From: Candidatus Omnitrophota bacterium
GTDB lineage: Bacteria > Omnitrophota > Gorgyraeia > Tantalellales > Tantalellaceae
Reading direction: 5' to 3'
Assembly (NCBI GenBank): GCA_028715965.1
Contig: JAQUQS010000004.1
Coordinates: 1 to 59,962, forward strand
Length of the DNA stretch: 59,962 nucleotides
Shown here piece by piece: positions 1-59,962 of this stretch. The notes under the pieces are model-generated. The model was not told where the DNA came from. It worked only from the letters and a program-made list of their open reading frames with translations, and did not search any database. The translations under genes were made by a program, and so were the position numbers. The number at the start of each line of letters is the position of its first letter. Positions within the stretch are counted from its first letter, which is position 1.

Positions 1-1608
1 TTTGTTGTGAACCCCACATTCGAAGAGATAGAAGGCAGCCAGCTTGACCTTATCGTTGTTGGCAACAAGGACAGTGTGGTCATGCTCGAGGCCGGCTCAA
101 GCGACCTTGAAGAGGCCCAGATGCTGGAGGCGATAAAGAAAGCGCATGAGGGGATGAAACCCATCATCACGGCGCAGGAAGAGTTGCGCAAGAAGGTCGG
201 CAAGAAGAAGAGGGAAGATATTTCCTTTACCAGCGATATAAGTGAGCTTACGGCCCGTGTGTCCTCAAAATACAAGGCGAAGATAAAGGAAATACTGCAT
301 ATATCCGGCAAGCAGGACCGCGTGAACGAACTCGCGGCTGTTGCCGCGAAGGCGGTCGAGGATGAAGGTCCGGACGCGCCGGATACGATCAAGAAAGAGG
401 TCGGCCGCGCCGTCGGCGATATAGAGAAAGATATAGTCAGGGAGATGATCCTTAAGGAAAAGAAAAGGATAGACGGCCGCAAGTGCGACCAGATACGGCC
501 TTTGTCCTCCGAGATAAACATACTGCCCAGGACCCACGGGTGCGCGCTTTTCACGAGAGGTGAGACACAGGCCCTTGCCGTGGTCACACTAGGGACCAGC
601 ACGGATGAGCAGAGGATAGAGACCTTGATGGGAGAAGGTGTAAAGACGTTCATGCTCCACTATAATTTCCCGCCTTTCAGCGTCGGCGAGACAAAACCGC
701 TGCGAGGTCCGGGAAGACGCGAGATAGGGCACGGAGCCCTGGCGGAAAAGGCTATAAGACCCACGATACCTTCACAGGAATCATTTCCATACACGCTCCG
801 GATAGTCTCTGAGATACTTGAATCCAACGGGTCAAGCTCCATGGCCACGGTTTGCGCCAGTTCTCTGGCGCTTATGAGCAGCGGTGTCCCGGTATCGGGC
901 GCGGTAAGCGGTATCGCCATGGGCGTTATAGTAGATGGCAAGGATTACACCATACTCACGGATATAGCTGGTGCCGAGGACCATTATGGCGATATGGACT
1001 TCAAGGTAGCAGGGACCAGGAAAGGCATAACCGCCGTGCAGATGGACCTTAAGGTTAAGGGCGTGAGTTTCGAACTTCTCGCTGAAGCTTTCGAACAGGC
1101 GAAAAAGGCCAGGCTTGAGATATTGGACCACATGAAGGGTACGATAGCCGAACCCTTGGCGGATATCTCTCCCAACGCGCCTAGGATAGTATCGCTTAAG
1201 ATAAACACGGAGAAGATACGCGACGTGATCGGCCCGGGCGGGAAAATGATACGCAAGATCATCGCTGAGACCGGCGCGGATATCAATATCGAGGATGATG
1301 GGACATGCCAGATAGCGTCCGCCAACAAGGAATCCCTGGACAAAGCGGTCAAGTGGGTAAAGGACCTTACCGCCGAGCCGGAAGTCGGGAAGATATATGA
1401 CGCCAAAGTGGTCAAGTTAATGGCTTTCGGGGCGTTCTGTGAGTACATGCCGGGACAGGAAGGTCTTGTGCATGTGTCAGAGGTAGCGGATTCATATGTT
1501 AAGGACGTTAGCGAATTCCTTAAGGAAGGCCAGGAGATCAAGGTCAAACTTATAGGTATCGATGACCAGGGCCGTGTTAAACTGAGCATAAAACAAGCGG
1601 CAGCATAA
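1..1608 (+). CDS. pnp: Polyribonucleotide nucleotidyltransferase (PNPase), 5'-truncated by window edge
   Basis: RNase PH motifs FTRGETQ, RREIGHG, SNGSSSMA and DHYGDMDFKVAGT, followed by KH (IGPGGKMIR) and S1 (GLVHVSE) domains. Confidence 0.98.
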   Translation, partial: FVVNPTFEEIEGSQLDLIVVGNKDSVVMLEAGSSDLEEAQMLEAIKKAHEGMKPIITAQEELRKKVGKKKREDISFTSDISELTARVSSKYKAKIKEILHISGKQDRVNELAAVAAKAVEDEGPDAPDTIKKEVGRAVGDIEKDIVREMILKEKKRIDGRKCDQIRPLSSEINILPRTHGCALFTRGETQALAVVTLGTSTDEQRIETLMGEGVKTFMLHYNFPPFSVGETKPLRGPGRREIGHGALAEKAIRPTIPSQESFPYTLRIVSEILESNGSSSMATVCASSLALMSSGVPVSGAVSGIAMGVIVDGKDYTILTDIAGAEDHYGDMDFKVAGTRKGITAVQMDLKVKGVSFELLAEAFEQAKKARLEILDHMKGTIAEPLADISPNAPRIVSLKINTEKIRDVIGPGGKMIRKIIAETGADINIEDDGTCQIASANKESLDKAVKWVKDLTAEPEVGKIYDAKVVKLMAFGAFCEYMPGQEGLVHVSEVADSYVKDVSEFLKEGQEIKVKLIGIDDQGRVKLSIKQAAA

Positions 1609-1680
1609 CGACTATCTCGTAATTGCCGCGTTGTTCTGTACAACATTTTGACTGAAACCTAATATTCAGAAAACGGTCAA

Positions 1681-2130
1681 TTGAAGACGATCAAGATTCA
1701 CATAAAACGCAAGGACAGCGCTAGAGACCTGCCGATCCCGTCTTATGCCACCAGCGGTTCAAGCGGCATGGACCTGTATGCCGATGTTGACGCGGATACC
1801 CCTATTTTCCCGGGAGAGATAAAACTTGTATCATGTGGTGTATACCTTGAGATACCGGAGGGGTATGAGGCTGAAATAAGGCCGAGGAGTGGATTATCCC
1901 TTAAGCATGGGATAACGCTTGTTAACTCCCCTGGCACGATAGACAGTGATTACAGGGGGCTTCTTAACCTGATTTTAATAAACCTGGGTAAGACGGAGTT
2001 CGTCATAACTCGCGGGCAACGGCTCGCCCAGATGGTCATAAAAGAGGTCATCAGGGCGAAATTTGAGGAACGGGAGGAGCTGGAGAGCACCGAGCGTGCC
2101 CATGGAGGGTTCGGGCATACGGGTGTCTGA
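1681..2130 (+). CDS. dut: dUTP diphosphatase
   Basis: Motifs SGMDL, RPRSGL, GTIDSDYRG, RLAQMV, RAHGGFGHTG; TTG start. Confidence 0.97.
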   Translation: MKTIKIHIKRKDSARDLPIPSYATSGSSGMDLYADVDADTPIFPGEIKLVSCGVYLEIPEGYEAEIRPRSGLSLKHGITLVNSPGTIDSDYRGLLNLILINLGKTEFVITRGQRLAQMVIKEVIRAKFEEREELESTERAHGGFGHTGV

Positions 2131-2148
2131 CGGGTCCGGCAGTGTAAT

Positions 2149-2931
2149 ATGACGGTGATAGAAGCCGCGATATCGGGATTTATTCAGGGAGTCACCGAGT
2201 TCTTGCCGGTGTCGAGCTCCGGACATCTTGTTCTAGCTCACTATTTTTTCGGGTACGATGACCCGGGATTGTTCTATGACATATGTCTGCATTGTGCCAC
2301 GCTCGCCGCGGTGCTTGTATTCTTCGCGAGGGATATAAAGGATATCATTGTGGAACGCAGGTACAGTATGATCGCGTATATCGTCATCGGGACCATACCG
2401 GCGGTAGTTATGGCTCTTCTCGCCGGAGATGTCATTGAGAAGATGTTCTTTTCCGGCCCGGCCGGAGTGGCGTTAATGCTTTTTGTAACAGGAGCTGCTC
2501 TTTTCGCGGCGCATTATTCTTTCAGGCGTGGCGCGCCGGCTGCGAAGATAAGATGGGGAAAGGCACTTCTTATCGGGATCGCCCAGGCCATAGCGATCAT
2601 CCCGGGTATATCACGGAGTGGGTTCACCATAACCGCGGGCGCTATGACCGGATTGAGCCGCCCGGATGCTTTCAGATTCTCTTTTCTTTTATCGATACCG
2701 GCTATCCTGGGAGCTCTGGTGCTGAGTTTTATCAAGGGCGGCGCGCGGTTACCGTCAACGATGGCACCTGTCTCGTTCATCGCGGGTATGGTGGTGGCTT
2801 TCGTAGCGGGGCTCTTGAGCCTGAATGTTCTGAAAAAGGTCATTAAAGCGGGACGTTTGCCGTATTTTGGCGCGTATTGTATCTTGCTGGGCGCGGTGGT
2901 GTTGATAGTGTCTATCGCGACCGGTTCTTGA
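2149..2931 (+). CDS. uppP: Undecaprenyl-diphosphate phosphatase
   Basis: QGVTEFLPVSSSGHL and PGISRSG motifs; multiple TM segments. Confidence 0.95.
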   Translation: MTVIEAAISGFIQGVTEFLPVSSSGHLVLAHYFFGYDDPGLFYDICLHCATLAAVLVFFARDIKDIIVERRYSMIAYIVIGTIPAVVMALLAGDVIEKMFFSGPAGVALMLFVTGAALFAAHYSFRRGAPAAKIRWGKALLIGIAQAIAIIPGISRSGFTITAGAMTGLSRPDAFRFSFLLSIPAILGALVLSFIKGGARLPSTMAPVSFIAGMVVAFVAGLLSLNVLKKVIKAGRLPYFGAYCILLGAVVLIVSIATGS

Positions 2932-2947
2932 CATAAGGAGAGACATA

Positions 2948-5161
2948 TTGATGGATCAGGCCAGAAAAAACGAAATGATGGCTGTTCTTCTTTTCGCGAC
3001 CGGTTTATTCCTGTTCTTAAGCCTCTTTACGTTCACGGAACAGGACCTGTCCTTTTATACAAGTACACCTAACGCTATATGCCGCAATATGACAGGGGTA
3101 GTAGGCGCCTATCTTGGCGGCGCGTTCCTTTTTGTCGTAGGACGAGCCGCGTACGTATTTCCTCTCCTGTTCTTACTTTGGGGCATATCACGTTTATTGC
3201 AGATCGAAACGCGGAAGATATATTTCAAGTTATTCGGGACCCTGGTGCTTCTTGCGGCTGTAAGCGCTAGCTTGAGCATGGTCTCGGACGCTACTCGCGC
3301 TTCAGCTTTCAGCGCGGGGGGTCTTGTCGGTACGGTATCGTCCGGTTTTCTCCTGGAATACCTGGGGAAAGGGGGGGCCGCGCTTTTTATCATGGTCCTT
3401 ATCGCGCTTTCACTCCTTATCGCTACGGAATTCATGATACTTCCCATAGTCGTTTCTTGTTACCATTTTTTAAAGAAGTTGCCGGTGAAAATAAAGGAAC
3501 TGGTCCCGGAAAGAGAAGACAGCCTGATACAGAGGCCGGCCAAACCACGTGCTTCACGCAAAGAAATAGCCAAGAAACTTGAGATGATGAAAAAACAGGT
3601 CGAGGAGGTCCGCAAGACCGCCCTTGCCCCGGTAAAACAAAAAGCGGCTCCGGAACCACGGATAGTCCAGCCAGCGCGTCCTGAGAAAGTCGAAGTAAAA
3701 CCACAGAGGACAAAGGACGTAGCTGATACCGCTACCGGTGAAAAACTCGTTTATAACCTTCCTGGAATAGACATACTTAAGGGGCAGTCCAAAGTTAACG
3801 TGAGGGAAAGGGATGATGACCTGAAGGCCAAGGCCGCTGTTCTTGAGCGTACTCTTCTGGAGTTCGACGTGGAAGCCAAGGTAGTAAAGATAAACAGGGG
3901 GCCGGTGATAACCCTGTACGAGCTGGAGCCTTCTGTTGGTACAAAGGTGAACAAGATAACATCCCTTAGTGATAATATATCCCTGGCGATGAGGTCTGCT
4001 AATATAAGGATATTGGCGCCGATACCGGGTAAAGGGACTATCGGTATAGAAGTCCCGAACGATAAGCCGGAAAAGGTCCTGCTCCGGGACATATTGGAAT
4101 CTCCCGAGTATAGCGAAGAGACGTCCCCGATAAAAATAGCCCTAGGCAAGGATATATCCGGGACAACGATAGTAACGGACCTGGCCAAGATGCCGCATCT
4201 ACTTATCGCGGGCGCTACGGGATCAGGTAAGACAGTCTGCATAAACTGTATAATCAGCAGTATCCTTTTCAACGCGTCGCCTGACGAGGTCAAGTTCATG
4301 ATGATAGACCCAAAGCGGGTAGAGCTCATGATGTTCGAGGGGATCCCCCATCTCGTGTCACCCATTGTTACCAACCCCAAAAAGGCCGCGGCCGCCCTTA
4401 ACTGGGTTGTTGGGGAGATGGAACGGCGTTACGAGATATTCGCGGAAAAAGGGGTAAGGAATATCGCCAGCTATAAGGAGTCCGCCGGGGCGGAAGATAT
4501 GAACCTCCCATATATCGTGGTGATAGTGGATGAGCTTGCCGATCTCATGATGGTGGGGCAGCAGGATGTGGAGACCGCCATAATGCGTATCGCCCAGCTT
4601 TCCAGGGCCGCGGGTATACATATGATACTGGCCACGCAGCGTCCATCGGTCAATGTGATCACGGGCGTTATAAAGGCCAATATGCCGGCTCGTATCTCTT
4701 TTAAGGTGGCATCGAAGGTGGACTCGCGTACAGTTCTTGATGCTAACGGGGCGGAAAAACTGCTCGGCAGGGGTGATATGCTGCTTATGGAGCCGGGTGA
4801 ATCATCTCTTATCAGGGGCCAGTGCTCGCTTGTTGAGGATTCAGAGCTGCGCAGGATAGTCAAGGAGATAAAGGTCCAGGCCGGTCCGAGGTACATAGAG
4901 TCCGCTGTGGAAAAACAGGAGAAGAAAGGCCTGGGGGTGGAACAGGAGAAAGATGATCTTTACCACGAGGCCGTAAGGATAGTTATCGAGACGAAACAGG
5001 CCTCGGTATCTATGGTACAAAGGAAGCTCAGGGTAGGGTATACACGCGCGGCGCGGATGATCGATATCATGGAGGAAGAAGGTATAGTCGGCCCTTATAA
5101 CGGTTCAAAACCGCGTGAGATACTTGTCGAAGGGGTCGAGGAGCTGGAAGGAACGGAATAA
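2948..5161 (+). CDS. ftsK: FtsK/SpoIIIE DNA translocase
   Basis: N-terminal TM segments, Walker A GATGSGKT, DELADLM, ATQRPS, gamma domain QRKLRVGYTRAAR. Confidence 0.97.
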   Translation: MMDQARKNEMMAVLLFATGLFLFLSLFTFTEQDLSFYTSTPNAICRNMTGVVGAYLGGAFLFVVGRAAYVFPLLFLLWGISRLLQIETRKIYFKLFGTLVLLAAVSASLSMVSDATRASAFSAGGLVGTVSSGFLLEYLGKGGAALFIMVLIALSLLIATEFMILPIVVSCYHFLKKLPVKIKELVPEREDSLIQRPAKPRASRKEIAKKLEMMKKQVEEVRKTALAPVKQKAAPEPRIVQPARPEKVEVKPQRTKDVADTATGEKLVYNLPGIDILKGQSKVNVRERDDDLKAKAAVLERTLLEFDVEAKVVKINRGPVITLYELEPSVGTKVNKITSLSDNISLAMRSANIRILAPIPGKGTIGIEVPNDKPEKVLLRDILESPEYSEETSPIKIALGKDISGTTIVTDLAKMPHLLIAGATGSGKTVCINCIISSILFNASPDEVKFMMIDPKRVELMMFEGIPHLVSPIVTNPKKAAAALNWVVGEMERRYEIFAEKGVRNIASYKESAGAEDMNLPYIVVIVDELADLMMVGQQDVETAIMRIAQLSRAAGIHMILATQRPSVNVITGVIKANMPARISFKVASKVDSRTVLDANGAEKLLGRGDMLLMEPGESSLIRGQCSLVEDSELRRIVKEIKVQAGPRYIESAVEKQEKKGLGVEQEKDDLYHEAVRIVIETKQASVSMVQRKLRVGYTRAARMIDIMEEEGIVGPYNGSKPREILVEGVEELEGTE

Positions 5162-5164
5162 ACC

Positions 5165-6292
5165 ATGACCAAGCCAAAAGACATAGGTAATAAGCTGAAG
5201 GAGTTGCGTGAACGTAAGGGAATGAACGTTGACGAGGCCTCGCAAGCTAGCAAAATACACATAAATGTCATTAGCGACATAGAGAACGGCGTGTTCAGCC
5301 GGCTCAATAAATTGTATCTGAAAAGTTTCATAAAGAAATATGCCGAGTTCCTGGGCGCGAATACGAATGACATCCTCAAGATGTTCTCCGATATCGTCAA
5401 CGTTATGCCCGAGAAGCAGTTCACGTTCGACGTGCAGGACAAAAAGCCCATAGCGGTCCCCAAAAAAACTCCCGCAGTGAAGAAGCCAGCTGCTTCCGTA
5501 AAAAAACCGTTACTGGCGATAGTGCCGCCCAAGGTCAAGGTGGATAAGGACAAGGCCCAGAACATGCTGGTCATAGCGCTTACGGTGGCGTTCTGTATCC
5601 TGTTCATAGTGTTCCTCGGTATGCTGCACGCTAGATTTTCCAGTGGGACCAGGCCGGAGACCGCGCGTAAGGTCGAGAAAACCGAGGTGAGAACGGACAA
5701 AAGCCCGGCCAAGACATCATCCAGGGATAAAGCTAAAAAGACACAGGATACTTCTACCGCTAAGCAGGTAAAGGCCGAACCTGTGAAAAAAGAAGTTAGA
5801 AAACCCGTCGTTATAGCCAAAAAAGAGAAACAAGCCGCGGCCAAAAAAGAAGTAAAGCCTGAACCCAAACCGGTACCGACGCCAAAACCGGAGACAAAGG
5901 TTGAGCCCCCCAAGGAAGCGCCTGTCCGGCAGAAGCCTGTCGAGCAGCCAGCACCGGTAGTTGCGGCCAAGCCTTTAGTCACGACAGCTCCCGCGGAGGA
6001 GAAGCCTGCCGCGAGCGGACCGTTCATTTTCACGCTTAAAGCCAATGGTGACGCTTGGGTCCAGATCAATAAGGGTGAGGAAAAAATATATGTCGGCATA
6101 ATGCAGGCAGGGGATTCCAAGACCTGGCGTGCCGATGGCACCCTCAACATCTGGACGGGGAAAGCCGAGATGTTGGAATTTATCATTAACAGCCATAAAA
6201 TAGGAAAAGTTGCCGACGGTGTGGTTAAGAACATCGAAGTGTCGGATAAGGGAGTTAATGTTAACGGCAACTGGGTTTACCGTATAGAATAG
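5165..6292 (+). CDS. rodZ: RodZ-like protein (XRE HTH, TM, Pro/Lys-rich linker, C-terminal DUF4115-like domain)
   Basis: HTH with YLKSFIKKYAEFLG, single TM helix, C-terminal beta domain; ftsK-rodZ-rimO-pgsA synteny. Confidence 0.8.
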   Translation: MTKPKDIGNKLKELRERKGMNVDEASQASKIHINVISDIENGVFSRLNKLYLKSFIKKYAEFLGANTNDILKMFSDIVNVMPEKQFTFDVQDKKPIAVPKKTPAVKKPAASVKKPLLAIVPPKVKVDKDKAQNMLVIALTVAFCILFIVFLGMLHARFSSGTRPETARKVEKTEVRTDKSPAKTSSRDKAKKTQDTSTAKQVKAEPVKKEVRKPVVIAKKEKQAAAKKEVKPEPKPVPTPKPETKVEPPKEAPVRQKPVEQPAPVVAAKPLVTTAPAEEKPAASGPFIFTLKANGDAWVQINKGEEKIYVGIMQAGDSKTWRADGTLNIWTGKAEMLEFIINSHKIGKVADGVVKNIEVSDKGVNVNGNWVYRIE

Positions 6293-6299
6293 GCCGTTT

Positions 6300-7631
6300 A
6301 TGCTGACAGCCTACCTTTTAAGCCTTGGATGTCCGCGGAACATGATCGACAGTGAGGTCCTTCTCGGTCTTCTTGAGAAGAAAGGCGTGACCATCGCCGA
6401 ATCGCCTGAGGGAACGGACATCGCTATCGTGAATACCTGCGGGTTCATCAATGACGCCAAGCAGGAATCCATAAATTACATACTTGAACTTGCCGAGATG
6501 AAAAAACTTGGGGATATAAAAAAACTGGTCGTATGCGGCTGTTTGCCGCAGCGGTACCCCCTGGAACTACGGGAAGAGATCAAGGAGATAGATGCCATTT
6601 TCGGAACGGCGGATTTTATCCGCATTCCGGACCTTTGGGACAGGATAATGAGCGGTAGGCCGGTGAATGAGGTGTCCGCTGCCCCGGATTTCTTGTATGA
6701 TCACACTTATCCCAGGAAACTCATACCGTCGAAACATTTTACATATGTCAAGATACAGGAAGGATGTTCCAACAGGTGTTCTTATTGCGTGATACCTGAT
6801 CTTAAGGGCCCCAGGCGTAGCCGTATCGTTAGTTCTGTGGAGGCGGAAGTAAAAGCCCTCAGGGCCGAACATGGTGTCAGGGAAGTGATATTGATAGGGC
6901 AGGACACCACATCGTTCGGTATGGACCGTGGAGTGTATGGGGAGCTTGCGGTGCTATTGCGCAAGCTTTCTCCGCTGGTTGAGGACGGCTGGCTCAGGCT
7001 TTTGTATACGCACCCCGCGCATATCACGGAAGAGATCATAAATATAATGGCGGATACCCCGAATATCTGTAATTATCTGGACCTTCCCATACAACACATA
7101 AGCGACAGGGTGCTAAATGACATGAATCGACGCGTTACCATGCAAAGGATCCGGGATGTCCTGGGTTTTGTCCGGCGCAAAGTGCCGGAAGTTATTATCC
7201 GTACCTCGGTCATAGCCGGTTTCCCTGGAGAGACAGAGAATGAGTTCAGGCAGCTTATGGATTTTTTGAGGGAGGTAAAGTTCGATCGGCTGGGAGCGTT
7301 CGTTTACTCACGTGAGGAGGGCACCCCGGCCGCGAAAATGTCGGGACAGGTGCCGGAAAAGGTAAAAATGGAACGTATGGCGGAGATAATGGCTTTGCAG
7401 CAGGAGATATCGGCGGAGAATAACATGAAATACATCGGCCGTACTTACCGGGCCATCGTGGATGAGATAGTTGAGGGATCCGATACCGAGTATATAGGCA
7501 GGACCTATATGGATGCCCCGGAAGTAGACGGGGTGATGTATATAAGAGGAAAAGGATTGAGTGCTGGTGACATGGTGGACGTAAGGGTAACAGGCAGTAT
7601 GGAATATGATCTTATAGGAGAAGTGGCATGA
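6300..7631 (+). CDS. rimO: Ribosomal protein S12 methylthiotransferase
   Basis: LGCPRNMIDSE, radical SAM CSNRCSYC, TRAM domain with DAPEVDG; located just before pgsA. Confidence 0.93.
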   Translation: MLTAYLLSLGCPRNMIDSEVLLGLLEKKGVTIAESPEGTDIAIVNTCGFINDAKQESINYILELAEMKKLGDIKKLVVCGCLPQRYPLELREEIKEIDAIFGTADFIRIPDLWDRIMSGRPVNEVSAAPDFLYDHTYPRKLIPSKHFTYVKIQEGCSNRCSYCVIPDLKGPRRSRIVSSVEAEVKALRAEHGVREVILIGQDTTSFGMDRGVYGELAVLLRKLSPLVEDGWLRLLYTHPAHITEEIINIMADTPNICNYLDLPIQHISDRVLNDMNRRVTMQRIRDVLGFVRRKVPEVIIRTSVIAGFPGETENEFRQLMDFLREVKFDRLGAFVYSREEGTPAAKMSGQVPEKVKMERMAEIMALQQEISAENNMKYIGRTYRAIVDEIVEGSDTEYIGRTYMDAPEVDGVMYIRGKGLSAGDMVDVRVTGSMEYDLIGEVA

Positions 7632-8215
7632 ACATCGCGAACAAAGTGACGGTATCACGTATATTCCTTGTTTTTATCTTTATGGGGCTTCTTTACGTCA
7701 AAGGTGTCTACGCCAAGAGCGCCGCGCTCCTGGTCTTCCTGGTAGCGGCGCTAACGGATTATTTTGACGGGTATCTGGCCAAGAAGTACAACTGCATATC
7801 GGATTTCGGGAAGATCATGGACCCGATCGCGGACAAAATGCTTACCCTGGGAGCTTTTATAGCGTTTGTCGAAATGAAGATAGTGCCGGCATGGATGGTA
7901 GCGCTTATTATTTTAAGGGAACTGGTGATAACCAGTATACGTATAAAGGCTCTTACCAAGAAAGAAGTGCTTCCCGCGGGTAAGGGTGGAAAACACAAGA
8001 CCGTGTTCCAGATGTTCTCGATATTGATAATATTAATATTCATCGTGTATAAAGAAAGTAAATGGACCGGGGGCACGTGGACCGCGGATTTCGAATACTG
8101 GTATAAACAGATGATCTTCGGGGTAATGATAATTACCACCACACTTACCGTGGCTACCGGGCTTTCATATATATTAGGTAACAAAGCGTACCTGTTCAAC
8201 GATGGGGATAAATGA
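7628..8215 (+). CDS. pgsA: CDP-diacylglycerol--glycerol-3-phosphate 3-phosphatidyltransferase
   Basis: TDYFDGYLAKKY...FGKIMDPIADK CDP-alcohol phosphotransferase motif. Confidence 0.95.
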   Translation: MNIANKVTVSRIFLVFIFMGLLYVKGVYAKSAALLVFLVAALTDYFDGYLAKKYNCISDFGKIMDPIADKMLTLGAFIAFVEMKIVPAWMVALIILRELVITSIRIKALTKKEVLPAGKGGKHKTVFQMFSILIILIFIVYKESKWTGGTWTADFEYWYKQMIFGVMIITTTLTVATGLSYILGNKAYLFNDGDK

Positions 8216-8673
8216 ACCTGGATAAGCTTTGCGACAGGATAGCTACTATAATGGGACTGGGCAGGTTGCCTTACGCACCGGGGACGTGGGGTAGCGTTGC
8301 CGGGCTTGCGGCAGTTCTCCTGGTAAGCGGACATATTTTTCTCTATTTAACCGTAATGATCTCTTCCTCTATATTAGGTATTATTGTGTCTGGTAGGATA
8401 GCCGACATAACCGGGGAAAATGACCCTTCTTTTGTTGTTATCGACGAATTCGTGGGTATTTTCTTTGTTTTTCTTTTCATGCCGATAAATGTCGCAACCG
8501 TTATTACAGGTTTTATCCTTTTCAGGCTTCTTGATATCTTTAAACCTTTTCCAATTAGGAAGATAGAACAAATACCCGGAGGATGGGGCATAATGGCCGA
8601 TGATATCGCGGCCGGGCTTATCGCTAATCTCCTGCTCAGGGCGCTACTACATACCTACCTGCTTTATCGTTAA
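8212..8673 (+). CDS. pgpA: Phosphatidylglycerophosphatase A
   Basis: APGTWGS, VVIDEFVG, FRLLDIFKPFPI, GIMADD motifs. Confidence 0.95.
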   Translation: MNLDKLCDRIATIMGLGRLPYAPGTWGSVAGLAAVLLVSGHIFLYLTVMISSSILGIIVSGRIADITGENDPSFVVIDEFVGIFFVFLFMPINVATVITGFILFRLLDIFKPFPIRKIEQIPGGWGIMADDIAAGLIANLLLRALLHTYLLYR

Positions 8674-8735
8674 TACCTACAATATATTACACATAATAGC
8701 GCTGTTAACCGATGTTTCCCGCGTCAACGCTCTTC

Positions 8736-9103
8736 AAAACCGTTTTTAAAATCAAACCTGGATCTGTCACTGTTTTCACTCTCAAACCTGTACCCGATTT
8801 TGATCTTAGACCTGTACCAGGTTTTGTTCCGAGAGCTGTCCTTCAAGAGCTAAGGCTTTGAGTTTTTATGTAAAAGTGTCTTAGTTGGTGGGTACAGGTT
8901 TAGCTTTGAGAATATAAACGGTTTAACTTTAATAATGGACCAGGTTTGTGTTTGAAGACAAAAATGGTTTTGAGAGTGTATTGTTCCCGGACCGGTACGC
9001 TAAGTGCTAGAAGGTTTTGAGTCTTTATGTAAAAGGATCTTATGGGGTACAGGTCTCTGCTTGATCCTGGGTACAGGTTTAGCTTTTAGAATAGAAACGG
9101 TTT
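8736..9103. repeat. Cluster of short inverted/direct repeats (REP/MITE-like)
   Basis: GGTACAGGT on + at 8891, 9046, 9070 and on - (ACCTGTACC) at 8786, 8810; 35-nt direct repeat 8890-8924 vs 9069-9103 (33/35 identical); 22-nt repeat 8855-8876 vs 9014-9035 (20/22). Confidence 0.75.
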
Positions 9104-9166
9104 TGTGCTTTAAAGTTCCTCTTTACCTATATACTTATAAAAATACTTGTTAATTTTCAATTAAAT

Positions 9167-9194
9167 TTGACTTTTATGGATCCGTTATTATACT
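9167..9194 (+). promoter_or_regulatory. Sigma70-type promoter for the island operon
   Basis: TTGACT-N16-TATACT in an AT-rich stretch upstream of the HTH gene. Confidence 0.5.
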
Positions 9195-9353
9195 CTTTAA
9201 CATATAACAAACAACAATAAGAGGTATAAAAATATAGTCGAACGTATAAAATACAGTAAAATCTATTAGTACAAGTAACCTAACCGGGTGGGGGAAATGT
9301 TACTGTTCTTATTAGATAAAGTCGAATATTTATTCGACTATCTTTGTGTTCAT

Positions 9354-9396
9354 AATCGGCATTTTTTCTTGAATGAGAAAAAATAGCCGATTTTTT
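9354..9396 (+). terminator. Terminator-like hairpin in the 5' leader
   Basis: AATCGGC-ATTTTTTCT / AGAAAAAAT-a-GCCGATT stem followed by a T run, ending 4 nt before the AAGGGGAG RBS. Confidence 0.5.
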
Positions 9397-9413
9397 ATTT
9401 AAGGGGAGCTTAT

Positions 9414-9593
9414 ATGTCGAATACTATGATGACGGTAAAAGATGTGGCGGAATATCTTAAGATGAAGACGGTGACTATCTATAAACACGCCCAGGATGGT
9501 AAGATCCCTGCCTTTAAGGTGGGATCGACCTGGCGGTTCAAGAAAGAAACCATTGATAAGTGGATCGAGGACCAGGAAAAGAATTACAAATAA
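9414..9593 (+). CDS. Small excisionase-like (HTH_17/MerR-like) DNA-binding protein, 59 aa, absent from ORF track
   Basis: Hand translation MSNTMMTVKDVAEYLKMKTVTIYKHAQDGKIPAFKVGSTWRFKKETIDKWIEDQEKNYK; strong RBS AAGGGGAG. Confidence 0.92.
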   Translation: MSNTMMTVKDVAEYLKMKTVTIYKHAQDGKIPAFKVGSTWRFKKETIDKWIEDQEKNYK

Positions 9594-9625
9594 CACATCG
9601 GTTATATAGCGGGATGTAACACATT

Positions 9626-10870
9626 ATGGATAAAAGGATAGTGATAACAGGAGCGGGAGTGCTCGCGTCGAACGGGATAGGATTAAGGGCATTTGCCGGA
9701 TCCCTGAAGAATGGAGTATCGGGTATAAAACCCGTTACTCTTTTCGATACTTCGACCACTAAAAGTAAACTGGCCGGGGAGATATCGGATTTTGACCCCG
9801 CTTCAATTCTGGGGAAAAAAGGCCTGCGGAATCTTGATCGTACGACCCTTTTGGCTATGGCGGCTTCAAAACTAGCAATAGACGACGCGGGACTTTCTGA
9901 CCCGATCGGAGAAGATGTAACGGATCAAGTCGGTGTTTCTCTCGGTTCGACGCTTGGCAGTGTATGGTCTATAAGCGAATTTGATAAAGTCGCTCTAAGG
10001 GAAGGGCCAAGGGCGACCAATCCCGCGCTTTTCCCAAATACCGTAATAAATTCACCAGCAAGTCATATATCTATACGGTTTAACATAAAAGGGTTCAATG
10101 CTACCGTATCGACCGGGTTTTGCGCGAGTCTTGACGCTATCTTTTACGCTTTGAACCAGATGGAGCTTTACGGGTATCATACCGTTCTGGCCGGTGGGGT
10201 AGAGGAGCTGTGTGAACAGACTTATAAAGGTTTTCATAAGATCGGTTATCTTGCCGGGTCACGTGAAGGCAAGGAAGAGGTGAACTGCCCATTCGATAAG
10301 CGCCGTAATGGGATAATCCTGGGGGAAGGCGCTGGAATATTCGTACTTGAGGAACTGGAACACGCTCTTGAACGGAAAGCTCGTGTATACGCCGAAATAA
10401 CGGGTTATGGCACATCGTTCGATCCCAAGTCCCGGAACATATGCAGTCCCAAGGCTGAAGGCGCGTCTCGCGCTATCAAGATGGCCCTGGATGACGCCGA
10501 TATTATGCCGGATGACATAGGGCTTATCTTTTCGACGGCTAATTCGACGCTGGATTGCGATGTCATGGAGGCAAGGGCCATACGGAAAGTCTTCGGTGAT
10601 AGAACGGATACCCTCCCCGTAACCAATATTAAACCTCTTGTAGGCGAGACTTTTTCGGCCAGTGGGGCGATGAATATCGCTGCAGCGCTTGTGGGGACAT
10701 CAGAGGGTTTTATACCCGCCATACGATGTGAGGTAGAAAAGGATAAACGATGTAAGTTGGCGTATTTAACAAAAGTTTCGGATATGCCTTCGGGAGATAT
10801 TCTTATTAATGATTTCGGCCCGACGGGAAATAATTCGGCCATAGTGATGCGGGGGATAAATGCTACTTAA
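9626..10870 (+). CDS. Non-catalytic beta-ketoacyl synthase homologue (chain-length-factor-like)
   Basis: KS fold (RIVITGAG, LGEGAG) but TGFCASL in place of TAC, STANST in place of AHGTGT and LVGETF in place of xGH. Confidence 0.8.
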   Translation: MDKRIVITGAGVLASNGIGLRAFAGSLKNGVSGIKPVTLFDTSTTKSKLAGEISDFDPASILGKKGLRNLDRTTLLAMAASKLAIDDAGLSDPIGEDVTDQVGVSLGSTLGSVWSISEFDKVALREGPRATNPALFPNTVINSPASHISIRFNIKGFNATVSTGFCASLDAIFYALNQMELYGYHTVLAGGVEELCEQTYKGFHKIGYLAGSREGKEEVNCPFDKRRNGIILGEGAGIFVLEELEHALERKARVYAEITGYGTSFDPKSRNICSPKAEGASRAIKMALDDADIMPDDIGLIFSTANSTLDCDVMEARAIRKVFGDRTDTLPVTNIKPLVGETFSASGAMNIAAALVGTSEGFIPAIRCEVEKDKRCKLAYLTKVSDMPSGDILINDFGPTGNNSAIVMRGINAT

Positions 10871-11603
10871 AGATAAAGTCGCTATTATAACAGGTGGTTC
10901 GCGTGGCATAGGCGAGGCTATCGTGCGCGCGTTTGCCGCAGAAGGCGCTGCCGTAGCCTTCAATTATTTGAAAAGCCGGGATAAAGCGGACAAAATATGC
11001 AGGGATATAAACGCCGATGGTGGCAATGCTCTTGCGATAAAAGCGGACGTTAAGGACTTCAAGGCGATGAAGGATATGGTCGATGAGACTAAAAAGGTTT
11101 TTGGGCGCCTGGATGTGGTAGTCAATAACGCTGGGATCCTTCGGGATAAGGCTATGATGCTCATGGAAGAAGAAGATTGGCAGGATGTTATATCGACCAA
11201 TCTTTCCGGTACGTTCAATTTAACCCGTGCCGCCATAGTGACTTTTCTTAAGCAGAAGAGCGGGAACGTTATTAATATAACCTCGGTGGCTGGCCTGGCC
11301 GGGATAGCACGGCAGGTCAATTATTCATCAAGCAAGGCCGGACAGATAGGCCTCACAAAGTCGCTTGCGCGTGAGGTCGGGCCTTATAACATAAGGGTGA
11401 ACGCCATAGCTCCGGGATATACCGCGACGGATATGACCGCGTCATTTGATGACACAATGAAAGAAAAATTGATACAGACCATACCGTTGGGGCGGTTTGG
11501 TAGCGTGGAAGACATCGCTAAATTAGCGCTTTTTCTGGCTTCGAACGATTCGGCTTATATAACGGGCCAGGTTTTTTCTGTTGATGGTGGGTTATATATG
11601 TAA
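10860..11603 (+). CDS. fabG: 3-oxoacyl-ACP reductase
   Basis: TGGSRGIG, NNAG, YSSSK, NAIAPG SDR motifs; overlaps the upstream KS gene by 11 nt. Confidence 0.93.
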   Translation: MLLKDKVAIITGGSRGIGEAIVRAFAAEGAAVAFNYLKSRDKADKICRDINADGGNALAIKADVKDFKAMKDMVDETKKVFGRLDVVVNNAGILRDKAMMLMEEEDWQDVISTNLSGTFNLTRAAIVTFLKQKSGNVINITSVAGLAGIARQVNYSSSKAGQIGLTKSLAREVGPYNIRVNAIAPGYTATDMTASFDDTMKEKLIQTIPLGRFGSVEDIAKLALFLASNDSAYITGQVFSVDGGLYM

Positions 11604-11615
11604 AAAGGAGGAGGG

Positions 11616-11873
11616 ATGCGCTGCATGGTGGACGATAACATTCTCGCGGAAGATCTGAAAAAAATTATATCCGAAGTGATCGAGGCAGATCCTGAAGAAG
11701 TAACGTTAACCGCTAAATTTGTCGAGGATCTGGGCATGGACTCAATGATGGCATTGGAGATACTCGCGGCCATCGAAAAGAAATATGGTATCCAGATACC
11801 TGAAAGTAATTTAGCCAACTTGACCGATCTTCAGGAAGCTATCAAGGTGACAAAAGAATATTTAATTGATTGA
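11616..11873 (+). CDS. Acyl carrier protein
   Basis: DLGMDSM phosphopantetheine site, acidic, 85 aa; RBS GGAGGAGGG. Confidence 0.95.
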   Translation: MRCMVDDNILAEDLKKIISEVIEADPEEVTLTAKFVEDLGMDSMMALEILAAIEKKYGIQIPESNLANLTDLQEAIKVTKEYLID

Positions 11874-13089
11874 GAGCAGGATGAAAAGGCGTGTAGTAAT
11901 AACAGGTCTTGGTATAGTATCGTCGATCGGTATTGGAAAGGATACTTTCTGGAAAAATCTCGTTTCAGGAAGATCTGGTATTACTGATGTCGACAGGTTT
12001 GATGTGTCCAATTTTTCCATAAAAAAAGCCGGGGAGATCAAAGGCTTCAAACCGGATGATTTTATGCCATCAGGCTCAGTTAAAAAAATAGGCAGAGGGT
12101 CTCAGCTAGCCATTGCGGCCACATCGCTGGTTTTTAAAGACGCAGGATTGTCCCCAAATATATTTCGCGAAAAGCGCTCTGGGCTAGTTGTCGGGACAAC
12201 AATGGGTGAGTCGCCTTCGATCGAAATGATCGACAGGTTCTGGACATCCGGGGGAGAAGAAAATGTGTATATGTCCAATGTCGCGAATTTTCCGGTAAAC
12301 AATCTTTCAAACAACATCGGGTTCTCCTTTTCTGTGGCCGGATTGAATTTGGTTGTTCCTACAGCGTGTGCTGCTGGGAATTATTCAATAGGATTCGCGG
12401 CAGATCTGATATCGAGAAATAAATGCGATTTGCTAATAGCTGGTGGTGCCGATCCACTTTCGCGGTTGGCGTTTACGGGTTTTAATAGGTTGTTCGCAAT
12501 GGCGCCGGAAAAGTGCCAACCTTTTGATAAGAACCGGAAAGGTATGATGTTGGGGGAAGGTGCGACAGTTCTTTTAATAGAAGCTCTTGAAAGCGCGAAA
12601 AAACGTAAAGCGCATATTTACGCGGAAATATTGGGATATGGCCTAAGCTGCGACGCGTATAACATGACAATTCCCAATGTGGATGGTATAGAGAAGGTTA
12701 TGAGAAAAGCTTTAATTAACGCAGGGATCGGTCCGGGAGATGTTGACTATATTTCGGCCCATGGAACCGGGACTCCCGCTAATGATAATGCTGAATGCGA
12801 GGCGATACATCGGGTGTTCGGAGCCCATTCCAAAGATCTGGCTGTAAGTTCGATAAAATCCATGTTAGGGCACACCATGGGTACGGCAAGTGCTATTGAA
12901 GCGGCTGCTTGTTGTATGGCTCTGGAGACGGCTATTTTACCTCCAACTATAAATGTAGATGAACAAGACGAGGACTGCGATATTTTTTGTATTCCGAATA
13001 AAGCTGTAAAAAAACAAATTAGGGTAGCCTTGAATAATTCTTTTGCTTTTGGCGGGAATAACGCATGTTTGGTGTTAGGAGTTGTATGA
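11866..13089 (+). CDS. fabF: Beta-ketoacyl-ACP synthase II-like (catalytic Cys-His-His intact)
   Basis: TACAAGN, SAHGTGT, KSMLGH, NSFAFGGNN; start may be ATG at 11881. Confidence 0.9.
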   Translation: MIESRMKRRVVITGLGIVSSIGIGKDTFWKNLVSGRSGITDVDRFDVSNFSIKKAGEIKGFKPDDFMPSGSVKKIGRGSQLAIAATSLVFKDAGLSPNIFREKRSGLVVGTTMGESPSIEMIDRFWTSGGEENVYMSNVANFPVNNLSNNIGFSFSVAGLNLVVPTACAAGNYSIGFAADLISRNKCDLLIAGGADPLSRLAFTGFNRLFAMAPEKCQPFDKNRKGMMLGEGATVLLIEALESAKKRKAHIYAEILGYGLSCDAYNMTIPNVDGIEKVMRKALINAGIGPGDVDYISAHGTGTPANDNAECEAIHRVFGAHSKDLAVSSIKSMLGHTMGTASAIEAAACCMALETAILPPTINVDEQDEDCDIFCIPNKAVKKQIRVALNNSFAFGGNNACLVLGVV

Positions 13090-14504
13090 ATGGGGCGTAT
13101 GATGTGATAGTAGTAGGTGCTGGGATAAGTGGTTTAATTTGTGGAGCGAAATTGTCAAAGGAAGGCTTCAGTGTTCTTGTTCTGGAAAAAAATTCTTACG
13201 CTGGAGGATGCATTTGTGGTGTGCGGAAAAAAGACTTCTATTTTGATTATGGAGCACATCTTTTTGGGAGTTTGAGTGCACACGGTATTTTTAAATACTA
13301 TTTGGACAGTTTGAATGTTAAAGACTTAGATTTTATTCGCATATCGCCAAGTGATAGATATTTTTTTTCAGATGAAAAAGTAGAAATACCTGAAGATTTA
13401 GATGAGTACGTGGAAATGTTAAAAACTAAATTCCCAACAAGTTCTAGGCGAATTAATAGTTTTTTTAGGGAAGTTATACAAATTGCACGAAGCTATTCAT
13501 CTGAAAAAAAATTAAGTAGATTTTACGATTTGAAGTTTATAGACTTGGTCAGAAAACATTTCTCAGACATAAAGTTGATAGGAGTGTTAATGGCTAGCTT
13601 TTCATATCTAGGCATCGCTCCAGGACAACTTGGTGCCACTTCAATGTCTCTCATGATGATTAGTTATCTTCGGGATGGAACATTTTATCCAAAGGGGGGG
13701 ACGCAAGCAATACCAGATGCATTTGTTCGCGGCATTAAGAATACAGGAGGAGAAATTAAGCTTTGTGAGGAAGTGCGGAAAATTTGTATTGTTCGAGATA
13801 ACGTTAAATTAATTACAACATCCAAAAAAAATCAGTATAGTTCAAAAGCTGTAGTAATTGCTTCTGACGTGAGGAGAGCATTTTCGAATATTATAGATTG
13901 CTCCAAACTTCCGGCAGGATACTTGTCTTTCTTGAAAAAGTTAAAGGTTGGGCCATCATTTTTTACTATGTATCTGGGGCTAAATAAAATTAATGATTTA
14001 AGCGAAAAATGTGGGTGGTATCATTCCTCCTATAACTTAGAGGCAAATGACGAATCACCTTTTTATGCGTTCTCGCCTAGCTGTATAGATAACAGCTTGG
14101 TTGCTTCCGATAAAAGCGTACTTCAACTTGCCATGCCATTTTATGAGGAAAATACATCTGAAATAGATTGGGAGAAACGTAAATATATGTTTCAGATTTG
14201 GATATGGAAGAAAATATGTGAAGTCATGCCACATTTGAGAGAACAAGTGCTATACGAAGAGGTCTCGAGTCCTAGTACAATTGAAAAATTTACTTTTAAC
14301 ACAAATGGTTCCATGTGTGGATGGGAGATGAGCCCGCAGTGTATGCATCTGAAAAGGTTGTATAATAAAACACCAATTGAGGGTGTATATTTGGCTGGTC
14401 ATTGGACTAATCCTGGTGGAGGTGTTGCCCCATCGGCTACTTCGGGTTGGATTGCTGCTGAACAAGTTAGAGAATACATTTCATTATTAATGCAAACAAG
14501 GTAA
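13086..14504 (+). CDS. FAD-dependent oxidoreductase, phytoene dehydrogenase/CrtISO/retinol-saturase superfamily
   Basis: VVGAGISG...LEKNSYAGG dinucleotide motif, YPKGGTQ, C-terminal AGHWTNPGGG; ATGA overlap with the fabF stop. Confidence 0.88.
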   Translation: MNGAYDVIVVGAGISGLICGAKLSKEGFSVLVLEKNSYAGGCICGVRKKDFYFDYGAHLFGSLSAHGIFKYYLDSLNVKDLDFIRISPSDRYFFSDEKVEIPEDLDEYVEMLKTKFPTSSRRINSFFREVIQIARSYSSEKKLSRFYDLKFIDLVRKHFSDIKLIGVLMASFSYLGIAPGQLGATSMSLMMISYLRDGTFYPKGGTQAIPDAFVRGIKNTGGEIKLCEEVRKICIVRDNVKLITTSKKNQYSSKAVVIASDVRRAFSNIIDCSKLPAGYLSFLKKLKVGPSFFTMYLGLNKINDLSEKCGWYHSSYNLEANDESPFYAFSPSCIDNSLVASDKSVLQLAMPFYEENTSEIDWEKRKYMFQIWIWKKICEVMPHLREQVLYEEVSSPSTIEKFTFNTNGSMCGWEMSPQCMHLKRLYNKTPIEGVYLAGHWTNPGGGVAPSATSGWIAAEQVREYISLLMQTR

Positions 14505-14512
14505 GGTGATAA

Positions 14513-15826
14513 ATGTATTTAGATATAGAGAAGAGTGAGCGAGACCGAATTGTAATTACTGGAGTAGGACCACTATGTTCTTTGGGCTCTGGGACTAAGC
14601 AAGTATGGGAATCCATAGATAAGGGAAAGCAAAATTTGGTTAAGCATAAACACACAATAGATGACATGGAATTAGGACAGTTTTATCTGCATAAAATTGA
14701 AAACTTTAATCTTGATGATTATGCTTTGCCGAAGGGAAATTATGTTTATGTAAATAGCTTGCGAGGTTTTAGAGACCCTGATGTGGATCTGCATTATTTT
14801 TTAGCCGCAGTTAAATTAGCATTAGAAGACAGTGGCTATGACTATGATTTAAAAGAAAACAAAGTCGGGCTTGTTCTTGCGCACGAGAATCCTGGGATGG
14901 AATCTTTGTTTGAAGATATAACGAAAAGTGCATACGAGATTTTCAAAAAATCTAAACAAAACGACAAATTAGATTTTATTCACGAATTATATGACGATTG
15001 TGAAGAGTCGGGATATAGTCTTCAGACGTTTACGTATTTGTACTCAGTTGCAAAAGTATTTGATTTGCACGGGTACTCTCTGTTTATAAATAATGCGTGT
15101 GCTTCAGGGCTCTTTGCAATCGAAGCGGCTGCCCGTAACATTAGAAGTGGCTTGAACACGGCAACGGTTGTTGCGGCGATAGATTCGCCCCTAAAAATTT
15201 ATAAATATATGTGGTTTAAAAAGCTAGGTTTATATAACGATGAAGATGGTAAAATGAAGCCATTTTCAAAAAAGGCAAATGGAGTTGTTTTTGGTGATGG
15301 AGGCGCTGCGCTGATATTGGAAACGTTAGAAAGTGCAAAAAAGCGAGGTGCTACAATTTATGCAGAGTATTTAGGTGGTGGGTTTTGCTTAGAGGGGTGG
15401 AAAATCACAGTACCAGATATCACAAGTAATTATTATGAAAAAGCCTTTGAGGAAGCGATTTACCGTTCTGGCATCAAAGCAAATAGCATTGATTTAGTTA
15501 ATCCACATGGAGTTGGGTTAAAAGTTACAGATTTATACGAAACCAGAACAATACAACGTGTACTTTCACAAAGAAGTGCTATGGTAAGTGCTTTTAAGCC
15601 ATTAGTTGGCCATAATTTGGGAGGAAGTGCTTTGTTGGAAACAGTGATAGGGCTTTTAGCGATGCAACATCAAACTGTACCGGCAACGTTGAATTGCGAG
15701 GATGTCATTGATGGGTGCGATCTGAATATTATTAAAAACAATAAAAAGGCTAAAATCGAAACGTTCGCAAAAATGGCCATAGGTTTTGCTGGATACAATG
15801 CAGTTGGTATATTCAGAAAGGTATAA
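14513..15826 (+). CDS. Divergent beta-ketoacyl synthase (catalytic triad retained)
   Basis: NNACASG, NPHG, KPLVGH, FGDGGAA; atypical N-terminal half (AHENPG). Confidence 0.85.
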   Translation: MYLDIEKSERDRIVITGVGPLCSLGSGTKQVWESIDKGKQNLVKHKHTIDDMELGQFYLHKIENFNLDDYALPKGNYVYVNSLRGFRDPDVDLHYFLAAVKLALEDSGYDYDLKENKVGLVLAHENPGMESLFEDITKSAYEIFKKSKQNDKLDFIHELYDDCEESGYSLQTFTYLYSVAKVFDLHGYSLFINNACASGLFAIEAAARNIRSGLNTATVVAAIDSPLKIYKYMWFKKLGLYNDEDGKMKPFSKKANGVVFGDGGAALILETLESAKKRGATIYAEYLGGGFCLEGWKITVPDITSNYYEKAFEEAIYRSGIKANSIDLVNPHGVGLKVTDLYETRTIQRVLSQRSAMVSAFKPLVGHNLGGSALLETVIGLLAMQHQTVPATLNCEDVIDGCDLNIIKNNKKAKIETFAKMAIGFAGYNAVGIFRKV

Positions 15827-15841
15827 TTAGCTGATTTGCAG

Positions 15842-16408
15842 ATGAAAAATGTAGTTATTTTGAACACATTGGATAATAACGCAAATAGTATGCATATGAC
15901 TATTGTTGACAAACTCAACAAAGTTCTTTCGCTGGAAAAATGCGATGTGCAGCATTACAAGATTCAGGATTTACATATAATGTCATGTGTAGGATGTTTT
16001 GGGTGCTGGGTTAAAACGCCTGGAATGTGTAGCATAGTTGATGATTCAAATGATATTATCAATGCTATCAAAAAGACGAATTATCTTGTCCTGCTCTCTA
16101 CTATAATGTTTGGTAGCTATTCGTCTGACATGAAAAAGATTATTGATAGATTAGCGCCACTTGCAGAACCGTTTTTTAGGCAAATAGATGGTATAACACA
16201 ACATGTGCCGAGAATTAATAGAGAAGTAAGGATTATAGCAATAGGTGTTAATGATACTGGACAGGATAAATATGGTGATGTATTTTCCTTGCTTGTTGAA
16301 AAAAATGCCCAAAATTTTTTTAATTCACGACATATTTGTCTTGTTTATAAAAGTTCGGTGGGGTGTAAAGGACTAGGGGATAAAATCTTATCTTTTATGC
16401 GGGGTTGA
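15842..16408 (+). CDS. Flavodoxin-fold / iron-sulfur flavoprotein-like protein
   Basis: SCVGCFGCWVKTPGMC cysteine motif and FGSYSSDMKKIIDR. Confidence 0.8.
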   Translation: MKNVVILNTLDNNANSMHMTIVDKLNKVLSLEKCDVQHYKIQDLHIMSCVGCFGCWVKTPGMCSIVDDSNDIINAIKKTNYLVLLSTIMFGSYSSDMKKIIDRLAPLAEPFFRQIDGITQHVPRINREVRIIAIGVNDTGQDKYGDVFSLLVEKNAQNFFNSRHICLVYKSSVGCKGLGDKILSFMRG

Positions 16409-16414
16409 GTTAAT

Positions 16415-17062
16415 ATGAGTACTCAAATTTTAATATTAATTGGTAGCCCAAAGAAGAAGGATAGTACATCAGAATCAATTGCTACTAAATTAAAATTAAT
16501 TTTGGGAGAGCAAGGAGCATGTGTACATGTCATGTCATTGTTTTTAAGTCTAAATGATAGCGAGAATATTGATAAATTTTTCAAAAAAATAAATTCAGTA
16601 GATATCATTACATTTATATCGCCGGTATATGTTGATTCTCCGCCTTTTATGGTTTTAAAATTTCTTGAAATTATTAGTGAAAAAAGCAAAACTCTTAATA
16701 ATGAAAAATGCAAAAAAATTTTTGCTATTTCACTCTGTGGCTATCCCGAAGCTGTTCACAACGAGCTTTCTTTAATGATTTATAAAAACTTTGCGGATTG
16801 TTGTGGTTTTTTGTGGGGAGGAGGAATGTCGATAAGCATGGCACCATTTATTAGGCAGGATCATATAAGGTATATTGGTGTTAAAAATCAAAATTTACTG
16901 CATTCGTATGAGATGTTGTGCAGGAAGATGTTAAGTGTGGAGGATGAAATTGATGATGAATGCATAGAAGTTGCTCCAATATTACCCAAGTGGCTATATT
17001 TGTCAATCGCCCACATAGCATGGTATTGCTCTTATGTTAGAAATGTTCTTAAAAGAGGCTAA
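16415..17062 (+). CDS. Flavodoxin-fold NAD(P)H-dependent oxidoreductase
   Basis: IGSPKKKDSTS FMN loop, SPVYVDSPP, CGYPE. Confidence 0.78.
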   Translation: MSTQILILIGSPKKKDSTSESIATKLKLILGEQGACVHVMSLFLSLNDSENIDKFFKKINSVDIITFISPVYVDSPPFMVLKFLEIISEKSKTLNNEKCKKIFAISLCGYPEAVHNELSLMIYKNFADCCGFLWGGGMSISMAPFIRQDHIRYIGVKNQNLLHSYEMLCRKMLSVEDEIDDECIEVAPILPKWLYLSIAHIAWYCSYVRNVLKRG

Positions 17063-17071
17063 CAGTAAAAC

Positions 17072-19228
17072 ATGGCTGGCTTAATATTCACAATATCAAA
17101 TTGTATAGTTTGGGTCACATGTATTATTCTTATCATAATACTCTTTGTATATGGTAAGAAAAAAGTTCACTACATGTGGGCATATTTTAATTTTGTGGGT
17201 GGCCTATGGGGATTAGGTGGTTTTTTAGTTGGTTTGTCCAAAGCCCCAACTGTTGCTATGATATCGTGGAAAATCGCATTGATAGGGTCCATATTTTCTC
17301 CAATTGTGTTCTATCATATGATAACTGTGTTAGGCGATTTGAATCGCAAGAAAATATTGTATATTTTTTACGCTTTTGGTATGTTTTTCTACCTTTTAAC
17401 ACTATTTGACTTTCTTGATTTATCAATAACACGGATTCATGATTCTTTGTTTTATGTAAAAGCGACAAATTACAAATGGGGACTTTTGGTGTCAATCTGG
17501 GGAATGATAGTCGCTTGTGCAATTGTAGAGCTATTTGTGTTGCTTAAGCAATCTACAGGAGCAAAGCGTACCCAGTATCAATTTATTTTTATAGGTTTTG
17601 TGGCAGCATTTTCTGGGGCAATATTAGATACCTTGCCCATGTGGGGATTAAACTTCCTGCCAGCGGCAAATTTGTTGATTTCGTTTTATTGTGTACTAGT
17701 GACGTATGCTATTTTGAGGCATAATTTGCTCGACATTGAAGTTATTATCAAAAAAACACTCGTATTTGCGGGTCTTTTCATTTTTGCGTATACGGTATTT
17801 GCGACTTTTGCATATATAGGTACAACATTTTTGGAAAACGTTGTTAATAATAGGTGGATAGCTATGATGCCATCAGTATTTATCGTTGTAATGTTATTGC
17901 GGCCATTAGAAAGCTTTCTCCGAAATATAACTGACAAATACCTATTTCAAAAACAGTATGACTCAAAACAGTTATTAAAGCTGTTCGCGAATGAGGTGTT
18001 ATCGGTTCTTGATATTAACCGTCTAGTGAATTTGACTGTGAATAGGCTTGTCGATTTTATGAAATTGGAAAATGCTTATATAATGTTGTTGGATGAGAAT
18101 AGGGAGATGTTTCGCGTTGTGGCATTCAGCGGAATGAGTCCTTCAAAATGGCATTTGGACGCCCAAAAAGAGTTTTTTGCCTATTTGCAGGTTACAGGAA
18201 AATATCTCCTTTTGGATGACCCTGCCAGAAAAAATATATTAAACCCATCGATAGTGTCTGTCATGGCGGATGAAAGATCAGTTTTAGCTATTCCTCTCTT
18301 TCATCGAAATGAAATGGTAGGGGTCTTGTTTCTCGGGAAGAAAAAATCGGATGAGATCTTTAACCAGGAAGATATTGATATCCTCTTGCCGTTGTCCCGC
18401 ACATTATCGATAGCCATAACGAACGCGCAGCTTTTTGAAAAGCTGTCTCAGGCACAGGCGCAGGCCGCCCAGCGGGAAAAGATGGCGGTTATTGGTACGC
18501 TCTCGGCCGGGATAAACCATGAGATATGTAATCCCCTGGGGATAGCGCGGGGGCAGTGCGAAATGTTCCTTCTCAACATGCAGGACGGTTTGTACGCCAC
18601 CAAATCTACGGGTGAACTTTTGGAGCAGGCCAAAGTGATAATGGAAAAGGTCATAAAAGAGACAGACAGGGCGACCGTTATAACGAAGAAATTGTCTTCA
18701 TTCGCGAAGCCGGCCAAAGGGGAAATAACCAATGATGTCAACGCCGAGAAAGAGATAGATGAAGTAATGACGCTCGTGGAACATGATCTCAAGTTGGATA
18801 ATATAGTCATAACCAAGAGGGTGGAGGGCGATATCCCGGCGATATCCGCCGACAGGAAACAGCTCCAGGAGATACTTTTTAATATCGTGCGTAACGCGGC
18901 GCAGGCCATGGGACAGCGTGGGACCATTGAGATATCGGTTTACGCGCGGTTCGGGGAAGTCTACATCGACATTACGGATACAGGTGAGGGGATAAGCAAA
19001 CAGGACCAGGCGCGCATTTTCGATCCATTCTTCACGACAAAAGAACCGGGTAAAGGTACGGGATTGGGCCTTTTCATAGTGAAGCAGATCGTGGAAAGGA
19101 ATAACGGCCGGATCTTTGTTAAAAGCGAATCCGGCAGTGGGACCACGTTCACGCTTGTTTTTAAGGCTTTTGATAGCAGTGATGTGAATGAACATGACAA
19201 TATAGGCGTGAGAGAAAATAACGCGTAA
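17072..19228 (+). CDS. Sensor histidine kinase HK0: multi-TM (HisKA_7TM-like) sensor, GAF, HisKA, HATPase
   Basis: About 7+ hydrophobic helices, GAF (IPLFHRNEMVGVLFLGKK), H-box INHEICNPL, N box NAAQA, DTGEG, FFTTK, GTGLGL. Confidence 0.93.
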   Translation: MAGLIFTISNCIVWVTCIILIIILFVYGKKKVHYMWAYFNFVGGLWGLGGFLVGLSKAPTVAMISWKIALIGSIFSPIVFYHMITVLGDLNRKKILYIFYAFGMFFYLLTLFDFLDLSITRIHDSLFYVKATNYKWGLLVSIWGMIVACAIVELFVLLKQSTGAKRTQYQFIFIGFVAAFSGAILDTLPMWGLNFLPAANLLISFYCVLVTYAILRHNLLDIEVIIKKTLVFAGLFIFAYTVFATFAYIGTTFLENVVNNRWIAMMPSVFIVVMLLRPLESFLRNITDKYLFQKQYDSKQLLKLFANEVLSVLDINRLVNLTVNRLVDFMKLENAYIMLLDENREMFRVVAFSGMSPSKWHLDAQKEFFAYLQVTGKYLLLDDPARKNILNPSIVSVMADERSVLAIPLFHRNEMVGVLFLGKKKSDEIFNQEDIDILLPLSRTLSIAITNAQLFEKLSQAQAQAAQREKMAVIGTLSAGINHEICNPLGIARGQCEMFLLNMQDGLYATKSTGELLEQAKVIMEKVIKETDRATVITKKLSSFAKPAKGEITNDVNAEKEIDEVMTLVEHDLKLDNIVITKRVEGDIPAISADRKQLQEILFNIVRNAAQAMGQRGTIEISVYARFGEVYIDITDTGEGISKQDQARIFDPFFTTKEPGKGTGLGLFIVKQIVERNNGRIFVKSESGSGTTFTLVFKAFDSSDVNEHDNIGVRENNA

Positions 19229-19249
19229 ATATCGGGGTATTTCATTAAT

Positions 19250-19651
19250 ATGGGGGGAGGCAAGGTGGATAAACCAAAGATACTTTCGGTGGATGATGAA
19301 GCGAATTTCACCGATATGCTTAAACAGTACTTTGAGCCGAGGGGCTACGAGATCGATACGGCGTCTAACGGGGAAACGGGCATCGAAATGCTGAAACTTA
19401 AGAAATATGACGTGGCACTTCTGGACTTCAAGATGGTAGGGCTTAACGGGGACGAAGTTATGGGGTGCATTAAGGATGTTTCTCCCGGTACGACTATAAT
19501 CTTTATCACCGCCTTCAGTGATTCCGGGAAGACCAGGCAGTCCCTTATAGACAAAGGCGCTTACGCGTTCATGGAAAAACCTGTTGCCAGCCTCAAGAAT
19601 CTCGAGGAATTGGTGAACCAGGCCGCTAACACCGTAAGGAGGAGTGAATAA
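19250..19651 (+). CDS. Stand-alone response regulator receiver
   Basis: VDDE, LLDFKM, ITAF, MEKP; no output domain. Confidence 0.92.
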   Translation: MGGGKVDKPKILSVDDEANFTDMLKQYFEPRGYEIDTASNGETGIEMLKLKKYDVALLDFKMVGLNGDEVMGCIKDVSPGTTIIFITAFSDSGKTRQSLIDKGAYAFMEKPVASLKNLEELVNQAANTVRRSE

Positions 19652-20033
19652 TATGCTAAAATTACTTGTTGTCGATGACGAAGTGGACATCTGTGATTTT
19701 GTAAGAAGTTTCTTCAAGGAACGTAATTTTGAGGTATTTGTCGCATACAACGGCAAGAAGGCCATCGAGACCATTGAGAAGGAAAAACCGGATATCGTGC
19801 TTCTCGATATGAATATGCCCGGAATGACCGGACTTGAAGCGCTTCGGGAGCTTCGGCAGCAAGGCAACCAGATAAAAACTATCATGGTGACCGCCGTCGA
19901 CGAGCCGGATAAGATCGAGGAAGCGAAAAAACATGGTGTGGTGGAGTATATAACGAAACCGCTGCTTTTAGAGCAGCTTGAACGTACGGTTTTTACCGTG
20001 GCGGAACAGATAAGGATGGATAGCGCAAAATAA
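19644..20033 (+). CDS. Stand-alone response regulator receiver
   Basis: VDDE, LLDMNMPGMTG, VTAV, ITKP; no output domain. Confidence 0.93.
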   Translation: MNNMLKLLVVDDEVDICDFVRSFFKERNFEVFVAYNGKKAIETIEKEKPDIVLLDMNMPGMTGLEALRELRQQGNQIKTIMVTAVDEPDKIEEAKKHGVVEYITKPLLLEQLERTVFTVAEQIRMDSAK

Positions 20034-20061
20034 CGGTTCGGCTGAAAGGGGAGAGGGAGAA

Positions 20062-21384
20062 ATGGCTTACTCAGATAGCTGGCAGAGGTTGCAGGACTGG
20101 ACGGTCGAGAAGATAAAGAACTGCGACGGGGCCCTTATACCAATGGACAGGGACAGTATAAGGCAGCGGCAGGAACCCGAGCTCGATTACCAGTTCATGC
20201 TTGAGGCGGCGTCGCGTACCATGATACGCTTCAAGAAGCCCGAAAGGCTTATAAGGATGATAGTCCGGGTAATGGATGAGCAGGTGAAGGTAACGCATAC
20301 TGCTATGCTTCTCAGGAAAGACGCATCCGGGCCTTTCACCCTGATAGACAGTAAGGGCGCGGAAGGAGTCAAGATACCGGTCGGGTTCATTAAGCTTACC
20401 GACGAGAATTCGCTTATACGCCTTTTTAACGAACGCCATAATTACAAAATGTCGGAATCCGGGTCGGTTGGGTACAAGGACCTCTTGAATTTCCTTCAGC
20501 GAGACCCGGCGACCAAGTCCGATAGCGACCTGAAATCCATAGTTGAAATGGCCATCAAGCAGATGGAGCTTTTAAAGGCGACTTTATGCGTGCCGGTATA
20601 TTATAAAAAAGACCTTATCGGCGTACTTATATTGGGGAAAAAGCTCTCGAATGTGAAGTTCTCAAGGCAGGAAATAGGGTTCTTTACGACATTGGCCAAC
20701 GACGTAGCGATGGCGCTTTCGAACGCGCAGCTGATACAGGACCTCCAGGATAAAATATTCGAGGTGCATAATCTCTATGAAAGGGAGCATAGCCTGTTCA
20801 TACATACCGCGATATCTCTTGCCGCCGCTATCGACGCCAGGGACCCGTATACACACGGCCATACCGAGCGTGTGACGCAATACGCTCTAAGCATAGCCGA
20901 AGAGCTCCAGGAGCTTCCGGAAGCAGCGGAATACGCTAATTTCAAGGAAACGCTGCATATTTCCGGCCTTTTGCATGATGTCGGGAAGATAGGCGTGCCG
21001 GATGGCATTCTCAATAAAAAGAGCAGCCTTACGGACGACGAGTATGAAAAGCTCAAGGAGCATTCAGTTACGGGAGCGGCTATACTTTATCCGATACGTG
21101 AGCTCGGCGATGTGGCGCGTGAGGTCCGGTGCCATCATGAACGATGGGATGGGAAAGGATACCCTGACGGGTTGAAAGGCGAGGAAATACCGTTCATTTC
21201 GCGTATAATATCCGTCGCGGATACGTTTGACGCGATAACGAGCGACAGGCCGTATAGACAGAAAAAAATGGCGGAAGTAGCCATACAGATCATCAAGGAT
21301 AATTCTGGCAGCCAGTTCGATCCCATAGTGGTAAGCGCTTTTCTGCTGGCGCATCGGAAAGGCAAATTTGGTAACGTGTCATGA
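20062..21384 (+). CDS. GAF + HD-GYP cyclic-dinucleotide phosphodiesterase
   Basis: DPYTHGHTERV, LLHDVGKIG, HHERWDGKGYP, DAITSDRPYR; upstream GAF; no REC domain. Confidence 0.93.
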   Translation: MAYSDSWQRLQDWTVEKIKNCDGALIPMDRDSIRQRQEPELDYQFMLEAASRTMIRFKKPERLIRMIVRVMDEQVKVTHTAMLLRKDASGPFTLIDSKGAEGVKIPVGFIKLTDENSLIRLFNERHNYKMSESGSVGYKDLLNFLQRDPATKSDSDLKSIVEMAIKQMELLKATLCVPVYYKKDLIGVLILGKKLSNVKFSRQEIGFFTTLANDVAMALSNAQLIQDLQDKIFEVHNLYEREHSLFIHTAISLAAAIDARDPYTHGHTERVTQYALSIAEELQELPEAAEYANFKETLHISGLLHDVGKIGVPDGILNKKSSLTDDEYEKLKEHSVTGAAILYPIRELGDVAREVRCHHERWDGKGYPDGLKGEEIPFISRIISVADTFDAITSDRPYRQKKMAEVAIQIIKDNSGSQFDPIVVSAFLLAHRKGKFGNVS

Positions 21385-23000
21385 ACGCATTTGCGTTATC
21401 AGGATTTTTAGCGGGCTTTGCGTGCTTATGCATGGGGTTATTTGTTTTAAGGTACTCCACCAATAAAATCCATTTTACATTTTCCTTACAAGTACTTTCT
21501 ATCTCCATATGGGGTTTTGCATGTGGCTTTGCAGGAATTGCAAAAAATCCAACTAATGCTTTGTTGTGGTGGAAGATCGCGCATATAGTTGCTTTTTTTA
21601 TTATTGCATTTTTACTGCATCATGTTCTATTGGTTAGACAATTGAGTCGTCCGATACTAATATTTGGGGCGTATGTTATTTCGGTTTCTTTGCCAATTGT
21701 CTTCTATCTTAATTTTCATGGTATAACCATGAGATATGTATTCGATAGTTTTTATATTCCTGCCTATACAAATCTCATTTATCCTTCATATTGCATTCTT
21801 TGGTTCGCAATTGGTGTTTATATAACAATTCTTTTAATTGGTATGTACAGGCAAGCCTCTTTACCGGAAAAAACCGTTGCCAGATTATATATTTTTTCAT
21901 ATATTTTGGGGCTATGGGGTGGGGGAGCATATATCTTTCTCATATTTGGCTTAAATATCTATCCGTATGGAAATTATCTATTGCCAGTTATGTGTATTAT
22001 TATGACATATGCGATATTTAAGCACAGGCTATTCGAGATTAATGTTATTATGAAGAAAACGCTTATCTATTCGCTTCTCATAACGGTAATTACGCTTTCA
22101 TATTTTCTTATTGTCTATGCAATGGAACGATTTTTTAGTGTCTATGTTGGTTATCATTCACCGTGGTTGTCCATTTTGATAATTTCATTTATTATTTTGA
22201 TCTTCACGCCATTAAAGAACCGTATACAACATATCATTGATAAATACTTCTTTCGTGGTAGTATTGACCAGATAGATGAGGAGAACCGCCGTTTGGGATC
22301 CGAGCTGGAAAGGTCCGAGAGGTTAAAGTCCTTAGCAACGCTGGCTTCAGGCATGGCCCATGAGATAAAGAACCCGTTAACGTCTATTAAGACGTTCTCG
22401 GAGTTCGTGAAGACACGAGGAATGGATGCCGAGTTTCGGGAAAAATTTCAAAAAATAGTCCCACAGGAAATAGATAAAATAACCAATATCGTGAACCAGC
22501 TCCTTGATTATTCAAAAACGGACCGCACAAGGCTGGCAGAATGCAATATCCATGACATTCTGGATTATGTGCTGGCGCTCCATAATAATGAGCTTATCAA
22601 GCGCGGTATACGCCTTGAGAAGGCATATGAGGCCCGGGACGCCGGTATTACCTGTGACGCTAATAAGCTCAAACAGGCCTTTATAAACCTGGTCTTGAAC
22701 GCGATAGAGGCTATGGGCAGGGATGGGGCCTTGACCGTACAAACTGAAGCGGATGAAAAGGTGTTAACCATTGTAATTAAAGATACCGGCCCGGGGATAT
22801 CTAAAGAAAATTTAGCGCACTTATTTGATCCATTCTTTACGACCAAGGATAATGGTACCGGATTAGGGCTTTTTGTGACTCATCAGATAATTACCGCGAA
22901 TGGTGGCAAGATATCCGTATCCAGTGAAGAGGGGAAAGGAACAGAGTTCAGGGTGGAGTTGATCAAACATGAATGCATTCACGTTTTCAGGATTTACTAG
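21381..23000 (+). CDS. Membrane-sensor histidine kinase HK1
   Basis: Multi-TM N-terminus, AHEIKNPL, NAIEAM, DTGPG, FFTTK; no GAF. Confidence 0.92.
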   Translation: MNAFALSGFLAGFACLCMGLFVLRYSTNKIHFTFSLQVLSISIWGFACGFAGIAKNPTNALLWWKIAHIVAFFIIAFLLHHVLLVRQLSRPILIFGAYVISVSLPIVFYLNFHGITMRYVFDSFYIPAYTNLIYPSYCILWFAIGVYITILLIGMYRQASLPEKTVARLYIFSYILGLWGGGAYIFLIFGLNIYPYGNYLLPVMCIIMTYAIFKHRLFEINVIMKKTLIYSLLITVITLSYFLIVYAMERFFSVYVGYHSPWLSILIISFIILIFTPLKNRIQHIIDKYFFRGSIDQIDEENRRLGSELERSERLKSLATLASGMAHEIKNPLTSIKTFSEFVKTRGMDAEFREKFQKIVPQEIDKITNIVNQLLDYSKTDRTRLAECNIHDILDYVLALHNNELIKRGIRLEKAYEARDAGITCDANKLKQAFINLVLNAIEAMGRDGALTVQTEADEKVLTIVIKDTGPGISKENLAHLFDPFFTTKDNGTGLGLFVTHQIITANGGKISVSSEEGKGTEFRVELIKHECIHVFRIY

Positions 23001-23259
23001 GCACATTGACTTAAAGGTTGTTGGGAGTCCATATACCTTCGAAAAGTATACGCTTAATAGCAGGGGGGCGATATATGGGCGGGCGGCCACAAAAGAACAA
23101 ATAAAGCGCAGGATTTCACCTCAAATATTAGTATTTAAAAATTCAATTTTTGCGGGACATTGGACCACAAGCGGTCTTGGACAAACTGGTATTCCAGTTG
23201 TGGCATTATCTGGAAAAGCCGCTGCCAAGACGATATTGTCCTTAATTGCAGGAGAATGA
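22969..23259 (+). pseudogene. Chimeric remnant: first 9 codons of a sensor kinase fused to the C-terminal ~80 aa of a phytoene-dehydrogenase-family gene
   Basis: First 27 nt are 23/27 identical to the HK1 start; SPYTFEKYTLNSRGAIYG...AGHWT aligns with SPSTIEKFTFNTNGSMCG...AGHWT of 13086-14504. Confidence 0.82.
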
Positions 23260-23260
23260 A

Positions 23261-24853
23261 ATGACCTTATTCGGCGTCTCCGCATTGTTAGCCGGAGTCA
23301 CAAGTTTTTTTATGGGTATCTTTGTCTATTTGAATGGACAAAATGAAAAAGTAAACCGGACTTGGTTGGGAGTGACTTTTAGTGTCACAATTTGGGGTTT
23401 TGGGAGTTTTATAGCTACACACCCTTCTAATATTGGTTTTTCAATGCTTTTTTGGAAGCTGACATACATAGGAGTGATCTATGTCCCGGTATTTTTTTTC
23501 CATTTTGTTTGTGTTTTTTTAAAAATTGATAGAAGTAAGTTTATCAAGTTTTTATACCTTCTCGCGAGTTTTTATTTGGTCTCCTATCTCTTTTTTGATG
23601 ACACATTCTTGGGGGGTATTAATACAATTTTCGAGGGATTGCATTGGTGCGGTTACCCGGGACCAATATTTATTACGTTCTATGTCTCATTTTACTTAGG
23701 GCTTAATCTTTACTCGTTTTATTTGTTATTTAAAAAACTCAAATCGTCTTCGGGTATCGAAAAAACTCAGTTATTTTACCTGATAATAGGATCCGCCATA
23801 GGGTGGATAGGCTCCGAGGGCTGTTTCGCTGGGGTCTGGAATATCCCCATATATCCCTTATCAAATTTTCTTACAGCAATTTATCCCATAATTCTTGGGT
23901 ATGCTATTGTGAGGCACCAACTTCTTGAGATAGATGTTATCATTAAAAAGACCCTCATCTATTCCGTTCTGATAACCATAATTACGTTGCTATATTTCCT
24001 GATGGTTTACGCCATAGAGCGGCTCTCCAGCGTGTATATTGGCTATCATTCGCCTTTACTGTCAGTCGCCATAATTACATTCTTTATTCTCATCTTTACC
24101 CCTCTTAAGAACCGTATCCAGCATATCATCGATAAATATTTCTTCCGAGGCAGCATAGACCAGATTGACGCGGAAAAACGCCTATTGGAATCCGAACTGG
24201 AAAGGTCCGAGAGGTTAAAGTCCTTGGCAACGCTGGCGTCAGGCATGGCCCATGAGATAAAGAACCCGCTTACCAGTATCAAAACGTTCTCAGAGTTCGT
24301 TAAAACGAAAGGCGGAGACCCCGAGTTCAAGGAGAAGTTTGAGAAGATAGTCCCCCAGGAAATAGACAAAATAACCAATATCGTGAACCAGCTCCTGGAC
24401 TACTCAAAGACTGACCGCACAAGACTGACCGAGTGTAATATCCATGACATATTGGACTATGTGCTTGAGCTCCACAATAATGAGCTTATGAGGCGTGGGA
24501 TAAGGCTCCAGAAGGCCTACGGGGCCCAGAACCCGAATATCACCTGTGACGCCAACAAACTCAAACAGGCGTTTATTAATCTGGTATTGAACGCCATAGA
24601 GGCCATGGGGGAGAATGGGGTATTGACGGTAGGGACGGAGGGGGCTGATCATTTGGTTGTTATGGTGAAAGATACCGGTCCGGGGATTTCGCCCGCAAAC
24701 ATTCCACATCTATTTGACCCCTTCTTTACGACAAAGGATAGCGGCACGGGATTAGGGCTGTTCGTTACTCATCAGATAATATCCTCAAATGGCGGGAAGA
24801 TATCAGTATCCAGTGAAGAGGGGAAGGGTACAGAGTTTAAGGTGGAGTTTTGA
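23261..24853 (+). CDS. Membrane-sensor histidine kinase HK2
   Basis: Same architecture as HK1; RBS AGGAG before ATG 23261. Confidence 0.92.
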   Translation: MTLFGVSALLAGVTSFFMGIFVYLNGQNEKVNRTWLGVTFSVTIWGFGSFIATHPSNIGFSMLFWKLTYIGVIYVPVFFFHFVCVFLKIDRSKFIKFLYLLASFYLVSYLFFDDTFLGGINTIFEGLHWCGYPGPIFITFYVSFYLGLNLYSFYLLFKKLKSSSGIEKTQLFYLIIGSAIGWIGSEGCFAGVWNIPIYPLSNFLTAIYPIILGYAIVRHQLLEIDVIIKKTLIYSVLITIITLLYFLMVYAIERLSSVYIGYHSPLLSVAIITFFILIFTPLKNRIQHIIDKYFFRGSIDQIDAEKRLLESELERSERLKSLATLASGMAHEIKNPLTSIKTFSEFVKTKGGDPEFKEKFEKIVPQEIDKITNIVNQLLDYSKTDRTRLTECNIHDILDYVLELHNNELMRRGIRLQKAYGAQNPNITCDANKLKQAFINLVLNAIEAMGENGVLTVGTEGADHLVVMVKDTGPGISPANIPHLFDPFFTTKDSGTGLGLFVTHQIISSNGGKISVSSEEGKGTEFKVEF

Positions 24854-24866
24854 GGGTAAAGGAATA

Positions 24867-26474
24867 ATGAGTGTCTTTCAGTTATCAAATATCATGGTAG
24901 TGGCGACTAACTTTGGTATTGCCATATTTTTTCTTTTTAGCGCAAGAAAGCACTATTTGTTCGCATTATTTACCATGAGTGCTGGTGTTTGGGGAGTTGG
25001 AGCTTATATCTTTTCGTCAGCTTCAATGCAAGGGTATGATCTAGCGTTTTTAGGGTGGAAGATAGCATATATGGGGGCGTTCTTCACGGTAATATTTTTT
25101 TCACATTTTGTGATGAAATACCTGGATATGGGTCGTAAAAAACTTATCTTATATTTATACATATCGGGTTTAATCTTTTCATTTTTTAATTGGTATCAAA
25201 ACTCGCATTATTTCTTGCAAGACTTACGTTTTGTTTTTAATGAGATATATTGGCTCGATGCCATAAAAGCTAATAATTTTTTGTGGTACATATTTTATGT
25301 GAGTTATTACTGGGTTGCCTTGCTTTATGTTTTTTACAAGTTAATAGTTAAGTACTGCGACTCCGAAGGCGCATACAAACAAAAAATCAAATATTTTATA
25401 ATTGCGGCTGGCATTGGTTGGTTGGGGACGGAACCGCTTTTTTTGCCAGCACTTCATGTTGACGCATATCCTTATTCGAACTTCCTTATCGCGATATATC
25501 CATTAATATTTGCATATGCTATTGTTCGGCATCAGGTGATGGATGTCGAAATCATAATTAAGAAGACCCTAATTTATTCTGCTCTAATAACTGTTATTAC
25601 TTTGCTTTACTTTCTTATTGTCTATGCTATGGAACGTATCTTCAGTGTGTATATTGGCTATCACTCTCCATTTTTATCTATTCTGATAATATCATTTATC
25701 ATCCTAATTTTCACGCCTCTCAAGAATCGGCTTCAACATATAGTTGATAAGTACTTCTTCAAGGGAAGCATAGACCAGATAGACGCGGAAAAACGCCTGT
25801 TAGAGTCCGAGCTGGAAAGGACAGAACGCCTCAAGTCCATAGCTACATTGGCTTCAGGCATGGCCCATGAGATAAAGAACCCGCTAACAAGTATAAAAAC
25901 GTTCTCGGAGTTCGTTAAAACGCGCGGTATGGAGCATGACTTTAGAGAGAAGTTCGAAAAGATAGTCCCCCAGGAAATAGACAAAATAACCAATATCGTC
26001 AACCAGCTCCTGGATTATTCCAAGACAGACCGTACAAGGCTGGCCGAATGTAACATTCATGATATTCTGGACTATGTGCTGGAATTACACAATAATGAGC
26101 TTATAAGGCGTAATATAAGGCTTGAGAAGGCCTATGCGGCCCAGAACCCGAACATCACCTGTGACCCCAATAAGCTTAAACAGGCCTTTATAAACCTGGT
26201 CCTGAACGCCATAGAGGCCATGGGGGAGAATGGGGTATTGACGGTAGGGACGGAGGGGGCTGATCATTTGGTTGTTATGGTGAAAGATACCGGTCCGGGG
26301 ATTTCGCCCGCAAACATTCCACATCTATTTGACCCCTTCTTTACGACAAAGGATAGCGGAACGGGGTTAGGGCTTTTTGTGACTCATCAGATAATTGCCG
26401 CGAATGCTGGTAAGATATCCGTAGTTAGTGAGAAGGGGAAGGGTACAGAGTTTAAGGTGGAGTTTGATCTATAA
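24867..26474 (+). CDS. Membrane-sensor histidine kinase HK3
   Basis: Same architecture as HK1/HK2; likely start ATG 24867 (MSVFQLSN). Confidence 0.92.
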   Translation: MSVFQLSNIMVVATNFGIAIFFLFSARKHYLFALFTMSAGVWGVGAYIFSSASMQGYDLAFLGWKIAYMGAFFTVIFFSHFVMKYLDMGRKKLILYLYISGLIFSFFNWYQNSHYFLQDLRFVFNEIYWLDAIKANNFLWYIFYVSYYWVALLYVFYKLIVKYCDSEGAYKQKIKYFIIAAGIGWLGTEPLFLPALHVDAYPYSNFLIAIYPLIFAYAIVRHQVMDVEIIIKKTLIYSALITVITLLYFLIVYAMERIFSVYIGYHSPFLSILIISFIILIFTPLKNRLQHIVDKYFFKGSIDQIDAEKRLLESELERTERLKSIATLASGMAHEIKNPLTSIKTFSEFVKTRGMEHDFREKFEKIVPQEIDKITNIVNQLLDYSKTDRTRLAECNIHDILDYVLELHNNELIRRNIRLEKAYAAQNPNITCDPNKLKQAFINLVLNAIEAMGENGVLTVGTEGADHLVVMVKDTGPGISPANIPHLFDPFFTTKDSGTGLGLFVTHQIIAANAGKISVVSEKGKGTEFKVEFDL

Positions 26475-26476
26475 GG

Positions 26477-28075
26477 CTATATCGTGAGCGTGAACGTTGT
26501 TCCTGTTCCTAAAGTACTTTTTACATCTATTTTTCCGTTATGTTTATCAATTATCCCATGAACTACGCTTAGCCCCAGCCCCGAGCCTTCGTCTTTCCGG
26601 GTGAAGAACGGGTCGAATATGTTCTTTAAGTCTTTTTTGTCTATACCACACCCTGTATCCTCGATGGAGATAGATATTTTACTATCAAAGATACGTGTTC
26701 TCACGGTAAGTGTCCCGCCGGACTTCATGGCGTCAATAGCGTTCAGTAAAAGGTTTAACAGCGCTTGTTTCATCTGGGGGGGATCGATGTTGACCATAGG
26801 TAACGGTGAGAGTTCTTTTATGGCCCTTATATCTTTCTTGATCATTTCATTGTTGAGTAGGGACAGTGTCTCCTCTATCAGGGCGTTCATATCGGTCGGT
26901 ACCGGGACCAGCTCCTTAGGTTTGGAGAATTCCAGTAGTTGTTTGACTATGTTGTTTATCCGTTCAACTTCGGTTATGACGATACCGGAGAATTTATCCC
27001 TGAATTCCGGGTTGTCGCCTTTGACGGGCAGGTATTCGGCGAATGTTTTTATGGCGGTCAGGGGGTTCTTTATCTCATGTGCCATGCCGGCAGCGAGTGT
27101 GGAAACGGCTTTCAATTTCTCGCTTTTTTGGAGCTCCCCCCGCAGGCGGATGTTTTCTTCGTCTATCTGGTCAATAGTGTTATGGAAGTAATATTTATCA
27201 ACTGTCTTTTGTACCTTGATTTTGACTGGTTGCAAAACTATGGTAAAAAGTAAGATTATGGCGATTGTTAAATATGGCGAATGATAACCGTAATAATTTC
27301 GGAATATAAGTTCGATAACGATTATCACGAAGAAGTATAATAATGTAATTATGGTGCCAAGAATGGAATAAACAAGTGTTTTTCGTATGATTATCCTGAG
27401 GTCAATTAATCTATGGGCAAGTATTGCATATGTAAAACAGATCACGTAAAGTATCGCGAATAAATTTAAATAAGGAGGTAATGATACCCGGAAAAAGAGC
27501 AGGTAATTGCTCGAGCCCGAGATATATCCGCATACGATCCCAATAAGCAGGTATCTGATCTGGTTTTTTAATAATTTTGAGGCATGCTTATACGAAGAGA
27601 TCAGGTAATAGGTTGAAAGTATGGCATATGTATAGAAATAAATCAAATATGCGATGTAGGCTAATTCGGGGATGCCCCAATATGGGAAAATCCCGATGGG
27701 ACGCATGCCGCTGATAAAATATTTTGTAAAGATTATAGGCAAGAACAAAATGCTGATGACATAACCAGTTTTTATTAATCGCTTAAGTTCTAATTGTAAA
27801 AAAGTGGTTATGAAGTGGAAAAGTGTTATTGGTATAAATACTGCGCCGCAATGTAATATTCGAAACCAAAGCATAGTTCCGGAATATGTCTCGGCTATTG
27901 GCCAAAAAATGTATCCAAAGCTCCACATGGCAAAAGATAAATTGGCCAATCCACAGCGAATGTTTATTTTTGAGTGGGGATTTCTGAATATAACTAAGAG
28001 GGCAAGAGAAAAGGCGCCCAGGAAATTTATGATGCCACTGATAGAAAATAGAAGTAAGTTGTTGTAAGATTGCAT
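26477..28075 (-). CDS. Membrane-sensor histidine kinase HK4
   Basis: Multi-TM N-terminus, AHEIKNPL, NAIDAM, DTGCG, FFTRK, GSGLGL; convergent with HK3. Confidence 0.92.
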   Translation of the reverse strand: MQSYNNLLLFSISGIINFLGAFSLALLVIFRNPHSKINIRCGLANLSFAMWSFGYIFWPIAETYSGTMLWFRILHCGAVFIPITLFHFITTFLQLELKRLIKTGYVISILFLPIIFTKYFISGMRPIGIFPYWGIPELAYIAYLIYFYTYAILSTYYLISSYKHASKLLKNQIRYLLIGIVCGYISGSSNYLLFFRVSLPPYLNLFAILYVICFTYAILAHRLIDLRIIIRKTLVYSILGTIITLLYFFVIIVIELIFRNYYGYHSPYLTIAIILLFTIVLQPVKIKVQKTVDKYYFHNTIDQIDEENIRLRGELQKSEKLKAVSTLAAGMAHEIKNPLTAIKTFAEYLPVKGDNPEFRDKFSGIVITEVERINNIVKQLLEFSKPKELVPVPTDMNALIEETLSLLNNEMIKKDIRAIKELSPLPMVNIDPPQMKQALLNLLLNAIDAMKSGGTLTVRTRIFDSKISISIEDTGCGIDKKDLKNIFDPFFTRKDEGSGLGLSVVHGIIDKHNGKIDVKSTLGTGTTFTLTI

Positions 28076-28090
28076 ATGGACTTCTATGCT

Positions 28091-28447
28091 TTATATCATT
28101 TTAACCTTTTCTTTTACTTCCTTGCTGTCGAAAGGCTTTGTGATATAGTCTATTGCGCCGAGTTTCACCGAGCGTGCCGCGGTCTCTACGCTCTGGTATC
28201 CGGTAATGATGATAACTTTGATGTCGGGGGATATGGCGCGGATCTCGGCCAGGGTTTCCAGGCCGTTCTTTACCGGCATTTTAAGGTCCAGGAGAAGGCC
28301 GTCGTAATTATTGTTCCTCACTTCCTGCACGGCTTCATCGCCGGACGAGGCGAACCCCAGGATATAATCGTCCCCCAGGATCAGGTCAAGGGCTTCACGT
28401 ATGCCTTTTTCGTCATCGCATATCAGTAAGCGTTTTTTATTATTCAT
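28091..28447 (-). CDS. Stand-alone response regulator receiver
   Basis: CDDE, LLDLKMP, ITGY, ITKP. Confidence 0.92.
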   Translation of the reverse strand: MNNKKRLLICDDEKGIREALDLILGDDYILGFASSGDEAVQEVRNNNYDGLLLDLKMPVKNGLETLAEIRAISPDIKVIIITGYQSVETAARSVKLGAIDYITKPFDSKEVKEKVKMI

Positions 28448-28468
28448 GGAACTCCTCCTTATGCAATC

Positions 28469-29020
28469 TTATAAAGCAGGTGGGGATAATACACATATGG
28501 CTTCCGCATCGGCCTTGGACGCGTTCACGAATCTGTGTTTGAGCGAAGCGTCGAAGTAAAGGCTGTCACCCTTACGGAGGGTATATTTATCCTCTCCCAC
28601 ATGCGCGTCAAAAGATCCGGATATGACGTAAACAAATTTTTCAATGCCAGGTTTGGTCTGCTCTTCCTGGGTCGACCCTCCTGGGCCGAGAAGCATCATA
28701 AGAGGCATGATCTTTTTATCCAGGGCCTTCATTACAAGTAGTTCGTATTTCGCTTTTGCCGAATGGACAAAATGTTCCGTGCGTTTTTTGTGGGGAACCG
28801 CCTCAACGGTCTTATTTTCGTCCTCAAGTTCCCTGTAAAGTTCTGCTATGGAGACGTCCAATGCCTTACAGATACTTATGTGGGATTTTAATGTGCCGGG
28901 CATCTTATTGTTTTCCATGCGGCTTAGCGTTGCCAGGGCGACGCCGCTTTTACTTGATAATTCCTCAAGTGTGAGGCCTTTATCTTTCCTCAATTGGTGC
29001 AATCTATGGCCTATTTTCAT
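28469..29020 (-). CDS. XRE-family HTH + cupin transcriptional regulator
   Basis: LTLEELSSKSGVALATLSRMEN HTH; cupin EKFVYVISG...GDSLYFDASLKHRFVN; RBS GGAGG. Confidence 0.92.
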   Translation of the reverse strand: MKIGHRLHQLRKDKGLTLEELSSKSGVALATLSRMENNKMPGTLKSHISICKALDVSIAELYRELEDENKTVEAVPHKKRTEHFVHSAKAKYELLVMKALDKKIMPLMMLLGPGGSTQEEQTKPGIEKFVYVISGSFDAHVGEDKYTLRKGDSLYFDASLKHRFVNASKADAEAICVLSPPAL

Positions 29021-29100
29021 GTGTCACCTCCGTTTGGGTATAATATTACTATACTTCAAATTTAAACAATAATCAAATTAAATTTCCCATTTATCAAACC

Positions 29101-29486
29101 GTACCCGGTACAAGGTGAAGGCGGGGACAGGTTAAGCGGGAGTTTGTACCAGGTACAAGGTTGCTCGGAGGCCCAGAAAGGCGGGGACAGGTTGAGAAGG
29201 AGTTTGTACCAGGTACAAAAGGTGAGAAAGGTTCAGACCGACCGAGGGGCCACCGAGCCCCGAGGAAGTGTCGGAAACCCAGGAAGGTTCAGACCGACCG
29301 AGGGGGCACCGAGCCCCGAGAAAGTGTCGGAGGTCCAGAAAGACGGGGACAGGTTGAGCGGGAGTTTGTACCAGGTACAAAAGGTGAGAAAGGTTCAGAC
29401 CGACCGAGGGGCCACCGAGCCGCGAGGAAGTGTCGGAGGGCCAGAAAGGCGGGGACAGGTTAAGCGGGGGTTTGTACCAGGTACAA
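29101..29486. repeat. Mosaic array of two palindromic repeat units (REP/BIME-like)
   Basis: Unit A (GGCGGGGACAGGTT...TTGTACC-A-GGTACAA) with palindromes at 29144, 29204, 29366, 29472 plus a partial at 29101; 48-nt unit B at 29228, 29284, 29390. Confidence 0.9.
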
Positions 29487-29503
29487 GGTTGCTTACACAT
29501 TCT

Positions 29504-29512
29504 TGTTATAAT
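29504..29512 (+). promoter_or_regulatory. Extended -10 promoter for uvrA
   Basis: TGtTATAAT, 27 nt before the uvrA ATG. Confidence 0.5.
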
Positions 29513-29539
29513 AGGATGCTTGTGGTAAAATTATAGGCC

Positions 29540-32332
29540 ATGAGCAAAGAATTCATAATAGTAAAAGGGGCCAGAGAACATAATCTCAAGGGTATTGATG
29601 TAAAAATACCACGGAACACTTTGTGTGTGGTAACGGGCCTGTCCGGGTCGGGTAAATCCTCGCTTGCTTTCGATACTATTTACGCGGAAGGACAAAGACG
29701 TTACGTCGAGTCACTATCAAGTTACGCGCGGCAGTTCATTGAGCAGCTCCAGAAGCCGCATATTGACCACATAGAAGGGTTGTCGCCTACTATAAGTATT
29801 GAGCAAAGGACCGGGGGACGTAACCCCCGTTCAACGGTAGGGACACAGACGGAGATATATGACCACCTGAGGGTGCTTTTCGCGAGGATAGGTATACAGA
29901 AATGCCCGAAATGCGGCCGCGAGATCTCCGCCCAGAGTTCCCAGCAGATCGTCGACCAGATACTTGTGTATCCAAAGAAAACCCGCCTGATGCTACTGGC
30001 TCCGCTTGTGCAGGGGCGTAAGGGTGAGCATGTTGATATCATGCGCAATGCCCGAAAAGAGGGGTTCATACGTCTTCGTGTAGACGGTACGATAACGGAG
30101 ATAGGCGACCGTATCCCGGAGCTTAACAAGAAGGTGAAACATACTATTGAAGCCGTTGTGGACCGGCTGGAGATAAATAGCGGGGCGCGCACGCGACTTT
30201 CCGACTCGGTGGAGACCGCGCTTAAAACGGCGCAGGGGGCCATTATCGCCGCAGTTACGGACCCATCCGGGAACATAACCGGAGAAACGCTTTTTAGCGA
30301 GCATAACGCGTGTCTTGCCTGTGGGGTGAGTTTTGAAAAACCGGAACCGCGTAATTTCTCATTCAATAGCCCATACGGAGCGTGTCCGTCATGTAATGGG
30401 CTCGGGAACCGTATGGAAATAGACCCGGACCAGGTGGTCCCGGATAAGGATGAAACGGTATTAAGGGCTGTTGTGCCGTGGAAACGCGGAGGTAAGGGAA
30501 TGGTCCTGCATTTCCGGAGGCAGCTTCGCATGCTGGCACGTTACCACGGGTTCGATCCCGACGCCCCCTATAGGTCCCTTACGGCCGCACAGAAACATAT
30601 GGTCCTGCACGGCGATCCCGACAGTGGTTTTGAAGGTGTGATCCCGAACCTGGAAAGACGGTTCCGTGATTCCGACAGTGATTTTATAAAAGAGCTTATA
30701 GGAACGTTCATGTCCGTGCAACCTTGTCTGACATGTAAAGGGCAGAGGTTGAACCCTGTCGCGCTTAACGTGTTCATAGGCGGGAAGAACATAGCGGATG
30801 TATGCGAGCTCTCGGTGTTGGGGGCCAAAGAGTTCTTCACATCATTAAAGCTGGATGATACCCGCAGGATGATAGCGGAGGAGATCCTGAAAGAAGTAAG
30901 GCTGAGATTGGATTTCATGATAAATGTCGGCCTGGGATATCTTACGCTCGACCGGGGAACGAATACGCTTTCCGGCGGGGAGGACCAGCGTATACGCCTG
31001 GCCACGCAGATAGGCGCGGGCCTTGTCGGGGTACTTTACGTGCTGGACGAGCCGAGTATTGGACTCCATCAGCGGGATAACCAGAAGCTCCTGGATACGT
31101 TGATCGCGCTTAAGGACATGGGGAACACGCTTATCGTGGTCGAGCACGACGAGGCGACCATACGCAAGGCCGAGTATATAATCGATCTGGGCCCGGGAGC
31201 CGGTGAACATGGGGGCAAGGTGGTAGCCGCGGGTACTCTGGACGATATTTTGGCCAGTCCGGCCTCACTTACGGGGAAATATCTCAGGGGGGAACTTGAG
31301 ATAATGATGCCGGAAGAACGCCGCGCATGGACCAAGGATAGATCCCTGACCATTGTCGGCGCGACCGAACATAATCTCAAGGGCGTTGATGTTACGATAC
31401 CGCTTGGGGTATTTAACTGTGTTACCGGAGTTTCAGGATCAGGGAAAAGCACCCTGATAGACGAGGTGCTGTATAGGGCACTTTCAAAAAAGCTTTATGG
31501 CGCGAAAGTGAAACCCGGCCGCCACAAGTCCATAAAAGGCGTAAAGAACATCGATAAGGTCATAGTGGTCGACCAGTCACCTATAGGACGCACACCGAGG
31601 TCCAATCCCGCGACATATACGGGAGCCTTCGACCCGATAAGGAAGCTTTTCAGCTCTCTGCCGGAATCGCGTATGCGCGGATACCAGCCCGGGCGGTTCA
31701 GCTTCAACGTAAAGGGTGGGCGCTGCGAGGCCTGCCAGGGTGATGGCGTTAAAAAGATCGAAATGCATTTCCTCCCGGATGTATATGTCGAGTGCGAGGT
31801 CTGCTCGGGCAAGAGGTTCAACGACCAGACGCTTGAGGTAAGATACAAGGGCTATAACATATCCGAAGTCCTGGCTATGAGCGTGGAGGAGGCCCTGGAC
31901 CTCTTCCGTAACATACCGACCATACAGGTCAAGCTCCAGACGCTCATGGATGTCGGCCTGGGATATATACGCCTGGGACAGCAGGCTACCACACTTTCGG
32001 GAGGCGAGGCCCAGCGAATAAAGCTCGCGACCGAACTTTCTAAACGGGCGACCGGCAGGACCCTCTATATCCTGGATGAGCCTACTACGGGTCTTCACTT
32101 CGCGGATATACATAAGCTTCTGGAAGCTCTTCACAGACTTGTATCCTCCGGGAATACGGTGCTGGTCATAGAACATAACCTTGATGTGATCAAGTCCTCT
32201 GACCACATAATAGATCTTGGCCCCGAAGGCGGGGACGAGGGAGGATATCTTGTGGTGAGCGGGACCCCCGAAGATGTGTCCGCATGTAAGGCCTCTTACA
32301 CCGGTCGCTACCTAAAAAATATCTTGAAGTAG
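29540..32332 (+). CDS. uvrA: Excinuclease ABC subunit A
   Basis: [22 protein letters not shown], two zinc fingers, LSGGE twice, GVSGSGKST. Confidence 0.98.
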
Positions 32333-32399
32333 CCTATCTTATTTGATAGCATATGTGGGTCGAATTCTTAGCGTATAAATAACTTACCATATTTATTAT

Positions 32400-34865
32400 A
32401 TGAAACTTATCAAGATCTTCGCGGTCATTATAGCGGTATTCTCGTTCCTATCCTGTTCCGTGGGGCCATTGTCGGCGGATACCGGCGCATTGCAGGCTGA
32501 CATGGATTTTGCCAGGAAAGCCGTAAAGGACGGGTTTTTTGACCTTGCTGGAAAGAAGCTGACCGAGATATTGCGCACGCCCGGTCTTTCCCGCGACGTT
32601 GAGTGCGAGGCGCATCTTCTGATGGGGAAGGTCTATTACGGGGAGAACTTGCCGTCAAAAGCCTTGAGCGAGTTCAATATAGTCGTAAAACTCATGGATA
32701 ATAGTGACCTTGCCGGATACGCGACTTACTGGATCGCCGAAGTATACTTTCGTGAGGGGGATTTTGAGAGAGCGTTGTCATTCTACCAGGATGTGATCGA
32801 ATCATATCCGCTTAATGAATACGTGTCATATGCATATTATTCGCAGGCCTGGTGTTACGATAAGATAGGCGAGCAGAAGGCGGCCGTCGATACCTTGCGT
32901 ACTTTGCTTAAAGAGTACCCCGGCAGTGAACTGGCGGTAAAAGGTAAATATAAGATCGGGGAGATCTACTATACAAGAGGCGAGTATAAGAAGGCTATTG
33001 ACGAGATCGGGCAGTTCATCAGGGCTTATCCCGTGAATGAGAACATCTTTGACGCATATTACATGCTCGGAGACAGTTATTTCAAGATGGGGAACATGGA
33101 GAAGGCCATAGAGGAATACAGGAATTCCCTTGGGATATCCGACGAGACGCCATGGAAGCCTATAGCGATATATCGTACGGGGAAAGCGTATTACAAGCTC
33201 GGGGAGCTGGATAAGAGCCTTGAGAATTTTAACAAGGCGGCTTCTCTCTCAAAAGATCCGGGTGTCAGGAGCGCCGCGGTGGTAGGCGCGGCCCATATCT
33301 ATTCAGATCAAGGAGATACCGGTAAGGCCATAGACGCGTATAGAGAGGTGGTCGAGAGCGCGGCGCCTAACGAGTGGACGGATGACGCCTACTACTGGCT
33401 GGGCGAGTTGTATTATAAAAGTGGTGACAACAAGAACGCCATAAAGGTCTACGAAAAGGCGCTTTCAATATATCCGAACGGCGAATTTTCCGACGAGATG
33501 CATTATAACCTCGCGTGGGCATATCTGGGGGCCGGGGATGAGGACAGAGCGCTTGAGGAATTTGATAAGACCATTGAGGGATCGGACCGGGAAGACCTGG
33601 TCGTAAGCGCTTTGTGCGGTATCGGGGATATTCTCAGTTCGCGGGGAAGGATGGACAGGGCCCTTGATATGTATGACAGGGTGCTTAGGGATTACCCGGG
33701 GAGCATATTCGCCGATCACGCCCAGTACGAGATGGCGCGTATACTTAAGGAAATGGGGCGCACTGATGCCGCCATTCTGACCTACCAGTCGCTCCTGGTG
33801 AATTTTCCCAGGTCCACGCTCGCTGACAGGACGCATTACCAGCTTGGTCTTTTGTACTCAAAAAAGAACGAGTTCAACGATTCAATAGCCCAATATGACG
33901 CGATCATACGCGAATACCCGGACAGCTATCTTTACGATGACGCGCGGCTCCAGAAGGCCAACGACCTCTACAACAAGGGAGATTATAGTAAGTCCGCCGG
34001 GCTTTATGAGAATATCATTAAAAAGAGCGAACGAAGCGATATATTGGAAAAAGCTAAATATTACCTGGCGTGGGCATATTACAAAACAGACCAGGAGAAG
34101 AAGGCGCTGGACCTTTTTAACTCGCTACTCGCGGTCGATAACGGGTCGCGTTTCGCGGCAGGGATCAAGCTGTGGTTCGGGGAATATTACTACGGTAAGG
34201 GCGAGCTTGATAAGGCGCAGAATTATTTCAGGGAGGTACAAGGCGATTTCCCCGGAACGGAGTCGGCCGACAGCGCCGCGTATTGGCTCGGGTGGGCGCT
34301 ATATGACGCCAAGAAGGTGGATGCCAGCATAGGGCAATTCACCAAGTTCATAGAGGACCGACCGTCGAGTGAGTGGACGCCCAAGGCCATATTAGCTCTG
34401 GGGGATATATACCGCAGGGAAGGTTCGTATGATAACGCTATTGACGAATATGAACGTTTGATAAACAGGTATCCCAATAGCGGGATAACGAGCCTGGCCA
34501 ATATACGTATCGGTGTGATACTTAAGGAACAGGGTAATTTCAGGCTGGCTTTGGAGTATTTCAGGGTAGGGCTTACCGATGAGAACACTGAGAACAACGC
34601 TCAGGTCCAATATGATATCGCGGAGTGTTATGAGACCCTGGGTATGCCGGATAAAGCCATTGAGGAATACCTGAAGGTGGATTATAAATACCCGCAGGGT
34701 AAGTATTGGGTAAATCAGGCTTTGTTGAAGACGGCGGAGCTATTAGAAAAGTCCGGAGAAAATTCCAGGGCTTATAAGATCTATAACCGCCTGGCCGAGG
34801 GCGATGGCCAGGAAGCGGAACTGGCTAAGGAAAAGATCAAAACGATCAAACAATACACGCGCTGA
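32400..34865 (+). CDS. Exported multi-TPR protein (CpoB/YbgF-like repeats)
   Basis: Hydrophobic signal peptide; many repeats of the type A.Y.LG..YY...Y.KA...Y......YP. Confidence 0.88.
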   Translation: MKLIKIFAVIIAVFSFLSCSVGPLSADTGALQADMDFARKAVKDGFFDLAGKKLTEILRTPGLSRDVECEAHLLMGKVYYGENLPSKALSEFNIVVKLMDNSDLAGYATYWIAEVYFREGDFERALSFYQDVIESYPLNEYVSYAYYSQAWCYDKIGEQKAAVDTLRTLLKEYPGSELAVKGKYKIGEIYYTRGEYKKAIDEIGQFIRAYPVNENIFDAYYMLGDSYFKMGNMEKAIEEYRNSLGISDETPWKPIAIYRTGKAYYKLGELDKSLENFNKAASLSKDPGVRSAAVVGAAHIYSDQGDTGKAIDAYREVVESAAPNEWTDDAYYWLGELYYKSGDNKNAIKVYEKALSIYPNGEFSDEMHYNLAWAYLGAGDEDRALEEFDKTIEGSDREDLVVSALCGIGDILSSRGRMDRALDMYDRVLRDYPGSIFADHAQYEMARILKEMGRTDAAILTYQSLLVNFPRSTLADRTHYQLGLLYSKKNEFNDSIAQYDAIIREYPDSYLYDDARLQKANDLYNKGDYSKSAGLYENIIKKSERSDILEKAKYYLAWAYYKTDQEKKALDLFNSLLAVDNGSRFAAGIKLWFGEYYYGKGELDKAQNYFREVQGDFPGTESADSAAYWLGWALYDAKKVDASIGQFTKFIEDRPSSEWTPKAILALGDIYRREGSYDNAIDEYERLINRYPNSGITSLANIRIGVILKEQGNFRLALEYFRVGLTDENTENNAQVQYDIAECYETLGMPDKAIEEYLKVDYKYPQGKYWVNQALLKTAELLEKSGENSRAYKIYNRLAEGDGQEAELAKEKIKTIKQYTR

Positions 34866-34890
34866 AATATACCCGAAAGGAGAAAAAGGA

Positions 34891-35523
34891 ATGTGGGGTC
34901 TTATCTTAAAAGGTGGTCCTTTGATGTTCTTGATCATAATGTGCTCGATAATAGCTTTTACTGTGCTTATTGAGCGCGTGTGGTACATAAGGCAGGTACG
35001 CATAAATACGCGAGAGTTCATGGAAGACATTACTGAAACGCTTCGAAGGAACAAGATCACCGACGCCATTGATAAATGTAACGCCTTGCCGGGCCCGATC
35101 ACGAATATACTCAAAGCCGGTATTTTGAAATATGACAGGCCCAGGGCCGAGATAAAAGAGGCCATAGAGGAGGCGGCGCTCCATGAAGTGCCTCGTCTGG
35201 AGCGGAATCTGGGTGTGCTGGCCACGATCGCGCATATTTCGCCGCTTTTGGGGCTTCTGGGTACGGTCACGGGTATGGTTAGGGCGTTCCAGGTAATAGA
35301 ACAGAAGGCGGGAGCCCTTATGCCGGTGAATCCGGGGGATCTCGCGGGCGGGATTTGGGAGTCCCTGGTCACCACGGTGGCCGGCCTCGCGGTAGCCATA
35401 CCCACTTATGTCGCTTATAATTTCCTGGTCACGAAAGTCGATGGGTTCGTGCTGGAAATGGAAAAGAGCGCTACGGACCTGGTCAATATATTGGGCAAGA
35501 AAAGGGAAGATGATGAGATTTAA
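34891..35523 (+). CDS. MotA/TolQ/ExbB proton channel family protein
   Basis: SPLLGLLGTVTGMV, GIWESLVTTVAGL. Confidence 0.93.
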   Translation: MWGLILKGGPLMFLIIMCSIIAFTVLIERVWYIRQVRINTREFMEDITETLRRNKITDAIDKCNALPGPITNILKAGILKYDRPRAEIKEAIEEAALHEVPRLERNLGVLATIAHISPLLGLLGTVTGMVRAFQVIEQKAGALMPVNPGDLAGGIWESLVTTVAGLAVAIPTYVAYNFLVTKVDGFVLEMEKSATDLVNILGKKREDDEI

Positions 35524-35908
35524 GCGGAAAATGTCCATTGAAAAAGGGCGGCTGGACATGGCTCCTCTTATCGATGTCGTGTTCCTGCTGCTTATCTTTT
35601 TCATGTTAACGTCCAGTTTTATATTCCAGCCGGGCATAAGGGTAAATCTTCCAAAGGCGATCACCAGCGAAGTGCTGCATAAAGAACTCCTGATCATAAC
35701 CATAACGGGCGACAACAAGATATATATCAGGGAAAGGGCCGTAAATCCGGAAGAGCTGTATTCACGCATATCCGTGGCGGCAAAAGAAGATAAACCGCTT
35801 TTGATACAGGCGGACAAAAAAGCGCCACTGGGACGTGTGATCGAGGTCTGGGATATATGCCGACAGCTAGATGTCAAACAGATAAACATCGCCACTACGA
35901 CCCAGTGA
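35510..35908 (+). CDS. ExbD/TolR biopolymer transporter
   Basis: MAPLIDVVFLLLIFFM, LPKA, IQADK. Confidence 0.93.
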   Translation: MMRFKRKMSIEKGRLDMAPLIDVVFLLLIFFMLTSSFIFQPGIRVNLPKAITSEVLHKELLIITITGDNKIYIRERAVNPEELYSRISVAAKEDKPLLIQADKKAPLGRVIEVWDICRQLDVKQINIATTTQ

Positions 35909-35921
35909 GCCGGAGCGGAGC

Positions 35922-36623
35922 ATGAACTCGCTTACAAGGAATTTATCCATAGCTTTACTGATATCGCTGAGCGCGCATATGGTCGCGTTCTCGTTGGTAG
36001 ATATCGTAAGCCCGACGGCGTATGAGAAGAAAAGCCCGTACCAGAACATAGATTTCCTCGGGCCTATACTCAAAAAGTCGGCATTTGATATAATGCTGGA
36101 GAACGTAGTTCCGTCGGCTGTGACCGCGTTCCGGGTAAATGACGCCGATGATGCCAGCGCTAACTACCTGAGGGTCAGTCTTAAGCGGCGAGAAGCGGTA
36201 GACAGGGGTACGGTCACGCGCATGGATATGGGGATCGACAGGCTTGCCCGGGAATTCCTGGACAGCGCCAAATTGCTTCCGGATATGCGTATGGGGACAG
36301 AGTCTGGAGGATCTTTGTTCAACAAATTCAATTCCGACCTCATGGCCATGGAGAACGAACGCAGGGTGATATACAGGCCCGCTCTTACGCCTCTTCCTAG
36401 AGGGCAATATGACGATAAAGACATGTTCATAACCCGTTTCAGGGTGTTGGTATCGCCGAAAGGGGACGTTAAACGGGCGGAGCCGCTTATAACCAGCGGA
36501 CATCCACAGGTCGACCTGTTGGCAGAGAAATATCTCAGGGGACTCATGTTCGAGCCCCGGGAACAGGGGTATTACGGGGATGAATGGATAGAAGAGGAAG
36601 TTATCCTGAGCACCGAAAGCTGA
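35922..36623 (+). CDS. TonB-like energy transducer
   Basis: N-terminal TM with SLSAH; C-terminal TonB_C-like LVSPKGDV...SGHPQVD; follows ExbBD. Confidence 0.65.
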   Translation: MNSLTRNLSIALLISLSAHMVAFSLVDIVSPTAYEKKSPYQNIDFLGPILKKSAFDIMLENVVPSAVTAFRVNDADDASANYLRVSLKRREAVDRGTVTRMDMGIDRLAREFLDSAKLLPDMRMGTESGGSLFNKFNSDLMAMENERRVIYRPALTPLPRGQYDDKDMFITRFRVLVSPKGDVKRAEPLITSGHPQVDLLAEKYLRGLMFEPREQGYYGDEWIEEEVILSTES

Positions 36624-36626
36624 TAT

Positions 36627-36896
36627 ATGATAAAATTAGATATTACAACCGCGCTCGTAATATATCTTTTTATATCGACAGTGCTTGTGCTGATCATATG
36701 GTCGTTCTATGATTTCGGAGTCAAACTGAAGACGTTCTCGTCGGACGAAAAACATCTGTGGCATTGTTCAATATGCGCTCTCGCGTATATTGACAGCCTT
36801 AACGAAGAAATATCAAAATGCCCCAGATGCGGTAGTTTTAACCAGAAGGGCCGTTACGGCCTGGCACGAAAGAATAAAAGATCAGGCATGGCCTGA
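36627..36896 (+). CDS. Small membrane protein with zinc ribbon
   Basis: One TM segment, CSIC...CPRC. Confidence 0.7.
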   Translation: MIKLDITTALVIYLFISTVLVLIIWSFYDFGVKLKTFSSDEKHLWHCSICALAYIDSLNEEISKCPRCGSFNQKGRYGLARKNKRSGMA

Positions 36897-36909
36897 AAAG
36901 GAGGATAAA

Positions 36910-37113
36910 GTGATAACAAGGATCGGACTTATGGCGGGAGACATCTGGAACTATCTTGAAGTGCATGGCAAAATATCCAGTATAAACGATATGGTACAGG
37001 GGCTTGGTTCGGACCGGGACCTGGTACTGATGAGTATTGGATGGTTGGCGCGAGAAGGCCATGTCGTGCTTGAAGGCGGCCAGGAGAACTATAAAGTAAC
37101 GTTGACCCGGTAA
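36910..37113 (+). CDS. Small winged-helix protein (DUF2582-like)
   Basis: IGLMAGDIWNYL...MSIGWLAREG pattern; RBS AGGAGG before GTG 36910. Confidence 0.75.
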   Translation: MITRIGLMAGDIWNYLEVHGKISSINDMVQGLGSDRDLVLMSIGWLAREGHVVLEGGQENYKVTLTR

Positions 37114-37129
37114 TATAAGGAGATATCGT

Positions 37130-37432
37130 ATGGACGGCGAAAACTACGCCCAACATAATATCATGCCCGCCCCGGGAGTCGCGGACCCGGATGAGCCGGT
37201 GCCCATCAAGCCTCCGCTTAAGGTGCTCCAGTCGAGGACGATAAGCAAGAAATTCGGGTGGTGGGCCTCGGTGGTGCTTCTGGAAAGCTACGCGAAAAAG
37301 CAGGTATGTTTCTATTTGTGGCAGAAGACAGGAGAGGAATGGAAGCGCAAGCAGAAGTTCGGCATACATTCCAAGGCGGACTGGGAGAACATTAAAAAGG
37401 CCGTGGAGTCTTTTATAACGAACGTGACTTGA
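37130..37432 (+). CDS. Hypothetical protein, possibly PC4/Sub1-like fold
   Basis: RBS AAGGAG; C-terminal [29 protein letters not shown] resembles the PC4 core. Confidence 0.5.
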
Positions 37433-37447
37433 CGTGGGCCGGATATT

Positions 37448-37523
37448 TGGTGGAGCTGAGGGGGATCAAACCCCTAACCTCCTGATTGCGAACCAGGCGC
37501 TCTATCAATTGAGCTACAGCCCC
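37448..37523 (-). tRNA. tRNA-Ala(CGC)
   Basis: 76-nt cloverleaf GGGGCTG...CAGCTCC-ACCA, G3-U70 pair, anticodon loop TTCGCAA, encoded CCA. Confidence 0.95.
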
Positions 37524-37572
37524 ACCGAAATGTGAGAACATTATAACATAAAAAAATTTTTCGTAAATAATA

Positions 37573-37767
37573 ATGTCAAACCCCGTATATTGCCAGAACT
37601 GTGGAAAACCCATATATGATGAGGACGCTTTATTGTGCCTTTACTGCGGAGAGGAAATAGGCAGGCCGGTAGGAGTCCTCGGGAAGATGCGTTATTCGGC
37701 GCATGGTCTTGTGTTCGCGGTCGTTATTTTACTGGTAGTCATTCTTTTCTTGCTCTGGGTATTGTGA
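37573..37767 (+). CDS. Small zinc-ribbon membrane protein
   Basis: CQNC...CLYC followed by a C-terminal TM segment. Confidence 0.7.
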   Translation: MSNPVYCQNCGKPIYDEDALLCLYCGEEIGRPVGVLGKMRYSAHGLVFAVVILLVVILFLLWVL

Positions 37768-37783
37768 CGATGCGGAGGGTGGT

Positions 37784-39292
37784 ATGGTCATAAGAGCGGT
37801 CCTATGTATGTGTGTTACGGTCGTTTTTCTGTCGGGCGGAACCGTTCACGCAAAGAACGCCGATCTTGCCGGTAGCTGGTATACGGATTCCCCGGCATTT
37901 CTCAAAAAAGAGCTGGATACCTATATGTCCCAGGCGGATGTGCAGGATGTGGATGGCGAGGTCTACGCTGTTCTTGTTCCGCACGCGGGACTTAAGTTCT
38001 CCGGTCCGGTTGCGGCGTACGCGTATAAATTGCTCCAGAAAGCGGGCCCGGAAGTTGTTATAGTCGTTGGTTTCACGCACAGGCTTTTCGCCCCGGGTAC
38101 CATAGCGGTCCTTGACGATGATCGTATCGTTACGCCTTTGGGGGATATCGAGATCGATAAGGAGTTAACAGGGAAGCTCATATCGTCCGGCCCGAAATTC
38201 ATCGGCAGTAAAGATATTTTTGATTCCGAGAATTCCATTGAGATGCAGTTCCCGTTCATAAAACACGCGTTACCTGGCACCAAGGCGGTCTTCGTCGCCA
38301 TGGAAGACCAGGGACTGAAGAGCTGTGAGTCCCTGATCAACGCGTTATATGATGTTATCAAGGGCTCGGAGAAGAAGATGATCGTGATAGCGTCCAGCGA
38401 TATGAGCCATTATCTGCCATATGATGTGGGAGATAAGATAGACGCTATGACCACAGAGGTGATCCGGCAAATGGACCCTGCAAAGTTCTACGGGTTCAAT
38501 ATGCTCAATGAACAGCAGCTGATGTGTGGTTATGGGGCCGCGTACACCGTGATGTCACTGGCAAAGCAGCTTGGCGCGAATAAATTCCTTGTATTGGAAC
38601 GAGCTAATTCCGGGGACACATCAGGAGTAAAGGAAAAGGTGGTGGGATATTTGAGCGGGGCATTTGTGCGAGTGGCGGAAGACAAGGTCGCGGACCCGGT
38701 GGCGGTGGTCTCGATACAGGATAAGGCGGAGGGGGGAGATATGCTTAACGCGGGCGAGAGAAAAGAGCTTTTAAAGATAGCCAGGGATTCCATAGGGCAT
38801 TACCTCAAGACAGGGCGCCGCTATGAGCCCGTGGTCGATGACGCTGATCTGGGGGAGGAGATGGGGGCGTTTGTCACACTTCACGAGAATGGTGAGCTTC
38901 GGGGATGTATCGGGAATATGATGGCCCGGGGGCCACTTTATCTTACGGTCAGGGATATGGCGGTTGCGGCGGCTACGGAGGACCCACGTTTCCACGCGGT
39001 CAAAGAGGGGGAGCTTGCGGCCATTGATATCGAGATATCCGTGCTATCTCCCCTGCGTAAGGTGGCCAGTGCTGATGAGGTCGAGGTAGGGAAACATGGT
39101 GTGCTGGTGCGTATGGGGCCAAGGAGCGGTGTATATCTTCCGCAGGTGGCTACGGAGACCGGATGGGGTAAGGAAGAGTTCATGAACAGTCTCTGCGGAC
39201 AGAAGGCCGGGATACCGTATGACGCTTGGAAGACGGGGAAATGCGAGATATACGTTTTTACCGCGGAAGTTTTTGGTGAAAAACAAGAATGA
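37784..39292 (+). CDS. AmmeMemoRadiSam protein B (MEMO) - protein A (AMMECR1) fusion
   Basis: AGSWY, PHAG, ENSIEMQ, ASSDMSHY, CG (MEMO); GAFVTL, LRGCIG, DPRF, EISVLSP, YLPQVA (AMMECR1). Confidence 0.92.
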   Translation: MVIRAVLCMCVTVVFLSGGTVHAKNADLAGSWYTDSPAFLKKELDTYMSQADVQDVDGEVYAVLVPHAGLKFSGPVAAYAYKLLQKAGPEVVIVVGFTHRLFAPGTIAVLDDDRIVTPLGDIEIDKELTGKLISSGPKFIGSKDIFDSENSIEMQFPFIKHALPGTKAVFVAMEDQGLKSCESLINALYDVIKGSEKKMIVIASSDMSHYLPYDVGDKIDAMTTEVIRQMDPAKFYGFNMLNEQQLMCGYGAAYTVMSLAKQLGANKFLVLERANSGDTSGVKEKVVGYLSGAFVRVAEDKVADPVAVVSIQDKAEGGDMLNAGERKELLKIARDSIGHYLKTGRRYEPVVDDADLGEEMGAFVTLHENGELRGCIGNMMARGPLYLTVRDMAVAAATEDPRFHAVKEGELAAIDIEISVLSPLRKVASADEVEVGKHGVLVRMGPRSGVYLPQVATETGWGKEEFMNSLCGQKAGIPYDAWKTGKCEIYVFTAEVFGEKQE

Positions 39293-39326
39293 ACATGTGG
39301 ACGTGTCCAGGTAAGGGGTCGCCCTG

Positions 39327-40067
39327 ATGAGCAGGTTTTACGCTCCAAAAGAGAACATAGGCGAAAAAGACATACTTATTGACGGTAATGAGGCGCATCA
39401 TATACTGGACGTTATGCGTCTTGTGGAGAGCGATAAAGTGGTCGTTTTCGATGGTACCGGCGCCGAATATACGGGGTTCATAAAGACCGTGGACGAAAGG
39501 GCGAAGCGTCTTATCGTGGAGATAATCAAAATGGAAAAGCCACTGCCGGATAAGATGCCCGATGTGACCCTGGCGCAGTCTGTGCCCAAAAAGAACAAAA
39601 TGGACCTTATCGTCGAAAAGGCCACGGAATTGGGGGTCAGCCATATGATCCCACTTGTAACGGCGAGGACGATAGTCCGCCCTGATGAAGGTTCCTCGAA
39701 ACGTAAGGAGGAAAGGTGGCGCAAGATAGCGGTAGAGGCCGCTAAGCAATGCGGCAGGACAAATGTCCCGGAAATTGCCGCGACCGTCCTCTATAACGAT
39801 CTAGTTGCCGATCTCGCGCGGTACGATGTGATCCTCCTGGCGTATCTGGGACCCGATACGATACCTTTGCGACAGGCTATAGAAGATATCGGTAAGGGAA
39901 GCATACTCGTGCTTGTCGGACCGGAAGGGGATTTTACTCAAGATGAGATAACGGCCGCGTTGTGTAATGAGCATTGCAGGTCCGTTTCCCTGGGGCCAAG
40001 GGTGCTGAAAAGTGATACTGCGGCCCTTTTCATTCTTTCCGCTATAGGGTGCCGGTATTCCATATGA
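39327..40067 (+). CDS. rsmE: 16S rRNA m3U1498 methyltransferase
   Basis: HHILDVMR, EKATELGV, EAAKQCGR, VGPEGDF, LGPRVLKSDTA. Confidence 0.95.
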   Translation: MSRFYAPKENIGEKDILIDGNEAHHILDVMRLVESDKVVVFDGTGAEYTGFIKTVDERAKRLIVEIIKMEKPLPDKMPDVTLAQSVPKKNKMDLIVEKATELGVSHMIPLVTARTIVRPDEGSSKRKEERWRKIAVEAAKQCGRTNVPEIAATVLYNDLVADLARYDVILLAYLGPDTIPLRQAIEDIGKGSILVLVGPEGDFTQDEITAALCNEHCRSVSLGPRVLKSDTAALFILSAIGCRYSI

Positions 40068-40095
40068 CGCTATTCAAGATAAGGTCTGTCAACCC

Positions 40096-41376
40096 ATGAG
40101 AACATTCAGATTCGCTTTAAAGACTTTCGGCTGTAAGGTCAACCAGTATGAAGAGCAGCTTATGCGGGAAGGCTTCGTGAAGTACGGGTGGGAAGAGACC
40201 GGGACGGATGAAGCTGATGTGCTCGTTGTCAACTCGTGTACGGTAACCGGGCAGGCGGAGGTGAAAGCGAGGCGTTACCTGAAACGTGTAAAACGTGATA
40301 ATCCTGATATACGGATATTCTTTACGGGATGTTACGCGGTCCTTCCCGAGGATATACGAACATTGAATGGTATTAGCGAGATACATAGCGTTATTCCCGG
40401 CGGTGAGAAGGGAAATATAGTCCCAATGATAGTCAGGGATCTGTCCGGGGAGTGTGTGGGCGCGGTCAACGCGGGCATATCCGGGTTCGGTACCCATACA
40501 CGCGCTTTTATCAAGGTGCAGGATGGATGTGACCAGAAATGCGCGTATTGCAAGGTTAACATTGTTCGTGGCCCATCCCGCTCCAGGGGTATTGATGAGA
40601 TAGTGGCCGAGGTGGAAAGGCTTCTTGAGAGAGGGTATCGGGAAATGGTTATCACCGGGATATGCCTCGGGCTTTGGCGTGGTAATGGGGGCGAGCGTCT
40701 TGACCATCTATTGAGGGAGATACTCCGTATAAAGGGAAGGTACAGGATAAGATTGAGCTCCCTGGAGCCCAACCATGTGGACGAGGAGCTTTTGGACGTA
40801 TTGTCGGGAGATGAAAGGTTGTGCCGGCATCTCCATATCCCGCTGCAAAGCGGTTCGGACCATATCCTGGGGGCCATGGGGCGTAGGTATACTGTGCGTG
40901 ATTATGCCCGCAGGATCGAGCATATCCGGAAGGTCATGCCGTCCGCGGGAATAACTATGGATGTTATATCCTCATTTCCGGGGGAAACGGAGGACGACCA
41001 TCGGAACACACGCGATTTTCTTCATGAAATATCTCCATCCCGTTTGCATGTTTTCCGTTTTAGTGAACGTCCCGGCACGAAAGCGGCCAGTATGTCCTTC
41101 AAGGTACCTGTTGATGTAGCCAAACAACGCGTGAACGAACTTATTGAACTCGGAGAAGGGTTTAAAGATAGATTTTGTCGTTCATTTATAGGTACCCCGG
41201 TAGATGTGCTGTTGGAAAAACAGGAAAAGGGAGGGATGCTTGAGGGATATACAGGTGAATACGTGAGAGTGGTCTTGTCCGGATATAACTCTTGCATTGG
41301 GGATATTATTCGGGTCACTCCGACAAAAGCTGAAAAACGAATAGAACCAAGCCTAATTTGCGCTAAACCAGCGTAA
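40096..41376 (+). CDS. mtaB: tRNA ms2t6A37 methylthiotransferase
   Basis: GCKVNQYE, NSCTVT, QDGCDQKCAYC, HVFRFSERPGT. Confidence 0.92.
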   Translation: MRTFRFALKTFGCKVNQYEEQLMREGFVKYGWEETGTDEADVLVVNSCTVTGQAEVKARRYLKRVKRDNPDIRIFFTGCYAVLPEDIRTLNGISEIHSVIPGGEKGNIVPMIVRDLSGECVGAVNAGISGFGTHTRAFIKVQDGCDQKCAYCKVNIVRGPSRSRGIDEIVAEVERLLERGYREMVITGICLGLWRGNGGERLDHLLREILRIKGRYRIRLSSLEPNHVDEELLDVLSGDERLCRHLHIPLQSGSDHILGAMGRRYTVRDYARRIEHIRKVMPSAGITMDVISSFPGETEDDHRNTRDFLHEISPSRLHVFRFSERPGTKAASMSFKVPVDVAKQRVNELIELGEGFKDRFCRSFIGTPVDVLLEKQEKGGMLEGYTGEYVRVVLSGYNSCIGDIIRVTPTKAEKRIEPSLICAKPA

Positions 41377-41472
41377 TATACTATGTATAAATAAGTTACA
41401 TAAATTACGCGCTCGCCTTACTTTGTTAATTTTGAAAAAGTTTAAATTTTATGAAACTATCCATCGGGTGGT

Positions 41473-41501
41473 TTGACATCTATTTTTTTATATGATATAC
41501 T
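41473..41501 (+). promoter_or_regulatory. Consensus sigma70 promoter upstream of the cvpA-NIF3-dnaG-rpoD run
   Basis: TTGACA-N17-TATACT with an extended TG. Confidence 0.7.
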
Positions 41502-41527
41502 TCTTTTTCAGCTTATAAGGGGTAGAA

Positions 41528-42082
41528 TTGCCTGTCTTTTTGGAGAAGATCACCATATTTGAGATATTTTACATAATCCTTTTATCAGGAATGGTTTATA
41601 AGGGCACAAGGTCCGGCATCAGTGCGCAGATCATTTCTTTGATAGGATGGGTGGTGTTGGTTTTTTGTTCTCTGGGTTATTATGAATATCTCTCCAAAGC
41701 GATATTCGGTTTTATGCTTCAGGATTGGGCAAAGCCGCTATCCTTTTTCGCGTTGGCAATGGTACCGTTCATAATCATAAAGATCATTGAGAAGATGATC
41801 ATAGCGGCGGCAGGCGAAGAGCTTTCACTCTTAGAAAGAATAGGCGGCGCGTTCGTGTCGGCGATACGGGCTCTGGTGATTTTCGGCATGATCGGCATAC
41901 AGATACTGCTTATGCCGATGGAGCAGGCTAAGACATTTTTGCTGGAGAAGACACCTACGGCGCTTTTTTTCGTGAATATCGATGTGGACATATATAGTTG
42001 GCTCACGGGCCTTACCGGTATAAAAAAGAATATCGACTCCGAGGATGTCATGATGACATTGCTCGGGGAAAAGGATAAGTAA
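41528..42082 (+). CDS. CvpA/colicin V production family membrane protein
   Basis: Four TM helices; KGTRSGISAQIISL and ERIGGAFVSAIR patterns. Confidence 0.75.
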   Translation: MPVFLEKITIFEIFYIILLSGMVYKGTRSGISAQIISLIGWVVLVFCSLGYYEYLSKAIFGFMLQDWAKPLSFFALAMVPFIIIKIIEKMIIAAAGEELSLLERIGGAFVSAIRALVIFGMIGIQILLMPMEQAKTFLLEKTPTALFFVNIDVDIYSWLTGLTGIKKNIDSEDVMMTLLGEKDK

Positions 42083-42096
42083 AAAGGGAGTGTGCG

Positions 42097-43050
42097 GTGA
42101 AGTTAAGGACATTTTATGAGCTGGCGGTCAAAAAAGGCATGAAAGCCGATATGCGGAAGGACAATCAGGTAAAAGCGACTCTTTCCGGTGCCCGCAGTGA
42201 GTATAAAAAGGCTAAAGGTGTGGATAGGCGTTATTTCGATAAGGCTGCGTTATCTAACCCCTACTATGATACGCGTATCTTATCGGGAACGGGCGAAGAA
42301 GAGGTCTGTACCGTTATGGCGGGGATAGACATAGATGTAGGGGAGATACTCCTTGCCGATCGTTTGCGGGAAAAAGGCGTCAAAATTGACCTCGTCGTCT
42401 CCCATCACCCGGCAGGAAGGGCATACGCCGAACTTAACAGGGTCATGGAGATACAGCCCTCTCTATGGGAACGGTATGGTTTCGATCCGGAGGTGGCGAG
42501 TAAACTGATGAAAAAACGGTCGGAAGAGGTGTCTAGGGGCATATCGGCGGCAAATCACCAGCGTGCTGTGGATGCCGCCAGGATATTGGGGATACCTTTC
42601 ATGTGTATCCATACGGCCGCCGACAACTGTGTGGCCTCTTATTTGCAGGGGATCTTCGACAAGAAAAAACCGGGCACATTGAAGAACGCGCTTGGTATAT
42701 TGAAAGCGATACCTGAGTACAAGGATGCCGTAAAGAACGGCGCGGGTCCGCATATATTGATAGGGAAGGAGACGGACAAGGCGGGACGTATATTCGTGGA
42801 TATGACCGGGGGGACCTCTGGCCCGGATAAGATGTTCAGCCGCCTCTCGCAGGCAGGTGTAAGGACGATCGTGGGAATGCATTGTAAGGAGAGCGCGTAT
42901 AAAGAGGCGTCATCCGAAATGGTGAATTATATCATAGCGGGACACATCTCCAGCGATAATCTGGGGTTGAACCTTCTTTTCGATGAGGTAGAGAAAAGTG
43001 GTAAACTGGATTTTGTCGCGTGTTCCGGTTTCAGGCGTTTTAAACGATAG
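42097..43050 (+). CDS. NIF3-like protein
   Basis: VSHHP, CIHTAADN, VGMH, AGHISSDNLG. Confidence 0.8.
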   Translation: MKLRTFYELAVKKGMKADMRKDNQVKATLSGARSEYKKAKGVDRRYFDKAALSNPYYDTRILSGTGEEEVCTVMAGIDIDVGEILLADRLREKGVKIDLVVSHHPAGRAYAELNRVMEIQPSLWERYGFDPEVASKLMKKRSEEVSRGISAANHQRAVDAARILGIPFMCIHTAADNCVASYLQGIFDKKKPGTLKNALGILKAIPEYKDAVKNGAGPHILIGKETDKAGRIFVDMTGGTSGPDKMFSRLSQAGVRTIVGMHCKESAYKEASSEMVNYIIAGHISSDNLGLNLLFDEVEKSGKLDFVACSGFRRFKR

Positions 43051-43064
43051 TGGTGTGAGCATAT

Positions 43065-44840
43065 ATGGGCAGGATCAAACAGGAAATAATAGACCAAATA
43101 CTTGACCGGCTTGATATTGTTGAGGTCATAGGGGAGTTCGTGCCCCTGAAGAAGACCGGAGGGAGTTTTAAGGCCTGTTGTCCGTTCCATAATGAGAAGA
43201 CCCCGTCTTTTGTTGTCAGCCCCGAGAAACAGATATACCATTGTTTCGGGTGTGGCGCGGGTGGGAACGCTATAGGGTTCGTGATGAAGTATGAGAACCT
43301 TAGCTTTCCTGAGGCCGTGCGGGTCCTGGCCCCGAAGGCCGGCGTAGAGGTCCCTGAGACAAGTGAGCAAGAGAATGTTACTGATTCGATCGCAACTAAA
43401 TTGCACGAAATGAACCAGATAGCCGCGAGTTTTTTCCAGAGCAACCTGCGCGGACAGTCCGGCCATGGGGCTTTACAGTATCTGAAGGACCGAGGGCTCA
43501 ATCCTGAAACGTTGACCACATTCCGCATAGGATATGCCCCGGAAGGATGGGAAAACCTGCGTAAATACTGCGAAAAAAAGGGAATTTCCCATGATCTTCT
43601 TCGTCAGGCCGGGTTGACCATACCCAGCGAGAAAGGCAAAAGCGATTACGACAGGTTCAGGAACCGCGTGATATATCCGGTTTTTAACGAACGGGGGAAG
43701 ATCATAGCTTTCGGGGGCAGGGTAATGGACGATTCCCTCCCTAAATATATAAATTCCCCTGAAACCATCATATATAACAAGAGCAGGACCCTGTACGGCC
43801 TTAATTTCGCCAGAAGGGCCATAAGGGAGAATGGTTTTGTCATCATGGTAGAAGGCTATATGGACGTGGTGATGCCGGCACAGTTCGGGGTCAATAACGT
43901 CGTGGCTACTTCCGGCACCGCTTTGACGATACAACAGGTAAGCATGATCAAGAAATATACGGATACGGTGGTCATGGTATATGATTCCGACCAGGCGGGG
44001 GAATCGGCTAGCCTGAGGGGCCTGGATATATTGCTTGAGAATGGAATGAAGGTGCGTGTGGCCCGCCTTCCTAAGGGAGAGGACCCGGATAGTTTTTCTC
44101 GTAAGAACGGCGGAGAGGCTTTCCTGAAAGCGGCGCGGGAAGCAAAGGAACTTTTTGACTACAAGCTGGATCTTTTGATAGAGAAGCTTGGGGCCTCGGA
44201 TGTGGCCGGCATAGCCAGCGAGATGCTCCCGACGATCGCGAAGGCCGAGAACTATGTGCAGCGGTCCGATTATCTTAAGCGACTGGGACAGCGGCTAGGG
44301 GTGCATGAATCGGCCCTGCAGCATGAGCTTAAAAAGGTGAAGGATTATTCATATCGGTTCACCGCGGATAAAAAAAAGACGGATGAAAAAAGGGACCTGT
44401 ATAACAGCGGAGAACTACATCTTCTGGGCCTGGCGATATCCTCCCGGTCCATGTTCGAGTCCATTGAGAACGATCTGGGACTGGACAGGTTCACGGACAA
44501 CAATATAAAAAAGGCCCTCATGGCCCTTAAACAAATGATGGATGAGGGCGGTACCGTGAACGTGACCCCGGGTAAGTTCCTGAGCCGGATAGAAGAGGAC
44601 GAAGGCGTTAAGAACGCGGTCATCGCGGCTATCAGGAACTCAGATATAGGTGGCGAGCCGGAAAAGGTCTTGAAAGACTGTATCTTTCGTATGCGCGAAG
44701 ACGAGTTCCAGGCTAAATACGCTCTTTTGCAGGATAAGTTGCGGGGAGCTAAGGATAACGGGGAAATGTTGCTCTTGATGAAGAAAATGAAGGACCTAAA
44801 AGAAGAGATCAAGAAGATACATAAAGAAAAGGTGGCGTAA
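43065..44840 (+). CDS. dnaG: DNA primase
   Basis: [11 protein letters not shown] zinc finger, [28 protein letters not shown]. Confidence 0.98.
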
Positions 44841-44844
44841 TATC

Positions 44845-46467
44845 ATGCCGAGAAAAAAGAAGATAATGAAAGCCGCGGGCGAAAAGGTGCGCGATGTTGA
44901 TGTTGACGAGGTTTTCCCCGAGGATGAGGACGAGGCCCCAGCTGCCCGGTCCGCGATAGTAAGAAAACTGATCATGGCGGGTAAGGACAAGGGGTTCCTG
45001 AGCTACGATGAGGTCAATGATATCCTCCCGGAAGAAGTTGTTTCTTCAAGTGAGATAGACGAGGTCATAACGGCTTTGCAGAGCGCGGATATAAAGGTGG
45101 TCGAATCCGAAGAGGAAGTGGAAAGGATACCACTCGCGGTCAAACGTGACCAGAAGAAGATCAAGACGCGGAAATTCGTACAGATAGACGACCCGGTCAA
45201 GATGTACCTGAAACAGATGGGACAGATACCGCTCCTGAACCGCAATGAGGAACTGGAACTGGCCAAAAGGATAAAAAAGACGGAAAAGGATTTCAAGGAC
45301 ATAGTCTTCCAGATTAAGCTCGGGCGGGAGATGGTCATAGGCAGGATAGAGGAATATATGCTTAATGACTATAACCTTGATGATGTACTTGACGTAGAAC
45401 CCGGGTCAGATGTCGAAAAGGTCAAGGAACGCAAGAGCCTCCTGATCAAGCGCATCAAATTGTCCAAGAAACATGACACCATACTTAAGCTCATGAAGAA
45501 GCTAAAGGTGTCCATTTCCGTAACGGAAAAGATATCGGATGAGCTCCTGGAAATACTTAAAGAGGCCAATCTGATAAGGGCCAAACTGGAGAACCCGAGG
45601 AACGCCAGGAAGAAAAAGAACAACGCCGCGCTTAAGTCCCAGCTCCGGAAATTGCTTCGCAAGGTAGGGCGTTCGGTGGACCAGATCAAGGAGGACCAGG
45701 AAAAGATAGAGCAGATCGAGATAGAATATACGAAGGCGAAAAAAGAGCTGGTAGCGGCAAACCTGAGGCTGGTGGTCAGCATAGCCAAAAAATACACGAA
45801 TCGGGGACTTTCCTTCCTGGACCTTATACAGGAGGGGAATATGGGCCTGATGAAGGCGGTCGATAAATTCGAGTACGAGAGGGGTTATAAGTTCAGCACG
45901 TACGCGACCTGGTGGATACGGCAGGCCATAACACGTTCTATCGCGGACCAGTCGAGGACCATAAGGATCCCCGTGCATATGACGGAGACCATAAACAAGC
46001 TTGTCAGGGTCTCCAGGTCGCTCGTCCAGGAGAACGGGAGGGAGCCTACCCCTGAGGAGATCTCTTCGGCGATGAAGCTTCCGGTGGAAAAGGTACGTGG
46101 GATAATCAAGATAGCACAACATCCCATATCACTTGAGACGCCTATAGGGGATGAGGGGGACACGAGCTTTGGTGATTTTATCGAGGATAAGTCGGCAGTA
46201 TCGCCGGCGAACGCTACCGCGTACGCGATGCTCAAGGAGCAGATGGATGAGGTCCTTGAGACGCTTACGGATAGAGAACAGAAAGTGCTTACCCTGCGTT
46301 TTGGTATAGGGGACGGGTATCCCCGCACCCTCGAAGAGGTGGGGAAAATATTCAATGTTACCCGGGAGAGGGTAAGACAGATAGAGGCGAAAGCCTTGAA
46401 AAAATTAAGGCACCCGATACGCGCTAAAAAACTCAAGAACTTCCTGGATATGGGGTTCGCGGAATAG
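44845..46467 (+). CDS. rpoD: RNA polymerase primary sigma factor
   Basis: [40 protein letters not shown]...TRERVRQIE. Confidence 0.97.
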
Positions 46468-46501
46468 GGGCAGCAGGTCCACACAAATGGAAGGAGCCGA
46501 T

Positions 46502-46723
46502 ATGCAGGAAAAACATGTTGAGTTATTTATCCCGGGTGAGCTGAAGGAAGAACCTATAATCTGTAATATGATCCGTAACTATAAGGTGGACATAAAGATC
46601 GTGGAAGCGTCTTTCTCCACGGAAAGCGGATGGGCATATCTTATTATACACGGCGAGGAAGAGGAAATAGCGCGGATGTTCGACTATTTAGGGGACAAAG
46701 GGATCAGCATAGAAGAGCAATAA
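46502..46723 (+). CDS. NIL domain protein
   Basis: EPIICNMIRNYKVDIKIVEA...GEEEEIARMFDYL pattern; RBS AAGGAG. Confidence 0.8.
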   Translation: MQEKHVELFIPGELKEEPIICNMIRNYKVDIKIVEASFSTESGWAYLIIHGEEEEIARMFDYLGDKGISIEEQ

Positions 46724-46743
46724 CCTGGTCTCGGGCATGATCC

Positions 46744-47142
46744 ATGGATGAAATCACCAAGAAGAAGGTAGAATGCCACGATGCCCCGGCTGCCATAGGG
46801 CCTTATTCACAGGCGGTATGGGCCGGGGATCTTTGTTTTGTTTCCGGGCAGATAGCTATAGACCGGATCACCGGGGATATGGGCAAAGACGATATCCTTG
46901 AACAGACAGCCACTGTTCTGGCGAATATCTCGAACATACTCATAAGTACCGGTCTGTCCCTTGCGGATATCGTTAAAACAGAGGTTTTTTTGCGTGATAT
47001 GGGTGATTTTGCGGATATGAACGGTGTATACGAGCGTTTTTTCAGTGAAGTAGAGATAAAACCCGCCAGATATGTTGTCCAGGCCGTGAAATTACCGAAA
47101 AACGCCCGCATAGAGATAGCAGCTACCGCATATAAGCGTTGA
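46744..47142 (+). CDS. RidA/YjgF family enamine deaminase
   Basis: AIGPYSQA, VSGQI, PAR, LPKNARIEI. Confidence 0.92.
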   Translation: MDEITKKKVECHDAPAAIGPYSQAVWAGDLCFVSGQIAIDRITGDMGKDDILEQTATVLANISNILISTGLSLADIVKTEVFLRDMGDFADMNGVYERFFSEVEIKPARYVVQAVKLPKNARIEIAATAYKR

Positions 47143-47181
47143 ACAAATGACCCATGCCAGGGATCGTGAGGCCGGACATTT

Positions 47182-47916
47182 ATGAGGTTGATCAGATTTG
47201 AACATGATAATTCGATATTAGAGGGCATATTGACCCCTTCCGGAGATACGGCCACAGTTATAAGCGCCGGCCGTAAGGTCGAATACCAGCTCGATGATGT
47301 TACGCTTCTTCCTCCGTCAGCCCCTTCCAAGATAGTATGTGTGGGCCTGAATTACAGGGATCACGCGGAAGAGCTGAACATGGAAATACCGCGGGAACCG
47401 GTAATATTCATTAAGCCGGCGACGGCTGTAATAGGACCGGGTGGGACCATAATATATGAAGGCGAGGGAGAGGTCCATTATGAGGGAGAACTGGCGTTCG
47501 TTATCGGCAGGGGATCCAGGCATGTAAGGGCCGGAGCGGCATATGATCATATCAGTGGATTTTCCTGTTTTAATGACGTTACCGCCCGCGGGTTGCAGAA
47601 AAAGGATGTGCAGTGGACAAGGGCGAAATCCTTTGATACTTTCGCTCCTTTCGGTCCGTGGATCGAGACAGAACTCGACCCGTCAGATCTCGGGATACGG
47701 ACATATCTGAACGGGAACGTCGTCCAATCCTCCCGAACGTCCCGGATGATCTTCAGTGTCCCGGAAATACTGGAGTTCATAAGCGGGATAATGACACTTA
47801 TGCCTGGAGATGTCATCGCGACAGGCACACCTCCGGGGGTGGGCCCAATGGGGTCTGGGGACAAGGTAAAGGTAGAGATCGACGGTATCGGCGAGCTTGT
47901 TAATATAAGAGGCTAG
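47182..47916 (+). CDS. Fumarylacetoacetate hydrolase family protein
   Basis: KIVCVGLNY, HYEGEL, NDVTAR, AKSFDTF, GDVIATGTP. Confidence 0.93.
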   Translation: MRLIRFEHDNSILEGILTPSGDTATVISAGRKVEYQLDDVTLLPPSAPSKIVCVGLNYRDHAEELNMEIPREPVIFIKPATAVIGPGGTIIYEGEGEVHYEGELAFVIGRGSRHVRAGAAYDHISGFSCFNDVTARGLQKKDVQWTRAKSFDTFAPFGPWIETELDPSDLGIRTYLNGNVVQSSRTSRMIFSVPEILEFISGIMTLMPGDVIATGTPPGVGPMGSGDKVKVEIDGIGELVNIRG

Positions 47917-47976
47917 CCTGTTGATCCGCATGATAATAGTTGATAATAGGAAAGGTTTATAATAGGATATAGATCG

Positions 47977-48420
47977 ATGAAGATCGTTGTACAAAGGGTA
48001 ACCCGGGCCAGAGTAGTGTCTGAACCCGGGAAAGAAGAGAAAATAGGCAAGGGCATGCTTCTCCTGGTAGGGGTGGCTGTCGGCGATACGCTGGAAGATG
48101 CCGGCAGGATGGCCGCCAAGATATCCAAGTTAAGGATATTCGAGGACGAAGCCGGCAAAATGAACCTGGACATACTTCGCGCGGGGGGTGAGATCCTCAG
48201 CGTACCGCAATTTACCTTATTGGGATCCCTGGAGGACGGCAACAGGCCGGCATTTGATGGCGCCGAGGAACCGGCGAGGGCCATGGCGTTATGGGAGTAT
48301 TTCAATGAGGTCCTTCGGGGCCGAGGGCTGACGGTAAAGACGGGATCCTTTGGGAAAAAGATGTGTGTGGGGCTGGAGAATGACGGCCCGGTCACTTTTG
48401 TTCTGGATACCGCGATATGA
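47977..48420 (+). CDS. dtd: D-aminoacyl-tRNA deacylase
   Basis: VVQRV, LRIFED, PQFTL, NDGPVT. Confidence 0.95.
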   Translation: MKIVVQRVTRARVVSEPGKEEKIGKGMLLLVGVAVGDTLEDAGRMAAKISKLRIFEDEAGKMNLDILRAGGEILSVPQFTLLGSLEDGNRPAFDGAEEPARAMALWEYFNEVLRGRGLTVKTGSFGKKMCVGLENDGPVTFVLDTAI

Positions 48421-48439
48421 ACGTTCCAGGAGGTGTGAT

Positions 48440-48712
48440 ATGCGTATAAACGTGGAAAGGCCTGACAAAAAAACACTTGAAAGTATGGGTATTAAAGAAT
48501 GGCCCATATGGACGAAAGAACCCTCCCGGTTTGATTGGTCCTATGACCAGAAAGAGGTCTGTTACATACTTGAAGGCAGGGCTAAGGTGACACCTGATGG
48601 TGGTTCTCCCGCGGAGTTCGGCCCGGGAGACCTGGTCACTTTTCCCGAAGGGATGCAATGTGTATGGGATATAAGCGAAAAGATAAAAAAACATTACAGG
48701 TTCGGCTCATGA
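48440..48712 (+). CDS. Cupin (DUF861-like) protein
   Basis: WPIWTKE, EVCYILEG, GDLVTFPEG, W...IKKHY. Confidence 0.88.
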   Translation: MRINVERPDKKTLESMGIKEWPIWTKEPSRFDWSYDQKEVCYILEGRAKVTPDGGSPAEFGPGDLVTFPEGMQCVWDISEKIKKHYRFGS

Positions 48713-49197
48713 GGATCATGCTCAGGTATTCCAGCGCGCAGGTAGTGTTCCTGCTGTTATTTATGGTTGTGGTGACCATGGCCCATAGTGAGATCAGCAT
48801 GGAAGACGGGGACATGATGCTTGGGGTTCCCTTGGGCGGTTCCGGGGATGGACCGGATTATGATCTATGCCCCCAGGCTGTCAGCGTGGTGACCCAGTTC
48901 CTGAACGCGTGGCAGAGGTCGGATTACCAGACAATGTATGAGCTGATAGATGAAGAGTCGAAGGTGGACTATACGTTCGAGGACGCCAAACTGGATTTTC
49001 AGTTCGTTCCATTCAAGCCTTACACTATTAGCTCAATAAGACAGAGCGGGGATGATTTTGAGTTCATTTTGACGTATGGTAACTGGAAAAGCGGGGATAA
49101 GGCCCTGGAAAAAATGATACTAAGTGGACGAACGTTCAAGGTAAAGATGCCCACCAGGAACTCTTTTTTCAAGAAATCCCTGGACGCGTATTTTTAA
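48709..49197 (+). CDS. Exported hypothetical protein, possibly NTF2-like
   Basis: Hydrophobic N-terminus; FLNAWQRSDYQTMYEL motif. Confidence 0.6.
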   Translation: MRIMLRYSSAQVVFLLLFMVVVTMAHSEISMEDGDMMLGVPLGGSGDGPDYDLCPQAVSVVTQFLNAWQRSDYQTMYELIDEESKVDYTFEDAKLDFQFVPFKPYTISSIRQSGDDFEFILTYGNWKSGDKALEKMILSGRTFKVKMPTRNSFFKKSLDAYF

Positions 49198-49240
49198 AAC
49201 ACTTGCTTAACAACCATAAAACAGTGGAACAGGAGGAAGT

Positions 49241-50455
49241 ATGTCGGCTATTAAGAAGATCGGGATCATAACCAGCGGAGGGGATTGCGGGGGGCTTAAC
49301 GCTGTTATCAAGGGTGCCGCGGGCATGGGAAATGCCCTGGGGATCAAGACCTATGTGGTGCCGAACGGGTACGCGGGATTGTATAACCTGGTGGATTTCG
49401 AAAAACTTACCGAGTTGACGTCGGAACGGCTTGACCTGATAAACGCCAACGACGCGGGGTCCGAGGCCGGACATTCGCGTGTGAAGGTGAAGAAGATCAA
49501 GGATGAAGGCAAATATGACCGTATAAAGGAAGGAATGAAGAAATTCCAGCTGGATGGCCTTGTCATCAGCGGAGGGGATGATTCCGGTAGTGTCATGGTG
49601 GACCTCCATACGAATGGTGTCAACTGTGTACATGTGCCGAAGACCATGGACCTTGACCTCCAGACGTATTCGGTGGGTGGTGATTCGACCATCAATAAAA
49701 TAGCCGTTTATGCCGATGAACTCAAGACCACCGGCCGTACACATAACAGGATAATCGTCATGGAGGTGTTCGGGCGATATGCCGGGCATACCGCGTTCAG
49801 GGGTGGCGTGGCGGGAGATGTCGACGCGGTACTTATCCCGGAAATACCCGTGGACTTCGATATCCTGTACAAGCATGTAAAAGAAAGGTTCTATAGCCGT
49901 GTGCATGTAAGTGACGTCAATGCCGTGACATATCTTATAGTCGTGGCGGAAGGGCTCCGGAACGCTAGCGGGGCTGAGATCGTGGATGAATCCGCCGGGG
50001 TGGACTCGTTCGGGCATAAAAAACTCGCCGGTGCCGCCAAATACGTTTGTCAGGAACTTACGAAGAGGTTCAAGGCGGACACAAGTGTAAAGAAGATAAT
50101 GGAAGAGACGCATATGTACGTGGAAGATATTTATACCATACCGGAAGTGCGTTCTGTCGCGCCGGGACATCTTGTCCGTTGCGGTCGCAGCTCCGCGTAT
50201 GATGTTAATTTTGGCAAGGAGGTCGGCGCGGCGGCGGTCCAACTCATGGTTAACGGGATCACCGGTGTCACCGTGGCCGGAGTGAGGGGGAAAGAAATAC
50301 GTTATATGCAGGCGAAAAAAGCCATTGAACAACGTCATGTCGACCTGGACCAGGTGAAGATATTCGAGGGGCTGGGGATCTGTTTCGGACGACCCTCGGA
50401 ACAATATAAACCGGAATTCAAGGAACAGGATAGCGGGCCAGAGCGTTATATGTAA
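49241..50455 (+). CDS. pfp: 6-phosphofructokinase, probably PPi-dependent
   Basis: TSGGDCGGLN, GGDDS (Asp at the ATP/PPi determinant), PKTMD, MEVFGRYAG. Confidence 0.85.
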   Translation: MSAIKKIGIITSGGDCGGLNAVIKGAAGMGNALGIKTYVVPNGYAGLYNLVDFEKLTELTSERLDLINANDAGSEAGHSRVKVKKIKDEGKYDRIKEGMKKFQLDGLVISGGDDSGSVMVDLHTNGVNCVHVPKTMDLDLQTYSVGGDSTINKIAVYADELKTTGRTHNRIIVMEVFGRYAGHTAFRGGVAGDVDAVLIPEIPVDFDILYKHVKERFYSRVHVSDVNAVTYLIVVAEGLRNASGAEIVDESAGVDSFGHKKLAGAAKYVCQELTKRFKADTSVKKIMEETHMYVEDIYTIPEVRSVAPGHLVRCGRSSAYDVNFGKEVGAAAVQLMVNGITGVTVAGVRGKEIRYMQAKKAIEQRHVDLDQVKIFEGLGICFGRPSEQYKPEFKEQDSGPERYM

Positions 50456-50473
50456 CAAGTCCGTATTCGTATC

Positions 50474-50926
50474 ATGGAGTATCGCGAAGCAAAAGTAGGG
50501 AGGGTCATCATTGTCAGGTTTGACAATGGTGACCCTCTTTTGCGTGGGATCGAGGAGATAGCGCGCAAGGAGAACATTTCGTTCGCTACGGTCACGCTTC
50601 TTGGCGCCCTGGCATCCGCTCGTATGGTGACGGGCCCTGAGGACGGGGCTATCCCGCCTAAACCCATTATGTATGATTTCGAAGAGCCAAGGGAAGTTCT
50701 TGGATCGGGGACGATAATCAGGTCAGGGGTGTCTCACAAGGTACATCTACATATTTCCGCGGGGAGGGAAGGAGGCGGAACCACCGGGTGCCTGCGTTCC
50801 GGGGATAAGGTATTTATAACTGTAGAGGCCGTTATAACTGAGGTCGTCGGGCCGGATGTCTCAAAAGGGTTCGATGAGGGAAGCGGATGTAATATACTTC
50901 GTTTTAACGGTCCGGGAGCCTCATAG
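50474..50926 (+). CDS. PPC/DUF296 domain protein
   Basis: RFDNGD, HLHIS...GGTTG. Confidence 0.85.
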   Translation: MEYREAKVGRVIIVRFDNGDPLLRGIEEIARKENISFATVTLLGALASARMVTGPEDGAIPPKPIMYDFEEPREVLGSGTIIRSGVSHKVHLHISAGREGGGTTGCLRSGDKVFITVEAVITEVVGPDVSKGFDEGSGCNILRFNGPGAS

Positions 50927-50930
50927 TACG

Positions 50931-51269
50931 ATGATATCAGATGAAAAAAGGGCCTTTAAAAGGGCTGGTCACAAGTTCACGCTAAAATACAGGTCCGGGA
51001 CCCCGAATGGGACCGCCGCAGGACTTGCCGTGACCGAAAATCTAAGTATGGGCGGTACATTTTTCGTGTCCATGGATATGATGGAGATCGGACATGAAGT
51101 CGATATCGTAATACTTATGCCTGACGGGCATGAAAGTAAATGGATGGGCCGTGTCGTAAGATGCGAAGAGTATGGACACGGAATGGTGAAGACCTACGGT
51201 GTGGCCGTTGAGTTCACCAGGGCCGTTAGTGACGCGGAACGACGATTGAGAGATGCGTTGAAAGCTTGA
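50931..51269 (+). CDS. PilZ domain protein
   Basis: RAFKR (RxxxR) and NLSMGG (NxSxxG) c-di-GMP motifs. Confidence 0.9.
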   Translation: MISDEKRAFKRAGHKFTLKYRSGTPNGTAAGLAVTENLSMGGTFFVSMDMMEIGHEVDIVILMPDGHESKWMGRVVRCEEYGHGMVKTYGVAVEFTRAVSDAERRLRDALKA

Positions 51270-51580
51270 TCGCGGCGGTTTTTCATAAAAAATTTTCCTA
51301 CAACATGATTTTTGAAAAAAAAATTACGGCCCGATCCGTAGCGGGTGGATAACGCGTTTCAGGGCGTGCTCCTACAGCCCTTGTATTTCAAGGGGTATAG
51401 CAGATGCCGCAGATCGCGCGCATGTTCGGCAATGACATGCTATCGGTTGTCGTGATAAAGAAGAAAATATGAAAAATTTTTTTATTTTGGCTTGCAAATC
51501 AGTTTTTATAATGTATATTTTAATCAAAGAAAAAATATTTAAGTTGAGGGGCAGTAAATTTAACTAAAGGGGGTGAAGTA

Positions 51581-51682
51581 ATGGTAGTAAAGAAAAAGAA
51601 GGCCGCAAAGAAAAAGGTCGCGAAGAAAAAAGTAGCAAAGAAAAAGGTCGCGAAGAAAAAAGTAGCGAAGAAGAAAAAGTAA
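51581..51682 (+). CDS. 33-aa lysine-rich histone-H1/Hc2-like mini-protein, absent from ORF track
   Basis: MVVKKKKAAKKKVAKKKVAKKKVAKKKVAKKKK; strong RBS AAAGGGGGTG; own promoter-like sequence and terminator. Confidence 0.8.
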   Translation: MVVKKKKAAKKKVAKKKVAKKKVAKKKVAKKKK

Positions 51683-51711
51683 GTACACGAAAGATTAAGT
51701 TGATCACGGAG

Positions 51712-51740
51712 GGGCAGGCAAAAGCCTGTCCTTTCGCTTT
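51712..51740 (+). terminator. Intrinsic terminator
   Basis: GGGCAGGC-AAAA-GCCTGTCC followed by T-rich sequence. Confidence 0.7.
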
Positions 51741-51762
51741 ATATAGGCCTTATTTTTTGCTC

Positions 51763-51792
51763 TTGCAAATCCTCAAAATATTGTGATATAAT
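51763..51792 (+). promoter_or_regulatory. Sigma70 promoter for the tRNAs
   Basis: TTGCAA-N18-TATAAT with an extended TG. Confidence 0.65.
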
Positions 51793-51827
51793 ACGCACTC
51801 TGTAAAAACCGTCGGTTGTTGCAGTGT

Positions 51828-51904
51828 GGGGGCATAGCTCAAGTGGTTAGAGCAACTGACTCATAATCAGTAGGTTCATGGTTCAAGTCCATGTGCCCCC
51901 ACCA
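51828..51904 (+). tRNA. tRNA with CAT anticodon (probably Ile2; elongator Met not excluded)
   Basis: 77-nt cloverleaf, GACTCATAATC anticodon arm as in E. coli ileX; paired 1-72 and no GGG/CCC stem, so not an initiator. Confidence 0.9.
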
Positions 51905-52016
51905 TTTAACATCGGGATACTGGTCCCCGCTCAATGAACGTATGTGAGGTCAACTGTACAATGGACTTACGATGAGGCCTCGGTCTATTGGGTGGTTGAC
52001 TTTTTTGTTATTTTTG

Positions 52017-52093
52017 GGGCGCATAGCTCAGCTGGTTAGAGCGCATGCCTCACATGCATGAGGTCGGAGGTTCGAGTCCCCCTGCGCCCACCA
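52017..52093 (+). tRNA. tRNA-Val(CAC)
   Basis: 77-nt cloverleaf, anticodon loop CTCACAT, encoded CCA. Confidence 0.95.
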
Positions 52094-52113
52094 TTACATT
52101 GAAAAGGAAAAAA

Positions 52114-52836
52114 ATGAGCGACAAGACGGACTATTCCGGCGTGATCGATTGCTTGGCCGAACTTCAGAAGATCGATTCCCAGCTTTATGACATCCGCTCC
52201 GAGATAGCGTCCATTCCCGATATGATCGCGGGTTTTGACGCTGAGTTGGCCGAGAAAATGAGTGCTTTTAACGCGGCGGAATCAAGACTGAAGGAACTGC
52301 AGCTCTCCAAGGGGAAAAAAGAACTTGAAATGAAAGATAAAGAAGAGAAGGTCAAGAAGCATGAGGGAGAGCTCTATCAGATCAAGAACAACAAGGAATA
52401 CACGGCTCTCCAGTCGGAGATAGAAAGTATAAAGGCTGATATTTCCCTTTTGGAGGAAGACCTGATCCGGATATTTGACGAGATCGAGAACGCTAAGGCT
52501 GACCAAGCGCGTGAAAAGGATGCCTGTGGGGAAGAAGCGGCTTTGGTCGAGACGGAAAAACGTAAGATCGAGGATCACAGGAAAGAGCTTGAAGCCCAGG
52601 TAAGTAAGATGGAGGCGGACCGTAAGGTCGTCGCCGCCGGCGTCGATGAGCAAACCCTTTACCGGTATGAACGTATCCTAAAGAACAAGGGGAGGACGGC
52701 TCTGGCGGAAGTTAAAGGAGCTTTTTGCGGCGAATGTAACATGCAGCTCAGGCCCCAGGTATTGAACGATGTCAAAATAAAAAGAGATATCGTGTTCTGT
52801 GAAAATTGCGCCCGGATACTTTATGCAAAAGACTGA
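52114..52836 (+). CDS. Coiled-coil protein with C4 zinc ribbon (DUF164-like)
   Basis: LAELQKIDSQ, long coiled coil, CGEC...CENCARIL. Confidence 0.9.
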   Translation: MSDKTDYSGVIDCLAELQKIDSQLYDIRSEIASIPDMIAGFDAELAEKMSAFNAAESRLKELQLSKGKKELEMKDKEEKVKKHEGELYQIKNNKEYTALQSEIESIKADISLLEEDLIRIFDEIENAKADQAREKDACGEEAALVETEKRKIEDHRKELEAQVSKMEADRKVVAAGVDEQTLYRYERILKNKGRTALAEVKGAFCGECNMQLRPQVLNDVKIKRDIVFCENCARILYAKD

Positions 52837-53236
52837 CAGTCTCAAGATATTCACCGATGGCGGGTCGCGAGGAAATCCCGGGCCGTCAGCCATTGGGGCG
52901 GTCCTTTATGATGCCGAGGGGAATAAGGCCGGGGAGTTGTCGGCGCTTATAGGTTCCGGGACCAACAATATAGCCGAATACATGGCTGTTATCCTCGCGC
53001 TCCTGGAAGCGAAAGATATGTGCGCGGGGCACATAGAGATATGTATGGATAGCCAGCTGGTGGCCCGCCAGCTTACGGGCAAATACAAGGTTAAGGATCC
53101 GAACATATTGAAGCTGAACTGTATCGCGAAACGGATATTCAAGATGTTCAGGGAAGTCAAGGTCGTTGAGATCCCCAGGGCCGAGAACAGAGAAGCAGAC
53201 GCTCTTGTTAACAGAGCGTATGGAATTGTGGCGTAA
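52823..53236 (+). CDS. rnhA: Ribonuclease HI
   Basis: TDGGSRGNPG, TNNIAEY, DSQLV, N..AD.L. Confidence 0.93.
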   Translation: MQKTDSLKIFTDGGSRGNPGPSAIGAVLYDAEGNKAGELSALIGSGTNNIAEYMAVILALLEAKDMCAGHIEICMDSQLVARQLTGKYKVKDPNILKLNCIAKRIFKMFREVKVVEIPRAENREADALVNRAYGIVA

Positions 53237-53253
53237 CGCCACTTATAAAGCTC

Positions 53254-53620
53254 ATTGGAACAGGCTGTGTGACCGCGCTTTGTACTTTGTACATTGTGAG
53301 GAAAGTCCGGGCTCCACATAGCAGCGTAGCGGGTAATACCCGTCCATCGCAAGATGAGGATCAGAGCCACAGAGACGAGTCCCTGGTCTTAGATGCCTGG
53401 CATCCTGAGGTCAGGGGGTGAAACGCGGCAATCTCTACGCGGAGCAAGGCCAAATAGGGGAGGAACTTTGTATGCGCGGATCACCGCGCGTGCTGGTCAC
53501 GAAGCTGCTAGTTTCGTCAAACTCCCGGGTAGGCTGCAAGAGGCTGTTAGTGATAATAGCCCCAGATGGATGGTCACAGGGCATATGCCTACAGAACCCG
53601 GCTTATAGGCCTGTTCCAAT
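53254..53620 (+). ncRNA. rnpB: RNase P RNA (type A)
   Basis: GAGGAAAGTCCGGGCTCC, GGGTGAAACG, GAGCAAGGCCAAATA, ACAGAACCCGGCTTA; terminal P1 ATTGGAACAGGC/GCCTGTTCCAAT. Confidence 0.97.
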
Positions 53621-53686
53621 TACTTTACCTGTCAGATATATTCCTAAGTCCCGGCCTTGGCAGATCATCCTGAAAGAGGAGATAAT

Positions 53687-54544
53687 TTGAGAACATATCC
53701 GGAATGTATGTCATGTTTTATCCGTCAGGCTCGAGACGCGGCCGGGTTCGCCGGCGCTGATAGCGGTCTTTTAGGGTCTGTTGCCAAAAAGGCCCAGGAA
53801 TTGATCTCTGCTTTTGATCCTAGTTCGTCCCCCCCGGAGTCCTCGGTACAGATATATGACATGGTAGCGGAAATCATGGGGAAGGAAGATATATATAAAG
53901 AGGTAAAGCTTTCCAACAATAGAATGGCGCTCGCGTTGTACCCTGAGCTCAAAAATACACTGCGGTCCGCGCGGGACCCGCTGCTTTTGGCGGTGAGGAT
54001 GGCTGTCGCCGGCAATATAATCGATTATGGCGTTTCCCATGTGTTCGATGTCAAAAAGGAACTGGAACAATGCGCGGATAGGGACTTCGCGGTGTTTGAT
54101 TACAAAGCCTTCCGGGAGGAGGTCAGCTCCGCCCGGAATATCCTGTACCTGCTTGACAATGCCGGCGAGATAGTCATGGACAAGCTGTTGATAGAGACCA
54201 TGGGAAAAAATGTAACGGCAGTTGTCCGGGAAGGCCCGATAATCAACGACGTTACCATCGAAGACGCTGTATATATAGGGTTAGACAAGGTATGCAGGGT
54301 CATCTCCAGTGGATGCCGGGCCCCAGGCACCATATTAGAAAAATGCAACGAAGAGCTTATTAAGTGTTATAATACAGCCGATATGGTGATCAGTAAGGGG
54401 CAGGGAAATTTCGAGACCCTTGCCGGCAGTGCCGAACGGCGTATTTTCTTCATATTCAAGGCAAAATGCCCGGTCGTGGCGAAATATGTCGGATGTGATC
54501 TTGGCGACATACTTCTGAAAGTCATGCCGGCTGTGTCTCTTTAG
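53687..54544 (+). CDS. ARMT1/DUF89 damage-control phosphatase
   Basis: ECMSCF, AGNIIDYG, LDNAGE, PIINDVT, KGQGNFE, KAKC; TTG start after GAGGAG. Confidence 0.92.
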   Translation: MRTYPECMSCFIRQARDAAGFAGADSGLLGSVAKKAQELISAFDPSSSPPESSVQIYDMVAEIMGKEDIYKEVKLSNNRMALALYPELKNTLRSARDPLLLAVRMAVAGNIIDYGVSHVFDVKKELEQCADRDFAVFDYKAFREEVSSARNILYLLDNAGEIVMDKLLIETMGKNVTAVVREGPIINDVTIEDAVYIGLDKVCRVISSGCRAPGTILEKCNEELIKCYNTADMVISKGQGNFETLAGSAERRIFFIFKAKCPVVAKYVGCDLGDILLKVMPAVSL

Positions 54545-54554
54545 GGGAAATGGT

Positions 54555-55118
54555 ATGTTCATAAAGAAAAAGAACGTTTTTGTGGCTATATTCTCTTCCG
54601 GGATAATCGCTCTGGTGTTCATTTCCACCCTTGCGGGGTATTTACTGTACGGGCAGTGGAGGAAGGATAGCCTGGCTTCAAAATACAGGTTCTCGATATA
54701 TTCACTTACCGCCGATATCTTTCGTAACGAAGTCGTTATATCCAATATCCGGGTCAAGCTTGAAGGCGACCACGCGGATGTGCCGATCCTGGAGTGGGCT
54801 GTAAAGAACAATTCGGGCAAGACCATAGTTTCCATATTGCTGGAGGTCGGGTTCGTGAAGGATGACGGTACAGTTGTATATAAGGCGTGGCTCAAACCAC
54901 TGGATGAAGCCGGCGCGGTATTGCATGATAAGCTTTATGATGACCTGGGCGCTGGTAAAGGCATAGCCCCGGGGGAAACTCTTTCTTTCCGCCAACCGCT
55001 ACGTAATTGCCCCGAAGGTATGATCGAGCGAATAGCTTCGCGCGATAGTTTCGCCAGGAACGAGTTCGCGGAGAACATAGAATTGAAATATACGCTCAAG
55101 GGGCTGAAGCTCATATGA
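54555..55118 (+). CDS. Membrane-anchored hypothetical protein
   Basis: One TM segment plus a beta-rich periplasmic-type domain (VKNNSGKTI). Confidence 0.6.
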   Translation: MFIKKKNVFVAIFSSGIIALVFISTLAGYLLYGQWRKDSLASKYRFSIYSLTADIFRNEVVISNIRVKLEGDHADVPILEWAVKNNSGKTIVSILLEVGFVKDDGTVVYKAWLKPLDEAGAVLHDKLYDDLGAGKGIAPGETLSFRQPLRNCPEGMIERIASRDSFARNEFAENIELKYTLKGLKLI

Positions 55119-56920
55119 AGAAATTATTGATAATGGTCTTTCTGGCAACGGCCTCGGTCTTCCTGCTGTTCCTTCTCGCGTTAGTATATATCGATATGTC
55201 GGGTCATGTCTGGTATGAATATGAACTCAAGGATAACGGCGGGATAACCAAGGCCTATGTAAAGATAGACAGGTATGTGACAGAGGATAAGATCGTGTAT
55301 AGAAGCGCGTATAGGGCGGACGATTCTTATGGTTATTCCCGTGTGCGTAAGGAGATATTCTTAAAAAAAGACGCTGTAAAGTTCCTGAGGTCGCGTGAAG
55401 AGGCGTTAGGTCAGCGCGGCCTGAAAAGGCTTGTTATCGCGGACATCAGGCCCGATGGTATGGATTATCTCTTTTATGAACATCCCCGGTTCTTTGTCCT
55501 GAACAAGTTCCCGGTGGCAACTGACAGCCTTGAGTTCTCCCCTGAGGGAGCCGTATCCTATATGCCGCTTATGGAAATGTATAATTACTGGAAAAAGGGA
55601 ACGCAATATTTCCATGTGATCATACCGTTCAAGGACCCGTTGGCTCCGCTTATGGGGTCCATAGCCGTGAGGTACGACGATGAAAGCTATATTACGGTAT
55701 TAGGCAAAAAGGTAGAAGCTGATCGCTTTATTCTTACGGGTGAGTATATAGAGGATATAACCCTATATATGTCACGTTACACCCATAAACCCCTCATGAT
55801 AGTGTTCAATGATGGGGGAAAGTACGTGCTTACAGGGGTTACGGAAGACCCGGTCGAGCGTATCCGGAAATTCGCGCATAAGGTCTATGGTGTGATTGAC
55901 GGGGTCAGGAACAGTTTGTATCTCTCGTCCGATATGACGGAGAAAAATTTCTCCCCGGCTCCAGCGACCCTGTATATCGAAAAAGCTGTTCATTCTCGCA
56001 GGCCTTACGGCGCGCAAAAAGACATATATTTCGACAGTTTTAACCGTGTGCTTTCCGGTCGGGCCTGGTACCCTGACAAGCTGGAAAAGTACGGTGCTTT
56101 CTTTTTTATACCGGACGACGGGCCGGTACCGCTGGGGGAAGAGGAAATGATAAAAGCTATGGCGGCGGAGCTGAATAGCGCCGGATACGCTTTCTTCACT
56201 TATGATGGCCCCGGTCGAGGGAAAAGCCAAGGCAGTATAGGGGGAATGGACGATAAAAAGAAGTTACAGGATATAAGGTCTTTTATAAGATTCATGATGA
56301 AGGACCCCAAAATAGACCAGGCCAGAATGTGTATAGCCGGGTATAAAGGAGGTGGATATCTGGCTGTAAGGTCGGTGGATGGGGAGGAATATGCCGGTCG
56401 ATGTATCGTATTAGGATTGCCGGAAGCAACTCCCTTAGGATCGAGCGTGACGGTGTCCGATGTTAAGGAGATGATCGGCAAGTATATGTCCCGAGATCCC
56501 ATCATACGCGGGGACGCGGTAGTGGGGAGTAATGTTCCGGATGGCACTCTGGCTTTCTTTGATCAACTTGGCAGGACCGAAGGCGGAGTTATGTTCTTTA
56601 AGGCGATGAACATGCCTGTATCTGAATTCCGCAATATACTGCAGAGGGATTTTATCGGTGCCGTAGAAGCTTTGCCAGGCCCTGTGCTTATCGTTACAGG
56701 AAGGAACGATATAAATTTTACGCCGGGATTCCTTTCCCAGATTGAAAAAGCGGCCAAACTCAATAACCCCGACAGTAAAGTCGCTGTTTGCCGTGATATC
56801 AGCGATTATCTGGGAAAGTACAATGAACATAACGGAAGACGGTATTTTGAGCTGGACAAGGATGTCGTGCTTCTTGTTCGTAATTGGGTAACAAGTGGAG
56901 AGGCCGCGCGGGGAGAGTAG
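55115..56920 (+). CDS. Membrane-anchored protein with C-terminal alpha/beta-hydrolase fold, probably inactive
   Basis: FTYDGPGRGKSQG and VLIVTGRND are present, but the elbow reads GYKGG rather than GxSxG. Confidence 0.7.
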   Translation: MKKLLIMVFLATASVFLLFLLALVYIDMSGHVWYEYELKDNGGITKAYVKIDRYVTEDKIVYRSAYRADDSYGYSRVRKEIFLKKDAVKFLRSREEALGQRGLKRLVIADIRPDGMDYLFYEHPRFFVLNKFPVATDSLEFSPEGAVSYMPLMEMYNYWKKGTQYFHVIIPFKDPLAPLMGSIAVRYDDESYITVLGKKVEADRFILTGEYIEDITLYMSRYTHKPLMIVFNDGGKYVLTGVTEDPVERIRKFAHKVYGVIDGVRNSLYLSSDMTEKNFSPAPATLYIEKAVHSRRPYGAQKDIYFDSFNRVLSGRAWYPDKLEKYGAFFFIPDDGPVPLGEEEMIKAMAAELNSAGYAFFTYDGPGRGKSQGSIGGMDDKKKLQDIRSFIRFMMKDPKIDQARMCIAGYKGGGYLAVRSVDGEEYAGRCIVLGLPEATPLGSSVTVSDVKEMIGKYMSRDPIIRGDAVVGSNVPDGTLAFFDQLGRTEGGVMFFKAMNMPVSEFRNILQRDFIGAVEALPGPVLIVTGRNDINFTPGFLSQIEKAAKLNNPDSKVAVCRDISDYLGKYNEHNGRRYFELDKDVVLLVRNWVTSGEAARGE

Positions 56921-56991
56921 GCGTTCCGGCCCTTGTAGGCGCTTATCCATAAAAGCATACGAGCGTAAAGTCCGTAACTGATTGTATGCGT

Positions 56992-57020
56992 TTGACTTTT
57001 TGTCCGCGTTATGATATATT
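56992..57020 (+). promoter_or_regulatory. Sigma70 promoter
   Basis: TTGACT-N17-TATATT with an extended TG. Confidence 0.55.
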
Positions 57021-57048
57021 CCATGAAAACCTGAAAGGGGGACTAATA

Positions 57049-57408
57049 ATGAAGAAGTTTTTTGTGGTTTTTTTGGTGTTAGTTCTTGCGATGTCTTTTT
57101 CGTTAACGGCCATAGCCGCGGATGCGCCATCCGCTAAGGCATCGACCGCCAAGACATATCCCGTAGGGCCCATACAGAAAGCGGAAAGAGGGTTTTCTAA
57201 TGCCGTTTTCGGTTGGACAGAGATACCTAAGAGGATAGTAGATGAGTCGAAAGCGTCGAACCCGGTAAAGGGACTTTTCCTGGGGTTGTGGCAGGGTAGC
57301 TGTAAGGCATTCGCGCGGACGGCATCAGGCGTTGTCGACATGGCAACGTTCCCGGTAGGGCAGTATGACAAACCGGTCATTACGCCGGATATGCCAGCTG
57401 CGAAGTAA
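57049..57408 (+). CDS. Secreted protein resembling the exosortase-system-associated TIGR04073 family
   Basis: Signal peptide; KAERGFSNAVFGWTEIP...RTASGVVDMATFP pattern. Confidence 0.75.
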   Translation: MKKFFVVFLVLVLAMSFSLTAIAADAPSAKASTAKTYPVGPIQKAERGFSNAVFGWTEIPKRIVDESKASNPVKGLFLGLWQGSCKAFARTASGVVDMATFPVGQYDKPVITPDMPAAK

Positions 57409-57429
57409 GCGGGATCAAGGGAAAATGCG

Positions 57430-57462
57430 AAAGCGGGCGGTTTATAACCGCTCGCTTTTGTT
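57430..57462 (+). terminator. Intrinsic terminator
   Basis: AAAGCGGGCGGTT-TAT-AACCGCTCGCTTT followed by a T-rich tail. Confidence 0.8.
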
Positions 57463-57486
57463 ATATATATAATATTATAGATATTC

Positions 57487-57516
57487 TTGACGTAACGGCG
57501 TTTTGTGTGTTATACT
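57487..57516 (+). promoter_or_regulatory. Sigma70 promoter
   Basis: TTGACG-N18-TATACT with an extended TG. Confidence 0.6.
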
Positions 57517-57534
57517 TCTCGGCATAGGTGACAA

Positions 57535-57906
57535 ATGAAGCAAAAACTACCTGAGAGAAGACGATTTTTAAGGGTCAATGTGCCCTTGAATATCAACGTT
57601 AGCTGCAGTGGTGTAAGCGGGGTCACGGCGCAGGTCAAGAACGTATCCCCCGTCGGTCTGGGTATAGAGATCTTAAGAGAGCTTAAGATAGCCCAGAACC
57701 TTGATCTGGAACTTTTTTTGCCCGGGGAGAACGCTCCAGTTGTTCTTAAGGGCATTGTTGCGTGGCAGGCAAAGAAAAGTCTTGAAGACAGCTCACCATA
57801 TGACGTCGGTATCGAGATAATGGATATATCCGACCGAGACAAAAATAAATTCCTTAAATACCTTTGTGATCTTCTTTACGGTTCCGTCAATGATGTCAGG
57901 TGTTAG
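57535..57906 (+). CDS. PilZ domain protein
   Basis: RRFLR (RxxxR) and NVSPVG (NxSxxG). Confidence 0.9.
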   Translation: MKQKLPERRRFLRVNVPLNINVSCSGVSGVTAQVKNVSPVGLGIEILRELKIAQNLDLELFLPGENAPVVLKGIVAWQAKKSLEDSSPYDVGIEIMDISDRDKNKFLKYLCDLLYGSVNDVRC

Positions 57907-57928
57907 CCACATTTACAGGAGGTGTGCT

Positions 57929-58309
57929 TTGAGGTCCATTTTTATGGCAGTCGCGGTGTGTATGATGGCAATGAATTTGGTCGGATGCGCGGAGATAGAT
58001 GTTCCGTCCCCCGGCCGCATGATAAAAGATCCATTAAGCGGAGGTTTGACCCGCGGCATGTCGAAGAGCCAGGTCATGAATATCTATGGCCAGCCTGGCG
58101 TAAAACGTACGGTCGAGTCCGCAGATTGGGGAGCGACAAGAGAGGAATGGTATTATAACGCCAAATATACCGGTCTTCCTGTAGGAGCAGGATATCTCAC
58201 TGAAGACCTGTATCTGTATTTTGACGGGGATAGCCTGACCAACATAAGCAAAACGCCGATAGGGACCAGTTCTACGGCAGACCAGGATGATACACAGCAG
58301 ATCAAATAA
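57929..58309 (+). CDS. BamE/SmpA-like lipoprotein
   Basis: Lipobox LVGC; GMSKSQVMNIYGQP...EEWYY; RBS AGGAGG before TTG. Confidence 0.7.
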   Translation: MRSIFMAVAVCMMAMNLVGCAEIDVPSPGRMIKDPLSGGLTRGMSKSQVMNIYGQPGVKRTVESADWGATREEWYYNAKYTGLPVGAGYLTEDLYLYFDGDSLTNISKTPIGTSSTADQDDTQQIK

Positions 58310-58351
58310 CGGCATCGCTGAACATTCATGTAATTAATAAGGAGAGTTAAC

Positions 58352-58705
58352 ATGTTTAGGACATTATGTAAGTCAAAGATCACCAACGCGGTCATTACAG
58401 GTAAGGAACTGCAATATGATGGCAGTATAGGGATCGATAAGACGATCATGGAAGCTTCGGATATATTGGCCGGAGAACAGGTACACGTGCTTAACGCGAA
58501 CAACGGAGAGCGTTTCACGACGTATGTTATAGAGGAAAAGCCGAATTCCGGACGGATCATACTGTATGGTCCCGCTGCCCGGAAAGGTGAGGTGGGGGAT
58601 GGTCTGGTCATTCTTTCCTATTGCTTGCTGGAAACGAAGGAAAGCCATAACTTTTCGATGAGGACCATATCTCTGGCAAAGAACAACCAATGCAAGATCA
58701 AGTAA
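58352..58705 (+). CDS. panD: Aspartate 1-decarboxylase proenzyme
   Basis: KSKI, YDGSIGID autocleavage site, NGERFTTYVI, GPAAR. Confidence 0.9.
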   Translation: MFRTLCKSKITNAVITGKELQYDGSIGIDKTIMEASDILAGEQVHVLNANNGERFTTYVIEEKPNSGRIILYGPAARKGEVGDGLVILSYCLLETKESHNFSMRTISLAKNNQCKIK

Positions 58706-59262
58706 TGGATGGATTATCTTTAAGGACATTCCCGGACGATTGTCTGAGAAAAAGGACGGAGCCAGTAACAGAGTTTGGAAAATGGCTTACTGATGTTTTG
58801 CGCGAAATGGCTAATATCATGTACCTGAACCAGGGGTGTGGTCTGGCCGCTCCCCAGGTCGGTCTCGACAAAAATATATTCGTCACGGATGTGGACGATG
58901 ACCTGTGTTTTTTCGTCAATCCCGAGATCGTAGAAAGATCGGCGGACCTGGAGGCCATGGACGAAGGATGCCTTAGCCTTCCAGGGGTGACCGTTAGGGT
59001 AAAACGTCCGGCAAGGATCCGGATACAGGCTCAGGACAGCAATGGGACCAGTTTTTTCAGGGATCTTGACGGTTTGGCCGCGAGAGCCGCGCAACATGAA
59101 TACGACCACCTTAACGGCCGGCTTATCATAGACAACCTGAATCCTATACAGGGTTTTATCGCGAAAAAGAAACTTATGAACATCAAGGCCAGCGCTGACG
59201 GCGCAATAAGAACATGTGAGGTGGTTTGCAATGCTCGAAAAAAAGATCGCGGAAGAACTTAA
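58705..59262 (+). CDS. def: Peptide deformylase
   Basis: GLAAPQVG, EGCLS, QHEYDH. Confidence 0.96.
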   Translation: MDGLSLRTFPDDCLRKRTEPVTEFGKWLTDVLREMANIMYLNQGCGLAAPQVGLDKNIFVTDVDDDLCFFVNPEIVERSADLEAMDEGCLSLPGVTVRVKRPARIRIQAQDSNGTSFFRDLDGLAARAAQHEYDHLNGRLIIDNLNPIQGFIAKKKLMNIKASADGAIRTCEVVCNARKKDRGRT

Positions 59263-59677
59263 TCTATCCCTGAAAAGCGGCGATAAGTTAAAATTATCCG
59301 TTTGCCGGATGATAATGTCGGAGATAAAGAATCGCAAGATCGAGGAGAGGACCAAGGACCATTTGTCCGACGATCTGACGATATCGGTAATACGTAAGAT
59401 GGTCAAACAACATCTTGAGTCCATCGACCAGTTCGAAAAAGGCGGCCGGTCCGACCTGGCGGATAAAGAGAAACAGGAACTTGTGATACTGGAGGGGTAT
59501 TTGCCCGCGCAGATGCCTGAGGGAGAGGTCTTAGTAGTGGTTGAGGATGTCGTGAGATCGACAGGCGCTTCCTCTGTCAAGGATATGGGCCGTGTTATTA
59601 AAGAGGTTATGGCCCGGACGCAAGGACGCGCTGACGGAAAGACCGTCAGCGATATGGTTAGAAAAAGGTTGAACTAG
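59231..59677 (+). CDS. GatB/YqeY domain protein
   Basis: KQHLESIDQFEKGGR.DL, YLPAQM, DMGRVIK, GRADGK. Confidence 0.93.
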   Translation: MLEKKIAEELNLSLKSGDKLKLSVCRMIMSEIKNRKIEERTKDHLSDDLTISVIRKMVKQHLESIDQFEKGGRSDLADKEKQELVILEGYLPAQMPEGEVLVVVEDVVRSTGASSVKDMGRVIKEVMARTQGRADGKTVSDMVRKRLN

Positions 59678-59704
59678 TTATACAAGACGAAAGGGGAGAA
59701 AAGG

Positions 59705-59962
59705 ATGAACGCTAACACGACCAGAAAGATATTCGCGGCCATAGGCGTAGTTGTCCTGGTGGCGGGTATAGGGGCTTTGACCTGCAGCGCGGAAAGCGCA
59801 AAAAAAAGCCTTAAGGAAAAAGCTAAAGACGCTGGAAGGGCTACGATAAATTACCCGGCTAATGTAGTAAAAGAATCAGCCGATATCGTAGGCTCGGCCG
59901 CCAAGGGGACTGTAAATACCGTCGGCAATACGCTTAACGCTACCGGCCAGACCTTGACGGGG
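59705..59962 (+). CDS. Exported hypothetical protein, 3'-truncated by window edge
   Basis: Open frame from ATG 59705 (MNANTTRKIFAAIGVVVLVAGIGALTCSA...) after RBS GGGGAG; signal-peptide-like start. Confidence 0.7.
   Translation, partial: MNANTTRKIFAAIGVVVLVAGIGALTCSAESAKKSLKEKAKDAGRATINYPANVVKESADIVGSAAKGTVNTVGNTLNATGQTLTG

What the first reader, a model, noticed from the sequence alone, without database searches (positions are those of the whole stretch)
22969..23263. Recombination scar: kinase start fused to an oxidoreductase tail directly upstream of HK2
Seen: ATGAATGCATTCACGTTTTCAGGATTT (MNAFTFSGF) is 23/27 identical to the HK1 start (MNAFALSGF). It continues in frame into the last ~80 aa of a second, divergent phytoene-dehydrogenase-family gene (SP.T.EK.T.N..G...AGHWT), whose TGA lies 1 nt before the HK2 ATG. 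HK1 also reads through this junction with an extra tail (IKHECIHVFRIY) absent from HK2 and HK3. Inference: HK2 was captured from another lipid cluster in which the oxidoreductase sat directly before the receptor, replacing a former HK1-like gene. This is direct support for orphan receptors coming from foreign signal cassettes.
Basis: partly seen in the sequence, partly recalled or inferred. Interest (0 to 1): 0.78.

Follow-up and report, generated by a model that had tools for sequence, protein, structure and literature searches.

The report
Scar of a captured kinase sensor
A 96-codon leftover gene between two sensor kinases of an uncultured Omnitrophota bacterium joins the first nine codons of a kinase to the last ~86 codons of a lipid-tailoring oxidoreductase. 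It marks where a piece of another lipid-cluster variant, enzyme end plus membrane sensor, was grafted onto a resident kinase.

Summary

- **The ORF.** ORF 22969-23259 starts with 27 nt that match the HK1 start at 23/27. No other site in the window reaches 20/27, and the maximum over 200 simulated windows was 20.
- **The oxidoreductase tail.** Residues ~11-96 are the C-terminal end of a phytoene-desaturase/amine-oxidase-family protein. They are 28-30% identical to the window's own ox1.
- **Linked homologues.** Depending on the alignment, the tail is 45-53% identical to oxidoreductases in three other loci (two named Omnitrophota MAGs and one unlabelled ENA metagenome contig). In each, that gene sits 0-10 nt upstream of a 7TM kinase whose sensor is 50-63% identical to HK2's.
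- **Only the sensor came in.** From the conserved KKTL motif (~23940) onward, HK2 has the array-type core, 83-89% identical to HK1 and HK3.
- **HK1's extra tail.** A one-base loss in a T run explains it. With that base present, HK1 would stop on an ATGA overlapping the scar's ATG.
- **Not an assembly artefact.** Unitigs from two runs span both junctions with no differences.
- **Allelic cassette.** A second public MAG contig is 100% identical from window 18398 onward but carries a different tailoring-enzyme/sensor cassette. Its cluster-linked sensor is 84% identical to HK3's.

The picture is a pherotype-like polymorphic cassette, resembling comQXP and agr.

The parts
21381..23000 (+). HK1, a 7TM (HisKA_7TM) - HisKA - HATPase_c kinase. 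Its last 13 codons (22959-22997, LIKHECIHVFRIY) are out of frame relative to the HK2 and HK3 ends.
   Evidence: Pfam; 3' end comparison.
22959..22960 (+). TT run where HK1 lacks one T relative to HK3 (GTGGAGTT-GATC versus GTGGAGTTTGATC). With the T present, HK1 would end VEFDQT-TGA, and that TGA would overlap the ATG at 22969 as ATGA. The HD-GYP/HK1 junction at 21381 has the same overlap.
   Evidence: No variant at this site in unitigs of two runs. The ancestral state is inferred.
22969..22995 (+). Nine codons (MNAFTFSGF) left from the start of a former HK1-type kinase gene.
   Evidence: 23/27 nt match to 21381-21407, unique in the window and beyond the maximum of 200 simulations. The same N-terminal motif occurs in HK1-type sensors P0168 and P0169. 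MNAF is not oxidoreductase-like: each residue has frequency <=0.03 in 78 homologues.
22996..23259 (+). Last ~86 codons plus the stop of a phytoene-desaturase/amine-oxidase-family oxidoreductase. The N-terminal ~395 codons, including the FAD-binding Rossmann part, are missing, so this is a gene remnant.
   Evidence: It keeps P21, T28, N30, G33, G37, Q44, GHW63-65, G74 and SG81-82. It carries W38R and L59S, each seen in 0 of 78 homologues. Its terminal branch is long, 1.05 versus 0.33-0.53 for its closest relatives.
23250..23254 (+). AGGAG Shine-Dalgarno-like motif 6 nt before the HK2 ATG, inside the remnant's last codons.
   Evidence: Read directly from the sequence. The tight oxidoreductase-stop/kinase-start junction is the same as in L001, L003 and L004.
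23261..23940 (+). Captured sensor module of HK2 (7TM, PF16927), up to the motif RHQLLEIDVIIKKTL.
   Evidence: 59-63% identical to the sensors of P0002, P0003 and P0004 and 50% to P0005, but 24-34% to the other sensors of the window. It falls in a clade with 99/99 support. DNA identity to HK1 and HK3 is ~40% here.
23941..24853 (+). Resident array-type core of HK2 (TM/linker, HisKA, HATPase_c). It is kept similar to HK1 and HK3, including a stretch with 100% identity to HK3 over roughly 24588-24744.
   Evidence: Core identities are 83-89% within the window and ~50% to the array cores of L002. The sliding-window identity rises at 23890-23940. After KKTL, GAF-type kinases read VFAGLF and array-type kinases read IYSxLIT.
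24867..26474 (+). HK3, the next array kinase. Its sensor is a close paralogue of the cluster-linked sensor of the alternative cassette allele.
   Evidence: 84% amino-acid and 77% DNA identity to the L014 HK0 sensor.
13065..14504 (+). ox1, the window's own intact oxidoreductase of the same superfamily. It is not the source of the remnant.
   Evidence: 28-30% identical to the remnant. In the window it is separated from HK0 by a KS gene and two flavodoxin-like genes.
17072..18397 (+). Variable part of HK0 (sensor, linker and GAF). It belongs to the swappable cassette, and the allele boundary lies at 18397/18398.
   Evidence: Against the second MAG contig L014: unrelated before 17705, 74% identity over 17705-18397, and 100% from 18398 onward.

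Best explanation
The 96-codon ORF is a non-functional recombination scar. A piece of about 940 nt, taken from a variant of the same lipid (KS/ACP) cluster, replaced the sensor-coding part of a resident HK1-type array kinase. In that variant a CrtI-superfamily oxidoreductase gene abuts the cluster's 7TM receptor kinase. The piece comprised the last ~86 codons of the oxidoreductase, the native tight junction, and the first ~226 codons (the 7TM sensor) of the receptor.

The right-hand crossover lay in the RHQLLxIxVIIKKTL segment after the last sensor helix. Both kinase architectures conserve this segment. The left-hand join was illegitimate, between codon 9/10 of the resident kinase and about codon 395 of the oxidoreductase, and happened to be in frame.

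The result has three parts:
- the resident start codon now heads a chimeric ORF that ends 1 nt before the new sensor's ATG;
- HK2 is a foreign-type sensor on the resident core;
- gene conversion later kept the cores of HK1, HK2 and HK3 alike.

The fragment lacks the FAD-binding domain, so it cannot be an enzyme, and it shows signs of relaxed constraint. HK1's extra tail came from loss of one T, which removed its original ATGA-overlapping stop.

Shown: the anatomy, the homologies, the adjacency in relatives, the boundaries, and read support.
Inferred: the order of events, the one-sided-homology mechanism, the ancestral HK1 stop, and the decay of the fragment.
For: 1.
2. The three GAF-type kinases with the closest HK2-type sensors (P0002 60%, P0003 63%, P0005 49-50%) each lie directly after an amine-oxidase-family gene in KS/ACP/FabG clusters. 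The junction DNA has the same layout as in the window.
3. The remnant is 45-53% identical to those oxidoreductase ends, 41% to L002's and 28-30% to ox1. In an ML tree it is sister, with 87/71 support, to the clade that holds exactly those genes. The sensor tree gives the matching clade with 99/99 support.
4. Sensor and core have separate histories. Cores are 83-89% identical within this genome and ~50% to L002, while sensors are 24-34% identical within it. The HK2-to-HK1/HK3 DNA identity jumps at 23890-23940, at a motif shared by both architectures.
5. The capture is general. HK3's sensor is 84% identical to the cluster-linked sensor of an alternative cassette on a backbone that is 100% identical. 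HK1's sensor type sits in the cluster-linked position in L010.
6. Oxidoreductase identity tracks sensor identity (Spearman 0.52) and not core identity (-0.20) over 7 loci.
7. Logan unitigs of two runs span 22476-23911 and 22719-24225 with no differences. The NCBI MAG contig carries the identical scar.
8. tblastn finds no other oxidoreductase, nitroreductase or GMC fragment in the window.
Against: - No close donor was found. The best oxidoreductase matches are ~50% identical and the best sensor matches ~60%, so the source and the date are unknown.
- The remnant's placement rests on 86 residues with moderate support (87/71).
- P0004 in L002 has an HK2-type sensor in an array kinase with no scar. 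Capture therefore need not leave a fragment, and a common array ancestor cannot be fully excluded, although P0004 groups with P0002 and P0003 rather than with HK2.
- If the donor kinase was GAF-type, the shared right-hand homology is only ~45 nt, which is short for a homologous crossover.
- The ORF is still open after its apparent extra divergence. That could mean a recent event or selection on it, for example as a spacer that delivers ribosomes to the HK2 start.
- There are no RNA or protein data.
Confidence: 0.74

Rival explanations
1. Deletion model. A complete second lipid cluster that ended in ox-HK2 once lay between an HK1-like kinase and HK2. One large deletion, from codon 10 of that kinase to about codon 395 of the oxidoreductase, removed it. 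HK2's core was later converted to the array type.
For: It gives the same left junction. Tandem kinases and cluster variants exist in relatives: L003 has three GAF-type kinases in a row after the oxidoreductase. Gene conversion between the cores is evident.
Against: It needs three events: a tandem cluster, a deletion, and replacement of a GAF-type core by a HisKA-type core exactly from the KKTL motif. No locus seen has two clusters in tandem. No other cluster fragments remain in the window.
Confidence: 0.13
2. The small ORF is kept for a function. It might be a translated spacer that couples translation to the HK2 start, or a small protein in its own right, rather than a decaying remnant.
For: It is in frame and open for 96 codons. 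It keeps a GGAG 10 nt before its ATG, ends 1 nt before the HK2 ATG, and retains most conserved residues of the family's C-terminal end.
Against: - It has no FAD-binding domain.
- It has two substitutions never seen in 78 homologues and a long branch.
- No similar small ORF exists among 5.8 billion protein clusters.
- HK2 has its own AGGAG.
- HK1's ribosomes now read 31 nt past the ORF's ATG, which weakens any coupling.
- Even if true, the origin by capture would stand.
Confidence: 0.08
3. Artefact or chance. The junction is a mis-assembly across repeated kinase cores, or the 27-nt match and the oxidoreductase similarity are coincidental.
For: The kinase cores are repetitive and fragment the unitig graph.
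Against: Both junctions lie in unique sequence. Single unitigs from two runs span them with 0 differences, and an independent NCBI MAG contig carries them too. A 23/27 match is beyond every simulation, and the oxidoreductase homology reaches E=1e-15 to 1e-18.
Confidence: 0.02

Closest known systems
comQXPA pherotype polymorphism of Bacillus subtilis (variable comQ, comX and the membrane N-terminal part of comP; conserved cytoplasmic part of ComP and ComA)
   Same: The variable cassette is a signal-tailoring enzyme plus the sensor half of the receptor kinase, and the boundary lies inside the kinase gene. Kinase core and regulators are conserved. PMC4008528 and PMC4408185 describe the polymorphism and the variable ComP N-terminal domain. 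Here the window and L014 are 100% identical from 18398 onward and unrelated upstream.
   Different: The presumed signal here comes from a KS/ACP/FabG lipid cluster, not an isoprenylated peptide. The variable part also includes a GAF domain. Next to the cluster lies an array of extra kinases carrying sensors of other cassette types on a homogenised core. No signal or specificity has been demonstrated.
agr hypervariable region of staphylococci (agrB 3' part, agrD, agrC sensor part). Compared from general knowledge.
   Same: The synthesis component and the receptor sensor diverge together as one linked block, with recombination boundaries inside the genes.
   Different: agr uses a peptide thiolactone system with one receptor per locus. 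No orphan receptor array and no gene-fragment scar is a known feature of it.
Homology-facilitated illegitimate recombination (one homologous anchor plus one illegitimate join), described for natural transformation in Acinetobacter and Streptococcus pneumoniae. Compared from general knowledge.
   Same: One end of the patch lies in a conserved segment (the KKTL motif). The other joins unrelated sequences, kinase codon 9 to oxidoreductase codon ~395, and leaves a chimeric ORF.
   Different: The mechanism is inferred from the product only. The visible anchor is short, and neither the donor nor the uptake route is known.
Gene remnants at cassette borders of polysaccharide loci (capsule and O-antigen clusters). 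Compared from general knowledge.
   Same: Truncated gene ends left at the edge of a replaced cassette serve as footprints of past exchange.
   Different: Here the cassette is a signalling module, and the remnant is fused in frame to the start of the gene it displaced.
Rpf/DSF signalling (RpfF-RpfC-RpfG HD-GYP) of Xanthomonas. Compared from general knowledge.
   Same: A fatty-acid-type product, a membrane sensor kinase and an HD-GYP phosphodiesterase lie in one neighbourhood.
   Different: There is no RpfF-type crotonase. The HD-GYP protein has a GAF domain and no receiver domain. The sensor is a 7TM HisKA_7TM domain. The functional link was not tested.

Membership tests
Phytoene desaturase / flavin amine oxidase superfamily (PF01593, TIGR02734 crtI_fam), applied to the remnant | N-terminal FAD/NAD(P)-binding Rossmann domain (PF13450, GxGxxG) | tested here: not met
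   The remnant covers only profile positions 407-489 of 504. It has no Pfam hit at E<=0.01. ox1 has the domain at residues 16-73.
Phytoene desaturase / flavin amine oxidase superfamily (PF01593, TIGR02734 crtI_fam), applied to the remnant | Conserved C-terminal segment (..TP.T...YT.N..GA.YGW....Q......L.L.GHW...G.GQ.G...V..SG..A) | tested here: met
   357 phmmer hits, nearly all to the last ~85 residues of full-length proteins. Most invariant residues are kept, with W38R and L59S as exceptions.
Phytoene desaturase / flavin amine oxidase superfamily (PF01593, TIGR02734 crtI_fam), applied to the remnant | Score above the curated family cut-off | tested here: not met
   16.2 bits against a cut-off of 238.1 for crtI_fam. 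The intact cluster oxidoreductases also score only 127-155 bits, so they are distant relatives and not CrtI proper.
HisKA_7TM sensor histidine kinase, applied to HK2 | PF16927 7TM sensor plus HisKA plus HATPase_c, each above its cut-off | tested here: met
   68.0, 49.4 and 87.8 bits against cut-offs of 28.6, 26.9 and 26.4.
Pherotype-type polymorphic signalling cassette (comQXP/agr-like) | A hypervariable block that covers signal-making gene(s) and the sensor part of the receptor kinase, between conserved flanks in close relatives | tested here: met
   Window against L014: HK0 beyond the sensor is 92% identical and the DNA is 100% identical from 18398 onward, while sensors are 29% and oxidoreductases 30% identical and the gene content upstream differs. 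Caveat: this rests on one MAG contig, and its reads could not be examined.
Pherotype-type polymorphic signalling cassette (comQXP/agr-like) | Enzyme and sensor diverge together | tested here: inconclusive
   Spearman 0.52 between oxidoreductase and sensor identity and -0.20 between oxidoreductase and core identity over 21 pairs from 7 loci. The pairs are not independent.
Pherotype-type polymorphic signalling cassette (comQXP/agr-like) | The cluster product is a secreted signal sensed specifically by the linked receptor | not testable with these tools
   The organism is uncultured, and no chemistry or expression data exist.

The most novel reading that the evidence does not exclude
Omnitrophota may carry a lipid-based, pherotype-like communication system. 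In this reading a cassette of tailoring enzymes plus the receptor's sensor (and GAF) is exchanged between strains on an otherwise identical backbone. Sensors of other cassette types are grafted one after another onto a common kinase core in an adjacent array. A cell would then keep receptors for signals it does not make, either to eavesdrop or as an archive of earlier pherotypes. The oxidoreductase fragment in front of HK2 would be the physical footprint of one such graft.
Probability: 0.35. Interest if true: 0.8.

Novelty: new variant of a known kind. Interest (0 to 1): 0.62.

Why it matters
Recombination scars and sensor shuffling in histidine kinases are known in principle. Direct footprints that reveal both the donor context and the boundaries of a sensor swap are rare.

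Here the footprint ties an 'orphan' kinase sensor to a specific biosynthetic neighbour, a CrtI-superfamily oxidoreductase in a KS/ACP cluster. It comes with two further observations:
- an allelic cassette replacement on a backbone that is 100% identical;
- kinase cores that are alike within a genome while the sensors are exchanged.

Together these make a concrete, testable case for enzyme-receptor co-diversification in an uncultured and probably host-associated phylum. The case predicts which sensor should respond to which cluster's product, and that can be tested with chimeric kinases and heterologous expression.

Tried and rejected
I could not look for a second cluster or a donor in the window's own genome or its relatives.
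- A genome-contig scan with the 96-aa remnant found nothing. A scan with the sensor alignment returned only the two contigs already in hand.
- The metagenome-contig scan added L008, where an oxidoreductase is directly followed by an HK3-type sensor. It also added L009, where an HK2-like sensor follows an IS200/RAYT-like transposase.
- The search for homologous proteins with the remnant found only itself, so no similar small ORF is on record.
Coexistence of the two cassette alleles in the landfill samples could not be checked. On the window's own allele, long unitigs of X1 and X2 are continuous.
- I considered whether MNAFTFSGF is part of the oxidoreductase, because P0023 has TFS at the aligned place and the family has (I/L)PGL there. 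I rejected this for residues 1-4 and for the DNA match. A microhomology at SGF/PGL that helped the join remains possible.
- L014's oxidoreductase as donor of the remnant: rejected (40% identity).
- The promoter/terminator scan gave no more sites than shuffled sequence and nothing at the scar.
- Literature searches found no description of this Omnitrophota system.
Full report
**1. What is there**

The window comes from a Candidatus Omnitrophota population in landfill metagenomes. The naming rests on the homologues and on the MAG record.

Around the finding the + strand carries these genes:
- a type II FAS/PKS-like cluster: KS, FabG, KS, the FAD oxidoreductase ox1 at 13065-14504, KS, and two flavodoxin-like genes;
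- HK0 (17072-19228; 7TM-GAF-HATPase);
- two single-domain receivers;
- a GAF-HD-GYP protein (20062-21384);
- HK1 (21381-23000);
- the 96-codon ORF (22969-23259);
- HK2 (23261-24853);
- HK3 (24867-26474).

HK4, a receiver and a cupin-HTH regulator lie convergent to these.

**2.

- The ORF's first 27 nt match the HK1 start at 23 of 27 positions. This is the only site in the window with 20 or more matches, and 200 simulated windows never exceeded 20.
- The rest of the ORF is the C-terminal end of a phytoene-desaturase/amine-oxidase-family protein.
  - It is 30% identical to ox1 residues 400-473.
  - It has 357 phmmer hits, nearly all to the last ~85 residues of proteins of ~470-500 aa.
  - It aligns to profile positions 407-489 of 504 of crtI_fam.
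- The TGA at 23257-23259 lies one base before the HK2 ATG.
- The FAD-binding N-terminal domain is absent, so the product cannot be an enzyme.

**3. The junctions are real**

- Logan unitigs from two runs span 22476-23911 and 22719-24225 with no differences, at the same depth as the flanks.
- An NCBI MAG contig (GCA_028711455.1, JAQTSE010000023.1) carries the identical sequence.
- Both junctions of the scar lie in unique sequence, not in the repeated kinase cores.

**4. Where the two halves come from**

I searched with the HK2 sensor (residues 1-230). Its nearest relatives are P0003 (63%), P0002 (60%), P0004 (59%) and P0005 (49-50%).

P0002, P0003 and P0005 are HK0-type kinases (7TM-GAF-HATPase). 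Each lies directly after an amine-oxidase-family gene:
- L001: HTH-KS-epimerase-FabG-ACP-KS-nitroreductase-ox-HK-RR-RR-HD-GYP, with the oxidoreductase ending at 9998 and the kinase starting at 10001.
- L003: oxidoreductase at 440-1885, kinase from 1896.
- L004: oxidoreductase ending at 1212, kinase from 1209.

The junction DNA there has the same layout as in the window: the oxidoreductase stop is followed closely by ATGAC(N)TT(R)TT(Y)G.

The remnant's identities to oxidoreductase C-terminal ends are:

| Compared with | Identity |
|---|---|
| L001, L003, L004 | 45-53% (depending on the alignment) |
| L002 | 41% |
| L014 | 40% |
| ox1 (the window's own) | 28-30% |

In an ML tree of C-terminal ends, the remnant is sister (87/71 support) to the clade P0027+L004+L001+L003. 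Its terminal branch is long, 1.05 against 0.33-0.53 for those relatives. The sensor tree gives the matching clade with 99/99 support: P0005,(HK2,(P0002,P0004,P0003)).

So the remnant and the HK2 sensor have congruent relatives that are physically adjacent elsewhere.

In the window's own cluster, ox1 does not abut HK0; three genes lie between them. The fragment therefore comes from a cluster variant of the L001/L003 type and not from the local one.

**5. Only the sensor was captured**

- Within the window, the cores of HK1, HK2 and HK3 (from KKTL onward) are 83-89% identical, while their sensors are 24-34% identical.
- In L002, a syntenic locus of another Omnitrophota genome, the four array kinases show the same pattern: cores 80-85%, sensors 26-29%.
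- Cores are only ~50% identical between the two genomes. Yet HK2's sensor is 59% identical to the sensor of L002's P0004.
- The DNA identity of HK2 to HK1 and HK3 rises from ~40% to ~70% at 23890-23940.
- That position is the motif RHQLLEIDVIIKKTL, which GAF-type and HisKA-type kinases share. After it the two types diverge: VFAGLF in one and IYSxLIT in the other.
- Further downstream, HK2 and HK3 are 100% identical over roughly 24588-24744. This points to continuing gene conversion.

The captured patch therefore runs from about 22996 to about 23940.

**6. The left end**

- MNAFTFSGF is of the HK1 sensor type. HK1 begins MNAFALSGF, P0168 MNIFAFSGF and P0169 MNALTVSGF.
- Residues 1-4 have frequency <=0.03 at the aligned columns of 78 oxidoreductase homologues.
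- Residues 6-9 are loosely compatible with the family's (I/L)PGL. A microhomology may have helped the join.
- The 85% identity over the 27 nt is in the range of the core identity between HK1 and HK2. This fits a former tandem copy of HK1 whose sensor was replaced, but it does not prove it.

**7. HK1's tail**

The 3' ends compare as follows:

| Kinase | 3' end |
|---|---|
| HK3 | GTGGAGTTTGATCTATAA |
| HK2 | GTGGAGTTTTGA |
| HK1 | GTGGAGTT-GATCAAACATGA |

With one more T, HK1 would end VEFDQT and stop on a TGA overlapping the next ATG. The HD-GYP gene overlaps the HK1 start in the same way. I infer that a 1-nt deletion lets HK1 read 31 nt into the scar. It may have been tolerated once the downstream ORF had lost its function. 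No variant at this site appears in the unitigs.

**8. State of the fragment**

The fragment keeps most invariant residues, but W38R and L59S each occur in 0 of 78 homologues. L004's oxidoreductase end is 58-59% identical to those of L001 and L003, whereas the remnant is 45-49% identical to them. The sensor tree places HK2 no further from P0002 and P0003 than P0005 is. The remnant's lower identity and its long branch therefore suggest relaxed constraint.

The ORF is still open. My rough estimate is that this is only mildly unlikely under neutrality. I do not claim selection on it.

**9. The wider pattern**

*The allelic cassette.* The NCBI MAG contig (L014) relates to the window as follows:
- 100% identical from 18398 to beyond 29100;
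- 74% identical over 17705-18397 (HK0 linker and GAF);
- unrelated further upstream.

There L014 carries KS, a GMC oxidoreductase, a nitroreductase, an oxidoreductase, and then, with an ATGA overlap, an HK0 whose sensor is 84% identical to the window's HK3 sensor.

*The array sensors.* All three array sensors have counterparts in the cluster-linked position elsewhere:
- HK1's type occupies that position in L010.
- HK2's type occupies it in L001, L003 and L004.
- HK3's type occupies it in L014.

*Co-variation.* Over 7 loci, oxidoreductase identity tracks sensor identity (Spearman 0.52) and not core identity (-0.20). The pairs are not independent, so this is indicative only.

*Resemblance and caveats.* This looks like the comQXP and agr kind of polymorphism. 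In comQXP the modifying enzyme, the signal and the sensor part of the kinase vary together while the cytoplasmic part stays conserved (PMC4008528, PMC4408185). Two caveats apply. The allele contrast rests on one MAG contig whose reads I could not examine. In runs X1 and X2 the long unitigs carry the window's allele.

**10. Limits**

- The donor is unknown.
- No expression data exist.
- P0004 shows that an HK2-type sensor can sit in an array without a scar.
- The function of the lipid cluster as a signal source is an inference I did not test.

**11. Verdict**

The feature is a real recombination scar. The kind of event is known: cassette exchange with a gene remnant, and sensor shuffling. The system and the clarity of the footprint are new.

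Noticed in passing
window 17072-18397, compared with L014 1-5137 (GCA_028711455.1, JAQTSE010000023.1): A second public MAG contig is 100% identical to the window from 18398 onward. It is 74% identical over 17705-18397 and unrelated upstream. There it carries KS, a GMC oxidoreductase, a nitroreductase, an oxidoreductase and HK0, where the window has ox1, KS, two flavodoxin-like genes and HK0. This looks like an allelic replacement of the tailoring-enzyme/sensor/GAF cassette, with a sharp breakpoint inside HK0.
   Followed up: partly
window 24867-25570 (HK3 sensor), compared with L014 3797-4500: The HK3 sensor is 84% identical in amino acids (77% in DNA) to the cluster-linked HK0 sensor of the alternative allele. 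That contig therefore holds two paralogous HK3-type sensors, one on a GAF-type core and one on an array-type core.
   Followed up: partly
L010 283-2409 (ENA ERZ24794676): An HK1-type sensor (57% identical, N-terminus MNIFAFSGF) sits on a GAF-type kinase followed by RR-RR and a further gene. A ketosynthase precedes it with an ATGA overlap. Cluster variants therefore differ in which gene abuts the receptor.
   Followed up: partly
L009 22-681 and 743-1006 (JGI Ga0172380_10415134): An IS200/RAYT-like transposase ORF lies directly upstream of an HK2-like sensor start (53% identity over 79 residues). This may hint at a mobile-element route for moving sensors.
   Followed up: no
L002 4104-21596 (ENA ERZ28669879): The neighbourhood is the same as in the window (cupin-HTH, RR, four array kinases, HD-GYP, RR, RR, HK0, ox, nitroreductase, KS, ACP, FabG). 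The whole kinase array, however, is on the strand opposite to the cluster, whereas HK1, HK2 and HK3 of the window are co-oriented with it. An inversion separates the two lineages.
   Followed up: no
window 24588-24744 and 26203-26359: HK2 and HK3 are identical over about 157 nt inside cores that are otherwise 75-90% identical. This fits recent gene conversion. Logan unitigs break at these repeats.
   Followed up: partly
L014 3797-5968: The gene table held for this NCBI MAG contig (look-up of encoding contigs) lists HK0 as 499 aa starting at 4469. A 723-codon ORF is open from the ATGA overlap with the oxidoreductase, so the 7TM sensor is missed by that gene call.
   Followed up: yes
window 29165-29486: BLAST of L014 against the window shows interleaved repeats, ~92% identical and 100-123 nt long, at the right border of the locus. 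The NCBI MAG contig ends near them.
   Followed up: no

Follow-up and report, generated by a model that had tools for sequence, protein, structure and literature searches.

In the tRNA-Ala(CGC) gene of this Candidatus Omnitrophota genome, the outermost tertiary pair of the tRNA elbow reads A19-U56 in place of G19-C56, with both partners replaced. The gene is another case of a known recurrent tRNA variant and not a new kind of tRNA. An A-U pair is isosteric with a G-C pair and is weaker, having one hydrogen bond fewer. Judged from the gene and its relatives, the product is probably a working alanine tRNA in which the exchange has kept both the shape of the molecule and the way its elbow is read. 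The gene lies in a stretch of 59,962 nucleotides (the window) from a 71-contig draft genome that is 99.67% complete, and the features that bear on it are collected in Table 1.

Table 1. Features of the tRNA-Ala(CGC) gene and of its surroundings in the window.
Feature	Position	Strand	Evidence or detail
tRNA-Ala(CGC) gene, 76 nt, CCA encoded	37448..37523	-	ARAGORN; Rfam RF00005; cloverleaf MFE fold
G3-U70	37521/37454	-	
A15, partner of U48	37509	-	
G18, D-loop	37506	-	Gapless homology
A19, D-loop	37505	-	Sequence; gapless comparison of 12 orthologues; G in other 11/11
Anticodon CGC (positions 34-36), reads GCG	37488..37490	-	ARAGORN and sequence
U48, pairs with A15	37476	-	Orthologue comparison; state unique to this gene
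U56, T-loop, Watson-Crick partner of A19	37468	-	Sequence; C in other 11/11 family orthologues
Promoter-like site TTTACG-16 nt-TATAAT, TG before the -10 hexamer (TG-n-TATAAT)	37540..37567	-	Consensus scan, 10/12 matches
502-aa fusion adjoining the tRNA gene	37784-39292	+	Memo-like domain (26-292) and AMMECR1 domain (330-497); syntenic in sister genera
tRNA-Met(CAU)	51828-51904	+	Canonical GG and UUC elbow
tRNA-Val(CAC)	52017-52093	+	Canonical GG and UUC elbow
RNase P RNA, type A (standard)	53257-53621	+	226 bits

The ARAGORN call, tRNA-Ala(cgc), coincides with both ends of the gene on the minus strand, the Rfam model RF00005 gives it 65.6 bits where the gathering score is 29, and the minimum-free-energy fold of that strand is a cloverleaf. 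The acceptor stem (GGGGCUG/CAGCUCC) is accompanied by U8 and A9, the D-arm has a GCUC/GAGC stem and the loop AAUUGAUA with G18 and A19, and a single base, written as G, stands between the D-stem and the anticodon stem (GAGC G CCUGG). The anticodon arm reads CCUGG-UUCGCAA-UCAGG and the variable loop AGGUU. The T-arm combines an AGGGG/CCCCU stem, with four G-C pairs, and the loop UUUGAUC, which contains U56, and it is followed by CAGCUCC, A73 and CCA. All alanine identity elements are present (G3-U70, A73 and the anticodon CGC), the encoded CCA is intact, and the core bases U8, A14, G18, U33, G53-C61, U54, U55 and A58 are kept. The 19-56 pair is Watson-Crick without being G-C, falls inside the bacterial R19/Y56 consensus and occurs with G18 and U55 retained, the combination that characterizes the A19-U56 elbow variant. 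The compensated pair and the intact G3-U70, A73 and CCA that the earlier note had described are thereby confirmed. The promoter-like site, a pattern match alone, ends 16 nt upstream of the mature 5' end.

The ancestral state of the elbow is provided by sister genera. The gene was compared with 11 syntenic orthologues (L002-L012) from other genera of the same family, all of 76 nt and aligned without gaps. Their positional orthology is indicated by the neighbouring genes that recur beside the tRNA in the orthologous loci, namely a 233-aa ORF, an 89-aa ORF, a 100-aa ORF, a small zinc-ribbon protein and the Memo-AMMECR1 fusion. The orthologues, of which L002 is closest at 95% identity, resemble the window gene in length, in the acceptor, anticodon and T stems, in the anticodon loop and in the flanking genes, and they differ from it in having G19, C56 and C48 where it has A19, U56 and U48. 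Column 18 is G in 12/12 sequences, whereas column 19 is G in 11/12 and A solely in the window gene. The survey of Ala(CGC) orthologues that the earlier note had proposed gives a uniform picture: all 11 keep G19 and C56, and among these sequences A19 and U56 are confined to the window gene.

Exactly three states, A19, U48 and U56, are private to the window gene among the 12 sequences. All three are partners in tertiary pairs, both affected pairs (19-56 and 15-48) end up matched, and the stem pairs, tertiary pairs and invariant bases are all intact. L002 shares A15 and U20 with the window gene, but its A15 still faces C48; U48 restores the matched 15-48 (Levitt) pair with A15. The 15-48 pair is thus a second compensated tertiary pair in this tRNA, besides 19-56. 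Metagenome contigs searched with a pattern specific to this lineage, in which positions 19, 48 and 56 were free, yielded no intermediate or closer relative.

Placing three random substitutions on the inferred ancestor indicates how seldom such an outcome would arise by chance, with results that vary with the transition bias. Of the simulated trials, 0.04-0.09%, fewer than 1 in 1,000, produced a Watson-Crick swap at 19-56, and 0.3-1.7% produced a molecule with every pair intact. Given the rarity of the 19-56 swap in these trials, there is good evidence, at the level of sequence, that selection maintains the shape of this tRNA.

The setting of the gene in its genome is consistent with this conclusion. 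It is the sole alanine tRNA of the genome with C34, and GCG is the commonest alanine codon in the long ORFs, at 38% of alanine codons. Across the family, an Ala(CGC) tRNA occurs in 23/24 sampled genomes. The earlier claim of a functional tRNA under selection is supported by the matched 19-56 and 15-48 pairs, the identity elements, the promoter-like site, the synteny and the use of GCG, and the gene looks functional, with no appearance of a pseudogene. The sampled family genomes show two distinct sequence types of tRNA-Ala(CGC), with anticodon stems CCUGG/UCAGG and UCACG/CGUGG (L281, L282), both called tRNA-Ala(CGC) by ARAGORN and both with G3-U70 in the acceptor stem. Each genome seems to carry one type, and one genome has two copies of the UCACG/CGUGG type.

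These observations suggest a simple history, in which the genome's working decoder of GCG would first have changed C56 to U, passing through a tolerated G-U intermediate at 19-56, and then G19 to A, which would give the isosteric A19-U56 as the outermost elbow pair. The change of C48 to U would likewise have restored a matched A15-U48 pair. Since A19-U56 is isosteric with G19-C56, the L-shape and the flat stacking face presented to RNase P, the L1 stalk and other elbow readers would be preserved, with the loss of one hydrogen bond. Such a tRNA is probably expressed, charged and recognized as before, although the weaker A-U pair may make the elbow somewhat less stable or have a slight effect on kinetics.

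The same exchange recurs widely in bacteria, with its two partners closely linked. We scanned one genome per prokaryote species for the same D-arm class (an 8-nt D-loop with a GCUC/GAGC stem), with G18-A19 fixed and position 56 free; in this and the related scans the counts are of genes and ignore phylogeny. Among the 119 A19 matches listed, 118 have U56 and one has C56. Conversely, metagenome contigs scanned with U56 fixed and position 19 free yielded 112 tRNAs, 101 with A19, 11 with G19 and none with C or U. The pattern of the genome scan, applied to a sample of 401 genomes from the window's own phylum, found a G18-A19 tRNA in 14, with U56 in 14/14. A19 and U56 are thus almost perfectly coupled in bacteria, with some G19-U56 intermediates and next to no A19-C56. 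The 11 G19-U56 cases are as expected for a route in which C56 changed to U56, giving a G-U wobble, and G19 then became A19.

Of the 119 matches listed, 68 are Gly(UCC), mostly from Bacteroidota, 24 Ala(CGC), 18 Gly(GCC), 6 Thr, 1 Lys and 1 Gly(CCC). The Gly(UCC) tRNAs of Bacteroidota, and the Gly(GCC) tRNAs of some Clostridia and Bdellovibrionota, share with the window gene both the matched swap and the D-arm context and differ in the amino acid. Since these glycine tRNAs span many genera and families, the swap looks old and fixed in those lineages. Among the 14 cases of the phylum sample the window's genome is the only one with Ala(CGC), the other 13 being Thr(UGU), a CAU-anticodon tRNA and one Gly(UCC). 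The Thr(UGU) of three other genera of the family (L271-L273; G290, G003, G102) has A19-U56 with the D-loop AGCUGAUA and the T-loop UUUGAUU/C, and that of the window's genome has a canonical elbow. The CAU-anticodon tRNA of nine sampled genomes of the same class (L275-L280 and three more) has A19-U56 together with A57 and the T-loop UUUAA.

The closest counterparts of the window gene belong to the same isoacceptor. Among the matches listed, Ala(CGC) genes with A19-U56 come from Saccharibacteria, Peregrinibacteria, Peribacteria, Opitutae-type Verrucomicrobia, 'Candidatus Enterousia' and other Alphaproteobacteria, and a Clostridia MAG, and so from at least four phyla besides the window's own. Those of Opitutae, Saccharibacteria, Peregrinibacteria/Peribacteria, 'Candidatus Enterousia' and the Clostridia MAG share with the window gene an 8-nt D-loop ending in GAUA, a T-loop of the form UUUGA/UUUAA, G3-U70, A73 and CCA. 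They differ in retaining G15-C48, where the window gene has A15-U48, and in being common to several species, whereas the form in the window was seen in one genome. Their stems are unrelated, which marks them as independent origins of the swap. Three variant genomes were examined, and none has an Ala(CGC) match other than the A19-U56 gene. Opitutae-type Verrucomicrobia carry the swap in several genera in the genome scan (Opitutus, Lacunisphaera and unnamed MAGs), which implies that it can persist over long periods. In a class-level sample of Opitutia, drawn around one genome, it occurs in 3/72 Ala(CGC) genes, whose nearest kin keep G19-C56. Taken over the genes compared, the A19-U56 swap is rare per gene and clearly recurrent.

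A link with position 20 was considered and found weak. U20 accompanies A19-U56 in 117/118 tRNAs of the genome scan (among the matches listed) and in 98/101 of the metagenome tRNAs, every Ala(CGC) case included, while canonical alanine tRNA genes (CGC, GGC) from the family and class mostly have G20 or A20. The U20 share of 97-99% in the variants nevertheless compares with about 90% in controls of the same D-arm class.

Published work places this recurrence within known bacterial variation. The elements listed as 'strictly present' in bacteria by the tRNomics survey of Marck and Grosjean (2002), in the portion quoted in PMC3372374 (2012), include R19 and Y56, whereas G19 and C56 stand in the archaeal and eukaryal lists. 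As quoted there, this is a general consensus that covers A19 and U56 and leaves the tRNA types unspecified, but it implies that both bases have been on record in bacterial tRNAs for two decades. The near-universality of G19-C56 asserted in the earlier note overstates the rarity of the swap, in view of the R19/Y56 consensus and the wide recurrence. Among the papers searched, none uses the term 'A19-U56' and none treats '19-56' with 'covariation'.

Experimental counterparts also exist. An engineered G19A/C56U pre-tRNA-Gly of Thermus thermophilus carries the same double substitution, designed to keep the tertiary Watson-Crick pair, and is cleaved by Arabidopsis PRORP3, a protein-only RNase P, with approximately wild-type kinetics (kreact 1.78 versus 1.67 per min; KM 7.7 versus 4.8 nM) (PMC4797305). 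That substrate is artificial and was assayed with PRORP3 only, whereas the window's genome encodes an RNA-based RNase P. RNA-based RNase P recognizes the 19-56 pair by base stacking (PMC10941002), and in the L1 stalk the G2112-A2169 pair stacks on G19-C56 (PMC5309774). An isosteric A-U pair should keep the stacking surface that both readers use. T-box recognition of this elbow does not apply, as no RF00230 match was found in the genome. The proposal in the earlier note that elbow recognition is altered is therefore not sustained: the new pair is isosteric, its readers stack on the pair, the double mutant behaves much like the wild type with PRORP3, and there is no T-box match.

A variant of that proposal would have A19-U56 selected because it changes how the tRNA is read or modified, through C56-dependent T-loop modification, release from the ribosomal E site by the L1 stalk, or thermal stability. 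Some observations point in this direction. Ala(CGC) accounts for 24/119 A19-U56 tRNAs among the matches listed, from at least four phyla, and for 11/112 in the metagenomes, whereas Ala(UGC) and Ala(GGC) contribute none among the matches listed and other C34 isoacceptors with the same D-arm 0-1. C56 is also given as a determinant of m5U54 2-thiolation in Thermus (review PMC7912444), so that its loss could affect modification, and on a substrate reduced to a minimal T-arm C56U alone gives an approximately five-fold higher KM for PRORP3 (PMC4797305). Against this, the excess of Ala(CGC) consists of raw counts that ignore phylogeny and are limited to 8-nt D-loops with a GCUC/GAGC stem, and the swap also occurs in Gly, Thr, Lys, Met/Ile2, Val and Pro tRNAs, which speaks against an alanine-specific role. 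Only a single tRNA of the genome has the swap, the RNase P RNA of the genome is of standard type, no T-box match was found, and the full-length double mutant is processed like the wild type. The T-loop modification enzymes of the genome include TruB and a U5-methyltransferase family match that is ambiguous between the tRNA and rRNA enzymes; TrmFO was not found above the cut-off. We consider adaptive retuning unlikely on this balance. It is similarly doubtful that A19-U56 has been repeatedly selected in Ala(CGC) in particular, arising independently in at least five phyla and almost never in Ala(UGC) or Ala(GGC) of the sampled D-arm class. If it has, a softer elbow or the lost C56 modification determinant could tune the maturation of this GCG decoder, minor but heavily used, or its release from the ribosome.

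A shift of register, with the lone D-loop G acting as G19 in a G-U wobble with U56, U at position 18 and the elbow degraded, is very improbable. The D-loop does contain only one G, and in yeast SUP4oc the guanosines of the D-loop are able to slip functionally onto adjacent positions (PMC4117946). Yet the 12 orthologues align without gaps and the G of column 18 is invariant. A G pairing with position 56 would moreover favour C56, whereas U56 accompanies A19 in nearly every match listed in the genome scan and is seldom found with GG (11/112 metagenome tRNAs).

Comparably remote is a gene that is non-functional or artefactual, whether a decaying redundant tRNA or an error of assembly or consensus in the MAG. 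Ala(UGC) could read GCG by wobble, the draft is fragmented, and all three private changes are G-to-A or C-to-T transitions. The stems, identity elements and invariant bases are nevertheless intact, each change affects a partner in a tertiary pair and both pairs come out matched, the promoter-like site is present and the gene neighbourhood conserved, and nearly all sampled family genomes have an Ala(CGC) tRNA. The flanking gene order recurs on a Logan contig of SRR22315506 (look-up of flanking proteins), and proteins identical to those flanking the gene are found on two further contigs of public assemblies. The earlier exclusion of a sequencing error is upheld in a softer form: such an error is very unlikely, as two errors would have to fall on both partners of one pair.

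Special tRNA-Gly genes of Staphylococcus are set aside for Fem-type cross-bridge synthesis in the cell wall; their hallmarks are a D-loop that has lost G18-G19, a T-stem of reduced strength and the presence of a Fem-type transferase in the same genome. Fem-type and lipid-alanylation transferases use Gly, Ala, Thr and Lys, which are also the commonest amino acids of A19-U56 tRNAs among the matches listed. A comparable reservation of the window's tRNA for cross-bridge synthesis or lipid alanylation is scarcely credible and was rejected, given that the genome has no FemAB (PF02388) or LPG_synthase_C (PF09924) match, that the gene keeps G18, U54, U55 and a strong G-C T-stem, and that it is the sole C34 alanine tRNA for the commonest alanine codon.

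A conservative replacement of G19-C56 by A19-U56 in a working tRNA therefore stays the preferred reading. This tRNA-Ala(CGC) matters little alone, but it is a natural and clean illustration of compensatory change at two tertiary pairs, 19-56 and 15-48, and sister genera preserve the ancestral state. It may be useful in teaching, or as a matched pair in biophysical work on elbow stability. For annotation pipelines, A19 and U56 in a bacterial tRNA should not mark a pseudogene. The apparent excess of Ala(CGC) among A19-U56 tRNAs is the only part that might hide novelty, and the broader pattern of coupling and intermediates may merit a full survey.

The remaining tRNAs of the genome include a second unusual elbow of a different type. 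Among the 44 other ARAGORN calls, one of them a likely false positive, no real tRNA combines A19 with U56, and all have a GG D-loop and a UUC T-loop except tRNA-Cys. The probable false positive is a 93-nt 'tRNA-Phe(aaa)' on another contig (C20:10512-10604) without a canonical D-loop or T-loop. The tRNA-Cys(GCA) gene lies outside the window (C7:82581-82654, minus strand). Its D-loop, AGUAGAUA, has a single G, and in its T-loop, UGCGAUU, G55 replaces U55 and C56 is retained, so that the elbow looks like an A18/G55 type with G19-C56. In a comparison of D-loops, the form AGNAGNUA of this tRNA-Cys was found in 14/15 sampled genomes of the family.
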